Source: Candidatus Methanogaster sp.
Lineage (GTDB): Archaea > Halobacteriota > Methanosarcinia > Methanosarcinales > Methanogasteraceae
DNA length: 64,000 nt
Direction: 5' to 3'
Assembly (NCBI GenBank): GCA_013572355.1
Contig: QBUV01000091.1
Location: 950 to 64,949 of the forward strand
Shown: positions 1 to 64,000 of the stretch, piece by piece
Position numbering within the stretch: the stretch's first letter is position 1
Layout: each line of letters begins with the position of its first letter
Notes under the pieces: generated by a model
The model's database searches: none
Seen by the model: the letters and a program-made list of their open reading frames with translations, nothing else
What the model was told of the DNA's origin: nothing
Made by a program: the position numbers and the translations under genes

Positions 1-2382
1 GGAGAGGCAGTCCTGCCAGCAAAGGAACTGGTTCCCGGAGATGTGGTGGTCCTTGAGGGCGGCGACAAGGTTCCCGCGGATCTGCGGCTCTTCCACACAA
101 AGAACATGAGCGCGGATGAAGCAGCGATCACAGGCGAATCCGTGCCTGTGACTAAGCATACTGACCCGATTGCAGGAAAAGCGACGATTGCTGACCAGAG
201 ATGCATGGTATTCAGCGGCACGTTTGTGACGAAAGGGGTAGGCGTTGGGATCGTCGTCGGAACAGGTGAGCATACAGAGATCGGTAGGATCGCAAAACTG
301 ATAAAAGAGACCGAAAAGATCACAACTCCACTTACGAGGAAGATGGAGGAGTTTACCAGATTCTTGATCATTGCGATCCTATCGATCACCGTTATCAACT
401 TTGCGCTGGCGATATGGTTCGAGTATGGCATGATCTATGCGTTTTTAGCGTCCGTCTCGCTTGCGGTCGCTGCGATTCCGGAGGGGCTGCCTGCGGTTAT
501 GACGATGGCTCTGGCGATCGGCGTGACCGCGATGGCGCGCAAAGATTCGATCGTAAAAAGGCTGCCTGCCGCGGAGACGCTCGGGTGCACCACCGTGATC
601 TGCTCTGATAAGACCGGCACGCTTACAAAGAACCAGATGACGGTATCGCGGATATACAGCGGGGGAACGGATTACCGGGTGAGTGGGGTCGGATACAAAC
701 CGGAAGGCGAGTTTACACCATCCCAGATGAGTGAAGAGATGATCGGGACGCTGAAAGTGGGTTATTTCTGCAACAACGCCAAGGTAGTCGGAGAGGACGG
801 GCACGCCGTCATCGGGGATCCGACCGAAGGCGCACTTCTCGTATCCGCGATGAAAGCAGGAATCGGAGATATCGGAGCGATCGGAGAGGATGCCGGATCG
901 ACGCATGGCGGATCGATACAGGGTGAATCGATGCAGCGGCTGGATGAGATGCCGTTTGATTCGGAGCAGCAGTACATGGCTACGCTCCACCAGATGGACG
1001 GAGAGCGCATCATCTACGTGAAGGGCTCGCCTGAGCGGGTTATCGGGATGTGCCGGAGCCGGATGGTGGACGGCAGCATCGAACCGATAGATAGGGGGGC
1101 TATACTTGAAAAGGCTGAAGAGATGGCAGAAGAAGCGCTCCGGCTGCTTGCCATGGCGTACAAAGTGGTGCCTCCGGACAGGACGTCGATCGATCGGAAT
1201 GATCTTACGGACATGACATTTCTCGGGATCGAGGGCATGATCGATCCGCCAAGGGATGAGGCGTTAGACGGGGTGCGGATGTGCAAGAGTGCCGGGATAC
1301 GGGTTGTGATGGTCACAGGGGATCATGTAACGACTGCAAAAGCGATCGCGGGCAAACTCGGAATCGGAACCGATACAGAGCGTGCACTCACCGGAGAGGA
1401 CATGTCGCGGATGAGTGATGATGAACTCTATGATGTGGTTGAGGATGTGTCTGTGTATGCGCGGGCTCTGCCCGAACACAAGTTCAGGATCGTAAAGGCG
1501 CTGCAGAAGCACGGGGAGGTTGTTGCGGTCACCGGTGATGGTGTCAACGATGCGCCTGCGCTCAAAGCCGCTGACATCGGGATTGCGATGGGGATCACAG
1601 GAACCGAGGTGAGCAAGGAAGCATCAGACATGATCCTTGCTGACGACAACTTCGCAACGATCGTTGCTGCTGTAGAAGAGGGGAGACATGTCTACAATAA
1701 CATCAAAAAAGTAATTCTGTACACGCTTCCGACAAATGGCGGACAGGCACTGCTGGTTATAGGAGCTATACTGCTTGCGCCGTTCATGGTACTCTTCCAT
1801 GACCGGCTTCCGCTCGAACCCGTGCAGATACTCTGGATCAACCTCTTCGATGCGGTAGCGCTGGCACTGCCGCTCATCATGGAACCGATGGAGAAGGATC
1901 TGCTCAAAAAACCACCGAGAAATCCGGACGAACGGATCACCGATCCGCCATTCTTCCGGAAGGTCGGGCTCGTCTCCATCGTGATGGCGATAGCCGGGTT
2001 TGCGGTATACTACCACTACGGGATGCCTGCGATCGACGGAGAACTGGTGGTGTATCCGGATCTCCTCACTCAAGCGCAGACCGCTGCATTCACAACCGTT
2101 ATTCTGGTGCATCTCTGCTACCTCATGACCGCACGGTCGGTCACAGACTCGGCATTCACGTTTAGCCCGTTCTCGAACAGGTGGCTACTTGCAGGTATCG
2201 CAATCACTATTGTGGTGCAGCTTGCAATCGTCTACCATCCGGTCGGAAACGCCATTCTCGGAACGGCGCCGCTGCCGTTTGACTGGTGGGGGCTCATGAT
2301 CCTCCTTGCGCTTCCCGGATTCTTCGTAATCGAGATTGAGAAGTGGGCGACGAAGCGATTTCGGGGGCGGCGTGGCGGCTGA
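1..2382 (+). CDS. P-type cation-transporting ATPase (P2-type, Ca2+/Mg2+-like); 5' end lies outside the window
   Basis: Frame 1 is open from nt 1 ([30 protein letters not shown] runs into the listed 43..2382 ORF). Motifs [16 protein letters not shown] (phospho-Asp), [11 protein letters not shown]; C-terminal TM helices. Confidence 0.9.
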
Positions 2383-2428
2383 TGCGGCGTCCGAAATACA
2401 TATTGCAAACAGTAACGAAGATTGCGCC

Positions 2429-3898
2429 ATGCAACTTACACCAAATGAACGACGCGTGCTCTCTGCCCTGCACGACCTGAAGAGATCGATGCCAGCGGAA
2501 CTTGCGGGGAGATCAGACCTGAATCCGGATGCTTTGATGCAATCCGCTTTCCTTCTGGAAGAAAAAGGACTTGCCGAGATCCACGAATCGGTAACAGAGA
2601 TTCACACGCTCACAGAAGAGGGTCGTGAATACGCTGGAAGCGGACTGCCCGAACGCCAGATACTCGCATACATACAGTCGTGCAGCGAAAAGGTCACGAT
2701 TCCGGACCTGAAGGATAAGTTCCCGCCTGCGATGGTCGGGATATCCATGGGCTGGCTGCGGCGGAAGAAGTGGGCAGCGATCGTGGACGGTGTAGTAGTG
2801 CCTGCGGGAGGTGCGGCGCCAGAGAAGGGCGCAGATGAGGAAGCGCTGACGATACTGCTCGAAGAAAAGGTTCTGACAGAAGATGCACAGAAGAAGGCAT
2901 TAAAAGACCTCATCAAGCGGAAACTGGTGGATGTGGCAGAGAGAAAAGAGAGAACGATTGCGATAACAGAAGAAGGCATAAAACTTGCAGGTGATATCGC
3001 AGACCGGTCAGATATCGATGAGATCGTGCAACTGACGTCTGAAGTCATACGCAGCCGCAGATGGGAGAACATCCGTGCTTATGACATCCATGCACCGGTG
3101 CCGCGGCGTGCCTGCGCTAAGATTCACCCGTACCAGCGTCTGATCGACCGGATGCGCAGGATACTGCTTGATATGGGATTTACCGAGATCAAAGGCGATA
3201 TCGTGCAGAGTTCCTTCTGGAACTTCGATGCGCTCTTCCAGCCGCAGGACCATCCTGCACGGGAGATGCAGGACACGTTCTATCTCGATAGTGAGGCGGA
3301 CATCCCTCTATATTACGGGAAAGTAAGAGACGTCCACGAGTCAGGCGGCGATACCGGCTCAACCGGATGGGGTGGGAGATGGAGCAAGGAGTTAGCCCGA
3401 AAAGAGGTCTTGCGCACCCACACGACCGCGATCACGATCAAACATCTTGCAGACAACCCCGATCCGCCGAAGAAGGCGTTCTGCATCGACCGGGTCTACC
3501 GCCGCGAGGCGATCGATCCGACGCATACGCCAGAGTTTGAGCAACTCGAAGGCGTGGTGATGGACCCGGGAGTCTCGTTTGCCAACCTTCTCGGGTATCT
3601 TGTCGAGTTCTACCACCACATCGGCTTTAAGGATGTGCGGTTCAGACCCGGGTACTTCCCGTACACAGAGCCGTCTGTTGAGCCAGAGGTCTATGTCGAG
3701 GGTCTCGGATGGGTCGAACTTGGCGGAGCAGGCATATTCCGGGAGGAGGTGACCGCACCGCTCGGCATCGAGTGTCCTGTGCTTGCATGGGGGCTCGGCG
3801 TCAGCAGGGTTGCGATGCTGCGGCTGGGACTTCGTGATCTTCGGAAGCTGTACCAGTCAGACATCGACTGGCTGCGGGAGAGTCCGGTCTGTGTGTAA
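2429..3898 (+). CDS. pheS: Phenylalanyl-tRNA synthetase alpha subunit (archaeal type)
   Basis: ORF 2336..3898. The first ATG clear of the ATPase stop is 2429 ([11 protein letters not shown]). Class II aaRS core ([33 protein letters not shown]). Length about 489 aa, typical for the archaeal alpha subunit. Confidence 0.9.
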
Positions 3899-3963
3899 AA
3901 AGGGTGCGATGGCGAGAAGATCGAAAGTATGAAGAATCCCGTCAATGGGGAAGGTGATGTTGT

Positions 3964-4311
3964 TTGGAAAGAAATAATCGATCGGAAAAAGAAGCGAGGA
4001 AAAAGGAACTCGTGCAGGAACTTAGTAGAATAATTAACGCACTAAAAAAAGATAAAGAGATCAAGTTGATCATGTTATTCGGCTCATTGGCAAGAGGTGA
4101 TATAAGCGCAACGAGCGATATAGATGTGATCATCGTGAAAGGGACGAAAAAAAAGTTTCTCGATCGGTTGGATGAGATTTATTCAACCTTAATCCCGAAT
4201 GTCGCTCTGGATATTCTCGTATATACTCCAGAGGAATTTGAAGCGATGAAAAGTAAGAATGTTTTCGTTAGAAACGCTGTAAAGGAGGGAAAAATGCTGT
4301 ATGAATCCTGA
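3964..4311 (+). CDS. Minimal nucleotidyltransferase (MNT-type, antitoxin partner of HEPN)
   Basis: LFGSLARGD...SDIDVIIV is the GSxxRG/DxD pol-beta-superfamily NTase motif. About 115 aa. Apparent TTG start at 3964. The 3' end overlaps the next small ORF (ATGAATCCTGA). Confidence 0.8.
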   Translation: MERNNRSEKEARKKELVQELSRIINALKKDKEIKLIMLFGSLARGDISATSDIDVIIVKGTKKKFLDRLDEIYSTLIPNVALDILVYTPEEFEAMKSKNVFVRNAVKEGKMLYES

Positions 4312-4441
4312 TGCGATGGGTGAAGGACGGAGGTGGCTTCGTCAGGCAGAGCAAGACCTTGATGACGCACGGTATAATCTGGAAGGGGACAGATACCATC
4401 TGGTTTGTTTTCTTTCACAGCAATCGGCAGAGAAGGCTTAG
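4301..4441 (+). pseudogene. Truncated HEPN-domain toxin gene (N-terminal 46 codons only)
   Basis: ATG at 4301 overlaps the MNT stop. Translation MNPDAMGEGRRWLRQAEQDLDDARYNLEGDRYHLVCFLSQQSAEKA* matches the first HEPN helices (W..A..DL..A...L..g.y....f..qQ.aEKa). It stops at TAG 4439-4441, before any Rx4-6H motif. Confidence 0.6.
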
Positions 4442-4444
4442 ACA

Positions 4445-4723
4445 ATGAGAGTCAAAGTAGATATGGAAAGCGATGCGCTATATTTCAGATTATGTGGGGA
4501 CGATATAGAAGATAGCGAAGAGATCGCCCAGGGGATTATCATCGACTATACCAAAGAGGATACCGTGGTTGGTATAGAAATTCTCGGTATTAAAGCACGA
4601 TTACCTGCAGAAGAATTATCCCGTATGACAATCGAATTACCCTACGATCATACCGCATCCCCCTCGATCAGGGCATTGATGTGTTCTTGTGTTATCGCGC
4701 CTCTCGCCACCCACCGGATTTGA
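4445..4723 (+). CDS. DUF2283-family small protein
   Basis: N-terminus VDMESDALYFRL...EEIAQGIIIDYTKEDTVVGIEILG matches the YD.e.D.LYI...gvilD.d..G.vvGIEIL pattern. The C-terminal about 25 aa look like non-conserved read-through. Confidence 0.6.
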   Translation: MRVKVDMESDALYFRLCGDDIEDSEEIAQGIIIDYTKEDTVVGIEILGIKARLPAEELSRMTIELPYDHTASPSIRALMCSCVIAPLATHRI

Positions 4724-4929
4724 CCACAAAGCATTTAAGTGGCAAATGTCAATTACGACTACGTAATCCAAATATGACGGGATACGAGGGTGATGAAGCC
4801 CTTTCGGTTCTGTTGAACAGGAAGGTGCGTGATGGCTGTGCAAGTCACAATCACCACAGACAACCGCGGTTTTACGCGGTTCAACGAATATGGAAGCAAT
4901 ACAACAAACAATACAGGAGGTAAATAGAC

Positions 4930-6147
4930 ATGAATAAGAAGATAATATTACCGTTTGTCGCAATTCTTGTACTGGCTGTAGCTATGGTTGGCGCAGCGAG
5001 TGCGGATGAGGTGACAACGGTGGATACGGTTGAGGTCCGCGGCAATGTGGCAAACGCCACACAAGCAAATGCTGGTATCAACTGGACTGCACAGGATTTC
5101 GCTGCGTTCTGGTACGATCTTGATGACGATCTGTCAACAGAGACTCTTGAACTCATAGGTGGTACATCCGGTACTGATCGAAACATAGCTGATGACCAAC
5201 TGGTTTACACCACATATCCGGAGCATCAATTGTACGAGCTTTACGCTGACAAAGGGTTAGTCGTAGAGGGTGACGATACGAATCTATCAATCGGATACTA
5301 CATCGAAGGCTGGCTGGCAGAGGAGTACGTAGCAGTCAACGGCAGAGCAGATGAACTCGTGAAACTGTTGGTTGAGTTCGAGGGCGATGACAAGAAGACC
5401 CTGTCAACCGGTGAGGCATGGGATCTTGGAAACGGATTTGCCCTTATTGCTCAACAGATCGATCTCGAAGGTGACAAGGTGTGGTTCTCGCTGGAGAAGG
5501 ATGGCAAGGAATTGGATAGTGAAGTTGTCACAACCGGTGCCGATATTACGAATGAATCAGTGTACACCTACACCGAAGACATAGGCAGTGAAGATGACGT
5601 TCCAGTGTTTTCATGCCTTGTTGATGCTGTGTTCAGAGGAACGGACAGCAATATCGTGCAGGTTAGGTATGTCTTCCTAGTCGATAATGTGGTTTTGGAG
5701 ATCGATAGTGACGATAAGTTCGGTGCAATGGAAGCTACCGCAGGTCCGACCATGATCACACTTAGGAATGAGGATGCTATCGATCTAGGCAAAGACACCA
5801 CTGAGCACATCATGGGCAACATGTACTTCAAGACCGCGGATGATACTGCACTCAGGTTCTATCCGATGGTCGAGTACACCATCGGCGAGGGCGCAGCAGG
5901 CGAAGCTGAGGAAGAGGTCGAGACTCCAACCGATGCTAACGAGACTGCGGATGTGAACGTAACTCCGACCGCTGTAGTCACGCCAACGCCTGAAGAGGCA
6001 GCATCACCTGTAGTGACAGCAACAGCTGAAGATACCACAGCAGATGCTGAAGAGACCGCAACCCCGAAGACTCCAGGTTTTGAGGCAGTCTTCGCAATTG
6101 CCGGACTGCTCGCAGTCGCATATCTTGTGCTCAGACAGCGAGAGTGA
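4930..6147 (+). CDS. Surface (S-layer-type) protein with signal peptide, S-layer duplication-type domain, Thr/Glu/Ala-rich linker and PGF-CTERM anchor
   Basis: Signal peptide MNKKIILPFVAILVLAVAMVGAASA. The WTAQDFAAFWYDLDDDLSTETLEL region is typical of methanogen S-layer-related domains. C-terminus PGFEAVFAIAGLLAVAYLVLRQRE = PGF + TM + basic tail. Confidence 0.85.
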   Translation: MNKKIILPFVAILVLAVAMVGAASADEVTTVDTVEVRGNVANATQANAGINWTAQDFAAFWYDLDDDLSTETLELIGGTSGTDRNIADDQLVYTTYPEHQLYELYADKGLVVEGDDTNLSIGYYIEGWLAEEYVAVNGRADELVKLLVEFEGDDKKTLSTGEAWDLGNGFALIAQQIDLEGDKVWFSLEKDGKELDSEVVTTGADITNESVYTYTEDIGSEDDVPVFSCLVDAVFRGTDSNIVQVRYVFLVDNVVLEIDSDDKFGAMEATAGPTMITLRNEDAIDLGKDTTEHIMGNMYFKTADDTALRFYPMVEYTIGEGAAGEAEEEVETPTDANETADVNVTPTAVVTPTPEEAASPVVTATAEDTTADAEETATPKTPGFEAVFAIAGLLAVAYLVLRQRE

Positions 6148-6158
6148 GTGAGACCCTG

Positions 6159-6195
6159 TGAAGGGAGAGATCCTCCCTTCCGACTTTTCTTTTTT
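6159..6195 (+). terminator. Stem-loop plus oligo-T downstream of the surface-protein gene
   Basis: GAAGGGAG-agatc-CTCCCTTC (8-bp stem) followed by cgacTTTTcTTTTTTT, 12 nt after the stop codon. Confidence 0.5.
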
Positions 6196-6313
6196 TGAAA
6201 TACGTTCCAATAGGCTCTAACCGAGACTATACGCTCTTTCACATTCCAATCAAACTTCCGGTTTACGCAGTCAAGGGTTAGCAGCGATCAAAATCAGCAG
6301 AGTCAATCTGAGA

Positions 6314-6398
6314 TGCGGGGGGTGGGATTCGAACCCACGAACTCCTACGAGAATAGGCCCTGAACCTATCGCCTTTGACCTGGCTGGGCAACCCCCGC
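6314..6398 (-). tRNA. tRNA-Leu (anticodon CAG)
   Basis: The reverse complement GCGGGGGTTGCCCAGCCAGGTCAAAGGCGATAGGTTCAGGGCCTATTCTCGTAGGAGTTCGTGGGTTCGAATCCCACCCCCCGCA folds as a cloverleaf with a long variable arm. Anticodon loop TT-CAG-GG. No encoded CCA. Confidence 0.95.
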
Positions 6399-6414
6399 TG
6401 GGGTGAATGCGTGA

Positions 6415-6486
6415 TGGACCGATCGGGAATCGAACCCGAGGCCTCTTCCATGCCAAGGAAGCAATCTACCCCTGATCTATCGGCCC
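6415..6486 (-). tRNA. tRNA-Ala (anticodon GGC)
   Basis: Reverse complement GGGCCGATAGATCAGGGGTAGATTGCTTCCTTGGCATGGAAGAGGCCTCGGGTTCGATTCCCGATCGGTCCA. Anticodon loop TT-GGC-AT. G3:U70 identity pair present. Confidence 0.95.
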
Positions 6487-6684
6487 TATCACGAGGTACT
6501 GCTGGTATTGGCGGGAGGTGGTTATCAATATTGTGGTGAACCGGAATTCCGGATGTTCGCAGAGGAATGGTTGGGTTGTCATGGCTCTGTGGTGTCGCTG
6601 GAGATTCCACGAAGATACTTCAGGCGAATTGTGGATGGTGCAGGTGTTTAGGTGCAAATCGGTTCGCAGTTATCAAAAGAGAGC

Positions 6685-7926
6685 TTAGTGGTGGCGGCAA
6701 TTACCTGACATGCATCCTCCCGACCCCCCTCCCATCTTCTCGATGGCTTCCCCGATGGTGCCGGCATCGGTCTCCCCAGACTCCACGTAAGCATCGTCCA
6801 GGACATAAAACGCGCTCTTCTGCGCGATGCTATCCTTTGTGATCAGTTTATCTATCCTGTTCTCGACCAGCAGTTCGGCGGCTTTAAGCCCTTTCCGCTT
6901 CTCCAAGGTGGCAAACGGATTTTTCAGGAACCGCATATCGGCAAGATCGTTATCCTCTCTTCGGATATCAAATATGCAGAAATATTCCGCCTCCCCGAAG
7001 TGCCTGGAGATTTTGGACAGAAGACCGTTGTTCTCGATGCACGGGACCGCATACCTTGTAAATTCCCTCTCCTCTGGCTCTATATGTATCAGGACCCGAT
7101 CAACATTTTTTATCTCGGATTTGATCCTATCTTCGATCTTATCGCTCAGTTGGTGCGCCCGTTTAAGATCTGTGAGGTTCGTACCCACATCCATCTCGAT
7201 AAATATGAACTTCCCCGAACTCCTCGCTCTTAAGGAATATATCTTCTCGACACCACGAGTTTCGGACGCGATCTCCCTGATCCGGTTGAGACTCTCATAA
7301 TCGATGGATGCGTCCAGGAGAACCTTTATCGAATCTTTTAGTATCCCGGATCCTGCTTTGAAAATGAAGAGAGCGATCAGAATACCGGCAGCCGAGTCAA
7401 GGAAATAGAAACCAAGATAGTTTCCAAGTATTCCAGCGAATACGACTGCGGAAGAGTAGGCATCTGTTCTTGAATGCTTGCCATCAGCGATTAAACTGGG
7501 TGAATTTTCCTCTCTCCCGATCTTAAGCTTATAATTGCTTAAAAGCCAGGATGACACCAGGGATACCAGTGCGACTGAGAGTGCAAACGGAAGATCTGTC
7601 AGGATAACCGATCCGACCGCCGATCCGATCGATGTGCGAATAATCTCGTACCCGGCATAAAGGATCGCAAGAGCGAGGAAGAGACTTACGATATTCTCTG
7701 CCTTGTAAAATCCGTAAGGAAACTCCTCTGTGGGCGTGCGATCCGAGATCTTAAGACCGATGAAGACCGCGATGGAACTTATCACGTCTGTGAGTGAGTG
7801 GATCGCATCAGCGATGAGGGCGATACTTCCCGAGAGCATTCCGGCAGCGTATTTTATGACCACCAGAAATGCGGTCACTCCTATCGACACCAGAGCTGCT
7901 CTCTTATCCCTGCCTACGCGGATCAT
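6685..7926 (-). CDS. Cation diffusion facilitator (CDF) metal efflux transporter fused to a C-terminal NifX/NifB-like (dinitrogenase FeMo-cofactor-binding family) domain
   Basis: N-terminal 6-TM CDF core (LIADAIHSLTDVIS, HSRTDAYSS) plus the cytoplasmic CDF CTD (..VEKIYSLRARSSGKFIFIEMDV..HIEPE). An extra about 115 aa follows with ISRHFGEAEYFCIFD...GLKAAELLVENRIDKLIT, like HFG.a..F.i.d small NifX-family proteins. Tail GGGSGGCMSGNCRHH. Confidence 0.8.
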   Translation of the reverse strand: MIRVGRDKRAALVSIGVTAFLVVIKYAAGMLSGSIALIADAIHSLTDVISSIAVFIGLKISDRTPTEEFPYGFYKAENIVSLFLALAILYAGYEIIRTSIGSAVGSVILTDLPFALSVALVSLVSSWLLSNYKLKIGREENSPSLIADGKHSRTDAYSSAVVFAGILGNYLGFYFLDSAAGILIALFIFKAGSGILKDSIKVLLDASIDYESLNRIREIASETRGVEKIYSLRARSSGKFIFIEMDVGTNLTDLKRAHQLSDKIEDRIKSEIKNVDRVLIHIEPEEREFTRYAVPCIENNGLLSKISRHFGEAEYFCIFDIRREDNDLADMRFLKNPFATLEKRKGLKAAELLVENRIDKLITKDSIAQKSAFYVLDDAYVESGETDAGTIGEAIEKMGGGSGGCMSGNCRHH

Positions 7927-7980
7927 GAAGAGATAATCTACTGATAAACCTTTAATACTTGCCTTGCAAGATTTAGCAGG

Positions 7981-9363
7981 ATGGAAGATAGCGACAATAG
8001 CAGAAATAAATACTCCGAAGGCGTAAAAACACTTCTCGGCGATCCTAAAAAAGCCATCCTAAAACTGTCGCTACCGATGATCGTAGCTATGTCAGCACAG
8101 ACGGTCTACAATCTCGTCGATGCTATCTGGGTATCAGGTCTCGGCGCTAATGCTCTCGCTGCGATCGGATTCGTCTTCCCGTTCTTCTTTGCAGCTATGG
8201 CGCTTTCCAACGGACTCGGGGTGGGCGGCGGGTCTGCCATATCCAGAAGGATCGGTGCAAGGGATAAGGATGGTGCGGACAACGTGGCGGTTCACACGAT
8301 TGTTATGATGCTCTTGCTTGCGGTTCTCTTCACGATCCCGCTCTTTGTCTTTGCCGAGGACGTGTTCGTCCTGATCGGTGCTGGCAGCGCAACAGGGATG
8401 GCTGTCTCGTATGCCAGGATCATCTTCGCAGGCAGCATCTTCATATTTATAACAAGCGTCGCAAGCGCTATACTGCGGGCGGAGGGTGATGTCAAGCGAG
8501 CCATGTATGTCATGATGCTGGGCGCAGGTCTCAATATTATACTGGATCCGATCTTCATCTACACTCTCGACATGGGCATCGCGGGTGCGGCATGGGCTAC
8601 ACTCGTATCGCTGGCAATCTCGTCTGTGGTTATGGTAAACTGGCTGCTTTTTAAGAAGGACACGTACGTATCATTCAAATTCAGCGGTTTCAGGTTCGAT
8701 AGGACGATTGTCAGGGACATCTTTAAGGTAGGTATTCCGGCTTCTGTAACGCAACTCTCGATGTCGCTTACAATGGTGATAATGAACGTCATGGTAGTAG
8801 CGGTGGGTAGCATCGCGGGGGTTGCGGTCTACACCACAGGATGGCGGGTGGTATCGATTGCGACACTGCCCTTAATCGGTATCGCAACAGCGGTCGTCTC
8901 GGTAACAGGGGCTGCTTTCGGTGCACGCGCATGTGATAAGGTGAGTATCGCGCACCTCTATGCAACAAAGATCGGTTTTGCGATAGAATTGGTGATAGCG
9001 GTGGCAACCTTCATCTTCGCCCCCCAGATAGCTGCTATGTTCACGCAGTCCGAGAGCGCAGCACATATCGCACCTGATCTAATCATCTTCTTAAGGATCG
9101 TGAGTCTCTTCTATGTGGGCGTGCCGTTTGGGATGCTATCCTCTTCGCTCTTTCAGGGGACCGGAAAGGGTATGAACGCGCTCTTTGTCACGATCTTGCG
9201 CACACTCATCCTAACTCCAATATTTGCAGCTCTCTTCGCGTTTAACTTTGATATGGGGCTTACCGGGATCTGGTGGGGTCTCGTTGCTGCAAACGTCATA
9301 GGTTCTACAGTAGCGTTTATCTGGGCGCGGCTGTATGTGCGAGGGCTTATAGGTAGGCGATGA
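7981..9363 (+). CDS. MATE family efflux transporter
   Basis: 460 aa, 12 predicted TM helices. N-terminus KAILKLSLPMIVAMSAQTVYNLVDAIWVSGLG is the typical MatE signature. Confidence 0.9.
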   Translation: MEDSDNSRNKYSEGVKTLLGDPKKAILKLSLPMIVAMSAQTVYNLVDAIWVSGLGANALAAIGFVFPFFFAAMALSNGLGVGGGSAISRRIGARDKDGADNVAVHTIVMMLLLAVLFTIPLFVFAEDVFVLIGAGSATGMAVSYARIIFAGSIFIFITSVASAILRAEGDVKRAMYVMMLGAGLNIILDPIFIYTLDMGIAGAAWATLVSLAISSVVMVNWLLFKKDTYVSFKFSGFRFDRTIVRDIFKVGIPASVTQLSMSLTMVIMNVMVVAVGSIAGVAVYTTGWRVVSIATLPLIGIATAVVSVTGAAFGARACDKVSIAHLYATKIGFAIELVIAVATFIFAPQIAAMFTQSESAAHIAPDLIIFLRIVSLFYVGVPFGMLSSSLFQGTGKGMNALFVTILRTLILTPIFAALFAFNFDMGLTGIWWGLVAANVIGSTVAFIWARLYVRGLIGRR

Positions 9364-9621
9364 AATGAGAAGGTGCTAAGTCGGAGGTGCCGAATCCGGG
9401 CAAGCTGGAGCTGTGTCGGGGGTTTGTGTGGCGGGTTGAATGACTTGATATAGGAGAAGGATGAACGAGTATACGATGAGTGAAATTCGTCCGGAGGGCA
9501 GCATATATGGGCTATTCAGATAAAATACCAATAGACGCGATATGTGAAGTAAGTTCAGATATACAACGTTATCTGATTTTGTCCCGAATAACTGCTGTTC
9601 GCTGTTCACGGTGACCTAAAA

Positions 9622-10203
9622 ATGGAGAAAGAAACAACACGCTGCCGAATATTCCGAGATTCGGAAAATAATACAGTGGCTCTGCAGGATATATTTAATC
9701 TCGGGATCTATCATCCATGGCAGGATGGCCATAATCCGAATTTCGATGTGTTCTCTCGCGTGATTCTTGATGTAAAAGATCAGCATATAAAAGGAATTAA
9801 CTACTGCACGAATCAATTGCGTTCCATTATTTCAAGTACGGAAGAATATGTGATCTGTGTTATCCCGACCCATGCAGCAGGAACTGAACCATCGGGTATA
9901 AGGACTATCGCGAAACGATTATGTTCACATTCGGTAATTGATGGAACAGATGTTATATCAAGGGTTTTTGAGATTCCAAAGAAAACTGCAGGCGAAAGCA
10001 GCGATATGCAGTTAGAAATAAAATCGCTTGCTGTGACGGATGAAAGTGTAGTCAGAGGTCGGCAGGTGCTACTGCTGGACGATGTGACGACGAGTGGCAC
10101 ATCTTTAAAGGCAGGAAAATATCTGATAGAGCAAGCCGGAGCTGAGATAGTTGTGTTACTTGCACTCGCCAGAACTCAAATAGAACATGAATCTGTAAAA
10201 TGA
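9622..10203 (+). CDS. ComF-like phosphoribosyltransferase-domain protein (no N-terminal zinc ribbon)
   Basis: PRPP-binding loop VLLLDDVTTSGTSLKAG near the C-terminus, preceded by VICVIPTH...GIRTIAKRL as in ComF/GntX-type PRTases. The gene sits in visibly AT-rich DNA. Confidence 0.7.
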   Translation: MEKETTRCRIFRDSENNTVALQDIFNLGIYHPWQDGHNPNFDVFSRVILDVKDQHIKGINYCTNQLRSIISSTEEYVICVIPTHAAGTEPSGIRTIAKRLCSHSVIDGTDVISRVFEIPKKTAGESSDMQLEIKSLAVTDESVVRGRQVLLLDDVTTSGTSLKAGKYLIEQAGAEIVVLLALARTQIEHESVK

Positions 10204-10370
10204 AGGCATTATCTATACTGGATTGGAGGAAACGCCCAAAGTCGGATTGAAACCGTGACATCATTTTACAAAGCAATATATGATTACACCTCATGTTCAT
10301 ACAATTAGAATGTAGTCGCAAATTCATGACAGAGCACGTCTGGCTTTGTGCCTTCGACACTCCGTCAAAA

Positions 10371-10442
10371 GTCTCGATAGGGTAGCGGATATCCTCATCG
10401 CCTCCGGAGCGATGGACCCGGGTTCGAGTCCCGGTCGGGACG
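10371..10442 (+). tRNA. tRNA-Arg (anticodon CCG)
   Basis: GTCTCGATAGGGTAGCGGATATCCTCATCGCCTCCGGAGCGATGGACCCGGGTTCGAGTCCCGGTCGGGACG. Acceptor GTCTCGA/TCGGGAC, anticodon stem ATCGC/GCGAT, loop CT-CCG-GA, T-arm CCGGG-TTCGAGT-CCCGG. Confidence 0.9.
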
Positions 10443-10450
10443 TTGCCGAA

Positions 10451-11602
10451 TCACATGTTGTGCATCCGGTCGACCGCCTCTTTTATCCGATCGGTGGAGC
10501 TCGTCAGCGAGAACCTGACATAACCTTCGCCATACTCCCCGAATCCGACTCCCGGCGTTGCCACGATCCCGATCTTTTCAAGAAGCATCGCAGAGAATGA
10601 GAGCGATGTGTAGCCATCAGGCACTGGCGTCCAGATATAGAACGTCGCCTCTGGCGGTGTGGCATCGATTCCAAGCGTACGTAATCCTGCAATCATCAGG
10701 TCTCTTCGTTCCGTGTATATCTTGCGCATATCGCTGATACAATCCTGTGGACCTGTCAGTGCAGTGATTGCCGCCTCCTGAACCGGCTCAAATACCCCTG
10801 AATCGATGTTCGTCTTGACCTTGCCAAGCCCTGAGATGATCTCCGCATTCCCGCAAGCTATACCGATGCGCCAGCCGGTCATGTTGTAGGTCTTTGATAG
10901 CGAGTGCATCTCGATCCCGACATCCATCGCTCCCGGCGCTGATAAGAGACTCGGGGCACGGTACTTGCCGAATGTGATCTCAGAATATGGATTGTCGTGC
11001 ACAACGATTATGTCGTGCTCGCTTGCGAAATCGACCACCTCCTTAAAAAATGAGAGATCAGCGACTGCCGCAGTCGGGTTGTTCGGGTAATTGAGAAAGA
11101 TCATTCTGGCTTTATCTGCGACGTCAGGTGGTATTGCGTCCAGATCCGGCAGGAAACCGGCTTCTGCGAGAAGCGGCATAGTGTAGGGCACGCCGCCTGC
11201 AAAGAGCGTCCCGATCTTGTAGACCGGGTATGCCGGGTCTGGCACAAGCACGACGTCGCCTGGGTTTACGAACGCAAGCGGGATGTGCGCAAGCCCTTCC
11301 TTCGATCCGATGAGCGCAAGTACCTCGCTTCCCGGGTCAAGCGTGATATTAAACGTCTTTTTGTACCATTCGGCTGCTGCCTCACGAAAGGTTAGCATTC
11401 CTGTGTACGAGGGATACTGGTGCCGCCTCGGATCGTGCGCGGACGCACATAGCGCATCGATGATATGGTCTGGCGGCGGCAGGTCAGGATCGCCGACGCC
11501 GAGATCGATGACATCGACCCCTTGCTTGATCGCATTTTCTTTTGCTTCATCGATCGCCGCGAAAAGATAGGGCGGAAGCGCTGTGAGTCTCTTTGCGTAC
11601 AT
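10451..11602 (-). CDS. Class I/II PLP aminotransferase, LL-diaminopimelate aminotransferase-like
   Basis: 383 aa. N-terminus [40 protein letters not shown] and [14 protein letters not shown] (PLP-Lys) match the DapL-like subgroup. Exact substrate not provable here. Confidence 0.8.
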
Positions 11603-11690
11603 ACAAGAATCGAAGTCGCTGATGCCTTAATATCTTTGCGCATGGGTCTGGCAGAAGAACAGATTAACACTTTGGAGACTATAACCAACG

Positions 11691-12014
11691 ATGCAATGGT
11701 TACTTCTCGCATTAGGAATCATCATGGAGGTCTGCGGCACCACCTGTATGAAGCTCTCCGATGGCTTCTCGAACCTTGTTCCCTCTGTTCTCACCTTCGT
11801 CTTCTGGGGAATCGCATTTACCATCTTTATCTTTGCATTAAAGACCTTTGACCTCAGTTTCGCCTACGCGGTGTGGGTTGGATCAGGAATTGTGATCGTG
11901 AGCATCATCGGAATCCTGTACTTCAAAGAACCCGCAAATGCCTTGAAGATCTTTTCAATAGTCCTGATTGCGATAGGTGTTACCGGGCTCAGCCTGAGCG
12001 ATCTGATCCGCTGA
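11691..12014 (+). CDS. Small multidrug resistance (SMR/EmrE-type) transporter
   Basis: 107 aa, 4 TM helices. Conserved membrane Glu in the MEVCGTTCMKLS context. Confidence 0.85.
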   Translation: MQWLLLALGIIMEVCGTTCMKLSDGFSNLVPSVLTFVFWGIAFTIFIFALKTFDLSFAYAVWVGSGIVIVSIIGILYFKEPANALKIFSIVLIAIGVTGLSLSDLIR

Positions 12015-12064
12015 TCAAGCGTCCACGGACGGCTTACTATCCCCATCCACAGCTCCGCTGCTAT

Positions 12065-13318
12065 TTAGCAGTACCCAGAACTTCCACTGATCTCGCCGGC
12101 GATGTTCTCTGTCATCTTCGCGCAGATCTCATCGTACTCCCACCCCTGCCCGAGCGACCACATCAGTTTCACGAGTGCGACTTCGGGAAGCATGTCTTCA
12201 GCCTCGATGGCGCCTGCGTTTAACATATCCCGTCCGGTGTCATACACCCGGTCGCATATCCTCCCGTTCAGGCACTGGGACGTGATCACGACAGGGATGC
12301 CGCCTGATGCCGCGTACTCGATTAATTCGATCCAGTCGGAAGCGACATGCCCAAGCCCGGTGCCCTCGATAACGATTCCCCGGTATCCTGAAAGGCTGCA
12401 GAACCTGAGAAGTTCAGGGCTTGCTCCCGGTATATACTTGAGAAGCGCACACTTCTGCTCCATGCCGTCACGAAGTACAAGTTCCCGCTCCCCCCTCCTT
12501 ATGTAGTCGGTAAACGTCCTGATCTCGCACTCTGGGTAATCGATCCTGCCGATGGGCGACGCGTTGATCGACTGGAACGCATCCCTTCTTGAGGTGTGCA
12601 TCTTCCGAACCCGCGTTCCGCGGTGGATCTGGCAGAAGTCGTCTGACGTGCTCCCGTGCATGACCACGCAGACCTCCGCGATGTCGCTTACCGCAACCGA
12701 TGCGGCACAGATAGCATTCATCGCATTGTCACTCGACGGTCGGTCGGCGCTCCTTTGCGAACCAACAAGAACGATCGGAACCGGGGTCTCGATCATGAAT
12801 GACAGCGCTGCCGCGGTGTAGCCCATGGTGTCGGTGCCGTGCGTCACGATCACGCCGTCTGCTCCGTTCTCGATCTCTTCTGCGATGGCACGCGCAAGTT
12901 CGACCCAGTACTCGGCACGCATGTTCTCTGAGAGGATGTTGTAGACGACCCTTGAGCGGTAGTTTGCGATTCCACGCAACTCCGGTATCGCATCAAGGAC
13001 ATCCTCTGCCGTGAACTGGGCAGTGACCGCTCCTGTGCGGTAATCGACCCTGCTTGCGATGGTTCCACCAGTCGAGAGTATCGCAACGGTCGGCAGATCG
13101 TCCTTAGAAACCCATTCTTGTTTTCTTTCCCTTCCAGGTTCTCCGGATGCGGGCGCTCTCTTCTCGACCAGTTCGATCTGCGCGCCCTTGTTCACTCCGA
13201 CGTTGTAACCGTTATCCAGTTTGATCACGATCCGGCCGGTGGTGCTTGGCATCAGCACGCCTTCGTACGTCACGCAATCGGCTATAACGCGCACCCGGTC
13301 GCCCTGTTCCGGCTCCAT
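12065..13318 (-). CDS. gatD: Glutamyl-tRNA(Gln) amidotransferase subunit D
   Basis: 417 aa. N-terminal AD1 domain (GDRVRVI...YEGVLMPS) followed by an asparaginase-type domain ([25 protein letters not shown]). Confidence 0.9.
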
Positions 13319-13343
13319 GGCAGATCAATCTCCAATCATGCAA

Positions 13344-13613
13344 TCACTCTTCAACTGCAATCATCTCAAACTGGCTTGCAAGATTCCAGACGAGAGTGCG
13401 AGTATGCATCGGCATGTTCGGGTCATTCGTGATCTTATTTAGAATATTAAGGCTGTTTGCAGCACGGAATGAGATCGATTCATTTTCATTTGATAAATTT
13501 TTCTTTATTTCGTCTGCTGCATGCCGTATATTCCGGGGCACCGATGTATCGTTCAGGATAGTATCCAGAATAATATTGCATTGTTCAACTGTTTCTTTGA
13601 CCGACATGGGCAT
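13344..13613 (-). CDS. UPF0147-family small helical protein
   Basis: Listed ORF 13344..13706. The conserved part begins MMPMSVKETVEQCNIILDTILNDTSVPRNIRHAADEIK, so the internal ATG at 13613 is preferred. The exact start is uncertain. Confidence 0.65.
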   Translation of the reverse strand: MPMSVKETVEQCNIILDTILNDTSVPRNIRHAADEIKKNLSNENESISFRAANSLNILNKITNDPNMPMHTRTLVWNLASQFEMIAVEE

Positions 13614-13686
13614 CATCCATATTCCAATCTGTATGTGGTATATCCACACCATATCATATTTAAAGATGGGTGATCGATAGGAGGTT

Positions 13687-14061
13687 ATGGATGAGATCGA
13701 TGCCATGTCTAGATTGCTCGAACTTGGCGGGACGATGCTTGCACAGCACTGCAGCCGCTGCGGTGCGCCGCTGTTCCGGTATCAGGGAAATGTCGGCTGC
13801 CCGATCTGCGATTTTAGAATGGTGGAGCAGGAAATGGGAGAATTGAGCGGAGCGCGAGAAGATAGGGGCGATAGGGAAGAGAAGGGCGAGCCAGGGGGCG
13901 GGATGAAGGCAGGGGCATCGCCGCTTGGAAGGATCGTCTCGGATAAGATCGCTGGGATCGCTGCTGATATGCAGGGCGAGACCGATCTGGGTCGCATTCG
14001 AGACCAGATGGATTGCATCGAGCGCGGGATCAAGATTCTCGGGATGCTTGGTCCGGATTGA
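13687..14061 (+). CDS. UPF0148 / autoantigen-p27-like zinc-ribbon protein
   Basis: LLELGGTMLAQHCSRCGAPLFRYQGNVGCPICD is the characteristic zinc-ribbon N-terminus. Divergent from the UPF0147 gene. Confidence 0.65.
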   Translation: MDEIDAMSRLLELGGTMLAQHCSRCGAPLFRYQGNVGCPICDFRMVEQEMGELSGAREDRGDREEKGEPGGGMKAGASPLGRIVSDKIAGIAADMQGETDLGRIRDQMDCIERGIKILGMLGPD

Positions 14062-14191
14062 GTGACTGTCCGTCATAGCCGTCTGGTCGGGTCAAGGGCG
14101 CGGACGGTTTTGGATCTGTATGGGATGGTGGATTGCCAATTCCCTGATGGATCGGTCTCTGATGCGATAAAAAAGATATATGGGTGTGTAA

Positions 14192-14860
14192 ATGAAACTC
14201 ACAACAGTCTACGATAACGAGGTATATCCGGAGGCGTCTGCCACTGGACTTACGAGTGAATGGGGATTCTCCTGCCTGATAGAGTTATCCGGTGAGCGGA
14301 TACTCTTTGATACCGGCGGAGACGGATCGATTTTGCTGCACAACATGGAACGACTGGGAATTGACCCCAAAGACCCTGCAACGATCGTGCTCTCGCACGA
14401 ACACTGGGACCACACAGGCGGCTTGTCCGACCTCCTCGGGACGAACCACGATGCCGAGGTCTATCTGCTGGAGTCATTCTCGGAGTCGTTTAAGAACAAG
14501 ATCAACAATCCAGTGATAGAGGTACGCGAACCAGCAAAGATCTGCGATCGGGTGTATACTACCGGAGAACTTGGCACATCCATAAAGGAGCAATCGCTGG
14601 TGCTGGAGACGAAAAGTGGCATGGTTGTCATCACAGGATGCGCACACCCTGGAATCGAGGAGATCATGGGCGCAGCATCCGGAATCGGGGAGATATACGG
14701 AATCGCCGGAGGATTTCATGGGTTTAGCGATTATCACCTGCTAAATAGCTTAAAGTTCCTCTCTCCGTGCCACTGCACACAGCATCTAAGCGAGATCGTC
14801 TCGCGATTCCCGGACGTATACCATAAGAACGGTGTTGGTAGGGTGTTTACCTTTGAGTAA
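14192..14860 (+). CDS. MBL-fold metallo-hydrolase
   Basis: LSHEHWDHTGG (HxHxDH motif). 222 aa. Confidence 0.8.
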   Translation: MKLTTVYDNEVYPEASATGLTSEWGFSCLIELSGERILFDTGGDGSILLHNMERLGIDPKDPATIVLSHEHWDHTGGLSDLLGTNHDAEVYLLESFSESFKNKINNPVIEVREPAKICDRVYTTGELGTSIKEQSLVLETKSGMVVITGCAHPGIEEIMGAASGIGEIYGIAGGFHGFSDYHLLNSLKFLSPCHCTQHLSEIVSRFPDVYHKNGVGRVFTFE

Positions 14861-14861
14861 T

Positions 14862-15767
14862 ATGAGCCACCTATTTGGTCCCGTGCCGTCCCGCAGGCTC
14901 GGGAGGTCGCTTGGTCTGGATATCACGCCGTACAAGACCTGTACATTCGATTGCATCTACTGCCAGCTCGGAAGAACCACGAACAAGACCGTGCAGAGGC
15001 AGGAGTATATTGCGAAAGATTCGATCTTATGTGAGCTACAGGATTTCTTACTGGGGGGAGAGGTAGATACTGATTATATCACTTTTGCCGGATCAGGGGA
15101 GCCGACACTCCATTCGGGGATCGGTGAGATGATTGATGCGATCAAGACGATGACCGACATCCCTGTTGCGGTGATAACCAACGGATCGCTCTTGTTCCGG
15201 GAAGATGTGAGAGACGATCTCTCGAACGCTGATGTCGTGCTGCCGTCGCTGGATGCTGCCACCACGTCCGTGTTTCGTGCTGTGAATCAGCCGCATGAGA
15301 GTCTTTCGGTGGACCGGATCATCGAAGGACTCAAGATGTTTCGAGAGGCGTTTAGAGGAGAGTTCTGGCTCGAGATCATGTTCGTGAGGGGCGTAAACGA
15401 CGGAACTGACGAAATAACAGCGCTGTCGAATGCAGTCTCCCTGATAGCTCCTGACCGGGTTCAGTTAAATACCGTTGTGCGACCGCCATGCGAGGATGTC
15501 ATGCCTGTGGATGAGGATGAGATGGTGCGGATACTGGAGGCGTTTGGCGGGAATTTTGATGTCGAGATCATCGCGGAGAGGCGGATCGAGGTTCGTGCGG
15601 ATATCCTTCCGCTTTTGGAACGGAGACCGCTTACGCTGGATCAGATCGCTGGCTCACTTGGGATGCACCGGAACGAGGCGGCGAAGTATCTGCGGGAACT
15701 TATAGAGCAAGGCGCGGTCGTCGAGACTATGCACGGGGGCAAACGGTACTTTGGGGTGAAGATATGA
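14862..15767 (+). CDS. Radical SAM protein with C-terminal winged-helix domain
   Basis: Starts MSHLFGPVPSRRLGRSLGLDITPYKTCTFDCIYCQLG (CxxxCxxC cluster motif). C-terminal LTLDQIAGSLGMHRNEAAKYLRELIEQGAV resembles a wHTH. The ATG is 1 nt after the MBL stop. Confidence 0.85.
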   Translation: MSHLFGPVPSRRLGRSLGLDITPYKTCTFDCIYCQLGRTTNKTVQRQEYIAKDSILCELQDFLLGGEVDTDYITFAGSGEPTLHSGIGEMIDAIKTMTDIPVAVITNGSLLFREDVRDDLSNADVVLPSLDAATTSVFRAVNQPHESLSVDRIIEGLKMFREAFRGEFWLEIMFVRGVNDGTDEITALSNAVSLIAPDRVQLNTVVRPPCEDVMPVDEDEMVRILEAFGGNFDVEIIAERRIEVRADILPLLERRPLTLDQIAGSLGMHRNEAAKYLRELIEQGAVVETMHGGKRYFGVKI

Positions 15768-16336
15768 AATGCGCTCTCTGTGACAGCAAGGACTGCCGGC
15801 AGGGCAAAAACTGCACGAAAACAGCGACAGATATCGACTATGCGCCAGCAAAGGAGACGATGCGGATCGCTTCCGAAGTTGAATCGAGGTACATGGAACT
15901 GACGCGTCTCGAAGAACTGATCCTGTTCTGCAAAAAGATGAAATTCAAGAGAGTCGGGATCGCATTCTGTATCGGGCTTTCTGCAGAAGCGAGAATCGTG
16001 CACGAGATCCTTGCGCGGGATTTTGAGGTGCATTCGGTCTGCTGCAAGGTCGGCGGGACTGACAAAGACGATCTCGGGCTTGTGAAGATCAGGGATCCGG
16101 AAGCGCATGAGACGATGTGCAATCCGCTCGGGCAGGCGGCGATTCTGAATGCGGAGGGAACCGAGTTAAATATCATAATAGGGCTCTGCATCGGGCACGA
16201 CATACTCTTTACAGAGCACTCGGATGCGCCTGTGACCACATTTGCTGTGAAGGATCGTGTGCTTGCGCACAATCCACTTGGTGCTGTGTATTCGAGGTAT
16301 TATCAGGGGAACGTGTTTGGGATGGAGTCAGGGTAA
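15764..16336 (+). CDS. DUF1847-family Cys-rich metal-binding protein
   Basis: MKCALCDSKDCRQGKNCT N-terminus and CCKVGG / GLCIGHD motifs. ATGA overlap with the radical SAM gene. Confidence 0.65.
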   Translation: MKCALCDSKDCRQGKNCTKTATDIDYAPAKETMRIASEVESRYMELTRLEELILFCKKMKFKRVGIAFCIGLSAEARIVHEILARDFEVHSVCCKVGGTDKDDLGLVKIRDPEAHETMCNPLGQAAILNAEGTELNIIIGLCIGHDILFTEHSDAPVTTFAVKDRVLAHNPLGAVYSRYYQGNVFGMESG

Positions 16337-16501
16337 TATGGTCAATTTTCGTGCAGTCTTTAAATATCCTCGAGACAAATAGCCATCCATGGCAGGGGCA
16401 TTCATTTCAGAAATCGATGTCAAAAGAGTTGACACCCCCTCAAAAAGTCTCGCAGTTTTCGTCCAAAAGAGTTTACAACTCCAAGCGTCATAATTGGGAG
16501 T

Positions 16502-17770
16502 ATGTTCACCATCATCACAGGCGCTCAGTTCGGCGACGAGGGCAAGGGAAAGATCGTCGATGTCCTGGGCAAGGATTATGATCTCGTTGTCAGGTTCCAG
16601 GGCGGAAATAACGCAGGGCACACCGTGATCGTCGGAGATGACACCTACAAACTCCACCTGATCCCGTCGGGCGTTCTCACCGATGCCCGGCTCCTGATAG
16701 GTCCAGGTGTGGTTGTCGATCCGATAGTACTTATTCAGGAGATCGAGATGCTCAGAAGTGCCGGCATCGAGATAACCCCTGAGAAACTCGGGATCGATGC
16801 GAAAACAAGCATCATCATGCCGTACCACATCGAGATGGACAAACTGCGCGAGCAGAGACGGACCAAGAAGATCGGGACGACCGCTCGCGGCATCGGATTT
16901 GCATATATCGACAAGATATCAAGGGACGAGGTGCGGCTGGCAGATCTCGCCAGCAGAGATGCTTTTCTTGCACTCATGGACGAACTTGCACCCCAGAAGG
17001 AGCGTGCGATCGTCGATCTCGGAGGCGATCCCGGTGTGGTGCGCGAAAGCATCCCTGATTATGCCGGATACGGCGCCACGCTTGAGCCGTACATCACCGA
17101 TGTCTCGCATGAGCTGAACCGTGCTCTTGATTCCGGCAGGGACGTGCTTGCAGAGGGTGCGCAGGGTGCGCATCTCGATATCATCCACGGCACCCAGAAG
17201 TACGTAACCTCCTCAAGCACTGTTGCAGGAAGCGCATGCATGTATCTCGGAGTCGGACCGACCCGGGTCGATCATGTGATCGGTATCGTCAAGGCGTACA
17301 TCACACGGGTCGGGGAGGGTCCGCTGCCGACCGAAGATCATGGCGAGATCGGGGAGGCGCTCCGGACCGCCGGGGCTGAGTTTGGCACCACCACCGGCAG
17401 ACCGCGGCGGTGCGGCTGGTTCGATGCTCCGCTTGCGAGAAAAAGCGTAGAACTCAATGCGTACACGAGCATAGCACTGACAAAACTGGACGTTCTCGAC
17501 GGGCTCGACCCGATCAGCATCTGCACCGGCTATGAGCTGGATGGCAAGCTGCTTGAGCATCCTCCGATACTTTCATCCGATCTTGCGCGATGTGTTCCAG
17601 TCTATGAGACTATGGACGGCTGGTGCGAGGATATCACTTCGGCGGATGCGTTTTCAGACCTGCCTGCCGCTGCGAAGGATTATGTGCACAGGATCGAGGA
17701 GATTCTCGGAGTTGGCATCGGGATCGTCTCGATCGGTCCGAAGCGGAGTCAGGTGCTCTTTGTGGAGTGA
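16502..17770 (+). CDS. purA: Adenylosuccinate synthetase
   Basis: GAQFGDEGKGKIVD P-loop, GGNNAGHT, TTGRPRRCGW motifs. 422 aa. Confidence 0.95.
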   Translation: MFTIITGAQFGDEGKGKIVDVLGKDYDLVVRFQGGNNAGHTVIVGDDTYKLHLIPSGVLTDARLLIGPGVVVDPIVLIQEIEMLRSAGIEITPEKLGIDAKTSIIMPYHIEMDKLREQRRTKKIGTTARGIGFAYIDKISRDEVRLADLASRDAFLALMDELAPQKERAIVDLGGDPGVVRESIPDYAGYGATLEPYITDVSHELNRALDSGRDVLAEGAQGAHLDIIHGTQKYVTSSSTVAGSACMYLGVGPTRVDHVIGIVKAYITRVGEGPLPTEDHGEIGEALRTAGAEFGTTTGRPRRCGWFDAPLARKSVELNAYTSIALTKLDVLDGLDPISICTGYELDGKLLEHPPILSSDLARCVPVYETMDGWCEDITSADAFSDLPAAAKDYVHRIEEILGVGIGIVSIGPKRSQVLFVE

Positions 17771-17882
17771 TGGGGCGCGGGTACGACCCGAATTTTAGTG
17801 AAATCGCCCTTATAGTCGATGGCATCCAAATTCGCGTCATTCATGATCCCCGACCAAAAGACCCGCGGAAAAGTATTAATGC

Positions 17883-19043
17883 ATGAGCCCAAATATGGGG
17901 CAGGTGATCTTTATGGGGTATAATCCAATATCAGGCTCGGTCATATTCAACGCTCTGAAGGATGAAAAGTGCATACTAATGGCGTGCAACACCCGGATCA
18001 TTCCCGGTGTAACAACAGGTATTTTCAGATCCGCAAAGGATCTCGATTCTGCTATCTTAATCGAACTGGCAAAGTCGGAGTGCAATCTTAAAGGCGGGTA
18101 CACCGGGCTTACTCCCGCGGAACTCTCGATGCGGACTTATGCAGCCGCAGGGTCGGTTGGTCTTGATGTCTGGGCGCTACATGCGGATCACATCGGTGTC
18201 AAGAAAGGGACTGTGGAAGAACTTAATTCGGTTAAGGAGCTGATCGCAGCGCAGATCGATGCTGGTTTTACCAGTTTTGCGATCGATGCCTCGCATCTCT
18301 TCAATTTCGATGGGCGGGACACGGCAGAGGAGCTTGCACCAAACATCGATGCAACGATCGAGCTTGCGCGGTTCATCGAGTCAGAGATGGATGGGCGCGA
18401 TTTCGGGCTGGAGGTTGAGGTCGGCGAGATCGGGAGGACTGGCGAATCCGGAATGGTTCTGACGACACCAGAAGAAGCGGTGGTCTTTATCAGCTCGCTA
18501 AATGATGCCGGAATATATCCGCAGGTGCTTGCTATCGCAAACGGCAGCACGCACGGAAACATCTTTGACAAAAACGGCAACCCGATCGAACAGATCAGCA
18601 TCGACATCCTGCGGACGAAAGAGGTGGCAAAAGCACTCCGGGACAATAATTTGGATGTGCGGATCGCGCAGCACGGCATCACAGGCACGCCGCGGCGGAT
18701 GATTGCGGAGCAGTTCCCGCATGGTGATATCATCAAAGGGAACGTCGGCACCTTCTGGATGAATCTGGTCTGGGACGTCCTCAAGGAAGAGCAGCCTGAC
18801 CTGTACCAGCGGATATGGGACTGGACGCTTACGAATTATTCGGCAGAGGGGAAGAGCGATGTCGAGGTATTTGGCAAGAACGGCAAGTTTGCGATAAAAG
18901 AGTTTTTTAAGGAGCTTTATTCTCTCGGCGATGAGACTGTATCGGTAATCGAGGATCGGGCATACGAAGAGGCGGGCGAGTTTATCAGGGCGTTTAAATC
19001 CGAGGGGTCTGCCGAGATCGTGCGGGAATATATGCGAGCATGA
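17883..19043 (+). CDS. Class II (metal-dependent) ketose/fructose-bisphosphate aldolase family protein
   Basis: LHADHIG, AGFTSFAIDASH, EVEVGEIG, ANGSTHGN, QHGITG follow the class II aldolase motif order. Start codon uncertain (alternative internal Met codons). Confidence 0.7.
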   Translation: MSPNMGQVIFMGYNPISGSVIFNALKDEKCILMACNTRIIPGVTTGIFRSAKDLDSAILIELAKSECNLKGGYTGLTPAELSMRTYAAAGSVGLDVWALHADHIGVKKGTVEELNSVKELIAAQIDAGFTSFAIDASHLFNFDGRDTAEELAPNIDATIELARFIESEMDGRDFGLEVEVGEIGRTGESGMVLTTPEEAVVFISSLNDAGIYPQVLAIANGSTHGNIFDKNGNPIEQISIDILRTKEVAKALRDNNLDVRIAQHGITGTPRRMIAEQFPHGDIIKGNVGTFWMNLVWDVLKEEQPDLYQRIWDWTLTNYSAEGKSDVEVFGKNGKFAIKEFFKELYSLGDETVSVIEDRAYEEAGEFIRAFKSEGSAEIVREYMRA

Positions 19044-19711
19044 AATCAGTAATCCTCCTCTCCTCCGGACTCGACTCCGCAGTCGCGTTCAAGCACGCAT
19101 ACGACCGCTGCTCGGAACTTCTCGCGCTCACCTTCGATTACGGGCAGCGGGCAGCCGCGAATGAGATCAAGCACGCAATCCGGATCTGCCGCAAGTTCGA
19201 TGTGCCGCACGAGGTGATCGAACTGCCATGGATCAGGCAGTTTGGGGGTGCGCTCACCGATGCGTCCGCGCTGCCAGAGCTTGCGGAGCATGAACTGGAT
19301 GATGGCGGGGCTGCTGCGGATTCAGCGAGACGCGTCTGGGTTCCGGCAAGGAATCTTCTATTTCTATCGATTGCGGCAGGATATGCAGAGGATCGTGGCT
19401 ACGAGCTCATCACAGTTGGTTTTGATGCTGAAGAAGCAGCAACGTTTCCGGATAACTCTTCTGAATTCGTTGAACGGTTCAACAGGGTGCTCGAATACGG
19501 CACACTTAAGCCACCTACAATCGACGCGCCGCTCCTAAACCTCGATAAGGCAGAAATCGTCCGTCTCGGAGTGGCGATCGACGCGCCGCTCGGGCTGTCG
19601 TGGTCGTGCTATGAGTCAGGCGATCTGCCGTGCGGGGTCTGCGAGTCGTGTCTCAGGCGTGCGCGGGCGTTTGCCAGGGTTGGGGCGAAGGATCCGGGGT
19701 TGGGTATATAA
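19040..19711 (+). CDS. queC: 7-cyano-7-deazaguanine synthase
   Basis: ILLSSGLDSAVA PP-loop. C-terminal Zn cluster SCYESGDLPCGVCESCLRR. Confidence 0.9.
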   Translation: MKSVILLSSGLDSAVAFKHAYDRCSELLALTFDYGQRAAANEIKHAIRICRKFDVPHEVIELPWIRQFGGALTDASALPELAEHELDDGGAAADSARRVWVPARNLLFLSIAAGYAEDRGYELITVGFDAEEAATFPDNSSEFVERFNRVLEYGTLKPPTIDAPLLNLDKAEIVRLGVAIDAPLGLSWSCYESGDLPCGVCESCLRRARAFARVGAKDPGLGI

Positions 19712-19851
19712 TCCCGCCCAAGAACGCAAAAACACCGGAGAGTCGATTTGATGCCACGATCGAGATTTGCATCGACAGAAGAGTTTTATTGCAAACTTAA
19801 ACGTCTGCTGTCTCGACAATTTAATCACAAACCCCCACAAGGACTCCCACA

Positions 19852-20742
19852 TCACTTGTAATACTTCTCTTGCACATCCTCGCCAAGCCGCCCGATCGCG
19901 TCAGCCCGACACTGCCTGCAGTGCCGCATCTGCTTGGTGATCTCGCTGCATTCATCCTGGATGGCACGCTTCTCAGAGGGCGTTGGCGGCACGATGTCTG
20001 CAAACTTGTACTGCGGGATTAGTGGCATGATGTTCTGCAGGTAAATCCCAAGTCCTCGAATCTTCTTTGCGACATCGAGGATGTGATGATCGTTGATCGT
20101 CGGTATGAGGACCGTATTCACCTTCGTGATCAGCCCCAGTTCAACGGACTTCGCAAGCCCTTCCAGTTGATTCTTAAGCATGATCTCTGCACCTTCCCTC
20201 CCGGTATACTTCTTCCCATGATAATTTACAAACGAGTATATCTTCTCGCCGATCCCGGGATCGACCGCGCTCATGGTCACGGTGATGTTCGAGACTCCGA
20301 GATCCTTCAGAAGTTCCACCTTCTCAGGAAGCAGGAGTCCGTTGGTGCTGAGACACTTGATCAGATGCGGAAAATCTTCTTTCAGGAGCTGGAGCGTTTC
20401 AAACGTTTCCTCGTTAAAAAGCGGCTCTCCGGGACCTGCAATCCCGATCACCTTGATATAAGGAAAGTCCCTGATCACGTCTCTGACACGCTCGACCGCC
20501 TCTTCCGGAGATAGGACCTGACTTGTAACGCCGGGTCTGCTCTCATTCACGCAGTCAAACTCCCTGATACAGTAGTTACACTGGATGTTACACTTCGGCG
20601 CGACAGCGAGATGCATCCGCCCGAACGCGTGACACGCGCCCGCGTTGAAACAAGGATGCTCCTGGATCTGCCTTAACTGGGACGGATCCCATGGCACATC
20701 CCTGCCGTCGATCTTTGCTACACGGTACTCTTCTGAGGTCAT
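19852..20742 (-). CDS. nifB: Radical SAM FeMo-cofactor biosynthesis protein NifB (stand-alone SAM domain form)
   Basis: HPCFNAGACHAFGRMHLAVAPKCNIQCNYCIREFDCVNESRPGV is the canonical NifB N-terminus. 296 aa, no NifX extension. Confidence 0.8.
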   Translation of the reverse strand: MTSEEYRVAKIDGRDVPWDPSQLRQIQEHPCFNAGACHAFGRMHLAVAPKCNIQCNYCIREFDCVNESRPGVTSQVLSPEEAVERVRDVIRDFPYIKVIGIAGPGEPLFNEETFETLQLLKEDFPHLIKCLSTNGLLLPEKVELLKDLGVSNITVTMSAVDPGIGEKIYSFVNYHGKKYTGREGAEIMLKNQLEGLAKSVELGLITKVNTVLIPTINDHHILDVAKKIRGLGIYLQNIMPLIPQYKFADIVPPTPSEKRAIQDECSEITKQMRHCRQCRADAIGRLGEDVQEKYYK

Positions 20743-21029
20743 GCTGACTCAACGCATTTAACTTCAGGAACTTCCTTCATGAGCAGCCGCTCGACACCGA
20801 GTTTCAGTGTTTGCTGCGACATGGCGCAGCCAGCACATGCGCCAACAAGCCGCACCTTCACTGTGCCATCGTCCTCGACGTCGATCAGTTCGATATCGCC
20901 GCCGTCTGCCTGCAACATCGGTCTGATCTTCTCGATTACCGGTTCAACTTTCTCTTTTATATCAGTCAATCTTCTTACCTCCTTTTCATTCTGTTCCATT
21001 TTCATTCCGTCTCGGAGTAATTTCTGCAT
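20739..21029 (-). CDS. NifU-like (Nfu-type) Fe-S cluster scaffold domain protein
   Basis: IRPMLQADGGDIELIDVEDDGTVKVRLVGACAGCAMSQQTLKLGVE (CxxC Nfu motif). 4-nt overlap with the nifB start. Confidence 0.8.
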   Translation of the reverse strand: MQKLLRDGMKMEQNEKEVRRLTDIKEKVEPVIEKIRPMLQADGGDIELIDVEDDGTVKVRLVGACAGCAMSQQTLKLGVERLLMKEVPEVKCVESA

Positions 21030-21041
21030 ACGTTTGTAAAC

Positions 21042-21824
21042 CTATCGCTCGATTATCCCCTCGGGCGCGCCTGCAAACCGGACGAGCGCCTCCGCCTCCA
21101 TCTGGTGCAGACCCGCCGGAACGATCAGCAGGTGCATGGGCGCACCAAAATCAGACCCGGCGAGGTCGCGTAGGTAGTCGCACTTCACCACGACATCAGG
21201 CGATCCTGCACGTGCGATCCCGATGCCGAGAGCGCGGTCGAGCAGCCCGCGTTCATCAACCTGCATCAACAATTGAGCCGCCTCCGAAATCGTCATAAAC
21301 CCCTTCTCATGATCTATATCGAGAAAGAGCATCGTGTGAAGGTCGTTATCGCGGTTTAAGAGAACTGTGTTATACGGAGTCTCTGAAACGATCGTCTTTG
21401 ACCGGACAGTGTACGGGAACGGGATGGTTGCAGACTTTCCGAACCGGTAGTTCTGCAATCCGGCAAGACCTGCTGCCGCAGACGCAATCGAGGTTCCGTG
21501 AACGATCACCGTCGCAATACCGAGATCGGATGCGCGCAGGCGTAGATCAATATGTGTCGTCGAGACCATCGGATCCCCTCCTGATAGCAGCACCACATCC
21601 CGATCGATCGCATGGTGTAGCCATGCCGGATCCGTCTCGATCTCACCTCGTGAAAGCGTCGTGATCTTCGTCTGGTATCGCGATTCCATGCGTTCTATGG
21701 TCGTTCCCATCATCTTCGATGTGTAAAACTCGGCAAAGACCATATCAGCATCTTTTATCGCTCTGACGCCTTTTAAGGTGATATCTTCTTCATCGTATAG
21801 CCCGAGACCGACAAATGTTAACAT
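21042..21824 (-). CDS. dph5: Diphthine synthase
   Basis: Conserved start MLTFVGLGLYDEEDITLKGVRAIKDADMVFAEFYTS (internal ATG of the listed ORF 21042..21878). About 260 aa. Confidence 0.9.
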   Translation of the reverse strand: MLTFVGLGLYDEEDITLKGVRAIKDADMVFAEFYTSKMMGTTIERMESRYQTKITTLSRGEIETDPAWLHHAIDRDVVLLSGGDPMVSTTHIDLRLRASDLGIATVIVHGTSIASAAAGLAGLQNYRFGKSATIPFPYTVRSKTIVSETPYNTVLLNRDNDLHTMLFLDIDHEKGFMTISEAAQLLMQVDERGLLDRALGIGIARAGSPDVVVKCDYLRDLAGSDFGAPMHLLIVPAGLHQMEAEALVRFAGAPEGIIER

Positions 21825-21876
21825 CAAGTCTGATCTCTGCGCCAATTTATTTAAGTTGCACCGCAGAATTGAGATC

Positions 21877-22371
21877 ATGGGAATCCATACCAGATCGAGG
21901 CATTACCTGCGAAGCAGTGATTCGAAAAAGATCATGAAAGAACTCGGAAAAGCATTCGATCCGTCTGATATCGGGGGTGTGTTCGAAGGAAAACGGTTTG
22001 AACTGGTTACAACTGATGTTTGCGACATCATACTGGTCGAAGATGTACCGATGATCTTCATGCCAGATGGCGAGCCGTTTCTCACCGTGCGCGGTGCGCT
22101 TGAGGTGAAGCCAGAGGCGCGCATCGTTGTGGTGGATGCTGGCGCCATCAGGTTCGTGGTGAATGGTGCTGATGTGATGCGCCCTGGAATCGTGCAGGCA
22201 GATCCCGGTATCAAGGCAGGGGATCTCGTGATCATAATCGAGGAGGCGCACAGAAAAGCACTTGCGATCGGGCGTGCGCTCATTTCCGGAGACGAGATGA
22301 TCGGCGATTCCGGAAAAGCGGTCAAAACACTACACTACGTTGGTGATGCCATCTGGGAAGTAACACGATAG
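21877..22371 (+). CDS. PUA-domain RNA-binding protein (MCT-1/Tma20-like)
   Basis: Starts at MGIHTRSRHYLRSSDSKKIMKEL. C-terminal PUA-like segment VVDAGAIRFVVNGADVMRPGIV...GDLVIIIEE. Confidence 0.75.
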   Translation: MGIHTRSRHYLRSSDSKKIMKELGKAFDPSDIGGVFEGKRFELVTTDVCDIILVEDVPMIFMPDGEPFLTVRGALEVKPEARIVVVDAGAIRFVVNGADVMRPGIVQADPGIKAGDLVIIIEEAHRKALAIGRALISGDEMIGDSGKAVKTLHYVGDAIWEVTR

Positions 22372-22747
22372 CCAAAAAGTTTATTAATGATTAATAATTA
22401 CTTACACTTGGCACGTATTGTGCTGTGCGGACAAAGGTGGAAAACGCCTCCTTTCACCTTTGCTGATAAGCATGGGATGACGGGTTCCTCCTCGTTTCCA
22501 TCCCGTCTGTGGGGGTGGGGTTATGCTTTCAGTTCAGCGAAGAGTCTCAGCAGCGCGATGGCAGGGAGTATCCCATATTGACCCGCCCTGCAGACGCCCA
22601 CACGGTGCAGTCACACCCCGCGCGCCAACCACGATGATAGTGGGGGGAGGTCACTGTGTACCAATGAATAATCGGATCTTTGGTATTCGCGTTGCGGTGA
22701 CCAAGACCCCGGAGACTTTTTGATATTTTCGAAACAAGGGTTTTTGG

Positions 22748-22852
22748 AAAACCACAGAGGTCACAGAGTGACACAGAGGGGTCTAAAGATAAAAATAACA
22801 ACTTTCTGTGATCCTCTGTGCTCTCTGTGGTTTAATCTCCCTTGCCCTAACC
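22748..22852 (+). repeat. Heptad-hairpin element, locus A (CACAGAG/CTCTGTG arms)
   Basis: AAAACCACAGAG-gt-CACAGAG-tga-CACAGAG, A-rich loop, tTCTGTG-atc-CTCTGTG-ct-CTCTGTGGTTT, tail AATCTCCCTTGCCCTAACC. The outer 11 bp are perfectly complementary. Confidence 0.8.
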
Positions 22853-22929
22853 GGATCCTTACGAAGTGAAAAAGTACATGCACTCGCGAATTATCAGAGA
22901 CACAGGATAATCTCGAGGACCCGGTTTAA

Positions 22930-24066
22930 CTAAAGAATGGTATCCCCAATCCGCGTAAGCGCGTCATAGATCCGCTCTCTCGACGCCGCGTACGATATCC
23001 GGATGAAACCGGAACTATCAGGACCGAATGCGGACCCGGGCGTTACTGCGATATACGCTTCCTTGAGCAAGCGTTCTGCGACATCGTCCCCGCCCCCGTA
23101 GTCAGTAACATCCAGGAAGAGATAGAACGCGCCGTCCGGCTTCGTGCAGTTAAACCCGCGCGATTTCAGCCCCTCGACCAGAATATCCCGCCGCGCTTCA
23201 AACTCGGCTACCATCGACTCGACCGATCCGTGATCGGACCGTAGCGCGGTAACGCCTGCGTGCTGGACAAAGGATGCGGCATGGCTCACCGAATGCGACT
23301 GCAGTTTGAGCGCCGCTCTGACGATGTCCGGAGGCGCTGCCATGTATCCGAGACGCCAGCCGGTCATCGCGTACGATTTTGAGAAGCCATTTACCGTGAT
23401 CACACGGTCATGCATCCCGTCAAAAGACCCGATGCTGTAGTGTTTTTTGCCGTAGATGATCTTCTCGTAGATTTCATCGGAGAGTACCGTGATGTCGTTA
23501 TCGATTGCGATCTCCGCAATCTCCGCAAGGTGCTTTTTCCCGAATACGGCGCCACTCGGGTTTCCAGGGCTATTTATGATGATGAGCTTTGTTTTACCTG
23601 TGACATAATCCCCGATGTCAGGCGGCATGAAATCCTGATCTGTTGGAACCCATACAGTGCGGGCGCCCGCGTACCTGATGCATGCATCGTAAGTGACCCA
23701 CGCCGGATCGAGCAGTATCGCCTCGTCCCCTTCATCAAGCACCGCCTGCACCGACTGGAAGACCGCCTGCTTTGCGCCAGGAGTCACAAGTATCTGATCG
23801 GGCGCGGCATCGAGGTCGTTCTCGGTGCAAAGTTTCTCCGCGATCGCACTTCTGAGTTCCGGGATGCCGGCAGCAGGCGTGTAATGGGTCTCGCCGCGTC
23901 GGATCGACTGGAAAGCCGATTCAGAGATGTATTCAGGAGTGTCAAAGTCCGGCTCGCCGAGACTCATGGTTATCACGTCATTCCCCCTCTCCGCAAGTTC
24001 GGATGCAAGTTTTGCTATCGCAAGCGTTGCGGATTCCTCTATAAGATCTAACCGTGCAGATGTCAT
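22930..24066 (-). CDS. Aspartate/aromatic-type class I PLP aminotransferase
   Basis: 378 aa. LGEPDFDTPE, INSPGNPSG, NGFSKSYAMTGWRLGY (PLP-Lys) motifs. Confidence 0.85.
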   Translation of the reverse strand: MTSARLDLIEESATLAIAKLASELAERGNDVITMSLGEPDFDTPEYISESAFQSIRRGETHYTPAAGIPELRSAIAEKLCTENDLDAAPDQILVTPGAKQAVFQSVQAVLDEGDEAILLDPAWVTYDACIRYAGARTVWVPTDQDFMPPDIGDYVTGKTKLIIINSPGNPSGAVFGKKHLAEIAEIAIDNDITVLSDEIYEKIIYGKKHYSIGSFDGMHDRVITVNGFSKSYAMTGWRLGYMAAPPDIVRAALKLQSHSVSHAASFVQHAGVTALRSDHGSVESMVAEFEARRDILVEGLKSRGFNCTKPDGAFYLFLDVTDYGGGDDVAERLLKEAYIAVTPGSAFGPDSSGFIRISYAASRERIYDALTRIGDTIL

Positions 24067-24229
24067 ATTGTGGACTCTGGTTCGCTTATCGCCTCATAAA
24101 ACTATGTTTGAATGATTCCAGAAGGGCAAAAACAATTTCAGATACCAGAATAACCATTCGACCCTGCCGGCAAACCGTGAAAGGGGCAGCAAAATGGATT
24201 GAAACATCCGACCTTATGCAAAAGACTCC

Positions 24230-24242
24230 AAATATTTAAATG
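24230..24242 (+). promoter_or_regulatory. TATA-box-like element upstream of the 24268 gene
   Basis: AAATATTTAAATG lies about 26-38 nt upstream of ATG 24268, a spacing consistent with a near-leaderless archaeal transcript. Confidence 0.35.
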
Positions 24243-24267
24243 ATGGCAGCATCATTATGATTGAAGG

Positions 24268-24894
24268 ATGGCAGAGATGATCGGACAGATAGCAGACGAA
24301 CTCAAAGAGCACGCCCCTTTCACGTTTTTTGGGGCTCTTACAGGTATCGCCATCATGCTTGCGATCGTCTATGGCGGCTTCCTCCCGCAGGTTACCTCGA
24401 TCTCGGAGAACATCTTTTATGTCCTGCATCCGGCACATGTTCTATTGAGTGCATCTATAACTACGGCTTTGTACGTACGATATGGGAAGAGGAAGCTATG
24501 GATCGCACTCCTGATCGGCTACACCGGTTCGATCGGCATAGCAACGCTGAGCGACTCGATCATACCCTACATAGGCGAAGTCCTGCTCGATCTGCCGAAT
24601 AGAGGGGCCCACATCGGCGTCATCGAGAAACCGCTGCTGACAAATCTTGCAGCCCTGATCGGCATAGCGATCGGCTACAGGTACCGGGAGGGCGCGACCG
24701 AGTTCCCGCACGCCGGCCATGTCCTGATAAGTACGTGGGCATCAATGTTCCACATCATCATGGCGCTTGGCGCAACCGTGGACTGGGTCCGGATTATCGG
24801 CATCCTGCTATTTTTATTCCTCGCGGTCTGGATCCCGTGCTGTACGAGCGATATAGTGTATCCTTTACTATTCGCAGAAAAAACCGAGTCATAA
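24268..24894 (+). CDS. Polytopic membrane protein of unknown function (His-containing TM segments; possible metal/ion carrier)
   Basis: 208 aa, about 6 hydrophobic helices (FTFFGALTGIAIMLAIVYGG, VLHPAHVLLSASITTALY, ...). No motif I can assign securely. Confidence 0.55.
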   Translation: MAEMIGQIADELKEHAPFTFFGALTGIAIMLAIVYGGFLPQVTSISENIFYVLHPAHVLLSASITTALYVRYGKRKLWIALLIGYTGSIGIATLSDSIIPYIGEVLLDLPNRGAHIGVIEKPLLTNLAALIGIAIGYRYREGATEFPHAGHVLISTWASMFHIIMALGATVDWVRIIGILLFLFLAVWIPCCTSDIVYPLLFAEKTES

Positions 24895-25000
24895 TACGGA
24901 CGGTATCCCAAAGTCTGCGAAAACAAAAGATATAATAGTGGAGGCGATAACCATGAGAAAAGCAATCGGAAACATAGATATACCACAACGACAAAGTGTA

Positions 25001-25366
25001 ATGATCATGATATCGAAACAACCAAGAAAGCAGAGAAAAGCGCAGTATCAAGCGCCTCTGCATAAAAAACAGAAGTTTATGGGTGCACACTTAAGCGAAT
25101 CGCTACGGGAGAAGTACGGACGGAGAACGTTTGGCGTCCGGTCCGGAGACACCGTAAAAATCATGCGCGGCGAGTATGCTGGCACAGAAGGCAAAGTCGA
25201 GCGGGTCAATCTGAAGAGGGGTACACTCGCGATCGATGGCGCAACGTTATTCAGGGCGGATGGGGAAGAGGTTCCAAGACCGGTATATCCGTCGAATGTG
25301 ATGATAACCAAACTGGATCTTGACGATGAAATCAGACAACAGACACTTGGCAAGGTGATTGAGTGA
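25001..25366 (+). CDS. rpl24: 50S ribosomal protein L24 (uL24)
   Basis: MIMISKQPRKQRKAQYQAPLHKKQKFMGAHLSESLREKYG...VKIMRGEYAGTEGKV (KOW motif). The listed ORF starts earlier, at 24938. Confidence 0.9.
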   Translation: MIMISKQPRKQRKAQYQAPLHKKQKFMGAHLSESLREKYGRRTFGVRSGDTVKIMRGEYAGTEGKVERVNLKRGTLAIDGATLFRADGEEVPRPVYPSNVMITKLDLDDEIRQQTLGKVIE

Positions 25367-26076
25367 GCAGACATCAGAAAAGACTTTCAATGCCGAAAAC
25401 CTGGAATATACAGAGGAAGACTCATAAGTGGGCTGTCAAAGCTTCACCGGGTCCGCATTCCGGGTTAAAAAGCATCCCGTTGCTATTGGTCATACGGGAC
25501 GTAATGAAACTTGCAAATTCGAGTAGAGAGGCGAAGAAGATCCTGCACGACGGGGATATACTGGTAGACGGCGTCGTCAGACGGGATTACAAGTTCCCGG
25601 TAGGGGTTTTCGATGTTATAACCATACCGAAGATCGATCTGTCGTACAGGGTGTTTCTGGATGAGAAACAGCGACTCAGTCTGAGAAAAATCAGCGACCC
25701 AGAGGTTAAATTGTGCAAGATCACCGATAAAACAATTTTGAAGGGTGGAAATACCCAGTTAAACCTTCACGATGGTTCGAATATTATTTCTGACGAGTAT
25801 TCTTATCATTCCTCCGATTCAGTCGTTCTCACACTTCCTGAGCGGAAGGTTGTAAAGCACATCACCTACAAACCGGGCAGCCTTGCTCTCGTCATCGGCG
25901 GCGCTCATTCAGGAGAACTCGCGACGATCGAGGATATAAGAAAGACGCGGGGCGCGATGCCAAATATGACATCCCTGCACAGCAGTTATGATTTCGAGAC
26001 GATCGAGGATTACGTATTTGTGATCGGCAAAGGCACGCCCGAGATCGAGACGCCGGGGGGTGATGTAGTTGACTGA
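25363..26076 (+). CDS. rps4e: 30S ribosomal protein S4e
   Basis: MSRHQKRLSMPKTWNIQRKTHKWAVKASPGPH. 237 aa. 4-nt overlap with rpl24. Confidence 0.95.
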   Translation: MSRHQKRLSMPKTWNIQRKTHKWAVKASPGPHSGLKSIPLLLVIRDVMKLANSSREAKKILHDGDILVDGVVRRDYKFPVGVFDVITIPKIDLSYRVFLDEKQRLSLRKISDPEVKLCKITDKTILKGGNTQLNLHDGSNIISDEYSYHSSDSVVLTLPERKVVKHITYKPGSLALVIGGAHSGELATIEDIRKTRGAMPNMTSLHSSYDFETIEDYVFVIGKGTPEIETPGGDVVD

Positions 26077-26581
26077 ACCGATGCGCGCAATCGAGGTCGA
26101 TAAGGTGACCGTGCATATCGGAGTGGGCGAGAGCGGAGAGCGCCTCGTCAATGCCGAGAATATCCTTGAAGCGATCACCGATCAGAAGTGCGTGAGAACG
26201 CTCTCGAAATCCCGCATCCCCGCATTCGGGATCAAGCTGGGGGAGCCGATCGGTTGCAAGGTCACACTCAGGAGGGACAAGGCATACAAGTTCATCGATA
26301 CAGCACTTGCTATAATCGAGCGTAAACTGTATGCATCCCAGTTTGACGAGACCGGCAACGTATCCTTCGGGATCGAGGAACATACCGATTTCCCGGATAT
26401 GGCTTACGATCCGAATATCGGAATTTTTGGGATGGATGTCTCCTTAAGTTTGAAGCGACCCGGATACCGGGTCAGCAGGCGCCGCATCCAGCAGAACAAG
26501 ACATCGCACAAACATCGGCTGGTTGCTGAGGATGTGCTGACATGGATGCAGGATCGCTACCAGATAGAGGTGATGGAATGA
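26069..26581 (+). CDS. rpl5: 50S ribosomal protein L5 (uL5)
   Basis: [22 protein letters not shown]...[10 protein letters not shown]. 170 aa. Confidence 0.95.
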
Positions 26582-26727
26582 GCGAGGATATTCAGATCGG
26601 AAAGGGCGCAAACGTCTGCAAACGATGCGGCAGGAAACAGGGGCTGGTTCGAAGATACCGCATATACCTCTGCCGCCAGTGTTTCAGGGAGATTGCGAAA
26701 GATATGGGTTTTGAAAAATATACTTGA
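26578..26727 (+). CDS. rps14: 30S ribosomal protein S14 (uS14, zinc type)
   Basis: [53 protein letters not shown] overlap with the rpl5 stop. Confidence 0.9.
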
Positions 26728-26737
26728 GGTAATTATA

Positions 26738-27130
26738 ATGGTACTACTTGACCCACTTGCTGATGCGCTCTCAGCCATCAGGAATGCAGAAAAAACAGGA
26801 AAGCAGGGGTGCATCATACGCCCCGCTTCAAAACTCATCGGTAACGTACTCTCTGTGATGCAGAGCCAGGGATATATCAGCGAATATGAGTTTATTGACG
26901 ATGGAAAGTCAGGCGTCTTCGAGGTGAGTCTGCACGGAAGGATCAACGACTGTAAGGTCGTAAAGCCGAGATTCTCTACCAAACTTGCCGATCTTGAGAA
27001 ATGGGAGAAACGGTTCCTTCCTGCAAGAAACTTCGGCGCTCTGGTATTGACGACGCCTCATGGCGTGGTATCACACTACGAGGCACGAGAGAAGAAAATC
27101 GGAGGACAACTCCTCGCTTACGTGTATTAG
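26738..27130 (+). CDS. rps8: 30S ribosomal protein S8 (uS8)
   Basis: [22 protein letters not shown]... 130 aa. Confidence 0.95.
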
Positions 27131-27145
27131 CGTATCAGGTGGAAA

Positions 27146-27691
27146 ATGGCAAAAGAGATCAAAAAAACGGTTGCGATACCGGACGATGTGACTGTTTCGA
27201 TCGATGGAAGAATGGTTACGGTATCCGGTCCGAAGGGCGAGGTGTCCCGTGAACTGTGGTATCCGCACATCACGATCCAGAAGATCGAGGATGTGATAAG
27301 TGTGGATGTCGATGCTGCGATGATACGGAAGAAGCAGAAAGCGATGGTCGGCACGCTTGCGTCCCACATCAAGAATATGATCGATGGGGTCGCGCACGGA
27401 TACCGATACCGGATGAAGATGGTGTATTCTCATTTTCCGGTTCAATTACGCATCGACGGTGGCAAATTCATAATAGGCAACTTTCTTGGCGAGAAGAAAG
27501 ATAGGGTGGCACAGATACTGGGTGAGTCTGATGTAGAGATAAACGGCGATGAGGTGACCGTCACCGGTATCAACAAGGAGTCGGTCGGGCAGACCGCGGC
27601 GAACATCGAGCAGGCAACGAAGATCAAGGCACGCGATCCAAGGGTATTCCAGGACGGAATATACGTGATCGGGAAAGAGATGATGTCGTAG
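27146..27691 (+). CDS. rpl6: 50S ribosomal protein L6 (uL6)
   Basis: 181 aa. IPDDVTVSIDGRMVTVSGPKGEVSREL, typical uL6. Confidence 0.95.
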   Translation: MAKEIKKTVAIPDDVTVSIDGRMVTVSGPKGEVSRELWYPHITIQKIEDVISVDVDAAMIRKKQKAMVGTLASHIKNMIDGVAHGYRYRMKMVYSHFPVQLRIDGGKFIIGNFLGEKKDRVAQILGESDVEINGDEVTVTGINKESVGQTAANIEQATKIKARDPRVFQDGIYVIGKEMMS

Positions 27692-27701
27692 GTGATGATT
27701 T

Positions 27702-28154
27702 ATGGATTTGGCAACCAAGCGATTATTAAATACTAGAAAACAGCAGAAGAGCAAGAAGCCCACATTCAAGCGTACCGACTCTCATAAGAAGAAGAAACTG
27801 GACGATAACTGGCGGCGCCCGAGAGGGCTGCAGAGCAAGCTTAGAAAGAGGATCGCAGCAAAAGGTGCGGTTGTACAGGTTGGATACGGCAGCCCAAAGG
27901 CAGTCAGGGGACTACACCCGTCTGGTTTTGAGGAGGTGCTGGTGCGAAATACGGACGATCTACAACCGATCGACCCATCGTATCAGGCTGCACGGATCGC
28001 ACGCACCGTTGGTGTTAGGAAACGGCAGATGATCGAGGAGATCGCAAAGAGCCGCGAGATAAAAATCTTAAACCCACTTCCCGAGGAAATAAAAGTAGAG
28101 GTAGGGGAAGTAGGGAAGGTAGAAGATGTAGAAACCGAAGAGGAGGCGGCGTAA
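27702..28154 (+). CDS. rpl32e: 50S ribosomal protein L32e
   Basis: KKPTFKRTDSHKKKKLDDNWRRPRGLQSKLR. Acidic C-terminal tail. Confidence 0.9.
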   Translation: MDLATKRLLNTRKQQKSKKPTFKRTDSHKKKKLDDNWRRPRGLQSKLRKRIAAKGAVVQVGYGSPKAVRGLHPSGFEEVLVRNTDDLQPIDPSYQAARIARTVGVRKRQMIEEIAKSREIKILNPLPEEIKVEVGEVGKVEDVETEEEAA

Positions 28155-28613
28155 ATGGCTGATCGTTACGATTTATCGAATCAACGGCGTATTGCTTCAA
28201 CTGTGCTTAAAATAGGAGTTAACAGAATCTGGCTCGATCCGGAGGAGAAGGAGGGCATCGCTGATGCAACCACGCGGAATGATATCAGGGATCTGCTCGA
28301 GTCGGGCGCGATTCAGGCGAAACCGAAGAAAGGTGTCAGCCGCGCACGCGCACGGCAGAGGGATGAGAAACGGAAATACGGACACGGAACCGGACACGGC
28401 TCAAGGAAAGGGAGAAAGGGTGCGAGAAATCCCAGAAAGCGGGAATGGATCACCAAGATCCGTGCGCTACGCAGCCGTCTCAAGGAACTGCGTGCTGATG
28501 GTACGCTTCCACCGAATGTTTACTGCAAGGTGTACCGGAAGGCGAAAGGCGGCGAGTACAAGAGCGTGGCGCACATGAACGCATATCTTATGGCACAGGG
28601 ACATCTCAAATGA
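28155..28613 (+). CDS. rpl19e: 50S ribosomal protein L19e
   Basis: [25 protein letters not shown]...[22 protein letters not shown]. Confidence 0.95.
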
Positions 28614-29401
28614 ATGTAGAGATCGTTGAACTGGATGACCGTAAAGCAAAGTTCGTGCTTTCCGGTGTGACTCATGCGTTTGCAAACAGTTTGAGGCGCG
28701 GCATGCTCGCAGAGATTCCGACGCTTGCAATCGATTATGTGAACATCTATGACAACACGTCGGTGCTCTTCGATGAACAACTCGCACTTCGTCTTGGATT
28801 GATTCCGCTTGCAACCGACCTTGATTCGTACGTGCTCCCCTCTGAATGCGGATGTGACGAGGAGGGATGCCCTCTGTGTCAGGTTTCGCTTACGCTGTCT
28901 GTAGAGGGTCCGAAGGTGGCATATTCTACAGAACTGGTCTCTGCCGACCCATCGGTCATGCCGGCAGAGGCGGTGCCGATCATCAAACTGGCAGAAGGGC
29001 AGAGGATATCGCTCGAAGCGGTTGCACGGCTTGGCACAGGGCACGACCATGCGAAATGGCAGGCAGGGATTGCGTGCGGATACAAGAACATGCCGCGCAT
29101 CACCGTATCAGAGGAGTGCGATGCCTGCGGGATGTGTGTGGATGCGTGTCCGCGCAGCGTGCTCTTGATCGCGGATGAGACTGTGAAAGCGGTTGATGAA
29201 CGCGCATGTTCGCTATGCAGATCGTGCGAGAGCGTCTGCGAACTCGACTGGATCAAGGTTGAGACACATCCTGACTCTGTCATATTTACAGCTGAGAGCG
29301 ACGGTTCGATGCCGGTCACCGAACTGATTATAAGGTCTGCTGATAACATCAAAGAGAGGGCAACGGCACTGGACGAATACCTCGGCATCATCGATGCCTG
29401 A
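28610..29401 (+). CDS. rpoD: DNA-directed RNA polymerase subunit D (with ferredoxin-like Cys-cluster insertion)
   Basis: [42 protein letters not shown]. Cys motifs [12 protein letters not shown] and [11 protein letters not shown]. The ATG overlaps the rpl19e TGA (ATGA). Confidence 0.9.
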
Positions 29402-29410
29402 TCTATATGT

Positions 29411-29495
29411 GCGGGGGTTGCCCAGCCAGGTCAAAGGCGCTAGGTTGAGGGCCTAGTCTCGTAGGAGTCCGTGGGTTCGAATCCCACCCCCCGCA
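29411..29495 (+). tRNA. tRNA-Leu (anticodon GAG)
   Basis: GCGGGGGTTGCCCAGCCAGGTCAAAGGCGCTAGGTTGAGGGCCTAGTCTCGTAGGAGTCCGTGGGTTCGAATCCCACCCCCCGCA. Loop TT-GAG-GG, long variable arm. Confidence 0.95.
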
Positions 29496-29550
29496 TCACA
29501 TACCAACTACCAACTATTTTTGAGAGCATGCATACTCGATATACGGCACT

Positions 29551-29750
29551 CGGAAACACGCAACGCCGTCTATCCACTCCTCGCGCACGGGTTCTGTGCA
29601 CCGGTTGTATTGACCATACTGCCTGTTCGTTATTTCGTTGTCGCCTTTCGTGATATATCCGGCGTGCGGCGCAATCGGACCGCTATCCCACATCGGCTCA
29701 CCCGTACTTCCGGTACGGGATCACGTTACCATAGTCGCCAAACGTTTCGT
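29551..29750 (-). pseudogene. Partial, decayed duplicate of the adjacent signal peptidase I gene (internal fragment, frameshifted by a 53-nt deletion)
   Basis: 29551..29700 aligns to 29891..30040 and 29701..29748 to 30094..30141 of the intact gene. The 67-nt core 29615..29681 differs from 29955..30021 at a single position. Confidence 0.85.
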
Positions 29751-29817
29751 GGCATGTTGTTCATGCAGTCAATCCACCTGTTAACCTATTAGCCGGACAT
29801 GGGTGCCGGTTTCAGTC

Positions 29818-30405
29818 CTATGCGGATTTGCCAGTAAGTGTCTCGATCACCTTTGAGAACGCGAGGCGCACATATCCGGCATAAGGTATACGGAAACGCG
29901 CAACACCAATCACCCACTCCTCGCGTATGGGCACGGTGCAGAGGGTGTGTTGATCATACTGCCTGTTCGTTATTTCGTTGTCGCCTTTTGTGATATATCC
30001 GGCGTGCGGCGCAATCGGACCCCCCGCCCACATCGGCTCGCCTGCCTCAACATGGTACATTGCGCGGTGTATGATCGGAGTTACATCGGTTCGCCCGTAC
30101 TTCCGGTACAGGATCACGTTACCATAGTCGCCAAACGTTCTGTAGTCGCTGATCGCGCCTTCCTCTTGTGTAACGACACTGGTGCGTGATATGTCCTTAA
30201 TAAAGACGATATCCCCTTTCTTCATGTGCGGTTCCATGCTTCCGGACTCAATCGCCCGCATCGGCGCCCATGTCCCGAATATGAGCTGGGATAGGATCGC
30301 AAATATGAGGAGTATCTTTGCAACCGATATGAGGTCGCGCAAGACCCCTGCCAACGTGCTATCGCTCTGGTAAAATTCTTTTATTTGATCGAAACGTTCA
30401 GACAT
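29818..30405 (-). CDS. Signal peptidase I (archaeal/Sec11-type S26 family)
   Basis: N-terminal TM anchor, then AIESGSMEPHMKKGDIVFIKD (catalytic Ser in SGSMEP) and a conserved His region (PIIHRAMY). Start taken at MSERFDQ (30405); the listed ORF extends to 30447. Confidence 0.85.
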   Translation of the reverse strand: MSERFDQIKEFYQSDSTLAGVLRDLISVAKILLIFAILSQLIFGTWAPMRAIESGSMEPHMKKGDIVFIKDISRTSVVTQEEGAISDYRTFGDYGNVILYRKYGRTDVTPIIHRAMYHVEAGEPMWAGGPIAPHAGYITKGDNEITNRQYDQHTLCTVPIREEWVIGVARFRIPYAGYVRLAFSKVIETLTGKSA

Positions 30406-30521
30406 TAATATAATAGCAGTCCAGCATGATACATAAAACTTGTTCAATACCGATGCGCTATGTTAAAATATCGTGGGCGCGAATGTAATGACATAGAGCA
30501 CCAAGGAGGCATTCGTCGGCT

Positions 30522-31538
30522 ATGAAGCGCATAACATATCTGGTCCTGATCATCGGCATGGTTGTATGCGCAACCGCTCTTAACGGCTGTATCCGCCATG
30601 ATGATGCGTCTCAGGTGTCTCCACCCGGCGGTAGTACATATCTCAACTCGACAAACATCGACTGCGTGGACTGCCATGCAGTGCAGTATTTTGCCATAGA
30701 GAACGGGAGCGGCAGACATGCACCTCTGAACTGCACCTTCTGCCATATCCAGCATGGATATCAGCCAGACTGCCTGACCTGCCATCCTGATACGCATGGC
30801 ACAGGCATTCAGGGGTGCGAGATCTGCCATCCGAACCCACATGCTCCGGAGTTGCGGATCAATGATTCGCGTCTTAACGACAGTATATGCCAGCCATGCC
30901 ATCTCCCGCAGTACGATGCAATCGATAAGGGCACAGGCAGGCACTCGAAGTTAAAGTGCGATCTATGCCATGTCCAGCATGGCTACCTGCCCTCCTGTGA
31001 AGACTGCCACGGACTGTTTCATGGCAGCGATGTCACGGGCTGCGACGACTGCCATGATCCGCATGTGCCAGAGTCGATCGAATTTGATTACGGCAACAAT
31101 AGCGAATGTGCGCGATGCCACCACTCAGTCATCGAAGAGACGTTTGCGAGAGAGCATACAGTACATGCCGATTTGTCGTGCTATATGTGCCATCCGCTAC
31201 ATGCAGAGACGATGATGTGCATCGACTGCCATCCAGGGCACAGTACCGGGATGAGTATGCGCAACTGCCGCAACTGCCACCGGATCGGGCATGTGCCAAC
31301 CGACATCCTGTACTCCCCAGACGCCGCCGAAACTAAGTCCGGACTATGTGTGAACTGCCATGCAAAGCCGTTTAACACGATGTATGAAAGCGAAAGTGAG
31401 CACCGGTACATCGAATGCGTGGAGTGCCATCCCGCGCATGACGCAACCGTCGCGTGTGATGCGTGCCATACACAGGATCCGTCTCACGGGACTGAGTGCG
31501 TAGCATGTCACGATTCTGCGCACGACACGATCCCATAA
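30522..31538 (+). CDS. Multihaem c-type cytochrome-like lipoprotein, 16 CxxCH motifs in four tetrahaem-like modules
   Basis: Signal peptide with a lipobox-like LNGC. 16 CxxCH counted directly in the 338-aa translation. Regular extra His residues fit bis-His ligation. Confidence 0.8.
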   Translation: MKRITYLVLIIGMVVCATALNGCIRHDDASQVSPPGGSTYLNSTNIDCVDCHAVQYFAIENGSGRHAPLNCTFCHIQHGYQPDCLTCHPDTHGTGIQGCEICHPNPHAPELRINDSRLNDSICQPCHLPQYDAIDKGTGRHSKLKCDLCHVQHGYLPSCEDCHGLFHGSDVTGCDDCHDPHVPESIEFDYGNNSECARCHHSVIEETFAREHTVHADLSCYMCHPLHAETMMCIDCHPGHSTGMSMRNCRNCHRIGHVPTDILYSPDAAETKSGLCVNCHAKPFNTMYESESEHRYIECVECHPAHDATVACDACHTQDPSHGTECVACHDSAHDTIP

Positions 31539-31685
31539 CGATCACGGTTTCAAGAACCTGAGGCGATCGGGGGTACAATCGCCATCACGATTATATCTAC
31601 ACGCTCAATACCGCGCGGTTAAAATTATGGGCTAAAAACACAGTGCTTAACATCATGCTTGACCCCTCTTTTGCGCTTGGGCAGG

Positions 31686-32966
31686 TCACTTGCCGACCAC
31701 TTCCCGCGCATCCATAACCTCGACCACATCCAGTTCTGTGACCACGACATCTGCCCCGACCACTCCCGCTAAACTCGGCACAGTCCTGCCAGAGTCCCCA
31801 AAGATCAGTTCCTTCACATATAGTCCTGCTTCACACTCGATTCTGACAACCGCAGAATCCCCTGCGAACGATTCGAGCAGGGCAGAGCGTACCGTTCGCT
31901 TCCGCACCAGATCAGCCCTCCGGTGGGTGACCCTGGTCGGGGTCCGCTGCCGGATCATGCCGGTTATCTCGCCCAGTCCCGAGACCAGTGTGTCACGATC
32001 GACACCCGCGCACGAGATCGTTGCAAGATACACCTTGTCGTGCCGCGCGCCTTTGAGATTCCTGACCGTCTGGTGATCGACAAAACGTAGACCAGAGACG
32101 GCGACTTTTCCTTCGCAGTAAACGTTAATCTCCTGTTCGAGCCGCTTAAGATCAGTCGTCCGTTTTCCGGGTTCGTTTACCTCGAGAACGAAAGGTCTTC
32201 CGTTCCCGAGCATGAGCGCATCGATATCCTCTCTGCCTGCGCCGTGAAACGTGGTGTCCGCGGCATCCATCGCCTCGATGACCTTGACCGAGATCAGTTC
32301 GTCCACAGACTCCTGATACATCTTGCCGGTAAAACCGCACCGCTCGCATCCCGCGCCCCGGCACTCCCTGCAGTGCCATCTGGTCTGCGGGATGCCGCGC
32401 ACCAGTTTCCGGTATCTCCCGCAGATGTATTCTGACCTGATCTGTAGCTCTACTGTGCCCTCGGAAATCTCAAGCAGGCAGACGATGTCTGGTTCTGTGA
32501 AATTAACTTCCTTTCCTGTCGCGCTTGCTATCAGTTTGCCGACCTCGCGGTTGATCTCTGATTTAAGCGGCTCAGCATGATCGGTTCCAATCGCCTCCCA
32601 CAGAAGTTCCTCATTCTCAGACAATAGCCCGCTAAGCCGGGTACCGACGAGAAACGTCTCGTACTCACGCCCGCCTACGGCGTCTATCGCTCTCGATGCC
32701 CAAGTATCGAGTTCCTCGAAGATGCCGTTACAGACCCAGCACCGCTCCGGAATCCGAAGGTCGGGGTGCATCGGTTCGTCATCGTCACCCGTTCCCGCCA
32801 TGTCCGCGGTCATCGCAAGCACCAGCCGGATCGCAGCCCCCCGCTCCCTGTTTGTAAGACCGGTTGACAGTTTCGCAAACTGCCTTCCAAGACAGTGATC
32901 GCAGATCAGACCCTCATCGAGGATGGCGCGTGCGATATCCGGGATCGTTTTGTCGTCACCACTCAT
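31686..32966 (-). CDS. pus10: tRNA pseudouridine(54/55) synthase Pus10
   Basis: N-terminal Zn ribbon ([12 protein letters not shown]...CWVCNG), THUMP-like middle region, C-terminal catalytic domain ([20 protein letters not shown]). 426 aa. Confidence 0.85.
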
Positions 32967-33426
32967 CAGGTATCTCGATCTCGCCGCTACCTATCGCCTG
33001 CTGCGCAGCCCTCGGATCCATCCCTTCTACGGTCACGCCCATCGGCACGCAGGCGCCGATAATCTCCTTTGCCGCATTCTTTGGCGTGTACGAAAGAACT
33101 CTGTCCTTTTTCATGCGTGCGACCCGCATTACCTGCTCAACGGTCAGATCTCCAACAATCTCATTCTCTGAAGACCCTTTCTCAATCCCGAGTTCTTTTA
33201 GGATCAGTGCTGAAGTCGGGGGTATCCCGACCTCGAGTGTCACGCTCTTGTCGGCGCCAACGATCACCTTGACAGGCACTTGCATGCCATCGAATTCCTT
33301 CGTCGCCTCATTGATGTCATCGACGACCTGCTTGATGTTGATGCCGAGCGGTCCGAGCGATGGACCGAGTGGCGGTCCTGCAGTCGCTTTCCCGCCGGAA
33401 ACCAGTGCTTCTACGATATCTACCAT
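32956..33426 (-). CDS. rpl11: 50S ribosomal protein L11 (uL11)
   Basis: [35 protein letters not shown]. Internal ATG of the listed ORF 32956..33522. 11-nt overlap with the pus10 start. Confidence 0.9.
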
Positions 33427-33575
33427 TTTTTTGATCACCTTATGTTTTACATGCAATTCGAGCGATTGGGTGATAATAGTTTCGGAGGTTTCGGCGAGAC
33501 GTTCTGATCCCGGTGGAAACACTCTGATTTTCAGATAGTGTCTCCAAAACGTACGTGTTCGAGTAACTTGTGGAT

Positions 33576-33668
33576 AAAATCAGTGGAATCCGTGCCCATA
33601 TATAGCTAAAAACCTTTATCAGCCACTGATTTACACAGATTACACAGACTCCGGGTTATCTGTTTGCC
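33576..33668 (+). repeat. Heptad-hairpin element, locus D (short form)
   Basis: AAATCAGTGG(33577-86)/CCACTGATTT(33623-32) 10-bp stem, then ACACAGA-tt-ACACAGA-ctccgggtt-ATCTGT. Tail GGTTATCTGTTTGCCAC resembles the locus B tail GGTTAATCTTCTTTGCCAT. Confidence 0.55.
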
Positions 33669-33713
33669 ACACGTTACTCGAGCCTATTCTCTGAATATCC
33701 GGATTCGCCCTAA

Positions 33714-34460
33714 TCAGCCCAATGCCCCTGTGATGTACTCAACCCTCTGCGGCGCCTCCACTACCGGAACACGCCCGTACATCCCAACGTGCCCATCAAG
33801 GAGGATTAGGCCCCCCATGATCGGCTTAACTCCTTTTAGAATCGAGAATGCATCTTTGATCGATGCAATATCGATTGCCGCATTCCCGACAGCAGTGGCT
33901 GCCGCATCCGCAAGCGACACGTCGCCCGAGAGGATCGTTGCAGCGTCCGCATTCCCGAAACTGATCGAATGCCCGATCCTCCCGGATGAGGTGCATATTC
34001 CGAGAATGGACTCACGCGGCTCTATCTCAAGCCCGATGCTGACATCGTCCGTTCTTCCGGCGTATACCCCGACGATGACGGTCTCATCGTTGACAAGAGC
34101 GATGTCGCCGCCGTTATCCAGAATCGCATAAGTAGCACCGGCATCCACCATCGCTTCCACTGCGATTGCCGCAATCGTGCCTGCAACCGCGCTCATCGGG
34201 CCGATGCCAACCGCGCTGCCTGCATCCGTCATCCGCACCGCGATCTCAGGAGCGTTTTTTGGGCACTGGTATTCGTCGAGGGTGGATGCGAAGAACGGGT
34301 CTCTCCGGATGAATCTTTCCAGATCGCGTCTGCATGATTCGATCGCACGCTTTGCGACCGGGATGTACTGTTCCTCTGAACTGATGGTTACGATGGTCTC
34401 TTTGAGCTGGAAACGCTCTCTTATATGCTTGCTCTGTGGACTGCGGTCGGTCTTGTGCAT
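33714..34460 (-). CDS. UPF0280-family protein (ApbE-like fold suspected)
   Basis: 248 aa. The pattern KETIVTISSEEQYIPVAKRAIESCRRDLERFIRRDPFF...AVAGTIA...GICTSSG resembles the conserved archaeal UPF0280 family. Assignment from memory only. Confidence 0.55.
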   Translation of the reverse strand: MHKTDRSPQSKHIRERFQLKETIVTISSEEQYIPVAKRAIESCRRDLERFIRRDPFFASTLDEYQCPKNAPEIAVRMTDAGSAVGIGPMSAVAGTIAAIAVEAMVDAGATYAILDNGGDIALVNDETVIVGVYAGRTDDVSIGLEIEPRESILGICTSSGRIGHSISFGNADAATILSGDVSLADAAATAVGNAAIDIASIKDAFSILKGVKPIMGGLILLDGHVGMYGRVPVVEAPQRVEYITGALG

Positions 34461-34489
34461 GATTATGGTCGTGTGTTGGGGATTATCTG

Positions 34490-34649
34490 TTAAGCGGTGG
34501 TTAGGTCCGTGAAAGGAAATGGAACCGATACAATATCCCCCTGCTCATAGATCGTCATAATAGGCGTCCTCTTCATTATCCCAGAACTCAAAAGCAGTCT
34601 CGGATAATTTCAACCAATCTTTATTCGCATAACCCCCTCTCGCAATAGC
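34490..34649 (-). pseudogene. Relic of a type II toxin-antitoxin pair: antitoxin C-terminal tail plus the first 22 codons of a MazF/PemK-like toxin
   Basis: The minus strand reads ..DWLKLSETAFEFWDNEEDAYYDDL* (no start codon, directly after the upstream gene stop). The overlapping ATG (34558) then gives MTIYEQGDIVSVPFPFTDLTTA* (stop 34490-92). GDIv.vpFPFtD is the PemK/MazF N-terminal signature. Confidence 0.5.
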
Positions 34650-35903
34650 CTATCCCTCCCGCGGATCCCTGATCTCCCCGGCAATCGCGCTCACCGCGGC
34701 AGTCTCGACCGACGACAGGTATATCTCCGAATTATTATTCCCCATCCTGCCCTTGAAGTTCCTGTTCTGCGTGGATAGTACCTTCTCCTCGTCTCCGAGC
34801 GCAACCGTCCGTCCGATACAGAATCCGCATCCGGGCGCGCATACTGCAGCACCTGCTTCGACGAGTGTTGCGATCACGCCCTCTGAGATCGCCTGCAAGA
34901 GCACGCTCCTGCTTGCAGGATACACGACCAGCCGGGTCCCCTCAGCCGCCTTCCTGCCCGCAAGCACGCGTGCGGCAATCCGCAGGTCCTCAATCCTCCC
35001 GTTGGTACACGATCCTATGCAGACCTGATCCAGCGGGAGTCCTTCGTATTCACCAACAGGACTCACGTTATCGACGCGATGCGGGGCAGCGATCTGCGGC
35101 TCGATGTCATCAGCAGCAATCACGATCTCGGATGCGTAATCCGCCTCTGGGTCAGGGGTGAGTGGCGCGTACTCATCAGATCTTCCGTAACGCGCAAGAA
35201 ACTCGCGTGTCTTCTCATCAGCAGCGCAGATCCCACATTTCCCGCCTGCTTCGATCGCCATGTTGCTCATAACAGCTCTTGACTCCACACTCATATCATC
35301 TACCACGCTTCCGAGAAATTCCATCGACATGTATGTCGCACCGTCCGCGGTGATCCTGCCGCAGAGATACAGGAAAGCATCCTTCGAATAGACGTGCGCA
35401 CCAAGGTTTCCTGTGACCTCGATCCTGTAACTCGTTGGTACCTTCAGCCACGCCTTCCCGTATGCCATGATCGCTGCCATGTCAGTCGATCCCATGCCTG
35501 TCGCAAACGCGCCGAGCGCGCCATGTGTGCATGTGTGGCTATCAGCGCCGATGATTACCTTGTATGGGGCTGCGTGCCGTTCGAGCACGATCTGGTGGCA
35601 TACGCCGTCGCCGTTCTCATAAAACGCAATCCCATTTTCCTGCGCGAATCTCCGCATCATGATCTGGACATTTGAGACCTGCTCGCTCGGGGACGGTGAC
35701 GCGTGGTCGCAGACCGCGATCACTTTGTCGGGATCGTGAACGGTTCTTGTCGCAAGTTCGTCCTCCATCAACTGGATCGCAAGCGGAAGCGTGCCATCGT
35801 GCGCGAATGCGAGATCCACAGGCGCGACTATCATATCATTCGGCAGAACGTCTCTTCCGGTCTTTCTGGACAGGATCTTCTCTACCATTGTTTGTGTGGT
35901 CAT
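34650..35903 (-). CDS. Aconitase-family dehydratase large subunit (3-isopropylmalate / homoaconitate type)
   Basis: 417 aa. MVEKILSRKTG, DHASPSP, GADSHTCTHGALGAFATGMG, CGFCIG Fe-S ligand motifs. LeuC vs HacA cannot be resolved by eye. Confidence 0.85.
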   Translation of the reverse strand: MTTQTMVEKILSRKTGRDVLPNDMIVAPVDLAFAHDGTLPLAIQLMEDELATRTVHDPDKVIAVCDHASPSPSEQVSNVQIMMRRFAQENGIAFYENGDGVCHQIVLERHAAPYKVIIGADSHTCTHGALGAFATGMGSTDMAAIMAYGKAWLKVPTSYRIEVTGNLGAHVYSKDAFLYLCGRITADGATYMSMEFLGSVVDDMSVESRAVMSNMAIEAGGKCGICAADEKTREFLARYGRSDEYAPLTPDPEADYASEIVIAADDIEPQIAAPHRVDNVSPVGEYEGLPLDQVCIGSCTNGRIEDLRIAARVLAGRKAAEGTRLVVYPASRSVLLQAISEGVIATLVEAGAAVCAPGCGFCIGRTVALGDEEKVLSTQNRNFKGRMGNNNSEIYLSSVETAAVSAIAGEIRDPREG

Positions 35904-35947
35904 GGTTATCTCCAGCGAAAGTCCTTATATCACCGAAACATAGATAA

Positions 35948-36583
35948 ATGGCTACCCAACAATTGGAGGTAATCATGAGATTAAAAGATATTGTGCTAAT
36001 CGTGGCAGTCGCGTCACTGCTACTATCATCAGGATGTATCGGGCAGGATGAGAAGGTTGTCGACAGCGACGGCGATGGATGGGACGATGAACAGGAACTG
36101 GTTGCCGGAACCGATCCGAACAATGTGGATACCGATGGCGATGGTTACTGGGATTCAAAGGATGAAAACCCACTCGATCCGAACATACCGGCCCCAAGGG
36201 AAACGCCGACGCCGGTAGAGGCGGCTACACCGATACCACGACCTACCACATCAGCCACACCGACCATAACTCATGTATTCGAGATCACCGATCCTGCGGA
36301 TGGGGATAGCGTTCCCCGTTTAATCGATGTCAGAGGTCATGGCGGCATGCCCGGCGCAAAGGTCAGGATTCATGTCTACATTGAAGATGAAGGAGATATT
36401 CTTCGACCCGCCGTAGGGTATGTCGACGAGGACGGTAACTGGGAAATAGAGGATATTGGACTATGGGACGTTACAGGGTACACAATAGGGGACGAGGCTA
36501 TGATCTATGCGGTGATGACTGTTTCACAAGCGGGTGACACAATTATACGTGCTTCCGAGAACGTCACGGTGTACCGGGTATAG
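35948..36583 (+). CDS. Secreted lipoprotein-like protein with thrombospondin type-3-like Ca-binding repeats
   Basis: Signal/lipobox LLLSSGC. DSDGDGWDDEQELVAGTDPNNVDTDGDGYWDSKDENPLDPN. Pro/Thr linker, then a beta-rich C-terminal domain. Confidence 0.65.
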   Translation: MATQQLEVIMRLKDIVLIVAVASLLLSSGCIGQDEKVVDSDGDGWDDEQELVAGTDPNNVDTDGDGYWDSKDENPLDPNIPAPRETPTPVEAATPIPRPTTSATPTITHVFEITDPADGDSVPRLIDVRGHGGMPGAKVRIHVYIEDEGDILRPAVGYVDEDGNWEIEDIGLWDVTGYTIGDEAMIYAVMTVSQAGDTIIRASENVTVYRV

Positions 36584-36596
36584 GAGATCATCAAGG

Positions 36597-37475
36597 ATGA
36601 TTACAGAGAGTCTACTGGCACCGGGACATCGCGGATGCGCAGGGTGCGGAGCATCGCTTGCAGCGAAGTTTGTTCTTGAAGGCGCTGGCAGTGACTGCAT
36701 CGTGTGCGGTCCTACCGGCTGCCTTGAGGTATTCACAACCCCCTACCCTGAATCGGCATGGCGGGTCCCGTACATCCACTCGCTCTTCGAAAACCCTGCC
36801 GCAGTCGCGTCAGGGATCGAGACCGCACTCGCTGCCCGCGGCAATACCCATACAAAAGTGCTCGTCATCGCAGGCGATGGCTCCACGTTCGATATCGGCA
36901 TCCGCAGTATATCCGGTGCATTCGAGCGCGGGCACAACATAACGTACGTGTGCTACGACAACGAGGCGTACATGAACACGGGCATCCAGCGCAGTGCAGC
37001 AACGCCTTTTGACGCATCGACCACGACGTCCCCTTCCGGAACGGTTTCTTACGGCAATCCCTTCCCGAAGAAGGATATGCCCGCGATCCTCGTGGCGCAT
37101 GGCTCACCTTATGTGGCGACCGCTTCAATTGCGTACCCAAAAGACGTGATCCGCAAGATAAAAACCGCTACCGAGACCGAGGGTCCGACTTATGTCCAGA
37201 TCCACGCGTCATGTTGTACTGGCTGGTACTTCGACAGTTCACTGGGTGTCGAGGTCGTACGGCTTGCAGTCCAGACCGCGCTGTACCCGATCTTTGAGAT
37301 CGTGGACGGAAAACTCGGGAAGGTGCATAAGATCAAACAAAAGCCTGTCGAGGAGTACCTCCGGATACAGAAGCGGTTTGCGCACCTGTTCAAAGATGAG
37401 AGCGGAAGAGCTGAGATTGCGAAGATTCAGGCAATTGCTGACGAGAACGTCCGGAAATACGGGCTTGTTGGGTGA
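36597..37475 (+). CDS. 2-oxoacid:ferredoxin oxidoreductase beta (TPP-binding) subunit, PorB-like
   Basis: MITESLLAPGHRGCAGCGASLA..., GDGSTFDIG (TPP GDG motif), CYDNEAYMNTGIQRS. Internal ATG of the listed ORF. Confidence 0.85.
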   Translation: MITESLLAPGHRGCAGCGASLAAKFVLEGAGSDCIVCGPTGCLEVFTTPYPESAWRVPYIHSLFENPAAVASGIETALAARGNTHTKVLVIAGDGSTFDIGIRSISGAFERGHNITYVCYDNEAYMNTGIQRSAATPFDASTTTSPSGTVSYGNPFPKKDMPAILVAHGSPYVATASIAYPKDVIRKIKTATETEGPTYVQIHASCCTGWYFDSSLGVEVVRLAVQTALYPIFEIVDGKLGKVHKIKQKPVEEYLRIQKRFAHLFKDESGRAEIAKIQAIADENVRKYGLVG

Positions 37476-37500
37476 AACATAAATCTGTGAGATGATATAA

Positions 37501-38163
37501 TTGACTATAGAGAATGAAGATTTTATACGGATAAACTATACCGGGCGATTGGACGACGGCATGGTGTTCGACACCACCGACGAGGAAGTCGCAAAGGAAC
37601 ATGACATATACGATGAGAAGACCCGATACGATTCTTTCGTGATCGTCGTTGGCAAAGGGCATGTCGTGGAAGGACTGGATGAGGATATTGTCGGGAAGGA
37701 AGCCGGCTATCACGGGACGGTTGAGATTCCGCCGGAGAAGGGCTACGGCGAACACAAAACGGAACTGGTAAAGACATATCCCACATCCAAATTTACAGAG
37801 CCGCCTGTGAAAGGTATGCGGGCGGTCGTCGATGGGCAACAGGGCATGGTTGTCATGACGATCGGGCGCAGGGTGCGCATCGATTTCAACAGTCCGATGG
37901 CTGGCAAAACTCTGATCTTCGATTATGTGATCGAAGAAAAGATCGATGACGACCTCGACAAGATCAAATCCCTGTTACAATCTTACTTCAGGATGGATTT
38001 TGATGTGGAGCTTGTCGATGAGACTGCTGTGATCGAACCGCCAAGTGATCTCAGGCTAAATCAGAACTGGCTGCTCGTGAAGTCGAGGATCGCAAGCGAA
38101 CTCCTCGGATCGATGGAACTTGATAACGTGAAATTCGTTGAGACGTATCAGAACTCTGAATAG
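37501..38163 (+). CDS. FKBP-type peptidyl-prolyl cis-trans isomerase (long archaeal type)
   Basis: IRINYTGRLDDGMVFDTT...GKGHVVEGLDEDIVGKEAG...IPPEKGYGEH. Apparent TTG start. Confidence 0.85.
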   Translation: MTIENEDFIRINYTGRLDDGMVFDTTDEEVAKEHDIYDEKTRYDSFVIVVGKGHVVEGLDEDIVGKEAGYHGTVEIPPEKGYGEHKTELVKTYPTSKFTEPPVKGMRAVVDGQQGMVVMTIGRRVRIDFNSPMAGKTLIFDYVIEEKIDDDLDKIKSLLQSYFRMDFDVELVDETAVIEPPSDLRLNQNWLLVKSRIASELLGSMELDNVKFVETYQNSE

Positions 38164-38168
38164 GGGTC

Positions 38169-39293
38169 ATGAAAGCCTGTATTATGTGCGGTGGACTGGG
38201 CACGAGACTCCGTCCACTGACCCTTGAGCGACCAAAGCCGCTGATACCGCTTCTGAACAAACCCTCGATCATGCACTTGATCGAGCACCTGAAGATCCAG
38301 GGGTTCACAGATGCCGTGCTGACACTCGGTTATCTCGGCGAGATGATCGAAGAAGAGGCGCGGAAGACCGGGGGCATCGATATCGATTGCGTGTACGAAC
38401 GAACCGCGCTCGGGACTGCAGGAGGGGTCAAGAACGCCAGATCGCACCTCGAAGATGACACGTTCATGGTCGTTGGCGGCGATCACGTCCTTGACCTGCA
38501 GCTTCGTGAGATGTGCCGGTTCCACGAGACAAACGACGCCATAGTCACAATCGGGCTGGTCTGCATCGACAATCCTTTCGAGTACGGGGTATGCGACATG
38601 GATTCGGATGGCGTGATCCACAGGTTCCTTGAAAAGCCAGAACCCGGTGAGGCATTCAGCAATCTCGTAAATACCGGGATCTATGTCTGCGATCCCGAGA
38701 TTCTGGACTGGATCCCGGGCGGAGAGATGTATGACTTTGCAAAGGACGTCTTTCCTGCCCTGCTCGACGCTGGAAAGGAGATCGATGGCTTTCTAGTGCA
38801 GGGCAGATGGACCGACATCGGCAATCACGAGATGTACCGGAACGCATGTAAATGGAAACTCGATCAGATATCTGGCAGCGCAAGAACCCCCACACCACGG
38901 ATCAGGGATCCAGTGATGATCGGGGGAGGTTCTGATATCGCGGAATCGTCCATGATCGTTGGTCCGGTTGTGATCGGCGAAGATACAACGATTGGGGCTC
39001 GGGTGCTGATCGGTCCGTACACAACGATCGGATCGAACTGCACGATTGAGGATGATGCGCACATCTTAACCTCGCATATCTATGACAACGTCCGGATCGG
39101 CAAGGGATCGCTTATCTTCAGTTCTATCATCGACAATGATTGTCACGTGCACGAGAATTGTTCGCTCGAGACCGGGACTGTGCTCGGTTCGAGGGCGGTT
39201 GTTTCAGAGGGTGCAATCCTCTCGGGTGTTCGGATATGGTCAGATAATGTCGTAGAGCGAGGGGGGCACCTGCGGAGTGATGTGGTCGACTGA
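38169..39293 (+). CDS. Sugar-1-phosphate nucleotidyltransferase with C-terminal left-handed beta-helix domain
   Basis: MKACIMCGGLGTRLRPLTLERPKPLIP (GGxGTRL motif). C-terminal hexapeptide repeats (IGEDTTIGARVLIGPYTTIGSNCTI...). Confidence 0.85.
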   Translation: MKACIMCGGLGTRLRPLTLERPKPLIPLLNKPSIMHLIEHLKIQGFTDAVLTLGYLGEMIEEEARKTGGIDIDCVYERTALGTAGGVKNARSHLEDDTFMVVGGDHVLDLQLREMCRFHETNDAIVTIGLVCIDNPFEYGVCDMDSDGVIHRFLEKPEPGEAFSNLVNTGIYVCDPEILDWIPGGEMYDFAKDVFPALLDAGKEIDGFLVQGRWTDIGNHEMYRNACKWKLDQISGSARTPTPRIRDPVMIGGGSDIAESSMIVGPVVIGEDTTIGARVLIGPYTTIGSNCTIEDDAHILTSHIYDNVRIGKGSLIFSSIIDNDCHVHENCSLETGTVLGSRAVVSEGAILSGVRIWSDNVVERGGHLRSDVVD

Positions 39294-39350
39294 GGCACCA
39301 GCACCATGGTGCCTGCGATGCTCTAAATCCGCTAAACTGCGCTTTTTTTT
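39294..39350 (+). terminator. Palindrome plus T8 run after the nucleotidyltransferase gene
   Basis: GGCACCA-gcacca-TGGTGCC immediately after the stop, then TTTTTTTT at 39343..39350. Confidence 0.4.
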
Positions 39351-39457
39351 ATTGGCAGACCAAAGATCGATACTGCCCCTTTTCAGCAACACCACAAGCC
39401 GAAACCACTTCTCCCACGAAAAGAGATAAGATGCATCCGGTCGAATCTGAACCTTAA

Positions 39458-40498
39458 GTGAAGAACGAAAAAGAGATCATCGAAGCCGCGCTCTTTGCTT
39501 CAGGCGGTGCAGTTGATATAACCCGGTTAAGCGACCTGATCGACAAACCAGTGGACGAAACATCCCTGATCGCAGACGGATTGGTCGAAGAGTACCGGGA
39601 ACGGGAATCCGGAATCGAGATCATAAAATCGAGAAATGCAGAGTACCTGATGCAGGTCATGCCCGAATACGTCGAATACGTGCGGTCGTTCGCCCCAAAA
39701 GAACTTCCTGCGCCTGTGCTCCGCACATTATCGGTGATCGCATACCACCAGCCAGTAACGCAGTCGGATCTCGTGAGGATTCGTGGAAACTCGGCTTATT
39801 CGCATGTGCATGACTTGCTCGGGATGGAACTGATCGGGTCCGTTCCAACAGGGCATACAAAACTCCTTACGACGACGCACAGATTTGCGGAGTACTTCGG
39901 TCTGGATTCGAGTGACCCGGAAGCTATTCGGAATGCGCTTAAGTCGAGGATGGAGTCGCGGATCGGAGTTACCCCGATGTACGGATCGCTTCTGCGGCGG
40001 TGCGGGATTCCACATGTTGTAGTCGGTGCATACAACCCGTCTGCCGAGGATCTCGATTTGTTTGGCGATATTCAGGTGCTTGTTATCTCAAAAGGGTATA
40101 CAGACAAGGTACGCGGGAATTTTTCAGGAGAGATCATTGAGATCGCATCTGCCACCTTCGATGACCTGCTTGAGTCGGTAAAAGCGATCGGCAGGTATGG
40201 CAGGAAGAACGATGTTTCGAAGGTCGTCCTGGAACTGGAAGAATTGAAAGAGGGATATCGTGAAAAATCACGGAAACTGGATGCGGAACTGAATATCAAG
40301 GTAAAGCCAGCATCGGAAATGGCAGCCCGCATCCTAAACGATCTCGGATTTACGATATCACAGACCGGGGTGCTGGTTGCGCCGGATTATCTCGGTACCG
40401 GGGATATTACGTTTCCCACGCACAGCAATGCGTCTGCTGACGTGATCGAGCGGATAGCTGCCAGATACGATGCTATACTCGAAGGGCTGCGCGGGTGA
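39458..40498 (+). CDS. scpB: Segregation and condensation protein B homolog with a long C-terminal extension
   Basis: IIEAALFASGGAVDITRLSDL...LRTLSVIAYHQPVTQSDLVRIRG (two wHTH ScpB repeats) in the first about 175 aa. About 170 further residues have no motif I recognise. GTG start. Confidence 0.75.
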   Translation: MKNEKEIIEAALFASGGAVDITRLSDLIDKPVDETSLIADGLVEEYRERESGIEIIKSRNAEYLMQVMPEYVEYVRSFAPKELPAPVLRTLSVIAYHQPVTQSDLVRIRGNSAYSHVHDLLGMELIGSVPTGHTKLLTTTHRFAEYFGLDSSDPEAIRNALKSRMESRIGVTPMYGSLLRRCGIPHVVVGAYNPSAEDLDLFGDIQVLVISKGYTDKVRGNFSGEIIEIASATFDDLLESVKAIGRYGRKNDVSKVVLELEELKEGYREKSRKLDAELNIKVKPASEMAARILNDLGFTISQTGVLVAPDYLGTGDITFPTHSNASADVIERIAARYDAILEGLRG

Positions 40499-40514
40499 TT
40501 CCGTGAATTGTTTG

Positions 40515-40934
40515 TCACTCGATTGTCGCATCTATCGTGACAACAGTCTTCATCGAATTTAAGACGAGAGCGCCTTTTTCGACCTGCGCAACTATCTCTT
40601 TCACGGTTCCCTTGTCACCATCCGTCTTTATTCTCGGCTTCACAACGATCGTCGTGAACATCATCCCCCTCTCTACCTTTTCAAGCGTCCCTTCTGCGCT
40701 GGACTCGTAGGAGAGGATGTTGATGCCGGCTTTCTTTGTCTTTGCGATGAACGTGGTCAGAGCGCACGCATTCGCAGATGCGACAAAGAGTTCTTCAGGG
40801 CTTACAAAGCCTTCCGGACCATGGAATTCCGGTGGCGTGGCAAACTCAAAACTTGCCTTGTCGCCGAAAGATACGGTCGCCTGATATCCGCTGTTCCATT
40901 TCAGGGTGTTTGAGAAGATGAATTTTGTCTCCAT
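40515..40934 (-). CDS. OsmC/Ohr-family peroxiredoxin-like protein
   Basis: METKFIFSNTLKWNSGYQ...SPEELFVASANACALTTF... 139 aa from the internal ATG 40934. The listed 206-aa ORF extends over a repeat element. Confidence 0.8.
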   Translation of the reverse strand: METKFIFSNTLKWNSGYQATVSFGDKASFEFATPPEFHGPEGFVSPEELFVASANACALTTFIAKTKKAGINILSYESSAEGTLEKVERGMMFTTIVVKPRIKTDGDKGTVKEIVAQVEKGALVLNSMKTVVTIDATIE

Positions 40935-41021
40935 CGGTACCAATCTCCTTACGATTGGATGATCGTGCAGATCGCTTAAAAATCTTTGCTGCGGAGGGGA
41001 CACTGTCTGAAAAATCAAGTG

Positions 41022-41138
41022 ATTTATCACCGCGGTCTGCGAAGCAAAGCCGTTGGCAGTACGCGGAGGACGCAGAGTTTCGAGACTGCGTAAGTCCTCT
41101 GCGTGGCTCTGCGCCCTCTGCGGTAAATATGCCAAACC
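41022..41138 (+). repeat. Heptad-hairpin element, locus C (CGCAGAG/CTCTGCG arms)
   Basis: ..CGCGGAG-ga-CGCAGAG-tttcgaga-CTGCGtaagtc-CTCTGCG-tgg-CTCTGCG-cc-CTCTGCGGTAAATATGCCAAACC. The right arm has the same 3-nt/2-nt heptad spacing as locus A. Confidence 0.7.
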
Positions 41139-41560
41139 GCATCTGTTTATTTAAACCCCGAGCTCACTTAAACACCAGACTAACAACACCAGACTAACTT
41201 GACAACCTCTGTGCCTGATTAATTTTTTATAGGGGGCGGGCGGATAGGGTTATACATAAGAGAGTTGAGCAGAGTTTCGGACACGATCCTTGCAAATCGA
41301 ACGTAACAACAGACTGGCGACCGTTTTCTTACTGGTTTACGAACACTTACGTACATTGGTATGCCGGGTATGCACGGCTGGCAGGAACGTGGAAAACGCG
41401 GGCTCAGACATCTCTTTGGCCAGGTGATCCGGATGAAAATGGAAATATTGCCGATCGGGACTTGCGCTTTAGTTCATGCGCTGATAAGGACGACTGCAAC
41501 ATGGTATGTGGACAACGACCGCGGAGCTGACTATGCGAGAGGATCGCGAGAGGTGGTATC

Positions 41561-42685
41561 ATGACTGGTAGCAGAATGACAGTATTAATGCTCATAGCTG
41601 CTGCGATGTTTGTGACGAACGCGGGTGCGATATCGGTTGCAGAGGATGTGACATTTATCGGAAGTTACGACACCGGAATTGCAAGTTACGTTGCTGTGTC
41701 AGGTAACTATGCGTACGTAATCGATGAGACTAATGGTCTTGTGATTGTGGATGTCAGCGACAAGGAGGCACCAGTGGTTGCAGGAAGTTACGACGCGGTA
41801 GAAGATGCATGTTCTGTTGCGATATCGGGTAACTATGCGTACGTAACTGATAAGTACGACGGTCTTGTGGTTCTGGATGTCAGCGACAAGGAGAAACCAG
41901 TACGCACAGGGAATTACGATGTCAGGGGATATGCACGTGCTGTTGTCGTGTCAGGAGATTATGCGTACGTAGCAGATCGTAGTAATGGTCTTGTGATTGT
42001 GGATATCAGCGACAAGGAGGAACCAGTGTGTGTAGGACGTTACAGAGTCGCAAGAGATACGTATGGTGTTGCTGTATCAGAGGACTATGCGTACGTAGTC
42101 GATTATAACAACGGGCTTGTGATTGTGAATGTCAGCAACAAGGAACAACCCGTGCTTGCAGGAAGTTATAACCTGGAAGGGTGGTCTGTGGGTGTTGCTG
42201 TGTCAGGTGACTATGCGTACGTAGCCAGCGGATCGGAGGGTCTTGCAATCGTGGATGTCAGCGACGCGGGCGCGCCAGAGCTTGCAGGAACTTACGACGC
42301 CACACCCCATGTGGAGACTGTCATCGTGTCGGGCGACTATGCGTATGTGACCGATACGGATAATGGTCTTGCAATCGTGGATGTCAGCGACGCTGAAGCA
42401 CCAGAGCTTGCAGGAAGTTATGACACCGACGGGGATGCTCATGCCGTTGCCGTGTCAGGCGACTATGCATACGTAGCTGATGGTGGTAAAGGTCTCGTTA
42501 TCCTGCAGGTAGGCGCCACTGCCACGCCTACCCGCGTCGCTGCGACCGTGTCACCAACGACGCAAACAGCGGAAACGACGCAAACTCCTGCGAAGAGTCC
42601 GAAAAGTGAAGGACCTGGATTCGGGGGCGTGTTCGCAGTCGCGGGTCTGCTTGCAATTGCATACCTGATGCGGCGGCAGGGATAA
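41561..42685 (+). CDS. LVIVD-repeat beta-propeller surface protein with PGF-CTERM anchor
   Basis: Signal peptide. Seven about 42-aa repeats (SGNYAYV.D..NGLVIVDVSDKE.PV.AGSYD). Thr-rich linker. C-terminus PGFGGVFAVAGLLAIAYLMRRQG. Confidence 0.85.
   Translation: MTGSRMTVLMLIAAAMFVTNAGAISVAEDVTFIGSYDTGIASYVAVSGNYAYVIDETNGLVIVDVSDKEAPVVAGSYDAVEDACSVAISGNYAYVTDKYDGLVVLDVSDKEKPVRTGNYDVRGYARAVVVSGDYAYVADRSNGLVIVDISDKEEPVCVGRYRVARDTYGVAVSEDYAYVVDYNNGLVIVNVSNKEQPVLAGSYNLEGWSVGVAVSGDYAYVASGSEGLAIVDVSDAGAPELAGTYDATPHVETVIVSGDYAYVTDTDNGLAIVDVSDAEAPELAGSYDTDGDAHAVAVSGDYAYVADGGKGLVILQVGATATPTRVAATVSPTTQTAETTQTPAKSPKSEGPGFGGVFAVAGLLAIAYLMRRQG
41693..42510 (+). repeat. Seven tandem about 126-nt coding repeats (LVIVD blades)
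   Basis: Recurrent DNA blocks such as gactatgcgtacgta...ggtcttg(t/c)(g/a)at(t/c)gtggatgtcagcgac. In frame within the CDS. Confidence 0.8.
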
Positions 42686-42776
42686 GAGTAGGGAATATGA
42701 CTGACAGGGGATGACCGCACCCCCCTCATTTTTCTGTCCAGACAGACAGGCGCACCCCCCAAATCCCTGGGCACGG

Positions 42777-43958
42777 TCACGAACACATCTCGATTAAGAG
42801 TTCCTCTCCGCTCATCGTGCCCCTTGCGATGAGCATGTCGCCTGCGCAGAGCACTGTTTTTGCGCCGGGGCTGTAAATCCATCGATCCCCCCGCTTGACT
42901 GCCATGATGTGCACACCGGTCTCGGTCTCGAGCTTGAGTTCGCCAAGCGACTTCCTGGCAACCTCAGAACCCGGTGCGATCTGTAGCTTGGTGACCACCT
43001 CGTCAGACTCGCGCACGGCAATCGCCATGATCGGATGCGGCTCGATCTCCCGAAGCACCACGTCTGCGATGTCGTAAGCCGCATCAGAGATCGCTTCTGA
43101 GGCATTGGCGAGATGCAGGAGCCCCCTGAGTTTATCCACGTCCTCGATATTTTTTGCCGATTCGAGCACCCAGTGCTGGAGTTCGTACTTCATGCCGTCC
43201 ATCTTATCCTCGATGTAGCGCACCTCCTCTGCGATCTCTTTATTATAAAAAAGCATTGCAGAATATGCAAGCCCGACCGCAAGTTCGGACATGTTCTTCA
43301 TCTCCACGATCAGGTCAACCGCGCGGTCGAGATCACCAAGTACGCGTTCCGGCTCGACTCTGGCTCGCGCGTAACGCTTGCGGGTTGCGCACTCCATGAA
43401 GAGCGGCACACCCTCATCATGCCCGCGTGCAAAGACGACATCGCCGGCCTTCACAAGCGTGCTATGATCAGGATCATATATCCAGTTTCTTTCCCGCCTG
43501 ATCGCAATCAGCCACATGCCGGTCTCGGTATCGAGTTCGATCTCCCCGAGTGTCCGTCCTGCCATCGGCGACTCCGGACTGACCGTTGCGCTTGCAATTG
43601 TCTCCTCTGCGCCACGCAGATCCGGTTTCAGTTCAACAGGTATCCCGAGATCGAGGAGTGTGATCTTTGCGATATCACCTGCTGCATTCGAGATGTTCTC
43701 GGCTGCTGCGCCAGCCTGCAGCACGCCTGCAAGGGCTTCTGCCTCCTCAATCCTTCGAGCGCTTAACATCGCTGATATCATCATGTAATAGCCAAGGGTA
43801 TCCATCTTCTCTTCGAGGCGGATAACCTCTGTTGCAATCTCCTTGTCGTCATAGATCACGGCAGAGTATGCAAGGTCCATCATCAACTCGGATGTGTCCT
43901 TCATATCGATCAACAGGTCTTTCATGCTTCTTGTGCAGTGTTTGAGTTCTTGTGTCAT
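42777..43958 (-). CDS. Cytoplasmic regulator-like protein with duplicated [PhoU-like helical + TrkA-C/RCK-C] modules
   Basis: Two copies of MKDTSELMMDLAYSAVIYDDKEIATEV / MKNMSELAVGLAYSAMLFYNKEIAEEV, each followed by a TrkA-C-like segment (..GRTLGEIELDTETGMWLIAIRR.. / ..RKSLGELKLETETGVHIMAVKR..). Start taken at MTQELK. Confidence 0.7.
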   Translation of the reverse strand: MTQELKHCTRSMKDLLIDMKDTSELMMDLAYSAVIYDDKEIATEVIRLEEKMDTLGYYMMISAMLSARRIEEAEALAGVLQAGAAAENISNAAGDIAKITLLDLGIPVELKPDLRGAEETIASATVSPESPMAGRTLGEIELDTETGMWLIAIRRERNWIYDPDHSTLVKAGDVVFARGHDEGVPLFMECATRKRYARARVEPERVLGDLDRAVDLIVEMKNMSELAVGLAYSAMLFYNKEIAEEVRYIEDKMDGMKYELQHWVLESAKNIEDVDKLRGLLHLANASEAISDAAYDIADVVLREIEPHPIMAIAVRESDEVVTKLQIAPGSEVARKSLGELKLETETGVHIMAVKRGDRWIYSPGAKTVLCAGDMLIARGTMSGEELLIEMCS

Positions 43959-44264
43959 GTTTCTTAGAATATCCTTCAGGTAGCAACTATGCGGACGGCT
44001 AATGGTTTCGTTGTTATGGGCATGTTGAAAACCTGCCACTCACCATTTCCATAATCAGATGCAGTCCCGGATATCGCAGCCCCGTGCGGTATATCCGTCT
44101 CTTCTCCGGTTGCGTCGTCCATGATGCTATTTCAGATTCCAGTACTGTACGGATACCTAATCTACTCATGCGGTATTAAATCCACCGAGGCCGATGGTGG
44201 CGCACAATCGTGGAGAAGGCGAGTCGGGACGGGGGCTTTTTATTATCTTCTGGAATGAGTTCAG

Positions 44265-44354
44265 AAAACCACAGAGAGCACAGAGGACACCGAGAAAAAA
44301 GCAACTCTCTGTGCACTTCCGCGCCCTCTGTGGTTAATCTTCTTTGCCATAACC
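44265..44354 (+). repeat. Heptad-hairpin element, locus B (CACAGAG/CTCTGTG arms)
   Basis: AAAACCACAGAG-ag-CACAGAG-ga-CACCGAG-aaaaaagcaa-CTCTCTGTG-cacttccgcgcc-CTCTGTGGTTAATCTTCTTTGCCATAACC. End sequences are nearly identical to locus A. Confidence 0.8.
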
Positions 44355-44453
44355 CATTCCACCCAGAAGAAATTGAAAAGCCACGGGATAGGCGCCATAA
44401 CTCCTTATATCGTTGCCGCCCAATACCAAAGACAAAAGGGTAACGGGCGAATC

Positions 44454-46283
44454 ATGGATCCGATCCACATCTTTGCAGTCTTTGCGATAGTCCTTGCGGT
44501 GGGCATCATCGCACAGATGGTCAGCAGACTCACACGGATGCCGAGCATCGTATTCTTGCTTGCGGCAGGGATACTGCTCGGACCGGAATGCGCGGGATTG
44601 ATCGATCCGTGGCTGTATGGCGATGGCTTGAACTTGATCATCACATTTGCCGTGGTGATCATCGTATTCGACGGCGGCATCAACGTCGATCTCAGGCACA
44701 TCCGCAGGGTCTCAGGAAGCGTCCTTGCGCTGATCAGCATCGGCGTACTGATCACCATGATCGGCGGCGCTGTTGCAGCTCATGAACTGGCAGGGCTTGA
44801 CTGGGAGTTCGCGCTCCTCTTCGGCGCGCTGGTGGCGGCGACAGGTCCAACCGTCATTGTACCGTTGATGAAGGCGGTACGGGCGAACAATAGGGTGCGA
44901 AGCATTCTGGAGGTCGAGGGCATATTTAACGATGCAGTCAGTATAATTCTTGCTGCCCTTATTTTTGAATGGATCGTGACACCATACCCGCACCCGGGAT
45001 ACGGGATTGCCATGTTTCTCATGAGGATCGCGACCGGTGGGGCAGTCGGGCTGGCTGGCGGGCTATTGTGCGTGTTTGCACTACCCCGGATCCATGCCAT
45101 CACCAGTGAACTGTCGAACATTACCACCATCTCCACGGTCCTGATCACATACACGGTTGCAGAACTGATCTTAAACGAGACCGGAATCTTTGCGGTGGCG
45201 GTTGCCGCAATATGCGTAGGCGCGTCAGATATACCGAACAAAAAGGAGATTCAAGAATTCAAAAGCGATTTATCGATCATTCTGCTATCGATAATCTTTG
45301 TTCTTCTTGCTGCAATGCTAAGATTTGACAGCATCCGGTCCATCGGGCTAAATGGTGTACTTGTTGCTGCCGCCCTGATCTTTATCGTGAGGCCGGTTGC
45401 GGTCTTTGCATCGACAGCGTATTCGCAACTGCGGTGGAGGGAGCGGTTGTTCATATCCGCGATAGGACCTCGTGGAGTTGTGCCTGCATCGATGGCGACA
45501 TACTTCGCAATCGAACTTGCTGATACAGAAGCGGGCAATACCATCATGGGTCTTGTATTTATATGCATTATCATCACAGTAACATTGACTGGCATATCTG
45601 CAAGGCCCGTTGCAAGAGCACTTGGGGTGATACCAATGGAGATACTAATTGTCGGAGGCGGCGGTGTCGGATGCACGCTCGCACACCGCCTGATCCGGAG
45701 AGGCGAGAACGTGGTCGTGGTCGATATAGATCCCGAAAACTGCCGGCGCGTGGAGGAACTCGGGGTGCCTGCGGTAGAGGGGGATGCCGGGGACGTGGCA
45801 GTCCTTACGAAGGCAGGCATCAAAAACGCCAGATATCTTGTCGCGACCACCGATCAGGATGGCGTGAACCTGCTCGTCTGTCAAGTCGCAAAGAACAAGT
45901 TCAGGTTCGGGGAGAACAAACTCGTCGCGCGGGTCAATGACCCGAAGAACCTGTCCACATTCCGCGATCTCGGCATCAGGTCGATGAGCCCGATCACGTC
46001 GGCAGCCTCGATCCTGGATAATCTGATCACGCACCCGAGTCTCTTCTCGATGTACGAACTCGGCGAACGGGGCGATATCATCGAGATACCGGTAGCCAAT
46101 CAGGAGATGATCGGAATGCCGGTAAGGGATCTCCAGCTTCCTACTGACGTCCTGATCGTGCTGGTTCGGAGGGGCGATGCAACGTTGATCCCGCACGGCG
46201 ATCTGGTCATCGAAAGCGGCGATCGGGTCACGTTCATGGGCTCGAGGGATGCTGTTAGAAAGGCGGTCGATATGTTCTGGTAG
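44454..46283 (+). CDS. CPA1-family Na+(K+)/H+ antiporter (NhaP-type) fused to C-terminal RCK (TrkA-N + TrkA-C) domains
   Basis: About 400-aa polytopic exchanger domain (start MDPIHIFAVFAIVLAVGIIAQ), then ILIVGGGGVGCTLAHRL (Rossmann GxGxxG) and a TrkA-C-like end (GDIIEIPVANQEMIGMPVRDL...GDRVTFMG). Confidence 0.85.
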   Translation: MDPIHIFAVFAIVLAVGIIAQMVSRLTRMPSIVFLLAAGILLGPECAGLIDPWLYGDGLNLIITFAVVIIVFDGGINVDLRHIRRVSGSVLALISIGVLITMIGGAVAAHELAGLDWEFALLFGALVAATGPTVIVPLMKAVRANNRVRSILEVEGIFNDAVSIILAALIFEWIVTPYPHPGYGIAMFLMRIATGGAVGLAGGLLCVFALPRIHAITSELSNITTISTVLITYTVAELILNETGIFAVAVAAICVGASDIPNKKEIQEFKSDLSIILLSIIFVLLAAMLRFDSIRSIGLNGVLVAAALIFIVRPVAVFASTAYSQLRWRERLFISAIGPRGVVPASMATYFAIELADTEAGNTIMGLVFICIIITVTLTGISARPVARALGVIPMEILIVGGGGVGCTLAHRLIRRGENVVVVDIDPENCRRVEELGVPAVEGDAGDVAVLTKAGIKNARYLVATTDQDGVNLLVCQVAKNKFRFGENKLVARVNDPKNLSTFRDLGIRSMSPITSAASILDNLITHPSLFSMYELGERGDIIEIPVANQEMIGMPVRDLQLPTDVLIVLVRRGDATLIPHGDLVIESGDRVTFMGSRDAVRKAVDMFW

Positions 46284-46325
46284 GGGCGTAGTAGGGATGT
46301 GACGCGCCCGATCATCGATCCTGCG

Positions 46326-46847
46326 TCAGGTCATCTCAATAACCATTTTTCCTTTCCGCATCGGAACGATCTCGCGTCTTTCGCCCTCAAACGTCCTTGC
46401 AAGTTCGCGCCCTTCCTGTAAGTGGTCGAGAAGCAGTGCCAGCGCAGCCACCTCTGAATGGGGCTGGCTTCCTGCTGCAACATTCAGATCCGCGAGATCG
46501 TAGATGGCTGGAGGTACTTTTTCAGCGCCGACGATGATCATGAGATCGCGGTTTTGCATCTCAGATGCCACATCAGGCAGATTCAAGCCGTACATCGTGA
46601 GGTGCACAACCATGCCGCCCTGCCCCTTCCACTGCTTGATCGCCTCTCTCCAGTTGACACCGATCTCGACAAAGAAGTCCCCGCCCCATGCTCCAGTCAC
46701 GTCATCGATACTCTCCTTGATTTTGGGGTCATCTGCTGCAAGGAGCATCCCGGAAGCACCAAGCGCACGCGCTGTCAAGCCCACATGCGTGGTTATGCGC
46801 TTGTCCCGCACCGGGCGGTGTCCGATCCGCAGTACAACGAGTTTCAT
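46326..46847 (-). CDS. trm56: tRNA (cytidine56-2'-O)-methyltransferase aTrm56
   Basis: MKLVVLRIGHRPVRDKRITTHVGLTARALGA... SPOUT fold. 173 aa. Confidence 0.85.
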   Translation of the reverse strand: MKLVVLRIGHRPVRDKRITTHVGLTARALGASGMLLAADDPKIKESIDDVTGAWGGDFFVEIGVNWREAIKQWKGQGGMVVHLTMYGLNLPDVASEMQNRDLMIIVGAEKVPPAIYDLADLNVAAGSQPHSEVAALALLLDHLQEGRELARTFEGERREIVPMRKGKMVIEMT

Positions 46848-46902
46848 GATTAATTATCTCCTTGTAGGTGGGAAAGGGTTTTGATGCGAAAATGTGAGAT
46901 CA

Positions 46903-46987
46903 CGCCGGGGTTGGGATTCGAACCCAAGTGTTCCAAGGGAACAACAGGTCTCGAGCCTGCCGCGTTAGTCCGCTCTGCCACCCCGGC
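46903..46987 (-). tRNA. tRNA-Ser (anticodon CGA)
   Basis: Reverse complement GCCGGGGTGGCAGAGCGGACTAACGCGGCAGGCTCGAGACCTGTTGTTCCCTTGGAACACTTGGGTTCGAATCCCAACCCCGGCG. Loop CT-CGA-GA, long variable arm. Confidence 0.9.
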
Positions 46988-47116
46988 AACATACAGCATA
47001 TCGGTGCAGGGTGTTACATTACGCTGACGACCATATTTAATGTATATGGTTCAGGTGGGTGGGGTGTGGTCAATCGTTTACAAAAATCTCGAAAACCGGG
47101 GATTCGTTTCCCATTC

Positions 47117-48547
47117 TCACTCCACCACAAGCACCCTGATCAGGTTGGTGGTTCCGGCAACGAAGATCGGCACTCCGGTCGTTAGCACCACCCGGTCCCC
47201 CGCCTTCACGAAGCCAGCATCCATCGCGGATCGCACCGATGCATCCATCGCCTCATCAGTCGTCCCCACCACAGGGATTCTAAGCGGGGTAACGCCCCAT
47301 ACAAGCGCAAGTCTTCGGAATGTCGCCTCGTCCGGTGTTATCGCGATGATCGGAGTTTCCGGGCGGTACATCGAGACGACCGTTGCCGTGCTTCCCGAGT
47401 ACGTGGTGGTGATGATCGCTGCGGCATTCAGATCGCATGCAAGCTGGCAGACGGCGCGCCCGATGCTGCGTTTTATCGAGAGTCCGGTCGCATCGGCGTC
47501 TGCTTCCGTGCGTACTCGCCAGCCAGCAGACTCGGTCGTTCTTGCGATCCGGTCCATCATAACAAGGCTCTCGATCGGATAGTCCCCGATCGTAGTCTCC
47601 CCTGAGAGCATGATCGCATCAGTCCCGTCCAGTATGGCGTTTGCGACATCTGTCGCCTCGGCGCGGGTCGGGATCGCATCATGGATCATCGATTCAAGCA
47701 TCTGGGTGGCTGTGATAACAGGCTTGCCTGATGCATTGGACTCCTTGATGAGCCTCTTCTGTGTAATAGGTACCTCTTCGATCGGAATCTCTACTCCGAG
47801 GTCCCCTCTCGCCACCATGATCCCATCCGCCACCTTCAGTATCTCTGAAAAATTGTCAAGCCCCTTTTTTGTCTCGATTTTGGCAATGACCGGGATATCT
47901 GCCCCCTGCTCATGGATCATCTGCTTGACGCCGGAGATATCAGGCGCCCTTCTCACAAATGAAACCGCGATGTAATCGACATCGTGTCCTATTCCGAAGG
48001 AGAGATCAGTTTTGTCCTTTTCAGTGACGCTCGGTACTGAAAAATGCGCCTCCGGGACGCTTACCCCCCTCTTATCGGTGAGAACGCCTCCGACAATGAC
48101 CTTCGCATCGACACACTCCCCATCAGTACCCGCGACCACCATTCTGATCCTGCCGTCATCGATCAGGATCGTCTGACCCTCTGACACCTCTTTGGCAAAG
48201 AGTGGATACCTCACGCCGATATGACGCGCATCCCCGATTATATCGCTGGAATGGATGGTCAGATCATCTCCAGCGCGTAGAAGGACGCTTCCGCCCTGTA
48301 CCCGGGAAGTCCTGATCTTCGGACCCTGGATATCCAGCATGATGGCGACGGCACGGTTCTGCTCCTGCGAAAGTGCCCGTACTATATGTATCTGTCTCGC
48401 ATGCCACTCATGCGTGCCATGCGACATGTTGAGCCGGCAGACGTCCATGCCGTGTCCGATCAGCTGGCGCAGGGATTCCTCGGATTCAGTGGCTGGTCCG
48501 GTGGTGCAGACGATCTTTGTTCTTCTAAGTGCCATGGTTCTGTGCAA
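47117..48547 (-). CDS. pyk: Pyruvate kinase
   Basis: RRTKIVCTTGPA, NMSHG, MVARGDLGVEIP, ATQMLESM motifs. 476 aa. Confidence 0.95.
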   Translation of the reverse strand: MHRTMALRRTKIVCTTGPATESEESLRQLIGHGMDVCRLNMSHGTHEWHARQIHIVRALSQEQNRAVAIMLDIQGPKIRTSRVQGGSVLLRAGDDLTIHSSDIIGDARHIGVRYPLFAKEVSEGQTILIDDGRIRMVVAGTDGECVDAKVIVGGVLTDKRGVSVPEAHFSVPSVTEKDKTDLSFGIGHDVDYIAVSFVRRAPDISGVKQMIHEQGADIPVIAKIETKKGLDNFSEILKVADGIMVARGDLGVEIPIEEVPITQKRLIKESNASGKPVITATQMLESMIHDAIPTRAEATDVANAILDGTDAIMLSGETTIGDYPIESLVMMDRIARTTESAGWRVRTEADADATGLSIKRSIGRAVCQLACDLNAAAIITTTYSGSTATVVSMYRPETPIIAITPDEATFRRLALVWGVTPLRIPVVGTTDEAMDASVRSAMDAGFVKAGDRVVLTTGVPIFVAGTTNLIRVLVVE

Positions 48548-48832
48548 GTGTAATAGTCCGGATTCCAGTCGGTCAGGAATTTACGTATCATCCCCCAACT
48601 TGGACCCGGTTTACTCTTTTGAGGGGCGGCATATAAGGGTTTTGAGACTGCGGGTTTTGTATAATCGGGGCAATGTTTGAAAATCCGAGTGTTTTCCGCC
48701 GATTTACTCGATTCGCGGCATTCGTGACTGCGAGCACAAGCGAAGCAGCGCCGAAGGCATAAAACCCAACCATGTCTGAGCCCCGGGGTCATTTAATACC
48801 CCTGGCAACTTGACCCCCGCGGCACCAAATAC

Positions 48833-48847
48833 TTTATTTACATATAG
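48833..48847 (+). promoter_or_regulatory. TATA-box-like element upstream of rps13
   Basis: CTTTATTTACATATA is centred about 26 nt upstream of ATG 48866. Confidence 0.4.
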
Positions 48848-48865
48848 CCGCCCAAAAGAACCATA

Positions 48866-49345
48866 ATGACTGACATCGAAGAAACGCCGGAAGAAACGGC
48901 AGAGATAAAACATCTTGTACGTATCGCAAACGCTGATCTGGATGGACACCGGTCGGTTCAGTACGCGCTCACCGGATTAAAGGGCGTTGGTAGGCGGACA
49001 TCAAGGATTCTCACAGACAGTGCCGGGATAGATCCGACATCGATCATAGGGTCACTGGGTGATGCTGAAATCGAAAAACTCAAGCAGGCAATCGCGAATT
49101 TTGAAAGTGCGGTTCCGACATGGATGCTGAATCGAAGGCGGGACTTCCTGACCGGCGAAGATAAACATATCATCGGTGTGAATCTTGGGTTATCTGTGGA
49201 CGAGGATATCAACATCATGAAGAAGACCCGCAGCTACCGCGGAATCCGGCATGAGCGGGGCTTAAGGGTTCGCGGACAGCGGACACGGTCGACAGGGAGA
49301 AGCGGTGCCACGGTTGGCGTCAGCAGGAAACGCATAGTGAAGTAG
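48866..49345 (+). CDS. rps13: 30S ribosomal protein S13 (uS13)
   Basis: [33 protein letters not shown]...[17 protein letters not shown]. Confidence 0.95.
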
Positions 49346-49353
49346 GTGAATTC

Positions 49354-49923
49354 ATGGGACATCCACGCAAATATCATAAAACATACAGCACGCCAAGACA
49401 TCCATGGCGGGCAGAGAAACTCGCATTCGAGAGTGAACTGGTCAAGACTTACGGGCTTCGGAACAAGCGGGAGGTCTGGACTGCTGAGAACATTCTTCGT
49501 AAGTACAGGCGCGCTGCACGCAGATTGCTCGCCGAATCCGCAGCAAAGGGAGAACTTGCCGGACATACGAAAAATGAGGCAGACCAAATCATCGCGCGGT
49601 TGCAGCGTTACGGGGTCCTGAAGACTGATGCGGATCTGGACGCTATATTGAGTCTTGAGATCGGGGATATCCTCGAACGGCGTCTCCAGACACAGGTGTA
49701 CCGGCAGGGGCTTGTGCACAGTATGCGTCAGGCGCGGCAGTTCATCACGCACGGACACGTTTCGATATCCGGGCGCAGAACGACGGTACCGAGTTACACC
49801 GTATCAAAGGAAGAAGAGATGCTGATCGACTATTACAAGAACTCTCCGATTTCGCATGAAATGCACCCTGAGCGCCCGACCAGAGTTAAGGAAGGGGATA
49901 GCATACTGAACAAGGAGGCATGA
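49354..49923 (+). CDS. rps4: 30S ribosomal protein S4 (uS4)
   Basis: [26 protein letters not shown]...S4 RNA-binding domain ([32 protein letters not shown]). Confidence 0.95.
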
Positions 49924-50315
49924 AGATGGCAGAACAGAAATGGGCTGTTGCGAACATACATTCATCGTTTAACAATACACTGATCACGGTCACCGACATG
50001 ACCGGGGCTGAGACTATCGCAAAGTCATCAGGCGGCATGGTCACCAAGGTGGCGCGGGACGAGGGCTCCCCGTACATCGCAATGCAGATCGTTGGTCAGA
50101 TAGTGGATCAATTGAAGGATAAAGGATTTACAGGCGTGCACATCAAGATCAGGGCGCCGGGCGGCAACAAGCAGCGAAGTCCCGGACCGGGCGCGCAGGC
50201 GGCTGTACGTGCTTTCGCGAGAGCCGGAATACGCATCGGAAAGATCGAGGATGTGACACCGCTGGCGCACGACGGCACCATGGCAAAGGGCGGACGGCGT
50301 GGCAGACGAATCTAA
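49920..50315 (+). CDS. rps11: 30S ribosomal protein S11 (uS11)
   Basis: [33 protein letters not shown]...[32 protein letters not shown]. Confidence 0.95.
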
Positions 50316-50318
50316 TAT

Positions 50319-50513
50319 TTAGCAGGGCTTGTCAGATCGGCAGCACTGCTTCGCGACCCACGATTCGAGTGCGCGGTTGAACTCATCGGCATCCACGTAA
50401 ATTTTGCCGCAAACCGGGCACTGCGATCCATTTACATCTCTACCGTATCGGTTGAGAGTCGTTGGCACAGTCAGCGCGCCGCATTCACATCGCAGGGTCT
50501 GTGGTTCAGGCAT
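50319..50513 (-). CDS. Small Cys-rich (zinc-ribbon-like) hypothetical protein
   Basis: 64 aa. CEC...(27)...CPVCG plus C-terminal CC..C. Its stop lies 3 nt from the rps11 stop (convergent). Coding status not proven. Confidence 0.4.
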   Translation of the reverse strand: MPEPQTLRCECGALTVPTTLNRYGRDVNGSQCPVCGKIYVDADEFNRALESWVAKQCCRSDKPC

Positions 50514-50648
50514 GGTGATGATATGATGCCGGATACGGGATTAAACTTGCTGTTCATGCTCCGTATCCTGCCATCCCTGATCCGGAGACTGTGTTAGGCC
50601 TGTGCACAGGAGAAGATAAGACGTTTAACGATAGACGCTACCACCATC

Positions 50649-52139
50649 ATGTCCCACTTCGAGATTACACACAAGGACTCAGCAGGCAGGATCGGGCGAT
50701 TGCATACCAAGCACGGGAGAATCGAGACCCCGGCAGTCATGCCTGTGGTAAACCCGAACATACGGATGATACCCGCGTCCGAACTCACAAAATTCGGGGC
50801 AGAGATCGTGATCACCAACGCGTACATCATCTACCAGAACCCTCTACTGAAAGAACATGCGCTGGACCGGGGTGTGCATTCCCTGCTCGATTTCGATGGT
50901 GCGATCATGACCGATTCGGGATCGTACCAGTTGTCAGTGTACCACGACATCGATATCTCTTCAGAGGAGATCGTCCGCTTCCAGCAGATGATCGGCTCTG
51001 ACATCGGTGTGCCGCTTGACATCCCGACGCCGCCTGATGTGTCACACGATCGCGCCGGGTCGGAGATGAAGACGACGCTTGAGCGGTGCGAGGCGGCACA
51101 CCGGCTTATGGGATCAGACGGGCTGGATGGCTCTATGCTCCTCGCAGGCCCCGTGCAGGGATCAACCCATCCCGATCTGCGGTACGAATGTGCACGCTCG
51201 CTCTCTGAGACGGGCTTTGACGTCTACCCGATAGGTGCGGTTGTGCCGCTGCTTGTGAACTACCGGTTCGCTGATATGGTGGATGTGATCGTGGCATCGA
51301 AGAAGGGGCTCTCTCCGGCGGCACCTGTCCATCTCTTTGGCGCAGGGCATCCTGCGATGTTTGCGCTTGCTGTCGCGCTTGGATGCGATCTCTTCGATTC
51401 GGCAGCGTATGCGCTCTATGCGAGGGACGGGCGGTATCTCACCGCTGACGGGACGTATCATCTGGCTGATCTTAAGTATCTCCCATGTTCCTGCCCTGTA
51501 TGCGTATCGCATACCGCAGATGAGTTGAGAGCTGAATTTGCAAGCGGAAATCACATTTCTCTTGCAGAACACAACCTGTATGCGACGTTTGAGGAGATCC
51601 GTCTCATAAAACAGTGCATCATCGAGGGCAACCTCTGGGAACTCGTCGAGCGCAGGTGCAGGGCGCATCCGAGACTGCTCGACGGGCTCAAGCGTGCCAT
51701 CTGTCATACGGACTGGATCGAGAGGTTCGATCCGATCCAGAAGTCGACGTTCTTCTACTGCGGGAGCGAATCCGCATCCCGGGCAGAGGTGCGCAGGTTT
51801 GGTGAGCGGCTCGACCGGTTCGATCTGGACGGAACCGTGCTTATTCGCACACGGAAAGTTGGGGGAGGGGCGGATCGGTTCGATCACGTGCTCAATCTGA
51901 AAGCGCCGTTTGGCGCGTATCCTGTGGAACTTGTCGAGACGTATCCGTTCAATGCAGAGGTGCCTGAGTTGTCAGAACCGGATTACGAGGCGGCTTCGGT
52001 TGCGCTCGGAAATGTGCTTCGCCTGATCAGACTCAATCCCAATGCAAGGTTTACGGTCGTCTGCGAATGGAAGCATCCGCTCCTTGCGGAGATCGGGGCT
52101 TGTCCGAACGTCGGGGAGATTTTATCCGGCAATGAATGA
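50649..52139 (+). CDS. tgtA: Archaeosine tRNA-guanine transglycosylase
   Basis: MSHFEITHKDSAGRIGRLHTKHGRIETPAVMPVVNPN, TDSGSYQ, Zn site CSCPVC..H. 496 aa. Confidence 0.9.
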   Translation: MSHFEITHKDSAGRIGRLHTKHGRIETPAVMPVVNPNIRMIPASELTKFGAEIVITNAYIIYQNPLLKEHALDRGVHSLLDFDGAIMTDSGSYQLSVYHDIDISSEEIVRFQQMIGSDIGVPLDIPTPPDVSHDRAGSEMKTTLERCEAAHRLMGSDGLDGSMLLAGPVQGSTHPDLRYECARSLSETGFDVYPIGAVVPLLVNYRFADMVDVIVASKKGLSPAAPVHLFGAGHPAMFALAVALGCDLFDSAAYALYARDGRYLTADGTYHLADLKYLPCSCPVCVSHTADELRAEFASGNHISLAEHNLYATFEEIRLIKQCIIEGNLWELVERRCRAHPRLLDGLKRAICHTDWIERFDPIQKSTFFYCGSESASRAEVRRFGERLDRFDLDGTVLIRTRKVGGGADRFDHVLNLKAPFGAYPVELVETYPFNAEVPELSEPDYEAASVALGNVLRLIRLNPNARFTVVCEWKHPLLAEIGACPNVGEILSGNE

Positions 52140-52254
52140 TTGCGGGGCATGGGGCATCACCTAAAATCAGCCCCGCCAAGGGTAACTTCACAATCATGGC
52201 CCCCGGTTTGACCCCAATATTTATGATCGATGAGAAGTTTTATACTATGTAAGT

Positions 52255-52788
52255 GTGGGGTTGATGTGTATGAATGAAACCGAGTGCACAAATTCCAGAG
52301 GGCTATCATGCCATGCACTGGTCGCAGCCGTGGCGAAGGTATCGTATCAGCGGTTCCGAGACGCGCGCGTGCTCTTTGACCCGATCATCAGGGAGGCGAC
52401 CCTGATCTGGATGCAGGAGCTGGGCATGGATATGTCGCGCAGGTTTGACCGGCCAGAGGATGCGATCCACCATTTCACCGAGTTCACTCCGGATGTGCAC
52501 GACTTCAGCATAACCACGGCACCGGGTGGCGCTGTCAGGCTTGAGATCGGCAGCACCTGTCCATTTCGGGATGCGTGCCAGATCGTGGATAAAAAAATCG
52601 GGATGATTAAGGGATGTGCCGAGGCGATCGTACTGCTACAGGTGATCGAATGCGTATGCCCGCAGCGCGAGTCCCTCACTTATGACTTCCAGCCGGCACA
52701 TCGGCGGGATCAGGCATGTATAATCCATATAGGCACGGTCGAGCAGATCGTACTGAACCAGGAAAGCCAGGGACTGTATACGGACTGA
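52255..52788 (+). CDS. Hypothetical Cys-containing protein
   Basis: 177-aa ORF with no motif I can assign. Its last about 113 nt overlap the 3' end of sppA on the other strand, so the true extent or reality is uncertain. Confidence 0.35.
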   Translation: MGLMCMNETECTNSRGLSCHALVAAVAKVSYQRFRDARVLFDPIIREATLIWMQELGMDMSRRFDRPEDAIHHFTEFTPDVHDFSITTAPGGAVRLEIGSTCPFRDACQIVDKKIGMIKGCAEAIVLLQVIECVCPQRESLTYDFQPAHRRDQACIIHIGTVEQIVLNQESQGLYTD

Positions 52789-53902
52789 TATCTTCCATAC
52801 TTTCTTCGCCTCCGAATAACAACTGGGAGAGCGATGGTTTGTTCATATACGTGATCGTGGGCTCTCCCGTGATATTTCCGAGTTCTGCTGCTATATCGAT
52901 GGCATCATACATATTACCGGTCTCATCCACCAGACCGAGATCCATAGCCGCCGTACCGGTATATATCCGCCCATCTGACAGGTTCAACACCTCTTCCCGG
53001 GTCATGTTCCTGCCGGCAGCGACATCGTCCACAAACATTGAGAAGACCTCCATCACGACTTCATCGGCATACGCCTGCTCGTCCACAGTCAGGTTTCTCC
53101 AGTCAGCGCCCATGTCCTTAAATTCCCCGGATTTTGCAACCCAGTGCTCAATCCCTTCCTCGTCGTAGTATCCGCTCTTGTTCTCAAAGACCCATATCAC
53201 GCCGATGCTACCTGTGATGGTGCCTGGATTCGCAACGATCCGGTCGGCAGACGCTGAGATATGGTATGCAGCGCTTGCAGCGACATCACCCATCGAGATC
53301 ACCACCGGCTTCGCCTCCTTCGCCTTCTCAATCTCCCTTTTGATCTCCTGCGATGCTGCTACCGAGCCGCCCGGGCTATTTACCCGCAGAACGATCGCTT
53401 TTACATTATCATCATCTGCTGCAAGTCTCAAGTGCTTGCAGACATTTTCTGATGTTGAAACCCCGAATCCATCAGGTATTCCGCCTGTAATCATCATTCC
53501 CTGCACATAGATCACTGCAACCTGATCTTTGTCAGTATAGACGCCGTGCAGATCAACGCCACCAAAGATCACTGCAAGACTCACTCCAATGATCAGGATC
53601 AGCGAAAGCACGATTGCAATGTAAACGAGGAATCCTCTCGATGAACCTCCTTTTGGTGGTGGAGTGGGCGAGACCGGCGAGATGGGGGTCTGCGGAGGCG
53701 GCGAGTGTGGAGGGGGTGTCTGGGGCGTTGGGGATAGCGGCGCGGGAATGGGTCGGGGGGGCATATTGGTGTCGAGGTGTCTATCATCGATCCGACTCTC
53801 TCGATCCGCCCTATCATCGATCGACGCTCCAATCTTCCCGGTTTTATCATCCATGTCCGATTTCTCTGTTTTCGCGCTACCTGTATGCTCCTGCCCTGTC
53901 AT
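52676..53902 (-). CDS. sppA: Signal peptide peptidase SppA (36K type) with Pro-rich N-terminal extension
   Basis: VAVIYVQGMM, NSPGGSVAASQEI, MGDVAASAAYHISASADRIVANPGTITGSIGV (Ser/Lys dyad region). N-terminal PPRPIPAPLSPTPQTPPPHSPPPQTP low-complexity region before the TM helix. Confidence 0.85.
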   Translation of the reverse strand: MTGQEHTGSAKTEKSDMDDKTGKIGASIDDRADRESRIDDRHLDTNMPPRPIPAPLSPTPQTPPPHSPPPQTPISPVSPTPPPKGGSSRGFLVYIAIVLSLILIIGVSLAVIFGGVDLHGVYTDKDQVAVIYVQGMMITGGIPDGFGVSTSENVCKHLRLAADDDNVKAIVLRVNSPGGSVAASQEIKREIEKAKEAKPVVISMGDVAASAAYHISASADRIVANPGTITGSIGVIWVFENKSGYYDEEGIEHWVAKSGEFKDMGADWRNLTVDEQAYADEVVMEVFSMFVDDVAAGRNMTREEVLNLSDGRIYTGTAAMDLGLVDETGNMYDAIDIAAELGNITGEPTITYMNKPSLSQLLFGGEESMEDISPYTVPGFPGSVRSARPCLYGLYMPDPADVPAGSHK

Positions 53903-54077
53903 CGTTGATCTATTGGTTGTGTGGTATTAAAAGCGTTCTGAAAAGTAAAAAGAACCTGTACCATAATATCCACCAAGATCAGGATAGTACCGAAAAGTAC
54001 GGTCGTACCACACACTTCCGCATCCGACATACCACCTTAATATAACACCGTACAATCTATAAGTTACAGCCACACGA

Positions 54078-54150
54078 AGCCCCGTAGGGTAGCGGTCAAG
54101 CCTGCAGGTCCTTGGAACCTGCGACGGCGGTTCAAATCCGCCCGGGGCTA
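54078..54150 (+). tRNA. tRNA-Gln (anticodon UUG) with an atypical anticodon loop
   Basis: AGCCCCGTAGGGTAGCGGTCAAGCCTGCAGGTCCTTGGAACCTGCGACGGCGGTTCAAATCCGCCCGGGGCTA. A1:U72 pair typical of archaeal tRNA-Gln. Anticodon stem CAGGT/ACCTG. Loop CC-TTG-GA, i.e. C where U33 is expected. Confidence 0.8.
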
Positions 54151-54187
54151 TCCACAGGAGAGTGCCACATTGCGTGGTGTCGAATCA

Positions 54188-54279
54188 ATCACGAATGGGC
54201 ACGAATAAACGAATGTCACGAATCGACACTGATAAATTCGTGTTATTCGTCCAAACGTGTGCATTCGTGATAAAAACGG
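54188..54279 (+). repeat. Heptad-hairpin element, locus E (CACGAAT/ATTCGTG arms)
   Basis: ATCACGAAT-ggg-CACGAAT-aa-ACGAAT-gt-CACGAAT-cgacactgataa-ATTCGTG-tt-ATTCGT-ccaaacgtgtgc-ATTCGTGATAAAAACGG. The outer 9 bp are perfect. Confidence 0.7.
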
Positions 54280-54286
54280 TCATGTA

Positions 54287-54299
54287 AAATATTTAAAAC
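54287..54299 (+). promoter_or_regulatory. TATA-box-like element upstream of mch
   Basis: AAAATATTTAAAA lies about 85-95 nt upstream of ATG 54383. Confidence 0.3.
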
Positions 54300-54382
54300 C
54301 GTAGTAACACCAGATGACGTGACACCTCATCCAAGCGATATGATTATATGATTGTACTGTATAATATCGCGGAGTGACTGAT

Positions 54383-55333
54383 ATGCTATCTGTGAACGAG
54401 ACTGCACTGGACATCGTGGAGGAGATGATCGACTTAAGCGAGGAGTTTAAGATCAAAGCGCATACGCTTGACAATGGCGCTACGATCATCGATTGTGGTG
54501 TCGAGGTAGCAGGGAGTTATGAAGCCGGGCTTGCATTTACTGATGCGTGCATGGGCGGGCTTGGGACTGCAACACTTCGTGTGCGAAGCGTCGGTAACGT
54601 GCCGCTTGCATTCGTTGATGTCGTTACTGATCATCCCTGCATCGCATCTCTCGGCGCACAGACCGCAGGCTGGCAGATCTGTGTCGGGAAGTATGTTGCG
54701 ATGGGTTCGGGACCTGCGCGTGCGCTTTCGCAGACGCCGGCAGCACTCTTTGAGAGGATCGCATATCATGACGATGCCGACTGCGCGGTCATCGTGCTCG
54801 AATCGAACAAACTGCCAGACGATGAGGTTATGCAGTTCATCGCTGATAGCTGCGGGGTTGCTACCTCGGATGTCTTTGCACTGGTTGCGCCGACAGCGTG
54901 CATCGTTGGGTCGGTGCAGGTATCAGGGCGCGTGATCGAGACTGCGATCCGCAGGCTGGATGATCTCGGATTTGATACGAGAAAGATAGAGCGTGCAGTA
55001 GGAACCGCGCCGATCGCTCCGGTGATGCTTGACGAGATGCGTGCGATAGGCGCGACAAACGACAGCATAATCTACTACGGATCGGTGGTGCTTGCCACCA
55101 GGGGATTTGAGGAGGAGATCTTCAAACAGGTGCCTGCCAGGACCTCGCAGGACTATGGCAAGCCGTTTTACAAGACATTTGAGTGCGCAGGATACGACTT
55201 TTCCAGGATCGAGATGGACATATTTGCGCCAGCCGAGATCACGGTCAACGATCTCGATACCGGAAAGACATACCACACCGGGTATCCGAGCGAGGAAGTA
55301 ATACTCGAATCGTACGAAATTAGCGGAATTTAA
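54383..55333 (+). CDS. mch: Methenyltetrahydromethanopterin cyclohydrolase
   Basis: MLSVNETALDIVEEMIDLSEEFKIKAHTLDNGATIIDCGV... about 316 aa. The listed ORF begins at GTG 54374; ATG 54383 is preferred. Confidence 0.9.
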   Translation: MLSVNETALDIVEEMIDLSEEFKIKAHTLDNGATIIDCGVEVAGSYEAGLAFTDACMGGLGTATLRVRSVGNVPLAFVDVVTDHPCIASLGAQTAGWQICVGKYVAMGSGPARALSQTPAALFERIAYHDDADCAVIVLESNKLPDDEVMQFIADSCGVATSDVFALVAPTACIVGSVQVSGRVIETAIRRLDDLGFDTRKIERAVGTAPIAPVMLDEMRAIGATNDSIIYYGSVVLATRGFEEEIFKQVPARTSQDYGKPFYKTFECAGYDFSRIEMDIFAPAEITVNDLDTGKTYHTGYPSEEVILESYEISGI

Positions 55334-55349
55334 TTAAAGAGGAGTTATC

Positions 55350-55571
55350 TTGTTTCCAACAAAGAAAGTTCAGAGCATGATCGGGTCCAGAGTACAGGTT
55401 GAGATGAAAGGCGATGTGCACCTTCTCGAGGGCGAACTCGAGAGCGTGGACGACTACCTGAATCTGCATCTGCTGGATACTGTGGAGATTGCTGACGGAG
55501 AGCGGATTCGTTCTCTCGGATCGGTCGTCCTTCGTGGCAATAACATCATTCTAATCGTCCCGGTCGAATAA
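55350..55571 (+). CDS. Sm-like (LSm) archaeal protein
   Basis: IGSRVQVEMKGDVHLLEGELESVDDYLNLHLLDTVEI...GSVVLRGNNIILIVP = Sm1/Sm2 motifs. Start is either TTG 55350 or ATG 55377. Confidence 0.8.
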   Translation: MFPTKKVQSMIGSRVQVEMKGDVHLLEGELESVDDYLNLHLLDTVEIADGERIRSLGSVVLRGNNIILIVPVE

Positions 55572-55584
55572 AAACGGAGATCGT

Positions 55585-55920
55585 TTGATGGAAGAGATCG
55601 AAGAGCGCGCACTTGGATTGATACGTCGCGGCAAAGACGGAATATTGCAGAACCAGCTGCGGCTGGAACTCGGGGTTGACGGCAGAAGATGTGCGCGCAT
55701 CGTCCGCACACTACTGGACGCAAAAGTGGCAAGACGCGAACTGGTGACGACAGGTAGCGTCCGGACATACCTGCTAAGGTTCACAGGCGGAGTCAGGAAA
55801 TATGAACTGCTGATAGCAGGGGGGAAGTTTGATCCGTGCGTCGGATGTATCGATGAATGCGATCCTGTCAGATGCGCCCGGCTGAACAAGTGGATCAGGG
55901 AACTGGGCGTGAGTTTGTGA
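55585..55920 (+). CDS. Winged-helix protein with C-terminal Cys cluster (hypothetical)
   Basis: ALGLIRRGKDGILQNQLRLELGVDGRRCARIVRTLLDAKVARRELV (wHTH-like), then CVGCIDECDPVRC. Confidence 0.5.
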   Translation: MMEEIEERALGLIRRGKDGILQNQLRLELGVDGRRCARIVRTLLDAKVARRELVTTGSVRTYLLRFTGGVRKYELLIAGGKFDPCVGCIDECDPVRCARLNKWIRELGVSL

Positions 55921-56132
55921 GTGAGATTCCGATCCAGCTATACAGCACCATAGCAGTACTTGTGCTGTTATTTGGGTTCTGGGCTGTTATGCTGATGGAC
56001 TGCTTGAAACGTCATGAACTTGAATTCCACTCCGAGATGCCGAATCCAAAGCGTATGTGGACGATACTGCTCATCGTCGGGATTCCATGGTGCGCTATCA
56101 TATACTTTGCCACCGTGAAGCGGAAGGATTGA
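55917..56132 (+). CDS. Small PLDc_N-type membrane protein
   Basis: Two TM helices flanking LMDCLKR...KRMWTILLIVGIPWCAIIYFATVKRK. GTG start overlapping the previous stop (GTGA). Confidence 0.55.
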   Translation: MSEIPIQLYSTIAVLVLLFGFWAVMLMDCLKRHELEFHSEMPNPKRMWTILLIVGIPWCAIIYFATVKRKD

Positions 56133-56220
56133 AGGGGCGGAGTTTTTGGTAGAGGAATAGGTATGTGAAGTGGGTTTGAATCTACTTACGGTATGTAAAT
56201 CGCGATTTTAAACTACTGTT

Positions 56221-57375
56221 TCAACCATGTCTGCCTACCCCGGTCACCGCATCGATAGCCCGCATCAGCATCCGGTTCTCTTCCCTCGTCCGGACAGCCA
56301 CCCTGACATACCGCCGGTCCAGACCCTGAAACGTTGCACAGTCCCTGACCAGTATCCCGTTGCCCGCCATTCTCCTTACCATCTCCTGCGAATCCATGCC
56401 TGTACTGCTGATATCGACGAGAATGAAGTTGGCAGTGCTTTCATGAGGGGAGAACCCGCGACTCGTGAACGCTTCCATGAGATACCGCCGCTCCTTTTGT
56501 ATCAAGGCAATCGAACGCTTGAGATAGTCCCCTTTTATGCATGCACCCATCATCTCCCTCCCGATCGCCTCGGCAGGCGCACCGACATTCCAGACGAGCC
56601 GTGCATGGTTGAGCAGTTCGGCAACCCCTGTTGATGCGATCCCGAAGCCAAGTCTCAGTCCCGGCACCGCAAACACCTTCGTAAGCGATCTCGACACGAC
56701 TACGAAATCCGAGTCAAAGACGGCATGAGCAACCGATTGGGCGGGATCTGAGAGTTCTATGAACGCCTCGTCCACAAAGAGGAACGTTTCGTTATCAGAG
56801 CAGCGGTCTGAAAGTCGCCTCACATCGCCCCCTGCGATCAGGTCTCCTGTCGGATTGTTTGGATTGCACAGGAATATAGCGCTCGCATCCGAGATCTGGT
56901 CGGATGAAAGTTCGAGAATCTCTGGATAATCGTGGTACTGCACGTCTGCACCGAAGAGCCGGCACTGGAACGCGTATTCATCGAATGTGGGTGCAGGGAT
57001 GATCACGCGATCACCGCGCTCGATCACCGTCTCTGCAAAGAGCCGGATGAGTTCTGACGAGCCGTTTGCAGGCACGATGTTCTCTGCCGTGATCCGGGTA
57101 GTGCCGTTTGTCCCTGAACACGCCTCAACAAAATCAGCGGATACGGCTCTCAATTTGGGATAGTTGTTGTCAGGATAATGAAAAATTCCCTCGATCTCCC
57201 GGATCGCGACCGGGATATCTGGCATACCCATCGGATTCAGATTTGCGCTGAAATCGATCATCGGCGGGTATGTATCCGTATACTCTGCTATCCTGCCGCC
57301 ATGTGTGCATGGAGCGCAGCCCTGCACCTCCTGCCGTACAAATCGCGTGATATCCTGCCGCATCGTAGGCATCAT
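56221..57375 (-). CDS. cobD: Threonine-phosphate decarboxylase-like class II aminotransferase (cobalamin biosynthesis CobD type)
   Basis: IDFSANLNPMGMP, LCNPNNPTG, SLTKVFAVPGLRLGF (PLP-Lys). 384 aa. HisC-type cannot be fully excluded. Confidence 0.7.
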   Translation of the reverse strand: MMPTMRQDITRFVRQEVQGCAPCTHGGRIAEYTDTYPPMIDFSANLNPMGMPDIPVAIREIEGIFHYPDNNYPKLRAVSADFVEACSGTNGTTRITAENIVPANGSSELIRLFAETVIERGDRVIIPAPTFDEYAFQCRLFGADVQYHDYPEILELSSDQISDASAIFLCNPNNPTGDLIAGGDVRRLSDRCSDNETFLFVDEAFIELSDPAQSVAHAVFDSDFVVVSRSLTKVFAVPGLRLGFGIASTGVAELLNHARLVWNVGAPAEAIGREMMGACIKGDYLKRSIALIQKERRYLMEAFTSRGFSPHESTANFILVDISSTGMDSQEMVRRMAGNGILVRDCATFQGLDRRYVRVAVRTREENRMLMRAIDAVTGVGRHG

Positions 57376-57378
57376 GGA

Positions 57379-57825
57379 TCACTGGAGGTACTCATCAAGG
57401 CTGCTCACGCCCTCGAGTTCGCTGGACTCGACCGCAACCTGATCAAAGAGACTCCTGCGCACATGGATCGGCGAGTCCGTCCGCACCGCGATCGCTATGC
57501 AGTCACTTGGTCTGGCGTCGATCTCCTTATGAGAGTCCTCTGCATCGATGACCAGCCGCGCATAGAATGTACCCTCGTCCAGATCATCGATCAGGATGCG
57601 TTCCACCTTGCCGCCGAGTTCACTTATCAGCGAGACTATGAGATCATGGGTCAGGGGTCTCGGCGACCGTTCTTTTCGCAGCGCAAGGTGTATCGACATC
57701 GCCTCTGCATGACCGACAAAGATCGGCATTATGCTGTCGCCGTTGGCAAGCAGTACCACTGGCGACATCTGCTTCGGGCTGCCAACCATGTATACGCCCT
57801 TGATTGTAGCGGCGACGGTATCCAT
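57379..57825 (-). CDS. Bifunctional nuclease (DUF151/BFN) family protein
   Basis: PVVLLANGDSIMPIFVGHAEAMSIHLALRKERSPRPLTHDLIVSLISELGGKVERILIDDLDEGTFYARL. Confidence 0.8.
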   Translation of the reverse strand: MDTVAATIKGVYMVGSPKQMSPVVLLANGDSIMPIFVGHAEAMSIHLALRKERSPRPLTHDLIVSLISELGGKVERILIDDLDEGTFYARLVIDAEDSHKEIDARPSDCIAIAVRTDSPIHVRRSLFDQVAVESSELEGVSSLDEYLQ

Positions 57826-57889
57826 TATCTCACCAGATTAATCGTAATACCCGGTTGCATACAGGGGTTGCATGATGTGGGAAAGCGGA

Positions 57890-58474
57890 TTAACCCCGCT
57901 TTCCAAGATGCGCACCGACGCTCGGTCTTGTCTTCTCTGTGCCCTTGCCGCGCCCTCGCTGTCCCTTCGACTTCCGCCCGGCACTGGTCAAGCCCCGCTC
58001 TGCCCTGCCTCGAACATTGCAGATCCAGTTGAGGCGCGAATCGCTTTTGATCACAGGATGGTGCGGATCGACCAGTATGACCTCGTACCATATATGTTTT
58101 CCATCATCGCCAACCCAGTACGAGTTCAGAACTTCCATATTGATGTATTTTCTGCTTGTGCGCTCCTCTGCGATCAACTGTATACTCTTTTTCGCAGTTA
58201 TCTTGCGCATCCCCATCCGTTTCGTCCTTCGTCCACGTATGTATCTCGATTTGCGCCTTCCGCCACGCCGCACCCTTGCACGCACCACAATGATACCTTC
58301 CTTCGCCTTGTATCCAAGCGAGCGTGCGCGATCGATGCGCGTCGGTCGTTCGACCCGGGTAAAGCTATTATCCCTGCGCCATTCCTGCAGACGCTGCTGC
58401 CTGAGCTCGCGTACGTACGTCTGGTCCGGATTCTTCCATGCGTCTCTTATATATCCGTAAAACGATTTTGCCAT
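57890..58474 (-). CDS. rpl15e: 50S ribosomal protein L15e
   Basis: [34 protein letters not shown]...[14 protein letters not shown]. Confidence 0.95.
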
Positions 58475-58672
58475 TATTATTTCACCTTTTCTGGTTCAAC
58501 TGCTCTTTTCACAGTCACATTCCAGCAATTCGGAGTTTAGTCTTATGGCGTGGTCGTTATTAAATGTTGTCTGTAACTTCCATCCTTGGGTCACTGGATC
58601 GTGACGTCGGTTTTGAGCGGATCTTTGAAAGATGGGGAAAAGATTGCAAGCGGCATAAGCCATGGCAGCCCC

Positions 58673-61360
58673 TCAAAGCTCCAGCGTCACACGCACCATT
58701 CCATGATCCCGCTCCGGCTCTATCGCAAAACCGCGGCTTTCGCATAACCCGAGCATGTTTTGGTTATCAGATAGTGCCTCGCCCCATATCCGCCGTAACC
58801 TGAAGTCTCTTGCGACATCGATCACCATATCCAGCAGTTTCCCGCCGACCCCGCGTCCCTGCCACCGGTCTGTGACCGCCTCCCCGAACTCAGCAGTCTC
58901 TTCACCAGGCTCGGTGATCAGTCTTCCAACGCCGACCATCCGGGTCTCGCCATCCTCTTTTACGAACGCCGCAATCGCAATCTCACGGTCGTAGTCGATG
59001 TTGCAGAACCGTACAGCCATGCTGTGGTCGAAGGACTGCGGTCCGAAGAACCGGTATCGCACAGTCTCCTTGGAGAATGAATTCACGAGATCGATCCAGA
59101 GCTTCTCATCCTCCGGGCGGATCACCCTGAGCACGATCTCGATTCCTTCCTTGTTGACCCACTTCTGCTGGTATTTCGTCGGGTATCTGCTGATGATGAG
59201 GTGCTTTCCAGGTGGTATCACAGTACCGACCTTCTTCGGGTCGATGATGATGCGTGCATCGAGCGCAATGATCGATTTATCGTCCACGTAGATCGGGTTG
59301 ATATCCATCTCGACGATTTCCGGGAAGTCTATGAGCATGTACGATATTTTAACAAGCGTCTCCTCGATAAAAAGGATGTTCGCAGGAGGTTTATCGCGGA
59401 ATCCCTTCAGGAGGCTGTATATTTTGGTATCCTCGATCATGCGCCGTGCAAGAACCTGATTCAGTGGTGGAAAGCCGAGTGTCAGATCCCTGAACAGTTC
59501 GACAGCGGTTCCGCCCGCGCCAAAGAGGATCGCAGGACCGAATAAGGGATCAAACTTGGAGCCGATGATGATCTCGTAACCCTGATCCCTATCGATCATC
59601 TTCTGGACCGTTGCCCCGGTGATCAGGGCATCGGGCTGGCTCGCTTTCGTGTTTGCAACCACGCGCTCAAACGCGCCCGCCGCATCCTCTGGCGTCGCCA
59701 CATCGAGAATCACGCCGCCCACATCGGTCTTGTGCGTCACATCAGGCGAGAGGATCTTCACAGCCACAGGAAATCCGATCTCGCTTGCAAGACTGGCGCA
59801 CGCATCTCTACTTTTAGCGACAAGCATCCTTGCAACCGGGATCTGGTACGCATCAAGCACGGATTTTGCCTCGGTCTCGGTTAAGATGGTTCTCTTCTCG
59901 CTGGCAACCGCTCTGAAGAGATTCTTCACTTCGTCCCGCCGCGGGGTGAAAGTTCTCACGATGTCGCCGGGCGCCTCGTAGAGGGACGCGATGTTCTTGG
60001 TGTACTGGTACATCTGCAGGTAGACATCGACAGCCTGCTCAGGTGTCTCAAAATTCGGGATGCTGTTTCGTTCGAGGATGTCTCTTCCGGATTCCACCGC
60101 GTCCGCACCCATCCACGACGCAAGAAGCGGCTTGTAATGCGGCATATTTCCGCTGGCAACCTCTGAAACGAGTTTCGCAGCACCGCCCGGATCAGTCATC
60201 GCCTGCGGTGTCAGGAGCACAATGATGCCATCGACGTTCTTATCCTGAAGTAGGTACGTAACCGCGTCCCGGTAGCGTTCAGGCGTTGCATCACCAAGGA
60301 TGTCGACAGGGTTCTCGCGGCTCCAGAACGGAGGAAGCACCTTATCCAGAGCTTCCACAGTCTCATCAGAGAGTTCTGCGATAACGCCGCCCTTATCGAT
60401 CAGCCGGTCCGCCGCAAGAACGCCGGGACCGCCTGCGTTTGTGATGATGGCAAGACGCGGTCCACGCGGTCTCGTCTGGACTGCAAGCGCTGCCGAGCAT
60501 CCGAAGAGGTCCTCGATCTCAAGCACCCTTATTGCGCCAGCACGCTTAAATGCAGCATCGTAGAAGTTGTCATCGCCGGCAAGGGCACCCGTGTGCGAGG
60601 CTGCTGCTTTTGCGGATCTTGCGAACCTGCCTGACTTGACGACGATGATCGGTTTATTCTTTGCAAAGTGCCTTGCCGCACTCATGAACTCGCGCACGTC
60701 TTTGAGGGACTCGATGTAGAGCATGATGCTGCCTGTTTCCGGATCCATTCCGAAGTAGTCGATCAGGTCGCCAAAGTCAACATCCAGCATCGAGCCGATC
60801 GATACGAACGCGCTAAACCCGATATGCCTGTGAGCGCACATATCGAGCACTGCCGTGCAGAGCGCGCCGCTCTGGGATATGAATGCGACGCTTCCGTGCT
60901 CGGGCATCAGATGCGCGAAACTTGCGTTTAAGGAAAAGCGCGGCATGATGATCCCGAGACAGTTCGGTCCTATGATCCGGATGCCGTAACTTCTTGCGAT
61001 TTTACCGATCCGTTCCTCAAGTTTCCTGCCCTCTTTCCCGATCTCCTTAAAGCCCGCCGAGATTATTATGACGCCGCCGACCCCGGCAACTCCGCACTCC
61101 TCCAGAATATCAGGTACGTGCATTGCAGGGACTGCGATGATCGCAAGATCGATGCGTGCCGGGATCTGCGAGATGCTGCCGTACGCGTGTATCCCCTGGA
61201 CGCTTGAGCGTACGTTGTTAACAGGATACACAACGCCCTCGTAGCCCACGCCGATCAGGTTGTGCAGTAGCATGTAACCGACAGAGCCCTTCGTGTTACT
61301 TGCCCCGATCACTGCAATGCTCTTTGGTTTGAATATCTTGTCGAGACCCTTGACGCTCAT
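58673..61360 (-). CDS. Pat-like protein: NDP-forming acyl-CoA synthetase (CoA-binding + ATP-grasp) fused to a C-terminal GNAT acetyltransferase
   Basis: 895 aa. N-terminus FKPKSIAVIGASNTKGSVG (CoA-binding), ligase and ATP-grasp regions, C-terminal GNAT (WQGRGVGGKLLDMVIDVARD). Confidence 0.85.
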   Translation of the reverse strand: MSVKGLDKIFKPKSIAVIGASNTKGSVGYMLLHNLIGVGYEGVVYPVNNVRSSVQGIHAYGSISQIPARIDLAIIAVPAMHVPDILEECGVAGVGGVIIISAGFKEIGKEGRKLEERIGKIARSYGIRIIGPNCLGIIMPRFSLNASFAHLMPEHGSVAFISQSGALCTAVLDMCAHRHIGFSAFVSIGSMLDVDFGDLIDYFGMDPETGSIMLYIESLKDVREFMSAARHFAKNKPIIVVKSGRFARSAKAAASHTGALAGDDNFYDAAFKRAGAIRVLEIEDLFGCSAALAVQTRPRGPRLAIITNAGGPGVLAADRLIDKGGVIAELSDETVEALDKVLPPFWSRENPVDILGDATPERYRDAVTYLLQDKNVDGIIVLLTPQAMTDPGGAAKLVSEVASGNMPHYKPLLASWMGADAVESGRDILERNSIPNFETPEQAVDVYLQMYQYTKNIASLYEAPGDIVRTFTPRRDEVKNLFRAVASEKRTILTETEAKSVLDAYQIPVARMLVAKSRDACASLASEIGFPVAVKILSPDVTHKTDVGGVILDVATPEDAAGAFERVVANTKASQPDALITGATVQKMIDRDQGYEIIIGSKFDPLFGPAILFGAGGTAVELFRDLTLGFPPLNQVLARRMIEDTKIYSLLKGFRDKPPANILFIEETLVKISYMLIDFPEIVEMDINPIYVDDKSIIALDARIIIDPKKVGTVIPPGKHLIISRYPTKYQQKWVNKEGIEIVLRVIRPEDEKLWIDLVNSFSKETVRYRFFGPQSFDHSMAVRFCNIDYDREIAIAAFVKEDGETRMVGVGRLITEPGEETAEFGEAVTDRWQGRGVGGKLLDMVIDVARDFRLRRIWGEALSDNQNMLGLCESRGFAIEPERDHGMVRVTLEL

Positions 61361-61721
61361 CCGATCGCCTCCCTATTTGGTGTTGATTGTTATGCGGCGG
61401 TTCTATTAAGACGTTTCGATGTTTTGGGTTTTAAGCTTCTCGAAAATCACGAATGGATCGGCTAAGAACCGATCCGAGAAGCCATGCAGCCCCGAACGTT
61501 ACCCGGAACAGCACGAACGAAAAAAAGAGATATATAGCATACGGACATCCTATATACTTATTAAGGTAAAGTATATGTGCACCGATCGCCTACGTGGTGG
61601 TGGCGATCTCGAAAATGCAGAAACGAACCGTTACATCCCAGAGGATGGTGCTTGGCAATTCATCTTTACTCGATTTCTCGCGTGTGTCGCTTACCTGTAA
61701 AATAACTGTGCGGACGTGAGA

Positions 61722-62600
61722 ATGAAAACCAGCGAGAGAATCATCGAAATCCTTCTCTTCCTCTCGGCAGCGACCGCGGTCTTGATCGTTGCGTTGATAC
61801 TCATCTTTCTCTTAAAAGAGGGGCTCCCGGTACTTGTAAAAGTGGGGATTGCCAATTTCTGTCTCGGAATGAACTGGAACCCAATCGCGATAGCAGGAGA
61901 ACCGTCGTACGGGATTTTCCCGATGATTGTGGCGTCGTTCTATGTTGCGATAGGGTCGCTTATCATAGCAGTGCCGCTCGGACTTGCATGCGCGGTCTTT
62001 CTTGCCGAGATTGCGCCGTCGTGGGCAAGATCGATACTCAAACATGCAATCGAACTTCTTGTCGGCATCCCGTCAGTTATCCTCGGGTTTGTAGGGCTTG
62101 TGCTGCTGGTTCCGTTCATCAGGGATCATTTCGGGGGCTGGGGATTCTCCATTCTCGCAGGATCGATCATCCTTGCGATAATGGCGCTTCCGCGTATCAT
62201 CAGCATCTCGGATGATGCGATCAGGTCTGTTCCGCGTGAGTACAAGGAAGCATCGCTTGCGCTTGGTGCAACGCACTGGCACACGATCAGGAAGGTGATC
62301 CTGCCAAGCGCACGATCAGGGATCGTCGCAGCAGTCATACTCGCAATGGCTACTTCCATCGGCGAGACGATGGCGGTCTTGATGGTCGTTGGCAATACCC
62401 CGATACTCCCGGCTCCGATCTATGATATTCTCGATCCGGTAAGACCGATGACCTCGAATATCGTGCTTGAGATGAGTTATGCGACAGGAGACCACGCAAG
62501 TGCGCTATTTGCGACAGGGATCGTGCTCTTCGTCGTGGTTGCTGTACTGAATGCGATATCGCACAAAGCACTGAAATCAAAGATGGGTACCAGACGATGA
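61722..62600 (+). CDS. pstC: Phosphate ABC transporter permease PstC
   Basis: EAA-loop region [43 protein letters not shown] 61722 (GTG 61716 also possible). Confidence 0.9.
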   Translation: MKTSERIIEILLFLSAATAVLIVALILIFLLKEGLPVLVKVGIANFCLGMNWNPIAIAGEPSYGIFPMIVASFYVAIGSLIIAVPLGLACAVFLAEIAPSWARSILKHAIELLVGIPSVILGFVGLVLLVPFIRDHFGGWGFSILAGSIILAIMALPRIISISDDAIRSVPREYKEASLALGATHWHTIRKVILPSARSGIVAAVILAMATSIGETMAVLMVVGNTPILPAPIYDILDPVRPMTSNIVLEMSYATGDHASALFATGIVLFVVVAVLNAISHKALKSKMGTRR

Positions 62601-63445
62601 CATCATTAATCTCACCGGCTACATCAGACAGGGCAGCAAAGGTGATGCTGTGGGTCTCCGCATCCATATCCATACTGACACTTATGTTTATTCTCGGTTA
62701 TATCGTGGTTCAGGGGATTCCTGTGTTGACGCTCTCGTTCCTGCTCGAATCACCGAGGTTAAGCGGGGCAGAAGGCGGCATCCTCCCCGCGATCGTGGGA
62801 ACGCTCTGCCTCCTGCTGGTGGCGCTACTTTCCGCGGTCCCTATCGGCATCGGCGCTGCGATATACCTTGCAGAGTACGCGCATGAAGGTGCGGTGACCC
62901 GCATCATCTCCTTCGGTGTCGAGTGTCTGGCAGGCATCCCCTCGATAGTGATCGGGCTCTTCGGATACGCATTCCTTGTAATCTACCTCGGATTCGGTTT
63001 CTCGATCATCTCAGGCGGGCTTGCGCTCATGTTCATGATACTGCCGTGGGTCGTCAGGGTCTCGGAGGAGTCGCTCAAAGCAGTGCCGGGCGGTCTGCGT
63101 GAGGCAAGTCTTGCGCTCGGCGCGACGAAATGGCAGACCGTGAGCCGGGTGGTGCTCCCAAGCGCAGTTCCCGGCATCACGACAGGGGTCATACTCGGGA
63201 TCGGAAAAGCGATCGGGGAGACTGCTGTCATCATGTTTACAGCCGGGTCATCGCTTCTGATGCCGACTTCCCTCTTCGATCCGGTGCGTGCGCTGCCGTA
63301 TCACCTCTATATCCTTGCATCAGAGGGCATCTCTGATCCAATGGCTTACGGCAGTTCGGTTGTGCTGCTTGTGATGGTACTTGTGATCAATCTTGCAGCG
63401 GTTGCGATCCAGCGGCATTACGGGAGGCATCATGTCAGAAATTGA
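62597..63445 (+). CDS. pstA: Phosphate ABC transporter permease PstA
   Basis: [40 protein letters not shown]. 4-nt overlap with pstC. Confidence 0.9.
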
Positions 63446-64000
63446 GATCGAAAGCAGAAACCTGGATTTATGGTATGGCAGCGCGCAGGCGCTAAAGAAC
63501 ATCTCGATGGCGATGCCTGAAAAGAAGGTGACCGCGATAATCGGGCCATCCGGATGCGGCAAGTCTACGTTCATCAGGTGCATCAACCGGATGAACGATC
63601 TGGTCAAGGACTGCCGCATCACCGGAGAACTGCTCTTTGAGGGCACGGACATCTACGGCAACAGCGTGGACGCGGTCGAACTCCGGAAGAAGATCGGGAT
63701 GGTATTCCAGAAGCCAAATCCGTTCCCGATGTCGATCTACGACAACGTCGCTTACGGACCCCGCGTGCACGGTCTCAGGAACAAGGAGGAACTTGACCGG
63801 ATCGTCGAAGGGAGCTTGAAAGCCTCTGCGCTCTGGAACGAAGTTGGAGACATTCTGGATCGGTCCGCGGTCGATTTAAGCGGCGGGCAGCAGCAGCGGC
63901 TCTGCATCGCCAGAACGCTTGCAGTGAAGCCCAAAGTCATACTGTTCGATGAGCCGTGCAGCGCTCTTGACCCGATCTCGACTGCGAAGATCGAGGATCT
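63432..64000 (+). CDS. pstB: Phosphate ABC transporter ATP-binding protein PstB; 3' end lies outside the window
   Basis: ATG at 63432 overlaps the pstA end. [26 protein letters not shown]..., Walker [10 protein letters not shown], signature [14 protein letters not shown], Walker B ILFDEP. The frame is open to nt 64000, so it is absent from the ORF track. Confidence 0.9.

Follow-up and report, generated by a model that had tools for sequence, protein, structure and literature searches.

What is the hairpin built from tandem heptads that lies between two convergent genes of this archaeal DNA, and is it a structured RNA or a piece of mobile DNA? We analyzed the hairpin (locus A) in the context of a stretch of 64,000 nucleotides (the window), whose host is, by its ribosomal proteins, an ANME-2c archaeon. 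Inspection of the sequence bears out the layout given by an earlier sequence-only reading (Table 1): three CACAGAG heptads (starting at 22753, 22762 and 22772), a 26-nt A-rich loop, and three CTCTGTG heptads (more exactly (T/C)TCTGTG, starting at 22805, 22814 and 22823), with an outer stem of 11 bp (AAACCACAGAG/CTCTGTGGTTT) and a tail, AATCTCCCTTGCCCTAACC, on one side only. The predicted RNA fold has an energy of -45.6 kcal/mol (z = -5.2), which none of 200 shuffled sequences equaled, and the opposite strand reaches -42.9 kcal/mol (z = -3.9); this folding supports a real hairpin at locus A. An exact-7-mer scan of the window, requiring at least two heptads and then at least two reverse-complement heptads within 160 nt, recovered A and two further loci, B and E, but no locus in 30 Markov shuffles, indicating that the pattern is not due to chance.

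The heptads follow one another with a period of ∼9 bp (units 8–10 bp apart) and a constant head-to-head polarity, the CRC end lying distal to the loop; their sequence is kept, while the spacers of 1–3 nt are free to vary. As read from the sequence, TATA-like or T5 runs flank the hairpin on both sides in A- and B-type elements. Downstream of the stem comes GGTT-N-A, with no T-run or U-run.

The window holds a genuine dispersed family, in which A, B, C and E are of one design. B has the same ends and tail as A (44265-44354; fold z = -4.6), as previously claimed, and the heptads do differ between loci (CACAGAG, CGCAGAG, CACGAAT). The predicted hairpin at C also exists, although it lies at 41060-41125 rather than at 41022. 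The statement that the arms are complementary in every case holds for A, B, C and E but fails for D, where two CACAGAT heptads are unpaired; D is unaltered in L121 and L122 and is only a remnant. In L002, the loop of an A-type copy harbors a nested CACAGAT-type unit, and the heptad variants found within one genome are CACAGAG, CGCAGAG, CACGAAT and CACAGAT. At the site of the lone arm listed in Table 1, L143 carries two additional heptads together with a complete C-type element. E is the longest inverted repeat of the window. Only A sits between convergent genes, the setting originally described; the genes on either side of B and of C are divergent, and E follows immediately 3' of a tRNA-Gln gene. 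The absence of coding potential and of an adjacent transposase stands: the elements contain only spurious ORFs, which extend across the repeats.

Table 1. Positions of the heptad elements and their parts in the window.
Feature	Position	Strand	Basis or remark
Element A (~230 bp), A-type, MITE-like, holds the defining hairpin	22674..22903	.	strain comparison and alignment
Left copy of putative 8-bp target duplication of A, GAATAATC	22666..22673	.	single in the L121 allele (AAAGAATAATCCTGAG)
Left terminal inverted repeat of A, GGATCTTTGGTATTCGCGTTGC	22674..22695	.	alignment
Heptad hairpin of A	22749..22833	.	sequence, folding, shuffle scan
One-sided tail of A, AATCTCCCTTGCCCTAACC	22834..22852	+	conserved beside the hairpin in A/B-type copies
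Right terminal inverted repeat of A, ...GCACTCGCGAATTATCAGAGACAC	22880..22903	.	alignment
Right copy of putative target duplication of A, GGATAATC	22905..22912	.	
Empty target site AAAACAAT	24129..24136	.	one copy in the window and L121; filled in L123
Locus D, degenerate relative	33559..33681	.	outer 15-bp inverted repeat, 10-bp inner stem, two unpaired CACAGAT heptads
Element C (214 bp), C-type ends	40991..41204	.	CGCAGAG/CTCTGCG hairpin at 41060-41125
Element B (149 bp)	44235..44383	.	hairpin 44265-44335, tail 44336-44354
Lone ATTCGCG/ATTCGTG arm, remnant of a CACGAAT-type element	48711..48729	.	
Left 5-bp target-site duplication of E, ATCCA	54150..54154	.	overlaps last base of tRNA-Gln
Element E (174 bp)	54155..54328	.	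CACGAAT/ATTCGTG hairpin at 54188-54271
Right 5-bp target-site duplication of E, ATCCA	54329..54333	.	filled/empty comparison

Comparison with related ANME-2c genomes shows that the hairpins sit within insertions of 150–230 bp (elements of 149–230 bp) that are present in some relatives and absent from others; A, B, C and E are each missing from at least one of them, so that the proposed check on presence and absence among strains came out positive. In L121, a strain 99.3% identical to the window, 27 bp stand in place of window positions 22636-22900, and element A is absent. The ends of A, set by alignment to A-type copies of other Methanosarcinales, form an inverted repeat: the left end fits the consensus of the family, GGGTCTTTGGTATTCGCGTTGC (L119, L023), as well as the right end taken as its reverse complement; the latter, GTGTCTCTGATAATTCGCG, can be aligned with GGCTCTCTGGTAATTCGCG, with which the A-type copies in L023, L061 and L123 end. 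The A-type pair is thus GGGTCTTTGGTATTCGCG/GGCTCTCTGGTAATTCGCG. The putative target duplication of A agrees at 7 of 8 positions and, because the flanks have diverged here, is not as clean as the duplications of E and of the L123 copy. A looser form of the tail occurs in other ANME-2c elements (L143 5480-5928, L143 16545-16728, C of the window, and L026).

L123 provides a cleaner case: positions 2074-2632 are a 559-bp composite A-type insertion (567 bp with one 8-bp duplication copy) at the AAAACAAT site, which flanks it on both sides as a perfect duplication; its ends are GGGTCGCTGGTAAC... and ...ATTACCAGAGAGCC. Element E, whose terminal inverted repeat is only ∼10 bp long and imperfect, is missing from L142 and L143, where the empty site reads GGGGCTATCCAAGCG. 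These two genomes and L151 are relatives 92–94% identical to the window. Element C is precisely missing from L151, where the empty site is AAATCTTTGCT joined to ACCTC and no duplication is visible by comparison with the window; C-type copies at other sites of L143 (6137-6302 and 7934-8146) carry GGGCACTGTC/AGGCAATGTC as their inverted repeat, and the one at 6137-6302 is flanked by the 7-bp duplication GTTTTTC. Element B has an outer 20-bp inverted repeat (44234-44253 / 44363-44382) and is fixed in strains of at least 99% identity. At its site L151 has 50 unrelated nt and L143 a gene-bearing segment of 1.9 kb, which we rejected as a source of transposase: its product is a zinc-ribbon membrane protein. 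Six B-type copies in other Methanosarcinales genomes have non-orthologous flanks, and the flanking genes of A- and B-type copies there are unrelated.

Over the compared regions, about 11 of 12 indels of at least 100 bp contain heptad arrays, as do nearly all new insertions in the relatives (L123 2074-2632; L143 5480-5928, 6137-6302, 7934-8146 and 16545-16728; L144 2805-2970; L154 458-646). Filled and empty sites together yield target duplications of 8 bp (AAAACAAT, perfect), 5 bp (ATCCA, perfect), 8-9 bp ((C)GTAATATC) and 7 bp (GTTTTTC), contrary to the earlier statement that terminal duplications are lacking: they emerge on comparison with empty sites. A 15-bp direct repeat flanks one L143 insertion, and no duplication was seen around the L144 and L154 insertions. 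The terminal inverted repeats include GAACATGCTCAATAAGTTGTGGTC/GTACTTGCTCGATACTATGTGGTC besides the A- and C-type pairs, as well as a 24-bp repeat with 17 of 24 matches at L143 16545-16728, and the element ends include GGGTCTTTGGTATTCGCG, GGGCACTGTCTG, GAACATGCTC...TGTGGTC and GAGAGTGCCAC. Elements nest within one another, with nested insertions in the hairpin loops of L002 and L163. Wherever an ANME-2c polymorphism could be resolved, the whole element had moved, inverted repeat to inverted repeat and with a duplication, and never the hairpin alone.

Heptad elements therefore insert whole into intergenic ANME-2c DNA, with duplications of 5–9 bp and imperfect inverted repeats, and over the regions compared they make up most of the structural differences between related genomes and are the chief source of such variation. 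They also create spurious ORFs and break assemblies: in three other assemblies N-gaps fall exactly at element A. Because they insert beside tRNAs and into promoter regions, they matter for annotation and strain typing, and possibly for gene expression.

In our interpretation, which we consider probable, the hairpins are central foldbacks, each belonging to a small (150–230 bp), non-coding, non-autonomous MITE-like transposable element. The elements are shorter than 500 bp, lack coding capacity, and have terminal inverted repeats, target-site duplications and dispersed polymorphic copies. The sequence-only reading had foreseen that the copies might turn out to be fragments of a known MITE or insertion sequence; inverted repeats and duplications are indeed present, but no named insertion sequence or MITE with the same terminal inverted repeat families matched. 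We infer mobilization in trans, by DDE-type transposases encoded elsewhere. No autonomous insertion sequence with matching ends was found in the window or the compared loci, including ∼150 kb of ANME-2 relatives, which counts against the model. Several transposases would be involved, since there are at least four end-sequence types with differing duplication lengths. Searches for end motifs and split arrays flanking ORFs returned only adjacent separate hairpins, and Pfam analysis of 76 ORFs from archaeal loci listed no transposase among 25 families, a weak negative.

On this MITE-like model, copies would decay individually from master copies, and selection on pairing would not maintain the heptad arrays copy by copy. 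The arms of a master copy would stay complementary, with a heptad variant (CACAGAG, CGCAGAG, CACGAAT) passing into both of them via replication slippage combined with arm-to-arm recombination or template switching. Slippage is illustrated by sister copies in one Planctomycetota genome, with 2–3 left and 3–4 right heptads, and arm recombination by the orthologous gmd-fcl spacer, in which the whole hairpin is inverted between B. finegoldii and B. ovatus; the templated copying of one arm from the other, offered as an alternative in the sequence-only reading, may be at work, and this Bacteroides flip fits it. The heptads could serve as a binding array for a transposase or host factor, or could aid in bringing the ends together. 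Effects on the host are probably side effects: a hairpin with flanking T5 runs probably blocks read-through, which would account for the tolerance of copies at the 3' ends of genes, downstream of tRNAs and within spacers.

Several observations sit uneasily with the MITE-like model. C lacks a duplication, B is replaced rather than cleanly excised, and the duplication of A is imperfect; the 15-bp repeat in L143, taken with the lack of any duplication in L144 and L154, makes a wide range for DDE transposition. In addition, several MITE families with unrelated ends have one hairpin-plus-tail module in common, a sharing not expected from ordinary MITE biology, and the hairpin core spans two domains although a census describes prokaryotic MITEs as taxon-specific (PMC11602168). 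The core AAACCACAGAG...CTCTGTGGTT has at least 120 matches in representative genomes, against ∼8 expected by chance, and the matches listed span ∼15 bacterial phyla plus Methanosarcinales. Bacteria with the core include the isolates Bacteroides finegoldii and B. ovatus, Sorangium So ce1128, Methylobacter marinus A45 and Mucilaginibacter L294. Across phyla the heptads are limited by the consensus CRCRRRK. Only 2 matches were found in 2.9 million viral contigs. An all-against-all BLAST and Pfam survey of the neighbors (148 proteins and 217 Pfam families in 8-kb windows around matches) found no conserved neighbor gene.

How do these observations bear on other explanations? The hairpins could be a functional RNA (an sRNA gene, a 3'-end stabilizer, or a termination or processing signal) conserved for its structure. 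The strong predicted folds (z of -4 to -5), the many bacterial copies that fill short intra-operon spacers or adjoin gene 3' ends, and the TATA-like or T5 runs bordering A/B-type hairpins at either side are what such an RNA would lead one to expect. However, the heptad covariation from which selection on pairing had been argued does not survive within the family: the A/B alignment, of only 11 sequences, contains no compensatory change in 22 pairs (covariation term +0.98, unfavorable), and of 95 variant heptads only 19 are matched by an exact complement in the opposite arm. The proposed sRNA and terminator roles fare no better, because orientation is independent of gene direction (17 co-oriented and 28 anti-oriented copies) and the sense strand shows no greater stability than its antisense counterpart (21 versus 30, p = 0.81). 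Archaeal termination relies on oligo-T, and we rejected an intrinsic terminator on the strength of the GGTT-N-A that follows the stem in place of a T-run and of the orientation just described. At the gathering score, Rfam matched no element in the window (only tRNAs) or in 18 hairpin-bearing loci; at E≤10, locus A gave only sub-threshold hits to generic miRNA-precursor hairpins. Copies are, moreover, dispensable between near-identical strains. An RNA function is thus very unlikely, and the lack of compensatory changes, strand bias, Rfam match and linked gene leads us to a MITE-like foldback rather than a structured RNA. A role of the arrays as operator-like double-stranded sites for a host regulator or nucleoid protein, head to head and about one per helical turn (8–10 bp apart), would agree with the conserved heptads, the variable spacers, and the constant period and polarity. 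Such a role nevertheless appears highly improbable given several heptads in one genome, no common neighbor gene or function, and free gain and loss of copies between strains; a motif in ∼15 phyla would, furthermore, require one universal binder, and we know of no such binder of CRCRRRK arrays.

A different question is which part of the element moves. The hairpin and its short 3' tail might be the true mobile unit, REP/REPIN-like, recognized in single-stranded form by an enzyme of the HUH/Y1 type or by another one specific for hairpins, and inserting without duplication, often into palindrome loops, with the ANME-2c MITE shells as secondary carriers. Sharing of the hairpin-plus-tail module among ANME-2c elements with unrelated ends points this way, as do the E-type copies of the window and L123 and two Blastocatellia copies, each pair alike in the hairpin and not in the flanks, so that the repeated unit in Blastocatellia is the hairpin alone. 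Among 139 hairpins, none has a duplication directly at its ends; an A occupies position +2 after GGTT in 68%, and the downstream flank is pyrimidine-rich. The nested insertions in the loops of L002 and L163, the REP-like density and tandem hairpins of L005, L026 and L114, and the depletion between divergent genes (12, versus 28 between convergent genes) are also consistent with a mobile hairpin. Yet the ANME-2c polymorphisms moved as whole elements, the heads are AACC/CACC rather than the GTAG or CGTC of the known REP superfamilies (PMC3733652), and no RAYT, Y1_Tnp, transposase or integrase occurs among the families listed near copies (the 25 most frequent of the 217); we regard it as unlikely that the hairpin and tail are the mobile unit. 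Somewhat less doubtful, but put forward only tentatively, is a pan-prokaryotic selfish hairpin that propagates itself via a hairpin-recognizing enzyme or a templated mechanism, has crossed at least ∼15 bacterial phyla plus Methanosarcinales, and hitch-hikes in or invades ANME MITEs. To this class we would assign AACC...GGTT ends, 2–4 CRCRRRK units per arm 8–10 nt apart, and a pyrimidine-rich 3' flank; if real, it would be a new kind of mobile element and not a MITE interior. Finally, hairpins might arise de novo at each site by slippage and snap-back or template-switch synthesis, with no transposition. Unit number does differ between sister copies, a whole hairpin is flipped between species, and inverted tandem arrays of unrelated units (AGTGATTT, TGGAGTA, AGTAGGC) occur in these genomes as well; but copies at separate sites have loops, tails and ∼100 bp of flanking element sequence in common, insertions have defined ends and target duplications, and the heptads are confined to CRCRRRK across phyla. 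As an origin of the copies this process is largely refuted and hardly credible, whereas as a means of maintenance within copies it is plausible.

The MITE-like interpretation places these elements outside current prokaryotic MITE surveys, since their heptad-hairpin interior is conserved across two domains. Either one widespread transposase family needs the hairpin, or the hairpin is itself mobile or self-renewing; a protein or mechanism that recognizes CRCRRRK arrays could reveal a new hairpin-directed DNA enzyme.

The earlier impression that this is not a described repeat class agrees with the lack of an Rfam family and with a full-text literature search on motif strings, element ends and descriptions, in which the motif was not printed and nothing relevant appeared. 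RepRanger (PMC12306157) gave no matching element, and the intrastrand-triplex motif of PMC4666352 is different and G/C-rich. We also rejected several superficial likenesses. The ends do not fit those of integron attC sites (R''/R' = RYYYAAC...GTTRRRY), and the copies occur singly, scattered among housekeeping genes; CRISPR arrays have direct repeats of 24–48 nt and unique spacers, while the units here are 7 nt long with 1–3 nt spacers in inverted arrays; a coding 9-nt periodicity conflicts with a unit spacing that varies from 8 to 10; and casposons recall the 15-bp repeat of L143, but Cas1 is absent and the remaining duplications are of other lengths. The RSS heptamer CACAGTG, the Type III restriction sites CAGAG/CGAAT, the tRNA T-loop (GGTTC) and the U6 ACAGAGA box were likewise set aside.

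Among known systems, the Drosophila Foldback (FB) transposons have inverted arms of short tandem subrepeats, variable in number, and target duplications, but are of kilobase scale with other units; the analogy is one of architecture only and implies no homology. The 'BrickBuilt' MITEs, which occur only in Porphyromonas gingivalis, similarly have a tandem short-unit interior, an internal minisatellite of direct repeats of ∼22-23 nt, from which the heptad elements differ by their inverted arrays that form a hairpin. Prokaryotic MITEs such as the Correia elements of Neisseria and Sulfolobus SM1-SM4 (PMC11602168) agree in size (150–230 bp), in being non-coding and intergenic, and in terminal inverted repeats, duplications, strain polymorphism, nesting and long foldback potential. 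They differ in that no parent insertion sequence was found for the heptad elements, that several end types of the latter enclose one internal hairpin-plus-tail module, and that this tandem-heptad module is conserved across bacterial phyla and Methanosarcinales. REP/REPIN elements (RAYT, Y1) resemble the heptad elements in having intergenic hairpins that are enriched at the 3' ends of genes and, in some genomes, locally dense or clustered in tandem, and in lacking a linked gene and, in bacteria, a duplication at the hairpin ends. The REP palindromes (PMC3733652) are, however, 20–40 nt long with GTAG/CGTC heads, compared with heptad hairpins of 60–90 nt with 2–4 heptads per arm and heads AACC/AAACC/CACC, and the ANME-2c hairpins move inside elements with inverted repeats and duplications. 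The cyanobacterial STRR and Beggiatoaceae TAACTGA repeats (PMC4679880) are contiguous direct repeats without spacers, inverted partner or demonstrated inverted-repeat/duplication elements, but they resemble the heptads described here as abundant intergenic heptanucleotides common to distant lineages.

The sequence of hairpin A, the defining copy, matches the sequence-only reading exactly (table). Its 11-bp outer stem is AAACCACAGAG/CTCTGTGGTTT, and the one-sided tail AATCTCCCTTGCCCTAACC comes after it. The hairpin folds at -45.6 kcal/mol (z = -5.2; equalled by 0 of 200 shuffles), and the opposite strand folds nearly as strongly. A strict scan of the window, requiring at least two identical 7-mers and then at least two reverse complements, recovered A, B and E, versus none in 30 shuffles. 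The dispersed hairpin family claimed by that reading holds for A, B, C and E, although the coordinate it gave for C was wrong; locus D is only a remnant.

Hairpin loci, the elements that hold them, and segments found only in relatives (window positions unless a relative's locus, L, is named)
Feature	Coordinates	Description
Hairpin A	22748-22852	left arm CACAGAG x3 at 22753, 22762, 22772; A-rich loop next
Hairpin A, right arm	22805, 22814, 22823	(C/T)TCTGTG x3
Locus B	44265-44354	ends and tail identical to A
Locus C	41060-41125	CGCAGAG/CTCTGCG hairpin
Locus D		remnant of hairpin
Locus E	54188-54271	CACGAAT/ATTCGTG; window's longest inverted repeat
Element A	22636-22900	stretch missing from L121, with hairpin A
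Element B	44235-44383	holds hairpin B
Element C	40991-41204	holds hairpin C
Element E	54155-54328	holds hairpin E
L143 insertion	6137-6302	C-type; ends GGGCACTGTC/AGGCAATGTC; 7-bp duplication GTTTTTC; absent from window
L143 insertion	16545-16728	24-bp inverted repeat; 8-9-bp duplication (C)GTAATATC; absent from window
L143 insertion	5480-5928	absent from window
L143 insertion	7934-8146	absent from window
L144 insertion	2805-2970	absent from window
L154 insertion	458-646	absent from window
L143 segment	1098-3010	1.9 kb at element B site

By exact protein matches the window belongs to a 68.7-kb contig from the MAG of an ANME-2 cluster archaeon, with close relatives labelled ANME-2c or Candidatus Methanogaster. 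We compared it with many independent assemblies of nearer and farther relatives; close strains were picked by an identical ribosomal protein L6, and relatives of 92-94% identity came from scanning metagenomes with the TGT protein. Elements A, E, C and B are each missing from some relatives, and B, C, D and E are unaltered in strains of at least 99% identity. Element A is absent from the close strain L121 (99.3% identity to the window), where 27 bp stand instead, and from its window position in L123 (97% identity). The latter has an A-type copy on the far side of the aminotransferase gene (hairpin 92.7% identical): a clean insertion, with ends GGGTCGCTGGTAAC... and ...ATTACCAGAGAGCC, flanked on both sides by the 8-mer AAAACAAT, which both L121 and the window (24129-24136) have only once. 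A CACGAAT-type hairpin is nested within this insertion. Element E is absent from L142 and L143: their unoccupied site is GGGGCTATCCAAGCG, and ATCCA flanks the element on either side where it is present. In L151, element C is precisely absent, with no duplication visible, and element B is replaced by an unrelated 50 nt. The segment at the element B site of L143 encodes a 331-aa zinc-ribbon/transmembrane protein and differs from the L151 filler; this divergent-promoter spacer is a replacement hot spot.

Every insertion listed for L143, L144 and L154 carries heptad arrays. When gains and losses are pooled, about 11 of 12 indels of at least 100 bp bear such arrays, the sole exception being the membrane-protein segment of L143. 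Three further, independent metagenome assemblies (L122, L124 and L125) have runs of N exactly at the element A site (3592-3691 in L122, which also has 55 bp of flank repeated); elements of this kind seem to disrupt assembly from short reads. The 13-mer ACACCAGACTAAC stands twice in direct tandem where element C ends on the right (41172-41198), and a similar motif, AACACCAGA, is found at 54308-54316, close to the corresponding end of element E.

A- and B-type copies also occur beside unrelated genes in Ethanoperedens, other ANME-2 and other Methanosarcinales MAGs. Their common sequence reaches well past the hairpin and includes loop, tail and outer arms (GAGACTTTTT(A/G)(T/A)TAT...CCAGAAGAAATTAAAAAG); A-type copies also have 22-bp inverted ends in common. 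A looser hairpin-plus-tail module is found in ANME-2c elements with very different ends. In L163 (3000-3200) and L002 (~1087, minus strand), other DNA that includes another palindrome or heptad hairpin lies within a hairpin loop; insertion into such loops seems to be favoured or tolerated. In one contig binned as Ruminiclostridium sp. MnB_11 (L086), the hairpin and its flanking DNA are almost the same as in L025, a copy of Methanosarcinales/Methanoperedens type, and the contig is probably mis-binned.

The hairpin also extends far beyond these archaea. A scan of one genome per species (596 Gb) for AAACCACAGAG-N40-70-CTCTGTGGTT, with 21 fixed bases, returned at least 120 matches versus about 8 expected by chance on our own arithmetic. 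Among the matches listed, about one-fifth are Methanosarcinales archaea and the remainder bacteria of about 15 phyla, including isolates of Sorangium, Azospirillum, Methylobacter, Endozoicomonas, Bowmanella, Ktedonospora, Mucilaginibacter and Prevotella; nearly all have additional internal heptads over and above those of the search pattern. The 8-kb windows around them hold 24 more hairpins with other units, mostly of the consensus CRCRRRK (CGCAGAG, CACGGAT, CGCGGAT, CACGAAA, CACCAAG, CGCAAAG) and ending (A/C)ACC...GGT(T/G), a few with unrelated units. The genes beside the hairpins in these windows are ordinary and unrelated, with no common neighbour. The hairpins are intergenic (28 in ++, 20 in --, 28 in convergent and 12 in divergent spacers), so that divergent spacers are depleted; some genomes have a hairpin in almost every spacer, or tandem hairpins, and viral contigs almost none. 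Unlike prokaryotic MITEs, described as taxon-specific (PMC11602168), the heptad core is found in two domains. Inverted tandem arrays unrelated to CRCRRRK (units AGTGATTT, AGTGAAT, TGGAGTA, AGTAGGC and ATTTTGA) occur in Nitrospirota, Micavibrio and others (L072, L019, L077, L092); this arrangement of repeats may not be confined to the CACAGAG family.

These comparisons show that the heptad hairpins of ANME-2c form the core of small non-coding elements, which insert whole, have terminal inverted repeats and 5-9-bp target duplications, nest in one another and differ between strains. On these grounds the elements probably belong to an already known class, that of MITE-like or foldback elements; terminal inverted repeats with target duplications are also what the sequence-only reading named as evidence against a novel functional class. 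The main rival, which we consider rather unlikely, holds that the hairpin itself is REP-like and mobilised by an enzyme specific for hairpins, with MITEs as its carriers. Bacterial copies show hairpin ends without flanking duplication, and two copies in a Blastocatellia genome are alike in the hairpin only; copies in a Planctomycetota genome have a 240-bp unit in common, with heptad number varying. The architecture and distribution are unusual, and we found no description of them in Rfam 15 or the open-access literature searched.

A structured RNA, the sRNA or terminator suggested from the sequence, is very unlikely: it is opposed both by sequence and fold tests and by the dispensability of the hairpin between near-identical strains. 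In an alignment of 11 A/B-family sequences, none of the 22 consensus pairs shows a compensatory change and the covariation term is unfavourable. Among 137 CACAGAG hairpins from diverse genomes, arms pair better with their own partner than with others (-19.2 versus -15.4 kcal/mol), but only 19 of 95 variant heptads are exactly complemented in the opposite arm. Gene direction and hairpin orientation show no association, the sense strand is not the stabler in co-directional contexts (21 versus 30, p = 0.81), and Rfam gives no family match. This pattern, together with dispensability, fits copies decaying from master elements.

Direct evidence that the arms recombine with each other comes from gut Bacteroides: the CACAGAG hairpin in the orthologous gmd-fcl spacer is wholly inverted between B. 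finegoldii and B. ovatus (L160 5998-6070, L161). As MITE-like elements, the copies would be mobilised in trans by DDE transposases; none for them was found in the window or the fetched loci. The arms may be maintained and homogenised by slippage, along with template switching or recombination from one arm to the other, and copies could be tolerated because the hairpin and flanking T-runs insulate transcription.

The spacer of about 260 bp that separates the PUA-domain gene from element A (22372-22635) is identical in all close strains and has no convincing ORF and no Rfam match at E<=10; it may represent a long 3' UTR or an RNA not yet described. The strain comparison also gave 85-88% cross-matches between two 150-bp stretches (29551-29699 and 29891-30039), which points to an internal repeat adjoining tRNA-Leu (29410-29497).

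Follow-up and report, generated by a model that had tools for sequence, protein, structure and literature searches.

A sixteen-haem, four-module cytochrome encoded beside signal peptidase genes in ANME-2c archaea, with a possible role as a membrane-tethered electron relay

Introduction

What kind of protein is specified by an archaeal open reading frame that carries sixteen CxxCH motifs, and what could its host use it for? The question is raised by a locus in a 64-kb stretch of DNA from Candidatus Methanogaster sp. (the window, which here always means the whole stretch that was analysed). A previous reading of the window, made from the sequence only, described the product as a multihaem c-type cytochrome with a lipobox-like N-terminus, composed of four related modules and provided with additional histidines, and proposed that it works as an extracytoplasmic electron conduit. 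It also took the host to be a methanogen-type archaeon, in which such a protein would come as a surprise, and it suggested profile searches and a comparison across related genomes as checks. We have followed up these proposals computationally, with attention to the family to which the protein belongs, the way in which it may be held in the cell envelope, and the signal peptidase genes that accompany it.

A sixteen-haem cytochrome gene

The frame at 30522..31538 (forward strand, stop codon included) starts with ATG, and its 338-residue translation is identical to the one previously reported. A regular-expression count found the 16 CxxCH motifs claimed for it at residues 48, 71, 84 and 99; 123, 146, 159 and 174; 196, 220, 233 and 249; and 276, 299, 312 and 326. 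These are four groups with successive internal spacings of 23, 13 and 15 residues in the first and second, 24, 13 and 16 in the third, and 23, 13 and 14 in the fourth. The protein contains 34 Cys and 35 His, with 19 of the latter lying outside the motifs. Across all six frames, some 128,000 codons, the rest of the window carries just five isolated CxxCH, so that a cluster of this kind goes far beyond what chance would produce.

The profile searches agreed with the earlier assignment, with Pfam PF14537 (Cytochrom_c3_2) scoring 38.4 bits against a gathering threshold of 25 and PF14522 (Cytochrome_C7) 27.2 bits against 24.8; PF02085 (Cytochrom_CIII) was borderline, at 22.9 bits for a threshold of 22.9, and the Pfam search returned no domain other than cytochrome ones. 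By these features the frame is identified as encoding a secreted c-type multihaem cytochrome of class III, with sixteen predicted haem-binding sites that are presumably loaded with haem. The coordinates of the gene, its parts and its neighbours are collected in Table 1.

Table 1. Features of the cytochrome locus (positions in the window)
Feature	Coordinates	Strand	Basis and remarks
sip2 remnant, second tandem signal peptidase	29531..29746	-	C-terminal half only; frameshifts, stop codons
sip1, archaeal type I signal peptidase, probably 195 aa	29818..30405	-	ATG at 30405; TIGR02228
Divergent intergenic region	30406..30521	.	Shine-Dalgarno-like AAGGAGG at 30503-30509; AT-rich TATA-like TTAAAATAT at 30463-30471
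16-CxxCH multihaem c-type cytochrome gene	30522..31538	+	Open reading frame, motifs, Pfam matches, ANME-2c orthologues
Predicted signal peptide ending LNG-Cys23, lipobox-like	30522..30590	+	Read from sequence: MKR, then hydrophobic core
Low-complexity linker (IRHDDASQVSPPGGSTYL), probably a flexible tether	30591..30644	+	AlphaFold2 pLDDT <50 for residues 22-35; length and sequence variable among homologues
Tetrahaem module 1, residues 42-114	30645..30863	+	CVDCH, CTFCH, CLTCH, CEICH; predicted distal His66, 78, 92, 107
Tetrahaem module 2, residues 115-187	30864..31082	+	CQPCH, CDLCH, CEDCH, CDDCH; predicted distal His141, 153, 167, 181
Tetrahaem module 3, residues 188-266	31083..31319	+	CARCH, CYMCH, CIDCH, CRNCH; predicted distal His215, 227, 240, 257
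Tetrahaem module 4, residues 267-338	31320..31535	+	CVNCH, CVECH, CDACH, CVACH; predicted distal His294, 306, 322, 334

Genes for cytochrome c maturation had been reported as not visible in the window, and none of the ccm genes was recovered there by a regular expression for the WWD motif or by tblastn with the CcmE of locus L030, a result that applies to these 64 kb and says nothing about the whole genome. On the contig of a homologue with 67% identity (P0003), a gene for CcmE lies 8 kb from that homologue, and its product has the archaeal C-P-S-K-Y motif.

Host lineage and conservation

The best-matching loci come from 'Candidatus Methanogaster sp. E20ANME2', an 'uncultured ANME-2 cluster archaeon' and Methanosarcinales MAGs. 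Orthologues of the cytochrome in ANME-2c MAGs show 86-93% amino-acid identity (89% for L005, the orthologue in the E20 ANME-2c genome), and the flanking ribosomal, RpoD, Pus10 and L11 genes share 90-99% with the same ANME-2c-type loci. With the frame and its neighbours matching ANME-2c or 'Candidatus Methanogaster' MAGs at 86-96% amino-acid identity, the notion of a methanogen-type host had to be abandoned, and with it the surprise at finding cytochromes; the host is assigned to ANME-2c (Methanogasteraceae), methane oxidisers that operate by reverse methanogenesis. Abundant multihaem cytochromes are better known from ANME-2 than from any other archaeal group; ANME genomes are reported to have multihaem cytochrome genes at 5-8 times the number found in methanogens, and they carry CcmABCEF (PMC9012536). 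For the E20 ANME-2c genome, 12 c-type cytochromes were reported, with as many as 32 haems (PMC5947290). Since ANME-2c is already known for many electron-conducting cytochromes, the gene is of an expected kind; its product is a new member of a known cytochrome class and adds a few new details only.

The comparison across related genomes suggested earlier yielded ANME-2c orthologues that retain the 16 motifs in seven cases out of seven, with dN/dS values of 0.14-0.27, and the gene is under purifying selection. Its GC content (54%) equals in practice that of the window (53%) and so gives no sign of recent transfer. Given this unremarkable composition and an arrangement common to all ANME-2c-like MAGs, a recent horizontal acquisition beside the tRNA-Leu has left no sign.

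Four tetrahaem modules with conserved distal histidines

All four modules can be aligned with one another, and their relatedness, as previously claimed, is not in question. The description of modules 1 and 2 as nearly superimposable was an overstatement: they are the closest pair, with 45% identity, which falls to 30% when Cys and His are left out, the remaining pairs sharing 29-36% (6-18% without Cys and His). In an alignment of 42 homologous sequences the 16 motifs are invariant or nearly so, and the same applies to exactly 16 further His, four per module, in agreement with the alignment of the modules. In neither alignment was a conserved Met, or a haem without a distal His, seen. Because exactly 16 non-motif His are conserved across the 42 homologues, bis-His ligation, already advanced on the basis of about four extra His per module, is likely for every haem, in which case the proximal ligand would come from CxxCH and the distal one from the conserved set.

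The AlphaFold2 model of the protein, which contains no haems, is of moderate confidence (pLDDT 75, pTM 0.50), and Foldseek structure searches found no significant neighbour.

Family and comparison with known cytochromes

The protein belongs to an unnamed family, without a solved structure, in which one tetrahaem module is repeated three, four or five times, and which is distributed among ANME-2c, Methanoperedenaceae and many Desulfobacterota. The 12-, 16- and 20-haem cytochromes of the last group (P0021-P0070; Desulfobacteraceae, Desulfobulbaceae, Desulfuromonas acetoxidans) are true homologues (profile E 1e-39 to 1e-91), sharing the tetrahaem module, the spacing of motifs and distal His, and 28-33% full-length identity. 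Unlike the archaeal proteins, they have ordinary signal peptides, and in a neighbour-joining tree the archaeal sequences stand on branches of their own relative to Desulfobacterota. In two bacterial contexts the 16-haem form is encoded second in a two-gene operon, after a 12-haem lipoprotein paralogue, with no signal peptidase gene adjacent. In the SEEP-SRB1 operon of Skennerton et al. a 16-haem cytochrome is accompanied by one with 26 haems, by a beta-propeller protein and by a PPIase; the different operon in both contexts led us to reject the identification of the bacterial homologues with its 16-haem member.

The non-S-layer multihaem cytochromes described in ANME resemble the present protein in their occurrence in ANME-2c, secretion, richness in CxxCH, link to a signal peptidase and, probably, single membrane anchor, and a role between membrane and S-layer is proposed for both; their anchors are C-terminal helices or PGF-CTERM, whereas that of the 16-haem protein would be an N-terminal lipobox (PMC9012536, PMC5947290). 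The ANME cytochromes singled out in these studies are an 8-haem OmcZ homologue, a widespread group with 4-8 haems, a VhtC-like cytochrome b partner with 7-11 haems, and the giants MHC-A, -B and -C with 20-80 haems, and neither publication was found to describe a four-module protein with 16 haems or a pairing of such a protein with a signal peptidase (PMC9012536, PMC5947290). Peptides of the protein were likewise not found in the supplements of Chadwick et al., a weak negative, since the aligned files are interrupted by gaps and line breaks.

MHC-A, -B and -C combine their haems with an S-layer, peptidase M6-like or pectin-lyase-like domain, A and B having also a C-terminal transmembrane helix (PMC9012536); with 16 haems, only cytochrome domains in Pfam and no helix at its C-terminus, the present protein falls outside this class. 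AmcB, the VhtC-like cytochrome b partner (S3 Data), is encoded beside cytochrome b in ANME-2a/2b and elsewhere in ANME-2c (PMC9012536). When AmcB is compared by its description only, 16 haems do not fit its 7-11, and there is no cytochrome b gene among the window genes examined. Nor is the protein one of the NapC/NirT/NrfH quinol dehydrogenases, in which an N-terminal transmembrane helix leads directly into the first haem motif, PF03264 being absent from it.

Among proteins of known structure, the best sequence match is MtrA of Shewanella MtrCAB (PDB 6r2q chain A; E = 2e-11, with high compositional bias), an elongated haem wire with bis-His ligation throughout and little secondary structure, which differs in having ten haems and no tetrahaem repeats and in being placed inside an outer-membrane porin absent from archaea. 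HmcA of Desulfovibrio (PDB 1z1n, 2e84, 1h29, 1gws) has, like the present protein, sixteen haems and class III (c3-like) ancestry, and it is the best PDB match of a single-module profile (whole-chain E = 8.5e-9, the best single domain reaching only 0.0016); the full-length query gave partial-chain matches only (E = 3.6e-6 to 1e-4). HmcA, encoded in the hmcABCDEF operon, has 514-560 residues and unequal domains, whereas the ANME-2c protein has 338 residues and equal modules, and the neighbours of its gene in the window are signal peptidase, Pus10 and L11 genes, with no hmc genes nearby; it is not an HmcA. GSU1996, the dodecahaem 'nanowire' of Geobacter sulfurreducens (PDB 3ov0), is also a tandem of small c7/c3-type modules with a similar chain length, and its profile match is weak, patchy and motif-driven (query residues 46-334 against chain residues 25-317, E = 8.6e-9). 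In GSU1996 the four domains are of c7 type and hold three haems each, one of which has His-Met ligation. The four-haem repeat unit without a conserved Met, predicted to be bis-His throughout, separates the ANME-2c protein from c7 polymers of this type.

Signal peptidase neighbours

The divergent type I signal peptidase gene (sip1) and the partial duplicate (sip2) that had been noticed beside the cytochrome gene are both real. TIGR02228 matched the product of sip1 with 57.2 bits (cutoff 51.85), and both the ESGSMEP Ser motif and the IIHRA His motif are retained. The mechanical open reading frame (29818-30447, reverse strand) reaches a TTG at 30447; homologues have 195 residues, the length adopted in Table 1. 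As shown by the direct repeats D1 and D3, the sip2 remnant is 82-95% identical in nucleotide sequence to positions 29871-30139 of sip1. An intact sip2 of 173-191 residues is found at the same position in the loci L004, L005 and L034, and the copy in the window is classed as decayed to a pseudogene. A promoter could be present in the region between sip1 and the cytochrome gene, where the elements listed in Table 1 were recognised.

The divergent pairing of the cytochrome with one or two sip genes recurs in three different genomic contexts. The sip1 product shares 56-66% identity with its signal peptidase I counterparts in Methanolobus, Methanosarcina and related Methanosarcinaceae. In two genomes, those of Methanolobus zinderi and Methanosarcina sp. 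Mfa9, the corresponding gene adjoins that of the DNA polymerase D small subunit, with no cytochrome nearby. On this evidence sip1 looks less like a divergent cytochrome-specific paralogue than like the ordinary enzyme gene, relocated or duplicated.

A bolder interpretation would make sip2, sip1 and the cytochrome gene a dedicated unit of ANME-2c type, with the sip paralogue(s) specialised for the lipobox-type cytochrome and perhaps for other multihaem cytochromes, and one of them possibly acting as an archaeal lipoprotein signal peptidase; the cytochrome itself would be a structurally new tetrahaem-repeat wire shared by ANME-2 and Desulfobacterota, the phylum of the syntrophic partners. We regard this combination as rather unlikely.

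Membrane anchoring or release

The N-terminal MKRITYLVLIIGMVVCATALNGC is as it had been described; MKR and a hydrophobic run of about 17 residues make up a predicted export signal, as required for haem attachment beyond the cytoplasm, and this signal is conserved in the family. The lipobox-like motif is present, as claimed, and conserved in relatives: Gly(-1)-Cys(+1) is kept in 9 of the 13 rows of alignment A1, the exceptions being the two Methanoperedenaceae-type proteins together with P0013 and P0004, although the row of P0004 is misaligned and also reads SGC. The archaeal lipobox consensus is [L/V/I][A/S/T/V/I][G/A/S]C, and proteins with a lipobox are predicted to be common in Euryarchaeota; enzymes for the lipidation step, AliA and AliB, have also been identified (PMC12462473). 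Most relatives have Ser-Gly-Cys at this point, and the query reads L-N-G-C, its Asn at -2 lying outside the consensus.

In the Methanoperedenaceae homologues the lipobox and module 1 are replaced by an N-terminal transmembrane helix that leads straight into the first CxxCH, and PF03264 (NapC/NirT) matched one of them (P0008) below threshold, with 19.9 bits for a cutoff of 24.1. Together the helix and this match suggest that the Methanoperedenaceae branch is likewise membrane-held; a NapC/NirT-like reading of the N-terminus itself was discarded, the score being below the Pfam threshold. In the case of the ANME-2c protein, a lipid on Cys23 most likely keeps the mature cytochrome at the membrane.

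The alternative that survives best is a released cytochrome. An A-T-A site, which a type I signal peptidase could in principle cut, lies directly upstream of the lipobox-like motif, and cleavage there would yield a diffusible shuttle or a component of a conductive matrix, possibly a polymer of OmcS/OmcZ type. This AxA-like site just ahead of Gly-Cys, the unorthodox Asn and the constant company of type I signal peptidase genes, one or two in number, across three unrelated genomic contexts, make soluble release a live alternative. Moreover, in other ANME Chadwick et al. connect a signal peptidase with gene clusters for cytochrome maturation, and they consider cytochromes of the matrix (PMC9012536); haem-rich intercellular material has been observed in consortia (PMC5947290). 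However, Gly at -1 and Cys at +1 are conserved despite hydrophobic regions that otherwise differ, which fits a lipobox and not an AxA site, and a free conserved Cys beside the 32 haem-attachment Cys would be hard to account for if the protein were released. The Methanoperedenaceae homologues are helix-anchored in the membrane, and the similarity to filament cytochromes is limited to generic motifs (E = 0.17 for OmcS and 0.0024 for the OmcZ-type 7lq5). Release is thus considered possible, though not the probable outcome.

Electron relay and its alternatives

The reading that we favour, and hold to be fairly probable, is that of a real ANME-2c c-type cytochrome, lipid-anchored at Cys23, whose four modules form a haem wire relaying electrons from the membrane to S-layer cytochromes. 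Under this model the protein would be exported by the Sec pathway, and the lipid on Cys23 would be followed by a flexible linker of about 18 residues and then by the four tandem modules, arranged, on their presumed geometry, as one continuous haem chain. The electrons would originate in methane oxidation and may be delivered by a membrane methanophenazine:cytochrome c oxidoreductase or by small cytochromes; they would then cross the sub-S-layer space to large S-layer cytochromes and, from there, pass to the sulfate-reducing partner. The electron conduit put forward in the sequence-only reading is a reasonable proposal.

A separate observation concerns expression: Krukenberg et al. found many-haem cytochromes to be expressed at lower levels than those with 4-8 haems and questioned their importance (PMC5947290), a finding that counts against a relay role for a many-haem protein.

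Instead of forming an obligatory link, the sixteen haems, which would be of low potential, might store electrons and buffer them while the partner is unable to take them up. With 16 haems per about 300 mature residues the haem density is high, and an analogy can be drawn with the dodecahaem GSU1996, a distant match, which in Geobacter has been discussed as a capacitor or a nanowire. The sequence does not separate storage from relay, and the two roles are not mutually exclusive; a membrane anchor and a conserved single-copy gene fit, however, a defined position in a chain, and storage as the main function appears improbable.

Catalysis, for example as a reductase of metals or of sulfur or nitrogen compounds, is very unlikely. 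Octahaem nitrite reductases, hydroxylamine oxidoreductase and NrfH gave weak profile matches, which could speak for it, but these are motif-driven and structurally insignificant (no Foldseek E better than 0.95). A conserved distal His is available for every haem, neither a CxxCK motif nor a candidate penta-coordinate site occurs, and a non-haem domain is absent. That the Cys/His pairs bind Zn or Fe-S clusters instead of haem, the outcome against which the sequence-only reading had warned, is hardly credible for a protein in which nothing was found in support of it, all 16 positions are strictly CxxCH and not CxxC with a distal His matched to each, a signal peptide is present, cytochrome c families score above cutoff, the homologues from Desulfobacterota are annotated as cytochrome c, and Ccm is present in the host lineage.

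Biological meaning

Anaerobic oxidation of methane removes much of the methane of the sea floor, and it is thought to depend on electron transfer through cytochromes from ANME to bacterial partners. The picture of which archaea possess cytochromes is unchanged by the 16-haem protein, and its link to a signal peptidase gene can be put to the test. Apparently tethered to the membrane, the protein is a concrete and well-conserved candidate for the carrier that may take electrons from the membrane to the S-layer conduits.

A four-fold tetrahaem design

Translation of the cytochrome gene returned the same product as the sequence-only reading, whose observation was correct and described with care. 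The CxxCH spacing is four-fold (23,13,15 / 23,13,15 / 24,13,16 / 23,13,14) in a protein with 34 Cys and 35 His, and such a cluster is not due to chance, because the remaining 63 kb of the window gives only five scattered CxxCH in six frames. All four modules align mutually, meaning that the proposed repeat is real. Modules 1 and 2, previously called "nearly superimposable", are the most alike of all pairs, but the term was too strong for 45% identity (30% without Cys and His); the remaining pairs share 29-36% (6-18% without these residues).

Profile searches place the protein in class III cytochrome families of Pfam, with scores at or above the cutoffs of Cytochrom_c3_2 (38.4 bits, cutoff 25), Cytochrome_C7 (27.2 bits, cutoff 24.8) and Cytochrom_CIII (22.9, cutoff 22.9); no specific NCBIfam model came near its own cutoff. 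In an alignment of 42 homologues all CxxCH are invariant or nearly so, and exactly sixteen additional His are equally conserved, which refines the earlier count of about four per module to four in each. The module follows the pattern C-x2-CH-x13-H-x4-C-x2-CH-x2-H-x5-C-x2-CH-x3-H-x6-C-x2-CH-x3-H, providing one distal ligand per haem, and neither a conserved Met, nor CxxCK, nor a haem without partner His was seen in the homologue and module alignments. For these reasons low-spin bis-His coordination, and a function in electron transfer, is predicted for all sixteen haems. Seven orthologues retain the sixteen motifs with dN/dS values of 0.14-0.27, and the gene is functional and constrained.

This tetrahaem-repeat family has no named member and no solved structure. 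In a PDB sequence search the best match was MtrA (6r2q, E = 2e-11), together with dodecahaem GSU1996 (3ov0, E = 8.6e-9) and HmcA (E = about 4e-6 to 1e-4), all patchy and motif-dominated; a single-module profile performed no better (best single-domain E about 1e-3, against HmcA). Chain A of 6r2q was labelled 'Cystathionine beta-synthase' by the search tool, yet its aligned sequence is CxxCH-rich; we take 6R2Q to be the Shewanella MtrCAB complex, the molecule name in the PDB copy being presumably wrong. AlphaFold2 models, which do not contain the haems, reached pLDDT 75 and pTM 0.50 for the whole protein and pLDDT 82 for module 1 alone, and structure searches with both retrieved no significant neighbour.

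Coordinates of the features discussed (window, unless a homologous locus is named)
Feature	Location	Strand	Remarks
Multihaem cytochrome c gene	30522-31538	+	338 residues, 16 CxxCH
Conserved distal His, module 1	residues 66, 78, 92, 107		42-homologue alignment
Conserved distal His, module 2	residues 141, 153, 167, 181		42-homologue alignment
Conserved distal His, module 3	residues 215, 227, 240, 257		42-homologue alignment
Conserved distal His, module 4	residues 294, 306, 322, 334		42-homologue alignment
sip2	29531-29746	-	frameshifted C-terminal fragment
sip2 of the sip1/sip2 tandem, related MAGs	L004 8724-9218; L005 8107-8601; L034 8614-9189		sip2 intact
ccmE, CPSKY motif	L030 1313-1711	-	directly adjoins QueC + fructose-bisphosphate-aldolase-like gene pair
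QueC + fructose-bisphosphate-aldolase-like pair	17883-19711		no adjoining ccmE
P0008 locus	L032 824-2645		210-aa cytochrome gene precedes P0008
Desulfobacterota 12-haem/16-haem operons	L025 3382-5520; L026 6895-9158
TSP3-repeat protein	35948-36583	+	211 aa
PGF-CTERM proteins	4930-6147; 41561-42685	+
CDF transporter fusion	6685-7926	-
151-aa ORF	L013 7412-7867; L014 2081-2536		directly after cytochrome gene
EpsH/EpsI-like genes	L034 14503-16112; L035 13495-15104		~3.5 kb downstream of cytochrome gene

Host and maturation capacity

When homologous loci were scanned, with one genome per species, those carrying a cytochrome 86-93% identical to the query came from 'Candidatus Methanogaster sp. isolate E20ANME2', 'uncultured ANME-2 cluster archaeon' and Methanosarcinales MAGs. 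In these loci the ribosomal-protein, RpoD, Pus10, L11 and aconitase-family neighbours are 90-99% identical and keep their order. 'Candidatus Methanogaster' in Methanogasteraceae corresponds to the ANME-2c group, within Methanosarcinales (PMC10553843), and by these matches the source of the window is an anaerobic methanotroph, which accounts for the presence of mch (PF02289) and other methanogenesis-type genes. The methanogen-type genes reported in the surroundings are thus there, but the host had been misidentified.

ANME genomes hold 5-8 times as many multihaem cytochrome genes as their methanogenic relatives and carry CcmABCEF (PMC9012536), and for the E20 ANME-2c genome 12 c-type cytochromes were reported, expressed ones having up to 32 haems (PMC5947290). 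With such a host, the unexpectedness that had been claimed for the finding largely disappears. As stated earlier, no ccm gene was found within the 64-kb window. A 67%-identical homologue shares its contig with a ccmE gene, 8 kb away, whose product has the archaeal Cys-x3-Tyr motif (CPSKY); the gene pair that this ccmE adjoins is present in the window too, without ccmE.

Other genes were recorded in the window and in related loci. A possible second lipobox protein, 211 aa long and with a TSP3-type calcium-binding repeat, has an N-terminus ending in LLSSGC; its identity between MAGs is only 68-82% (neighbouring genes >90%). Two cell-surface proteins bear PGF-CTERM archaeosortase signals, one being an S-layer protein (PF07752, 227 bits) and the other a seven-repeat LVIVD beta-propeller. 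A cation-efflux (CDF) transporter carries a dinitrogenase FeMo-cofactor-binding-type domain (PF02579) as a C-terminal fusion. A conserved 151-aa ORF that has no Pfam match and is absent from the window comes directly after the cytochrome gene in the 58-60% identity clade. The 63%-identity clade has exosortase/archaeosortase-like (EpsH family) and EpsI-like genes adjoining an LTD-domain protein and glycosyltransferase genes.

Signal peptidase neighbours

The divergent neighbour sip1 encodes an archaeal type I signal peptidase (TIGR02228, 57.2 bits against 51.85). Its pairing with the cytochrome gene occurs in three contexts: in all ANME-2c-like loci, between rpoD, tRNA-Leu, Pus10 and L11; in the 58-61% identity clade, with adenine deaminase, thermosome subunit and GrpE; and in the 63% identity clade, with FtsZ and an archaeosortase-like gene. 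The 67% identity clade (L030, L008) has no adjacent sip gene. The partial duplication noted previously corresponds to the sip2 fragment, which in three related loci is an intact tandem paralogue of 173-191 aa. The sip1 and sip2 copies of a given genome are nearly the same over their C-terminal halves but not over their N-terminal ones, a pattern suggestive of gene conversion.

Among the homologues listed, sip1 is 56-66% identical to signal peptidase I of Methanolobus, Methanosarcina and related Methanosarcinaceae. In Methanolobus zinderi and Methanosarcina sp. Mfa9 this gene adjoins the DNA polymerase D small subunit and no cytochrome was found nearby, indicating that the linkage is lineage-specific. 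Chadwick et al. described a signal peptidase beside a CcmF2 and MHC-B cluster in ANME-2a, 2b and 3, and proposed a role in cytochrome maturation (PMC9012536); the present arrangement may be its ANME-2c counterpart.

Membrane anchoring and proposed role

The signal peptide terminates in L-N-G-C (x-S-G-C in most archaeal relatives), and the Gly-Cys is kept even where the hydrophobic core differs. It is followed by a variable stretch of ~18 residues, disordered according to AlphaFold2, and this is how a tethered lipoprotein would be laid out. Many euryarchaeal proteins are predicted to have a lipobox; the enzymes that lipidate them, AliA and AliB, were only recently identified, and the peptidase that cleaves off their signal peptide has yet to be found (PMC12462473). 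Since Asn at -2 is atypical, lipidation of Cys23 is considered only somewhat probable.

The Methanoperedenaceae (ANME-2d) homologues P0008, P0011 and P0022 lack the lipobox and module 1, and an N-terminal transmembrane helix leads straight into their first CxxCH. P0008 has a sub-threshold NapC/NirT match (19.9 bits, cutoff 24.1), and this variant of the family might oxidise quinols. Because the helix would also fix this branch to the membrane, a membrane-proximal role fits the whole archaeal family.

In the proposed model, the cytochrome would leave the cytoplasm via Sec, receive its haems from Ccm and be anchored, probably through Cys23. Electrons would pass from a methanophenazine-oxidising membrane system through it to S-layer cytochromes and on to a partner bacterium, as in the published scheme of ANME extracellular electron transfer. 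The earlier proposal of an electron conduit made of bis-His modules and probably anchored by a lipid is reasonable, and we give the membrane-tethered sixteen-haem relay an even chance. With sip genes beside its own, the protein might instead be cut by type I signal peptidase and set free; such a released matrix or shuttle cytochrome is a less likely but serious alternative. That the haems serve as an electron store is improbable, and that they form a catalytic enzyme very much more so. A non-haem metal protein can practically be dismissed. That the gene encodes a real 16-haem cytochrome c is highly probable.

A family shared with Desulfobacterota

A single-sequence search found 20 relatives and a profile search 777. 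All its forms are built from one tetrahaem module, present in three, four or five copies. The comparison across genomes located 16-haem forms in ANME-2c-like archaea (52-89% identity to the query), Methanoperedenaceae (about 35-39%) and many Desulfobacterota (28-33%, E = 1e-77 to 1e-91); 12-haem forms include a Desulfuromonas acetoxidans protein, and one 20-haem form was found. A rough neighbour-joining tree, rooted at the midpoint, shows the ANME-2c-type and Methanoperedenaceae proteins as sister groups, apart from the bacterial clade. Two Desulfobacterota contigs have a two-gene operon in which a paralogue for a 12-haem lipoprotein (lipobox FVAC or AWGC) comes first and the 16-haem gene second, with LolA and Asp/Glu racemase genes in the vicinity on each contig.

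In summary, the cytochrome is a previously undescribed protein of the already known ANME multihaem cytochrome kind. Its putative lipobox anchor, the tandem signal peptidase genes that are conserved next to its gene and the unnamed tetrahaem-repeat family common to ANME-2 archaea and Desulfobacterota are details that may be worth following up.

Follow-up and report, generated by a model that had tools for sequence, protein, structure and literature searches.

Locus C, a heptad-bearing hairpin in the 64,000-nucleotide stretch of Candidatus Methanogaster DNA analysed here (the window), is probably a decayed and immobile copy of a MITE of about 150 bp that spread in methane-oxidising ANME-2 archaea (Methanosarcinales), with its C-type heptads copied from the source element. 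An intact element of this kind ends in terminal inverted repeats of 9-10 bp (GGCACTGTC), each end also having a small subterminal hairpin, and its central hairpin has arms built as inverted heptad arrays, with at most three heptads (CRCRGAG / CTCYGYG) per arm, placed 9-10 bp apart. It inserts with a target-site duplication of 7-9 bp, a length that points to a DDE-type transposase supplied in trans. The source copy of the locus C subfamily would already have carried CGCAGAG/CTCTGCG, and the all-C pattern would have moved as a block at transposition and been decaying since.

Structure, setting and intact relatives of locus C

Homologues of OsmC and of an aminotransferase assign the window to ANME-2 archaea, the best named relatives being 'ANME-2 cluster archaeon' and 'Candidatus Methanogaster sp.'. 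The window has the content of an ordinary core genome, including ribosomal proteins and tRNAs, and no transposase was found within its 64 kb. The pattern CTCTGYG N2-3 CTCTGYG is present six times against 0.02 expected, and a count of six was reached in 0 of 100 shuffles. Three intergenic regions hold heptad hairpins: locus A lies between convergent genes, locus B between divergent TrkA-C/PhoU and Na+/H+ antiporter genes, and locus C between divergent OsmC and LVIVD/PGF-CTERM genes. The hairpin core of locus C (41062-41122, + strand) reads CGCGGAG-ga-CGCAGAG / CTCTGCG-tgg-CTCTGCG-cc-CTCTGCG, followed by GGTAAATATGCCAAACC. An earlier note on this DNA had read positions 41022-41138 as the layout of locus A with C for T in every heptad, and our analysis agrees: the right arm has the 3-nt and 2-nt spacers of locus A (tTCTGTG-atc-CTCTGTG-ct-CTCTGTGG), and the left arm, CGCGGAG-ga-CGCAGAG, carries the complementary change. 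The features of the window referred to below are as follows.

22677-22900, no strand assigned: locus A, A-type MITE of about 224 nt with a T-type hairpin at 22753-22829, 3+3 heptads
40515-40934, minus strand: OsmC-family gene, 139 aa, start METKF at 40934
40935-41135, minus strand: open-frame extension of OsmC through the element, not a gene
40999-41133, no strand assigned: C-type heptad-hairpin MITE remnant with one end kept, aligning to 39-147 of the complete 149-nt copy L136:629-777
41000-41030, plus strand: retained terminal segment ACACTGTCTGAAAAATCAAGTGATTTATCAC, a degraded terminal inverted repeat (GGCACTGTC in intact copies)
41008-41017 / 41020-41029, plus strand: small subterminal hairpin in the retained end, part of the ACACTGTCTGAAAAATCAAGTGATTTATCAC segment
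41031-41059, plus strand: outermost left-arm heptad CGCGGAG, interrupted; intact at that position in L136
41062-41077, plus strand: left arm, CGCGGAG (41062-41068), ga, CGCAGAG (41071-41077)
41078-41096, plus strand: loop tttcgagactgcgtaagtc, also in the L135 and L133 copies
41097-41122, plus strand: right arm, CTCTGCG (41097-41103), tgg, CTCTGCG (41107-41113), cc, CTCTGCG (41116-41122)
41123-41133, plus strand: inner flank GTAAATATGCC, the counterpart of GTAGAATATAAGGGC in the complete copy, and the point at which the element is cut short
44234-44382, no strand assigned: locus B, B-type element of 149 nt with 20-nt terminal inverted repeats GGCTTTTTATTATCTTCTGG

The interrupted heptad is made up of CGCGG (41031-41035), a 22-nt insert TCTGCGAAGCAAAGCCGTTGGC (41036-41057) and AG (41058-41059), and the interruption is common to the window, L133 and L135. 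Only one degraded terminal repeat end, ACACTGTC, is left at locus C; by comparison with the complete L136 copy, about 36 nt at the opposite end of the element and about 21 nt of host DNA are missing. Locus C itself has no target-site duplication because this deletion removed one end. A candidate explanation of the locus C flanks, as an inverted copy of the 21-mer found at empty sites, was rejected, as the L136 alignment assigns these bases to the element.

The element accounts for the spurious 67-codon N-terminal extension of OsmC that the earlier note had pointed out, as well as for three odd intergenic regions. The open reading frame 40515-41135 (minus strand) encodes 206 aa from a TTG start, and nearly all of 51 OsmC homologues are 139 aa long (a few are 132-151 aa or partial), which matches the METKF start. 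The spurious extension and short antisense frames are the only ORFs that cross locus C.

The element is absent from the orthologous OsmC-LVIVD spacer in L121, L128-L132, L134-L136, L139/140 and L157, where OsmC is 90-94% identical and 19-21 nt are found in its place; among the ANME-2 contigs compared, only L133, the closest relative (OsmC 96% identical), has locus C as well. Judged from these alignments locus C is an insertion, and by the same kind of comparison loci A, B and C are all lineage-specific, each being missing from some close relatives. Nearby, a 14-nt tandem duplication (AACACCAGACTAAC x2, window 41171-41198) is also shared only with L133, other relatives having a single copy. Conservation among relatives is about 90% over the approximately 350 nt 5' of the LVIVD/PGF-CTERM gene (window ~41200-41560), which begin with a TATA-like CCTATAAAAAATTAATCAG. 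In relatives an ORF of 94 aa is called that has a 4-nt overlap with the LVIVD start, and the window ORF 41361-41564 (67 aa) ends in the same ATGA overlap. This region may hold a small upstream gene coupled to LVIVD, or a leader. In the distant ANME-2 contigs L144, L146, L148 and L149 (a group at 75-78% identity) a 1+1 hairpin, CACAGAG-tttcatttt-CTCTGTG, is positioned upstream of OsmC; it is a different insertion from locus C.

The complete C-type copy, L136:629-777, is 149 nt long with GGCACTGTC ... GACAGTGCC ends and is located just upstream of the TrkA-C gene. It is inserted as GCCGTCCGC-[149 nt]-GCCGTCTGC, a target-site duplication around the element, and the empty sites in the window, L132, L135 and L140 read ...ACCATTA GCCGTCCGC ATAG..., with a single copy of the target. 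A second insertion, L135:1643-1803, lies beside the pyruvate kinase gene with GAAAAAC flanking both sides and terminal inverted repeats GGCAATGTC ... GACAGTGCC; this site is empty in the window, L139, L140 and L132. The duplications of the C-type copies are thus 7 bp, or up to 9 bp if imperfect matches are included. C-type elements are found at three unlinked sites (window/L133, L136 and L135). Locus C and its L133 orthologue are 80-91% identical to the L136 and L135 copies outside the heptads and 86-100% identical within them. No ORF fits inside the element, the complete copy being 149 nt, and all copies fold as long hairpins on both strands (z -2.4 to -7.2). Four hallmarks of a MITE are observed: a small non-coding element, terminal inverted repeats, a target-site duplication with an empty site, and dispersed polymorphic copies.

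Several observations count against the MITE reading. Only four C-type sites were seen, a low number that follows from a sample of only about 0.45 Mb of ANME-2 DNA. No autonomous partner IS with matching ends was found in the window or in the ~0.45 Mb of ANME-2 contigs. The candidate duplications of A-type elements, GAATAAT/GGATAAT at locus A (6/7) and a 5/7 match at its paralogue, are only suggestive, and the B-type target-site duplication is not clean. A 1.9-kb insert in L135 (4934-6846, GGCTTTTAATTAT start) was considered as the parent IS and rejected, since it encodes a 331-aa zinc-ribbon/transmembrane protein and no transposase. This insert sits in the intergenic region that in the window holds locus B.

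Locus A has the left arm CACAGAG-gt-CACAGAG-tga-CACAGAG within its hairpin (22753-22829). Its full-length paralogue occupies an unlinked site (L288:19930-20120) and has 1+1 heptads only, its orthologue in L284 (95%) has 3+1 heptads with a 19-nt gap of two units, and the locus is absent from the Ca. Methanogaster contigs L286/L287. Locus B has the architecture of loci A and C, with a T-type heptad hairpin at 44270-44332 read on the minus strand, and is absent from L132, L136, L137 and L139/140. Another family of C-type arrays, TAAC-CGCGGAG-gg-CGCAGAG-gaa-CGCAGAG, is present in L286 and L288. Beside the 3' end of tRNA-Ser in L135, about 450 nt (2016-2464) replace 54 nt (orthologous window ~46848-46902), and within this segment a 16-bp direct repeat, GAATTAAAGAGATTCT, brackets a T-type heptad hairpin of 3+3 units (2331-2395). 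In the window, a pair of single heptads, CGCAGAG ... CTCTGTGGTG (6558-6591), adjoins the tRNA-Ala/tRNA-Leu genes; it may represent an element that is minimal or has decayed.

Heptad arrays in bacteria and phages, and what may read them

We scanned 185,579 species genomes for three CTCTGYG units and obtained at least 120 loci; a further 120 or more loci with the triple-heptad pattern were found in IMG/VR viral contigs. Among the matches listed, all genome loci are bacterial and come from more than 15 phyla, gut Bacteroides being included (Acidobacteriota, Planctomycetota, Chloroflexota, Cyanobacteria, Bacteroidota, several Proteobacteria classes, Verrucomicrobiota, Gemmatimonadota and others). 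Arrays most often consist of three heptads separated by pyrimidine-rich spacers of 2 nt, with the outer flank G-T-[G/T]-A-A. About half of the arrays pair as hairpins with loops of 11-150 nt, and single arms are common. Cultured carriers include Bacteroides ovatus (the gmd-fcl spacer), B. finegoldii (a hairpin downstream of nadC), Gemmatirosa, Nostoc and Pseudoalteromonas. No annotated feature was found at the plasmid, phage and cultured-organism matches.

Single arms, tandem modules and positions between ordinary phage genes are also seen among the bacterial and phage arrays, and such settings suggest that the heptad module may have a role other than transposase binding. These arrays often have neither extended inverted repeats nor detectable duplications, which likewise weighs against the MITE reading, and a fixed-offset scan for duplications flanking 63 bacterial hairpins gave no consistent signal. 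An element of the Acidobacteria contig L004 has CTAGCAGGA-type tips with heptads like those of the A, B and C types. Among 820 ORFs from 120 loci no recurrent linked protein family was found; arms that lie 0.5-4 kb apart enclose thymidylate kinase-like, methyltransferase, terminase, primase and HEPN-like ORFs, with no transposase. In L106 (80-1580), a lone ORF of 411 aa with an RxxxxH (HEPN-like) motif lies between heptad arrays that are 1.4 kb apart; two half elements may bracket this gene, or the arrangement may be coincidental. The megaplasmid of Pseudoalteromonas shioyasakiensis (CP076682.1; L281, 438167-441206) has a heptad hairpin in a satellite-like tandem unit of about 240 nt, and the record has seven matching places; a comparison of Pseudoalteromonas strains gave tandem 240-nt units and no clean empty site.

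Between the arms, 37% of spacer positions are complementary, the permutation value being 35 +/- 3.6%, and the outer 5-nt flanks reach 64% against 43.5%. Conserved heptads, spacers that are neither conserved nor complementary, and a phasing of about one helical turn together suggest a role for a protein that reads the heptads. Free spacers between conserved 7-mers, 9-10-bp phasing and equivalent arms would fit protein-binding sites better than base-paired RNA. In a broader proposal, which we regard as speculative and rather unlikely, the heptad array (three CTCYGYG at 9-10-nt spacing with a GT[G/T]AA end) would be a cross-domain module read as DNA or RNA by a putative, widely distributed factor, and ANME-2 would have acquired it from bacteria. 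Unrelated MITEs, phages and host operons would then carry the array, usually as an inverted pair, and pure T or C arrays would reflect two factor specificities or regrowth from a single unit. In the most exotic version a templated polymerase would synthesise the array, with 2-3 purines added between copies in untemplated fashion.

An alternative to the MITE reading is that the hairpin functions as RNA, structured or cis-acting, for example in processing, stabilisation or termination; it would be carried by mobile elements and phages and be under selection on one transcribed strand. The strong folding is in keeping with this, as is the placement of arrays in operon spacers near start codons (Bacteroides gmd-fcl, Acidobacteria) and between phage genes. 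Of the elements with at least two discordances between arms, 22/31 have them in one G.U-compatible sense, which could point to an RNA or single-strand hairpin and counts against the MITE reading; in co-directional gene contexts the wobble is on the sense strand in 7/9 such elements, a weak tendency, and the overall ratio of sense to antisense is 11:7. Compensatory pairing variation, by which RNA hairpins are generally recognised, is seen neither in the spacers, which are not complementary beyond composition, nor in T/C covariation, which is not specific to paired positions (concordance 0.865 for partners against 0.878 for non-partners). Single arms are common, the arrays show no preferred orientation towards genes (94 point to a gene end and 75 to a gene start), and the three window copies lie in divergent or convergent intergenic regions. 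A search of the window and 22 loci against Rfam 15, at gathering and E-value thresholds, brought only tRNAs above threshold, with sub-threshold matches resembling miRNA precursors. Taken together, these results make a selected RNA hairpin improbable.

Origin of the uniform T and C states

The C-type copies were compared in the OsmC orientation, the reverse complement of the window + strand.

L136: left CGCAGAG x3; right CTCTGCG, CTCCGCG, CTCCGCG
Window locus C: left CGCAGAG x3; right CTCTGCG, CTCCGCG, split unit
L133: left CGCAGAG, CACAGGG, CGCAGAG; right as in the window
L135: left CGCAGAG x2; right CTCTGTG, CTCTGCG, split unit

As three unlinked insertions share the all-C state, it pre-dates locus C and was inherited from a source copy; on this comparison of copies, it is not a state made in place at locus C. 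The earlier note had attributed the pattern to concerted evolution, with the heptads either converting one another or being regenerated from a short template. Homogenisation of the locus C heptads in place by either process is hard to reconcile with the copies. The variants CACAGGG (L133) and CTCTGTG (L135), each confined to a single copy and derived because the other copies agree, have been left uncorrected. The spacers within locus C differ (tgg, cc, ga), which argues against both conversion tracts and short-template regeneration because either would copy the spacers too, and it is mechanistically implausible that conversion tracts of 7 nt would leave spacers of 2-3 nt untouched. Identical cca spacers and the shared loop recur in all copies, and the arrays were therefore not rebuilt at each transposition. 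Some properties of the wider family speak for homogenisation, namely arrays far more uniform in T/C state than chance, changes in unit number between copies, an excess of identical neighbouring spacers and the existence of long uniform arrays (L012, L013). For locus C itself we nevertheless consider this origin quite unlikely.

The uniformity was quantified in 308 unbiased heptad triples from 240 bacterial and viral loci among the matches listed. There are 208 all-T, 55 all-C and 45 mixed triples, whereas the binomial expectation for 0/1/2/3 C is 133/129/42/4.5. The T/C state is thus strongly bimodal, and the view that the uniformity at locus C is no coincidence holds. Concordance at heptad position 6 is 0.90 within an arm and 0.88 between hairpin arms, against a random expectation of 0.63. 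The suggestion that heptads are more alike within than between elements stands only in part: the within-arm value is far above random, but separate elements of one locus or genome reach 0.86, nearly the within-arm level. For 102 hairpins, the within-arm concordance is 0.893, and pairing partners agree no better than non-partners across arms (the values given above), so arm complementarity does not drive the uniformity. The uniformity is real and is a property of the element and largely of the genome or subfamily. It is not explained by locus GC (r = 0.08), and the flank motif does not differ between T-type and C-type arrays. Both variable heptad positions are the Y of a YG dinucleotide (CTC-YG-YG), so that every T/C difference is a CpG/TpG change.

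Copies differ by whole heptad units, A-type elements having 3+3 (window), 3+1 (L284) or 1+1 (L288) and C-type elements 3+3 (L136) or 2+3 (L135), and neighbouring spacers are identical in 62 of 308 arrays, about twice the expected 32 +/- 5. This gain and loss of units, together with the identical neighbouring spacers, suggests that slippage of units plausibly homogenises the arrays of the family over long times. We think that pure T-type and C-type arrays originate by loss of whole units and re-duplication by slippage, possibly reinforced by a heptad-reading protein. Of the concerted evolution proposed in the earlier note, a slippage-type process is therefore plausible for the family, with its non-random uniformity and unit turnover, and not for locus C, where the pattern is inherited and decaying.

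Significance and relation to known repeats

Taken by itself, locus C is a decayed MITE of an ordinary kind; what is potentially new is the heptad module shared between domains, together with its two-state T/C uniformity. One precise array of a 7-base motif is common to archaeal MITEs, bacterial phyla and phage contigs and is missing from Rfam and the searchable literature. Searches of that literature on the heptads, the flank words and MITEs in ANME gave no description of the module, and the heptad hairpin across bacterial phyla and phage contigs is apparently undescribed. One B. fragilis PCR primer happens to fall in such an element. If a single factor reads the heptads, a new and widespread DNA- or RNA-protein recognition system would be at hand, together with repeat families that cross the boundary between bacteria and archaea, and experiments are feasible because Bacteroides and Pseudoalteromonas carry the arrays. 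The insertions also mark very recent changes in the genomes of uncultured ANME-2 archaea.

Prokaryotic MITEs include Correia/NEMIS, ERIC, the archaeal Sulfolobus SM1-4 and the haloarchaeal MITEs. The elements described here resemble them in size (~150-220 bp), in being non-coding, in terminal repeats with duplications, in insertion polymorphism and in the presence of subfamilies, long-hairpin folding and decay by truncation. They differ in that the central inverted heptad arrays, not the tips, are most conserved and in that the same heptads are found in elements with unrelated tips and in many phyla; we know of no parent IS for them. Arrays of subterminal repeats are also known from transposons, such as the three sites per end of Mu, the TnsB sites of Tn7, IS21 and the Ac/Ds hexamers. 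These share several short, phased, inverted motif copies with unconstrained spacers, whereas the heptads are 7-bp units at 9-10-bp spacing placed about 45 bp from the tips, and to our knowledge there is no cognate protein for them.

A REP/REPIN-type element mobilised by a RAYT (an IS200/IS605-like Y1 transposase) would likewise be dispersed, intergenic and unannotated. REP, REPIN and BIME sequences occur as single copies, inverted doublets and clusters, often in operons, with copy number varying among lineages, as the heptad elements do. The heptad elements have no GTAG-palindrome unit or GTAG/CTAC tetranucleotide, their single arms are direct heptad arrays and not palindromes, and no linked RAYT or other recurrent neighbouring gene was found in 120 loci. 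Y1 transposition makes no target-site duplications, and the insertions described here carry them; we regard a REP/REPIN origin as very improbable. That loci A and C are chance low-complexity repeats of no common origin is scarcely credible, short as the heptads are and unalignable as the A and C loops and flanks are, given the six window matches noted above, the at least 120 genome and at least 120 viral loci against approximately 10 chance matches estimated in 596 Gb under uniform base composition, and the conserved GT[G/T]AA flank and modal count of three.

Other known motifs were considered and rejected. Integron attC sites (RYYYAAC ... GTTRRRY) were compared by eye; the flank consensus here is GT[G/T]AA[A/T], with many GTGAA, and there is no cassette array. 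DnaA boxes, the RNA polymerase pause consensus, 16S helix 45 and Shine-Dalgarno mimicry misfit in register or bases, or archaea lack the factor. The STRR heptamers of heterocystous cyanobacteria are intergenic heptamer repeats and, like the arrays described here, form short arrays of a single heptamer shared by distant lineages; they are contiguous, with no spacers and no paired inverted array, and have another sequence. The same likeness and the same differences hold for the TAACTGA intergenic heptamer direct repeats of Beggiatoaceae and cyanobacteria (PMC4679880).

In two IMG/VR contigs the heptad arrays are accompanied by other periodic repeats. In L207, arrays of a 10-nt unit, TTAATCCGTG, ending in GTGGTTAA, directly adjoin heptad arrays, and L227 has 14 heptad arrays in 14 kb along with further repeats (CGCAGCAGGAACGGCGAAGG; ATCCAGTA-type). 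The form of these units suggests a wider class of arrays of units ending in ...YGTG.
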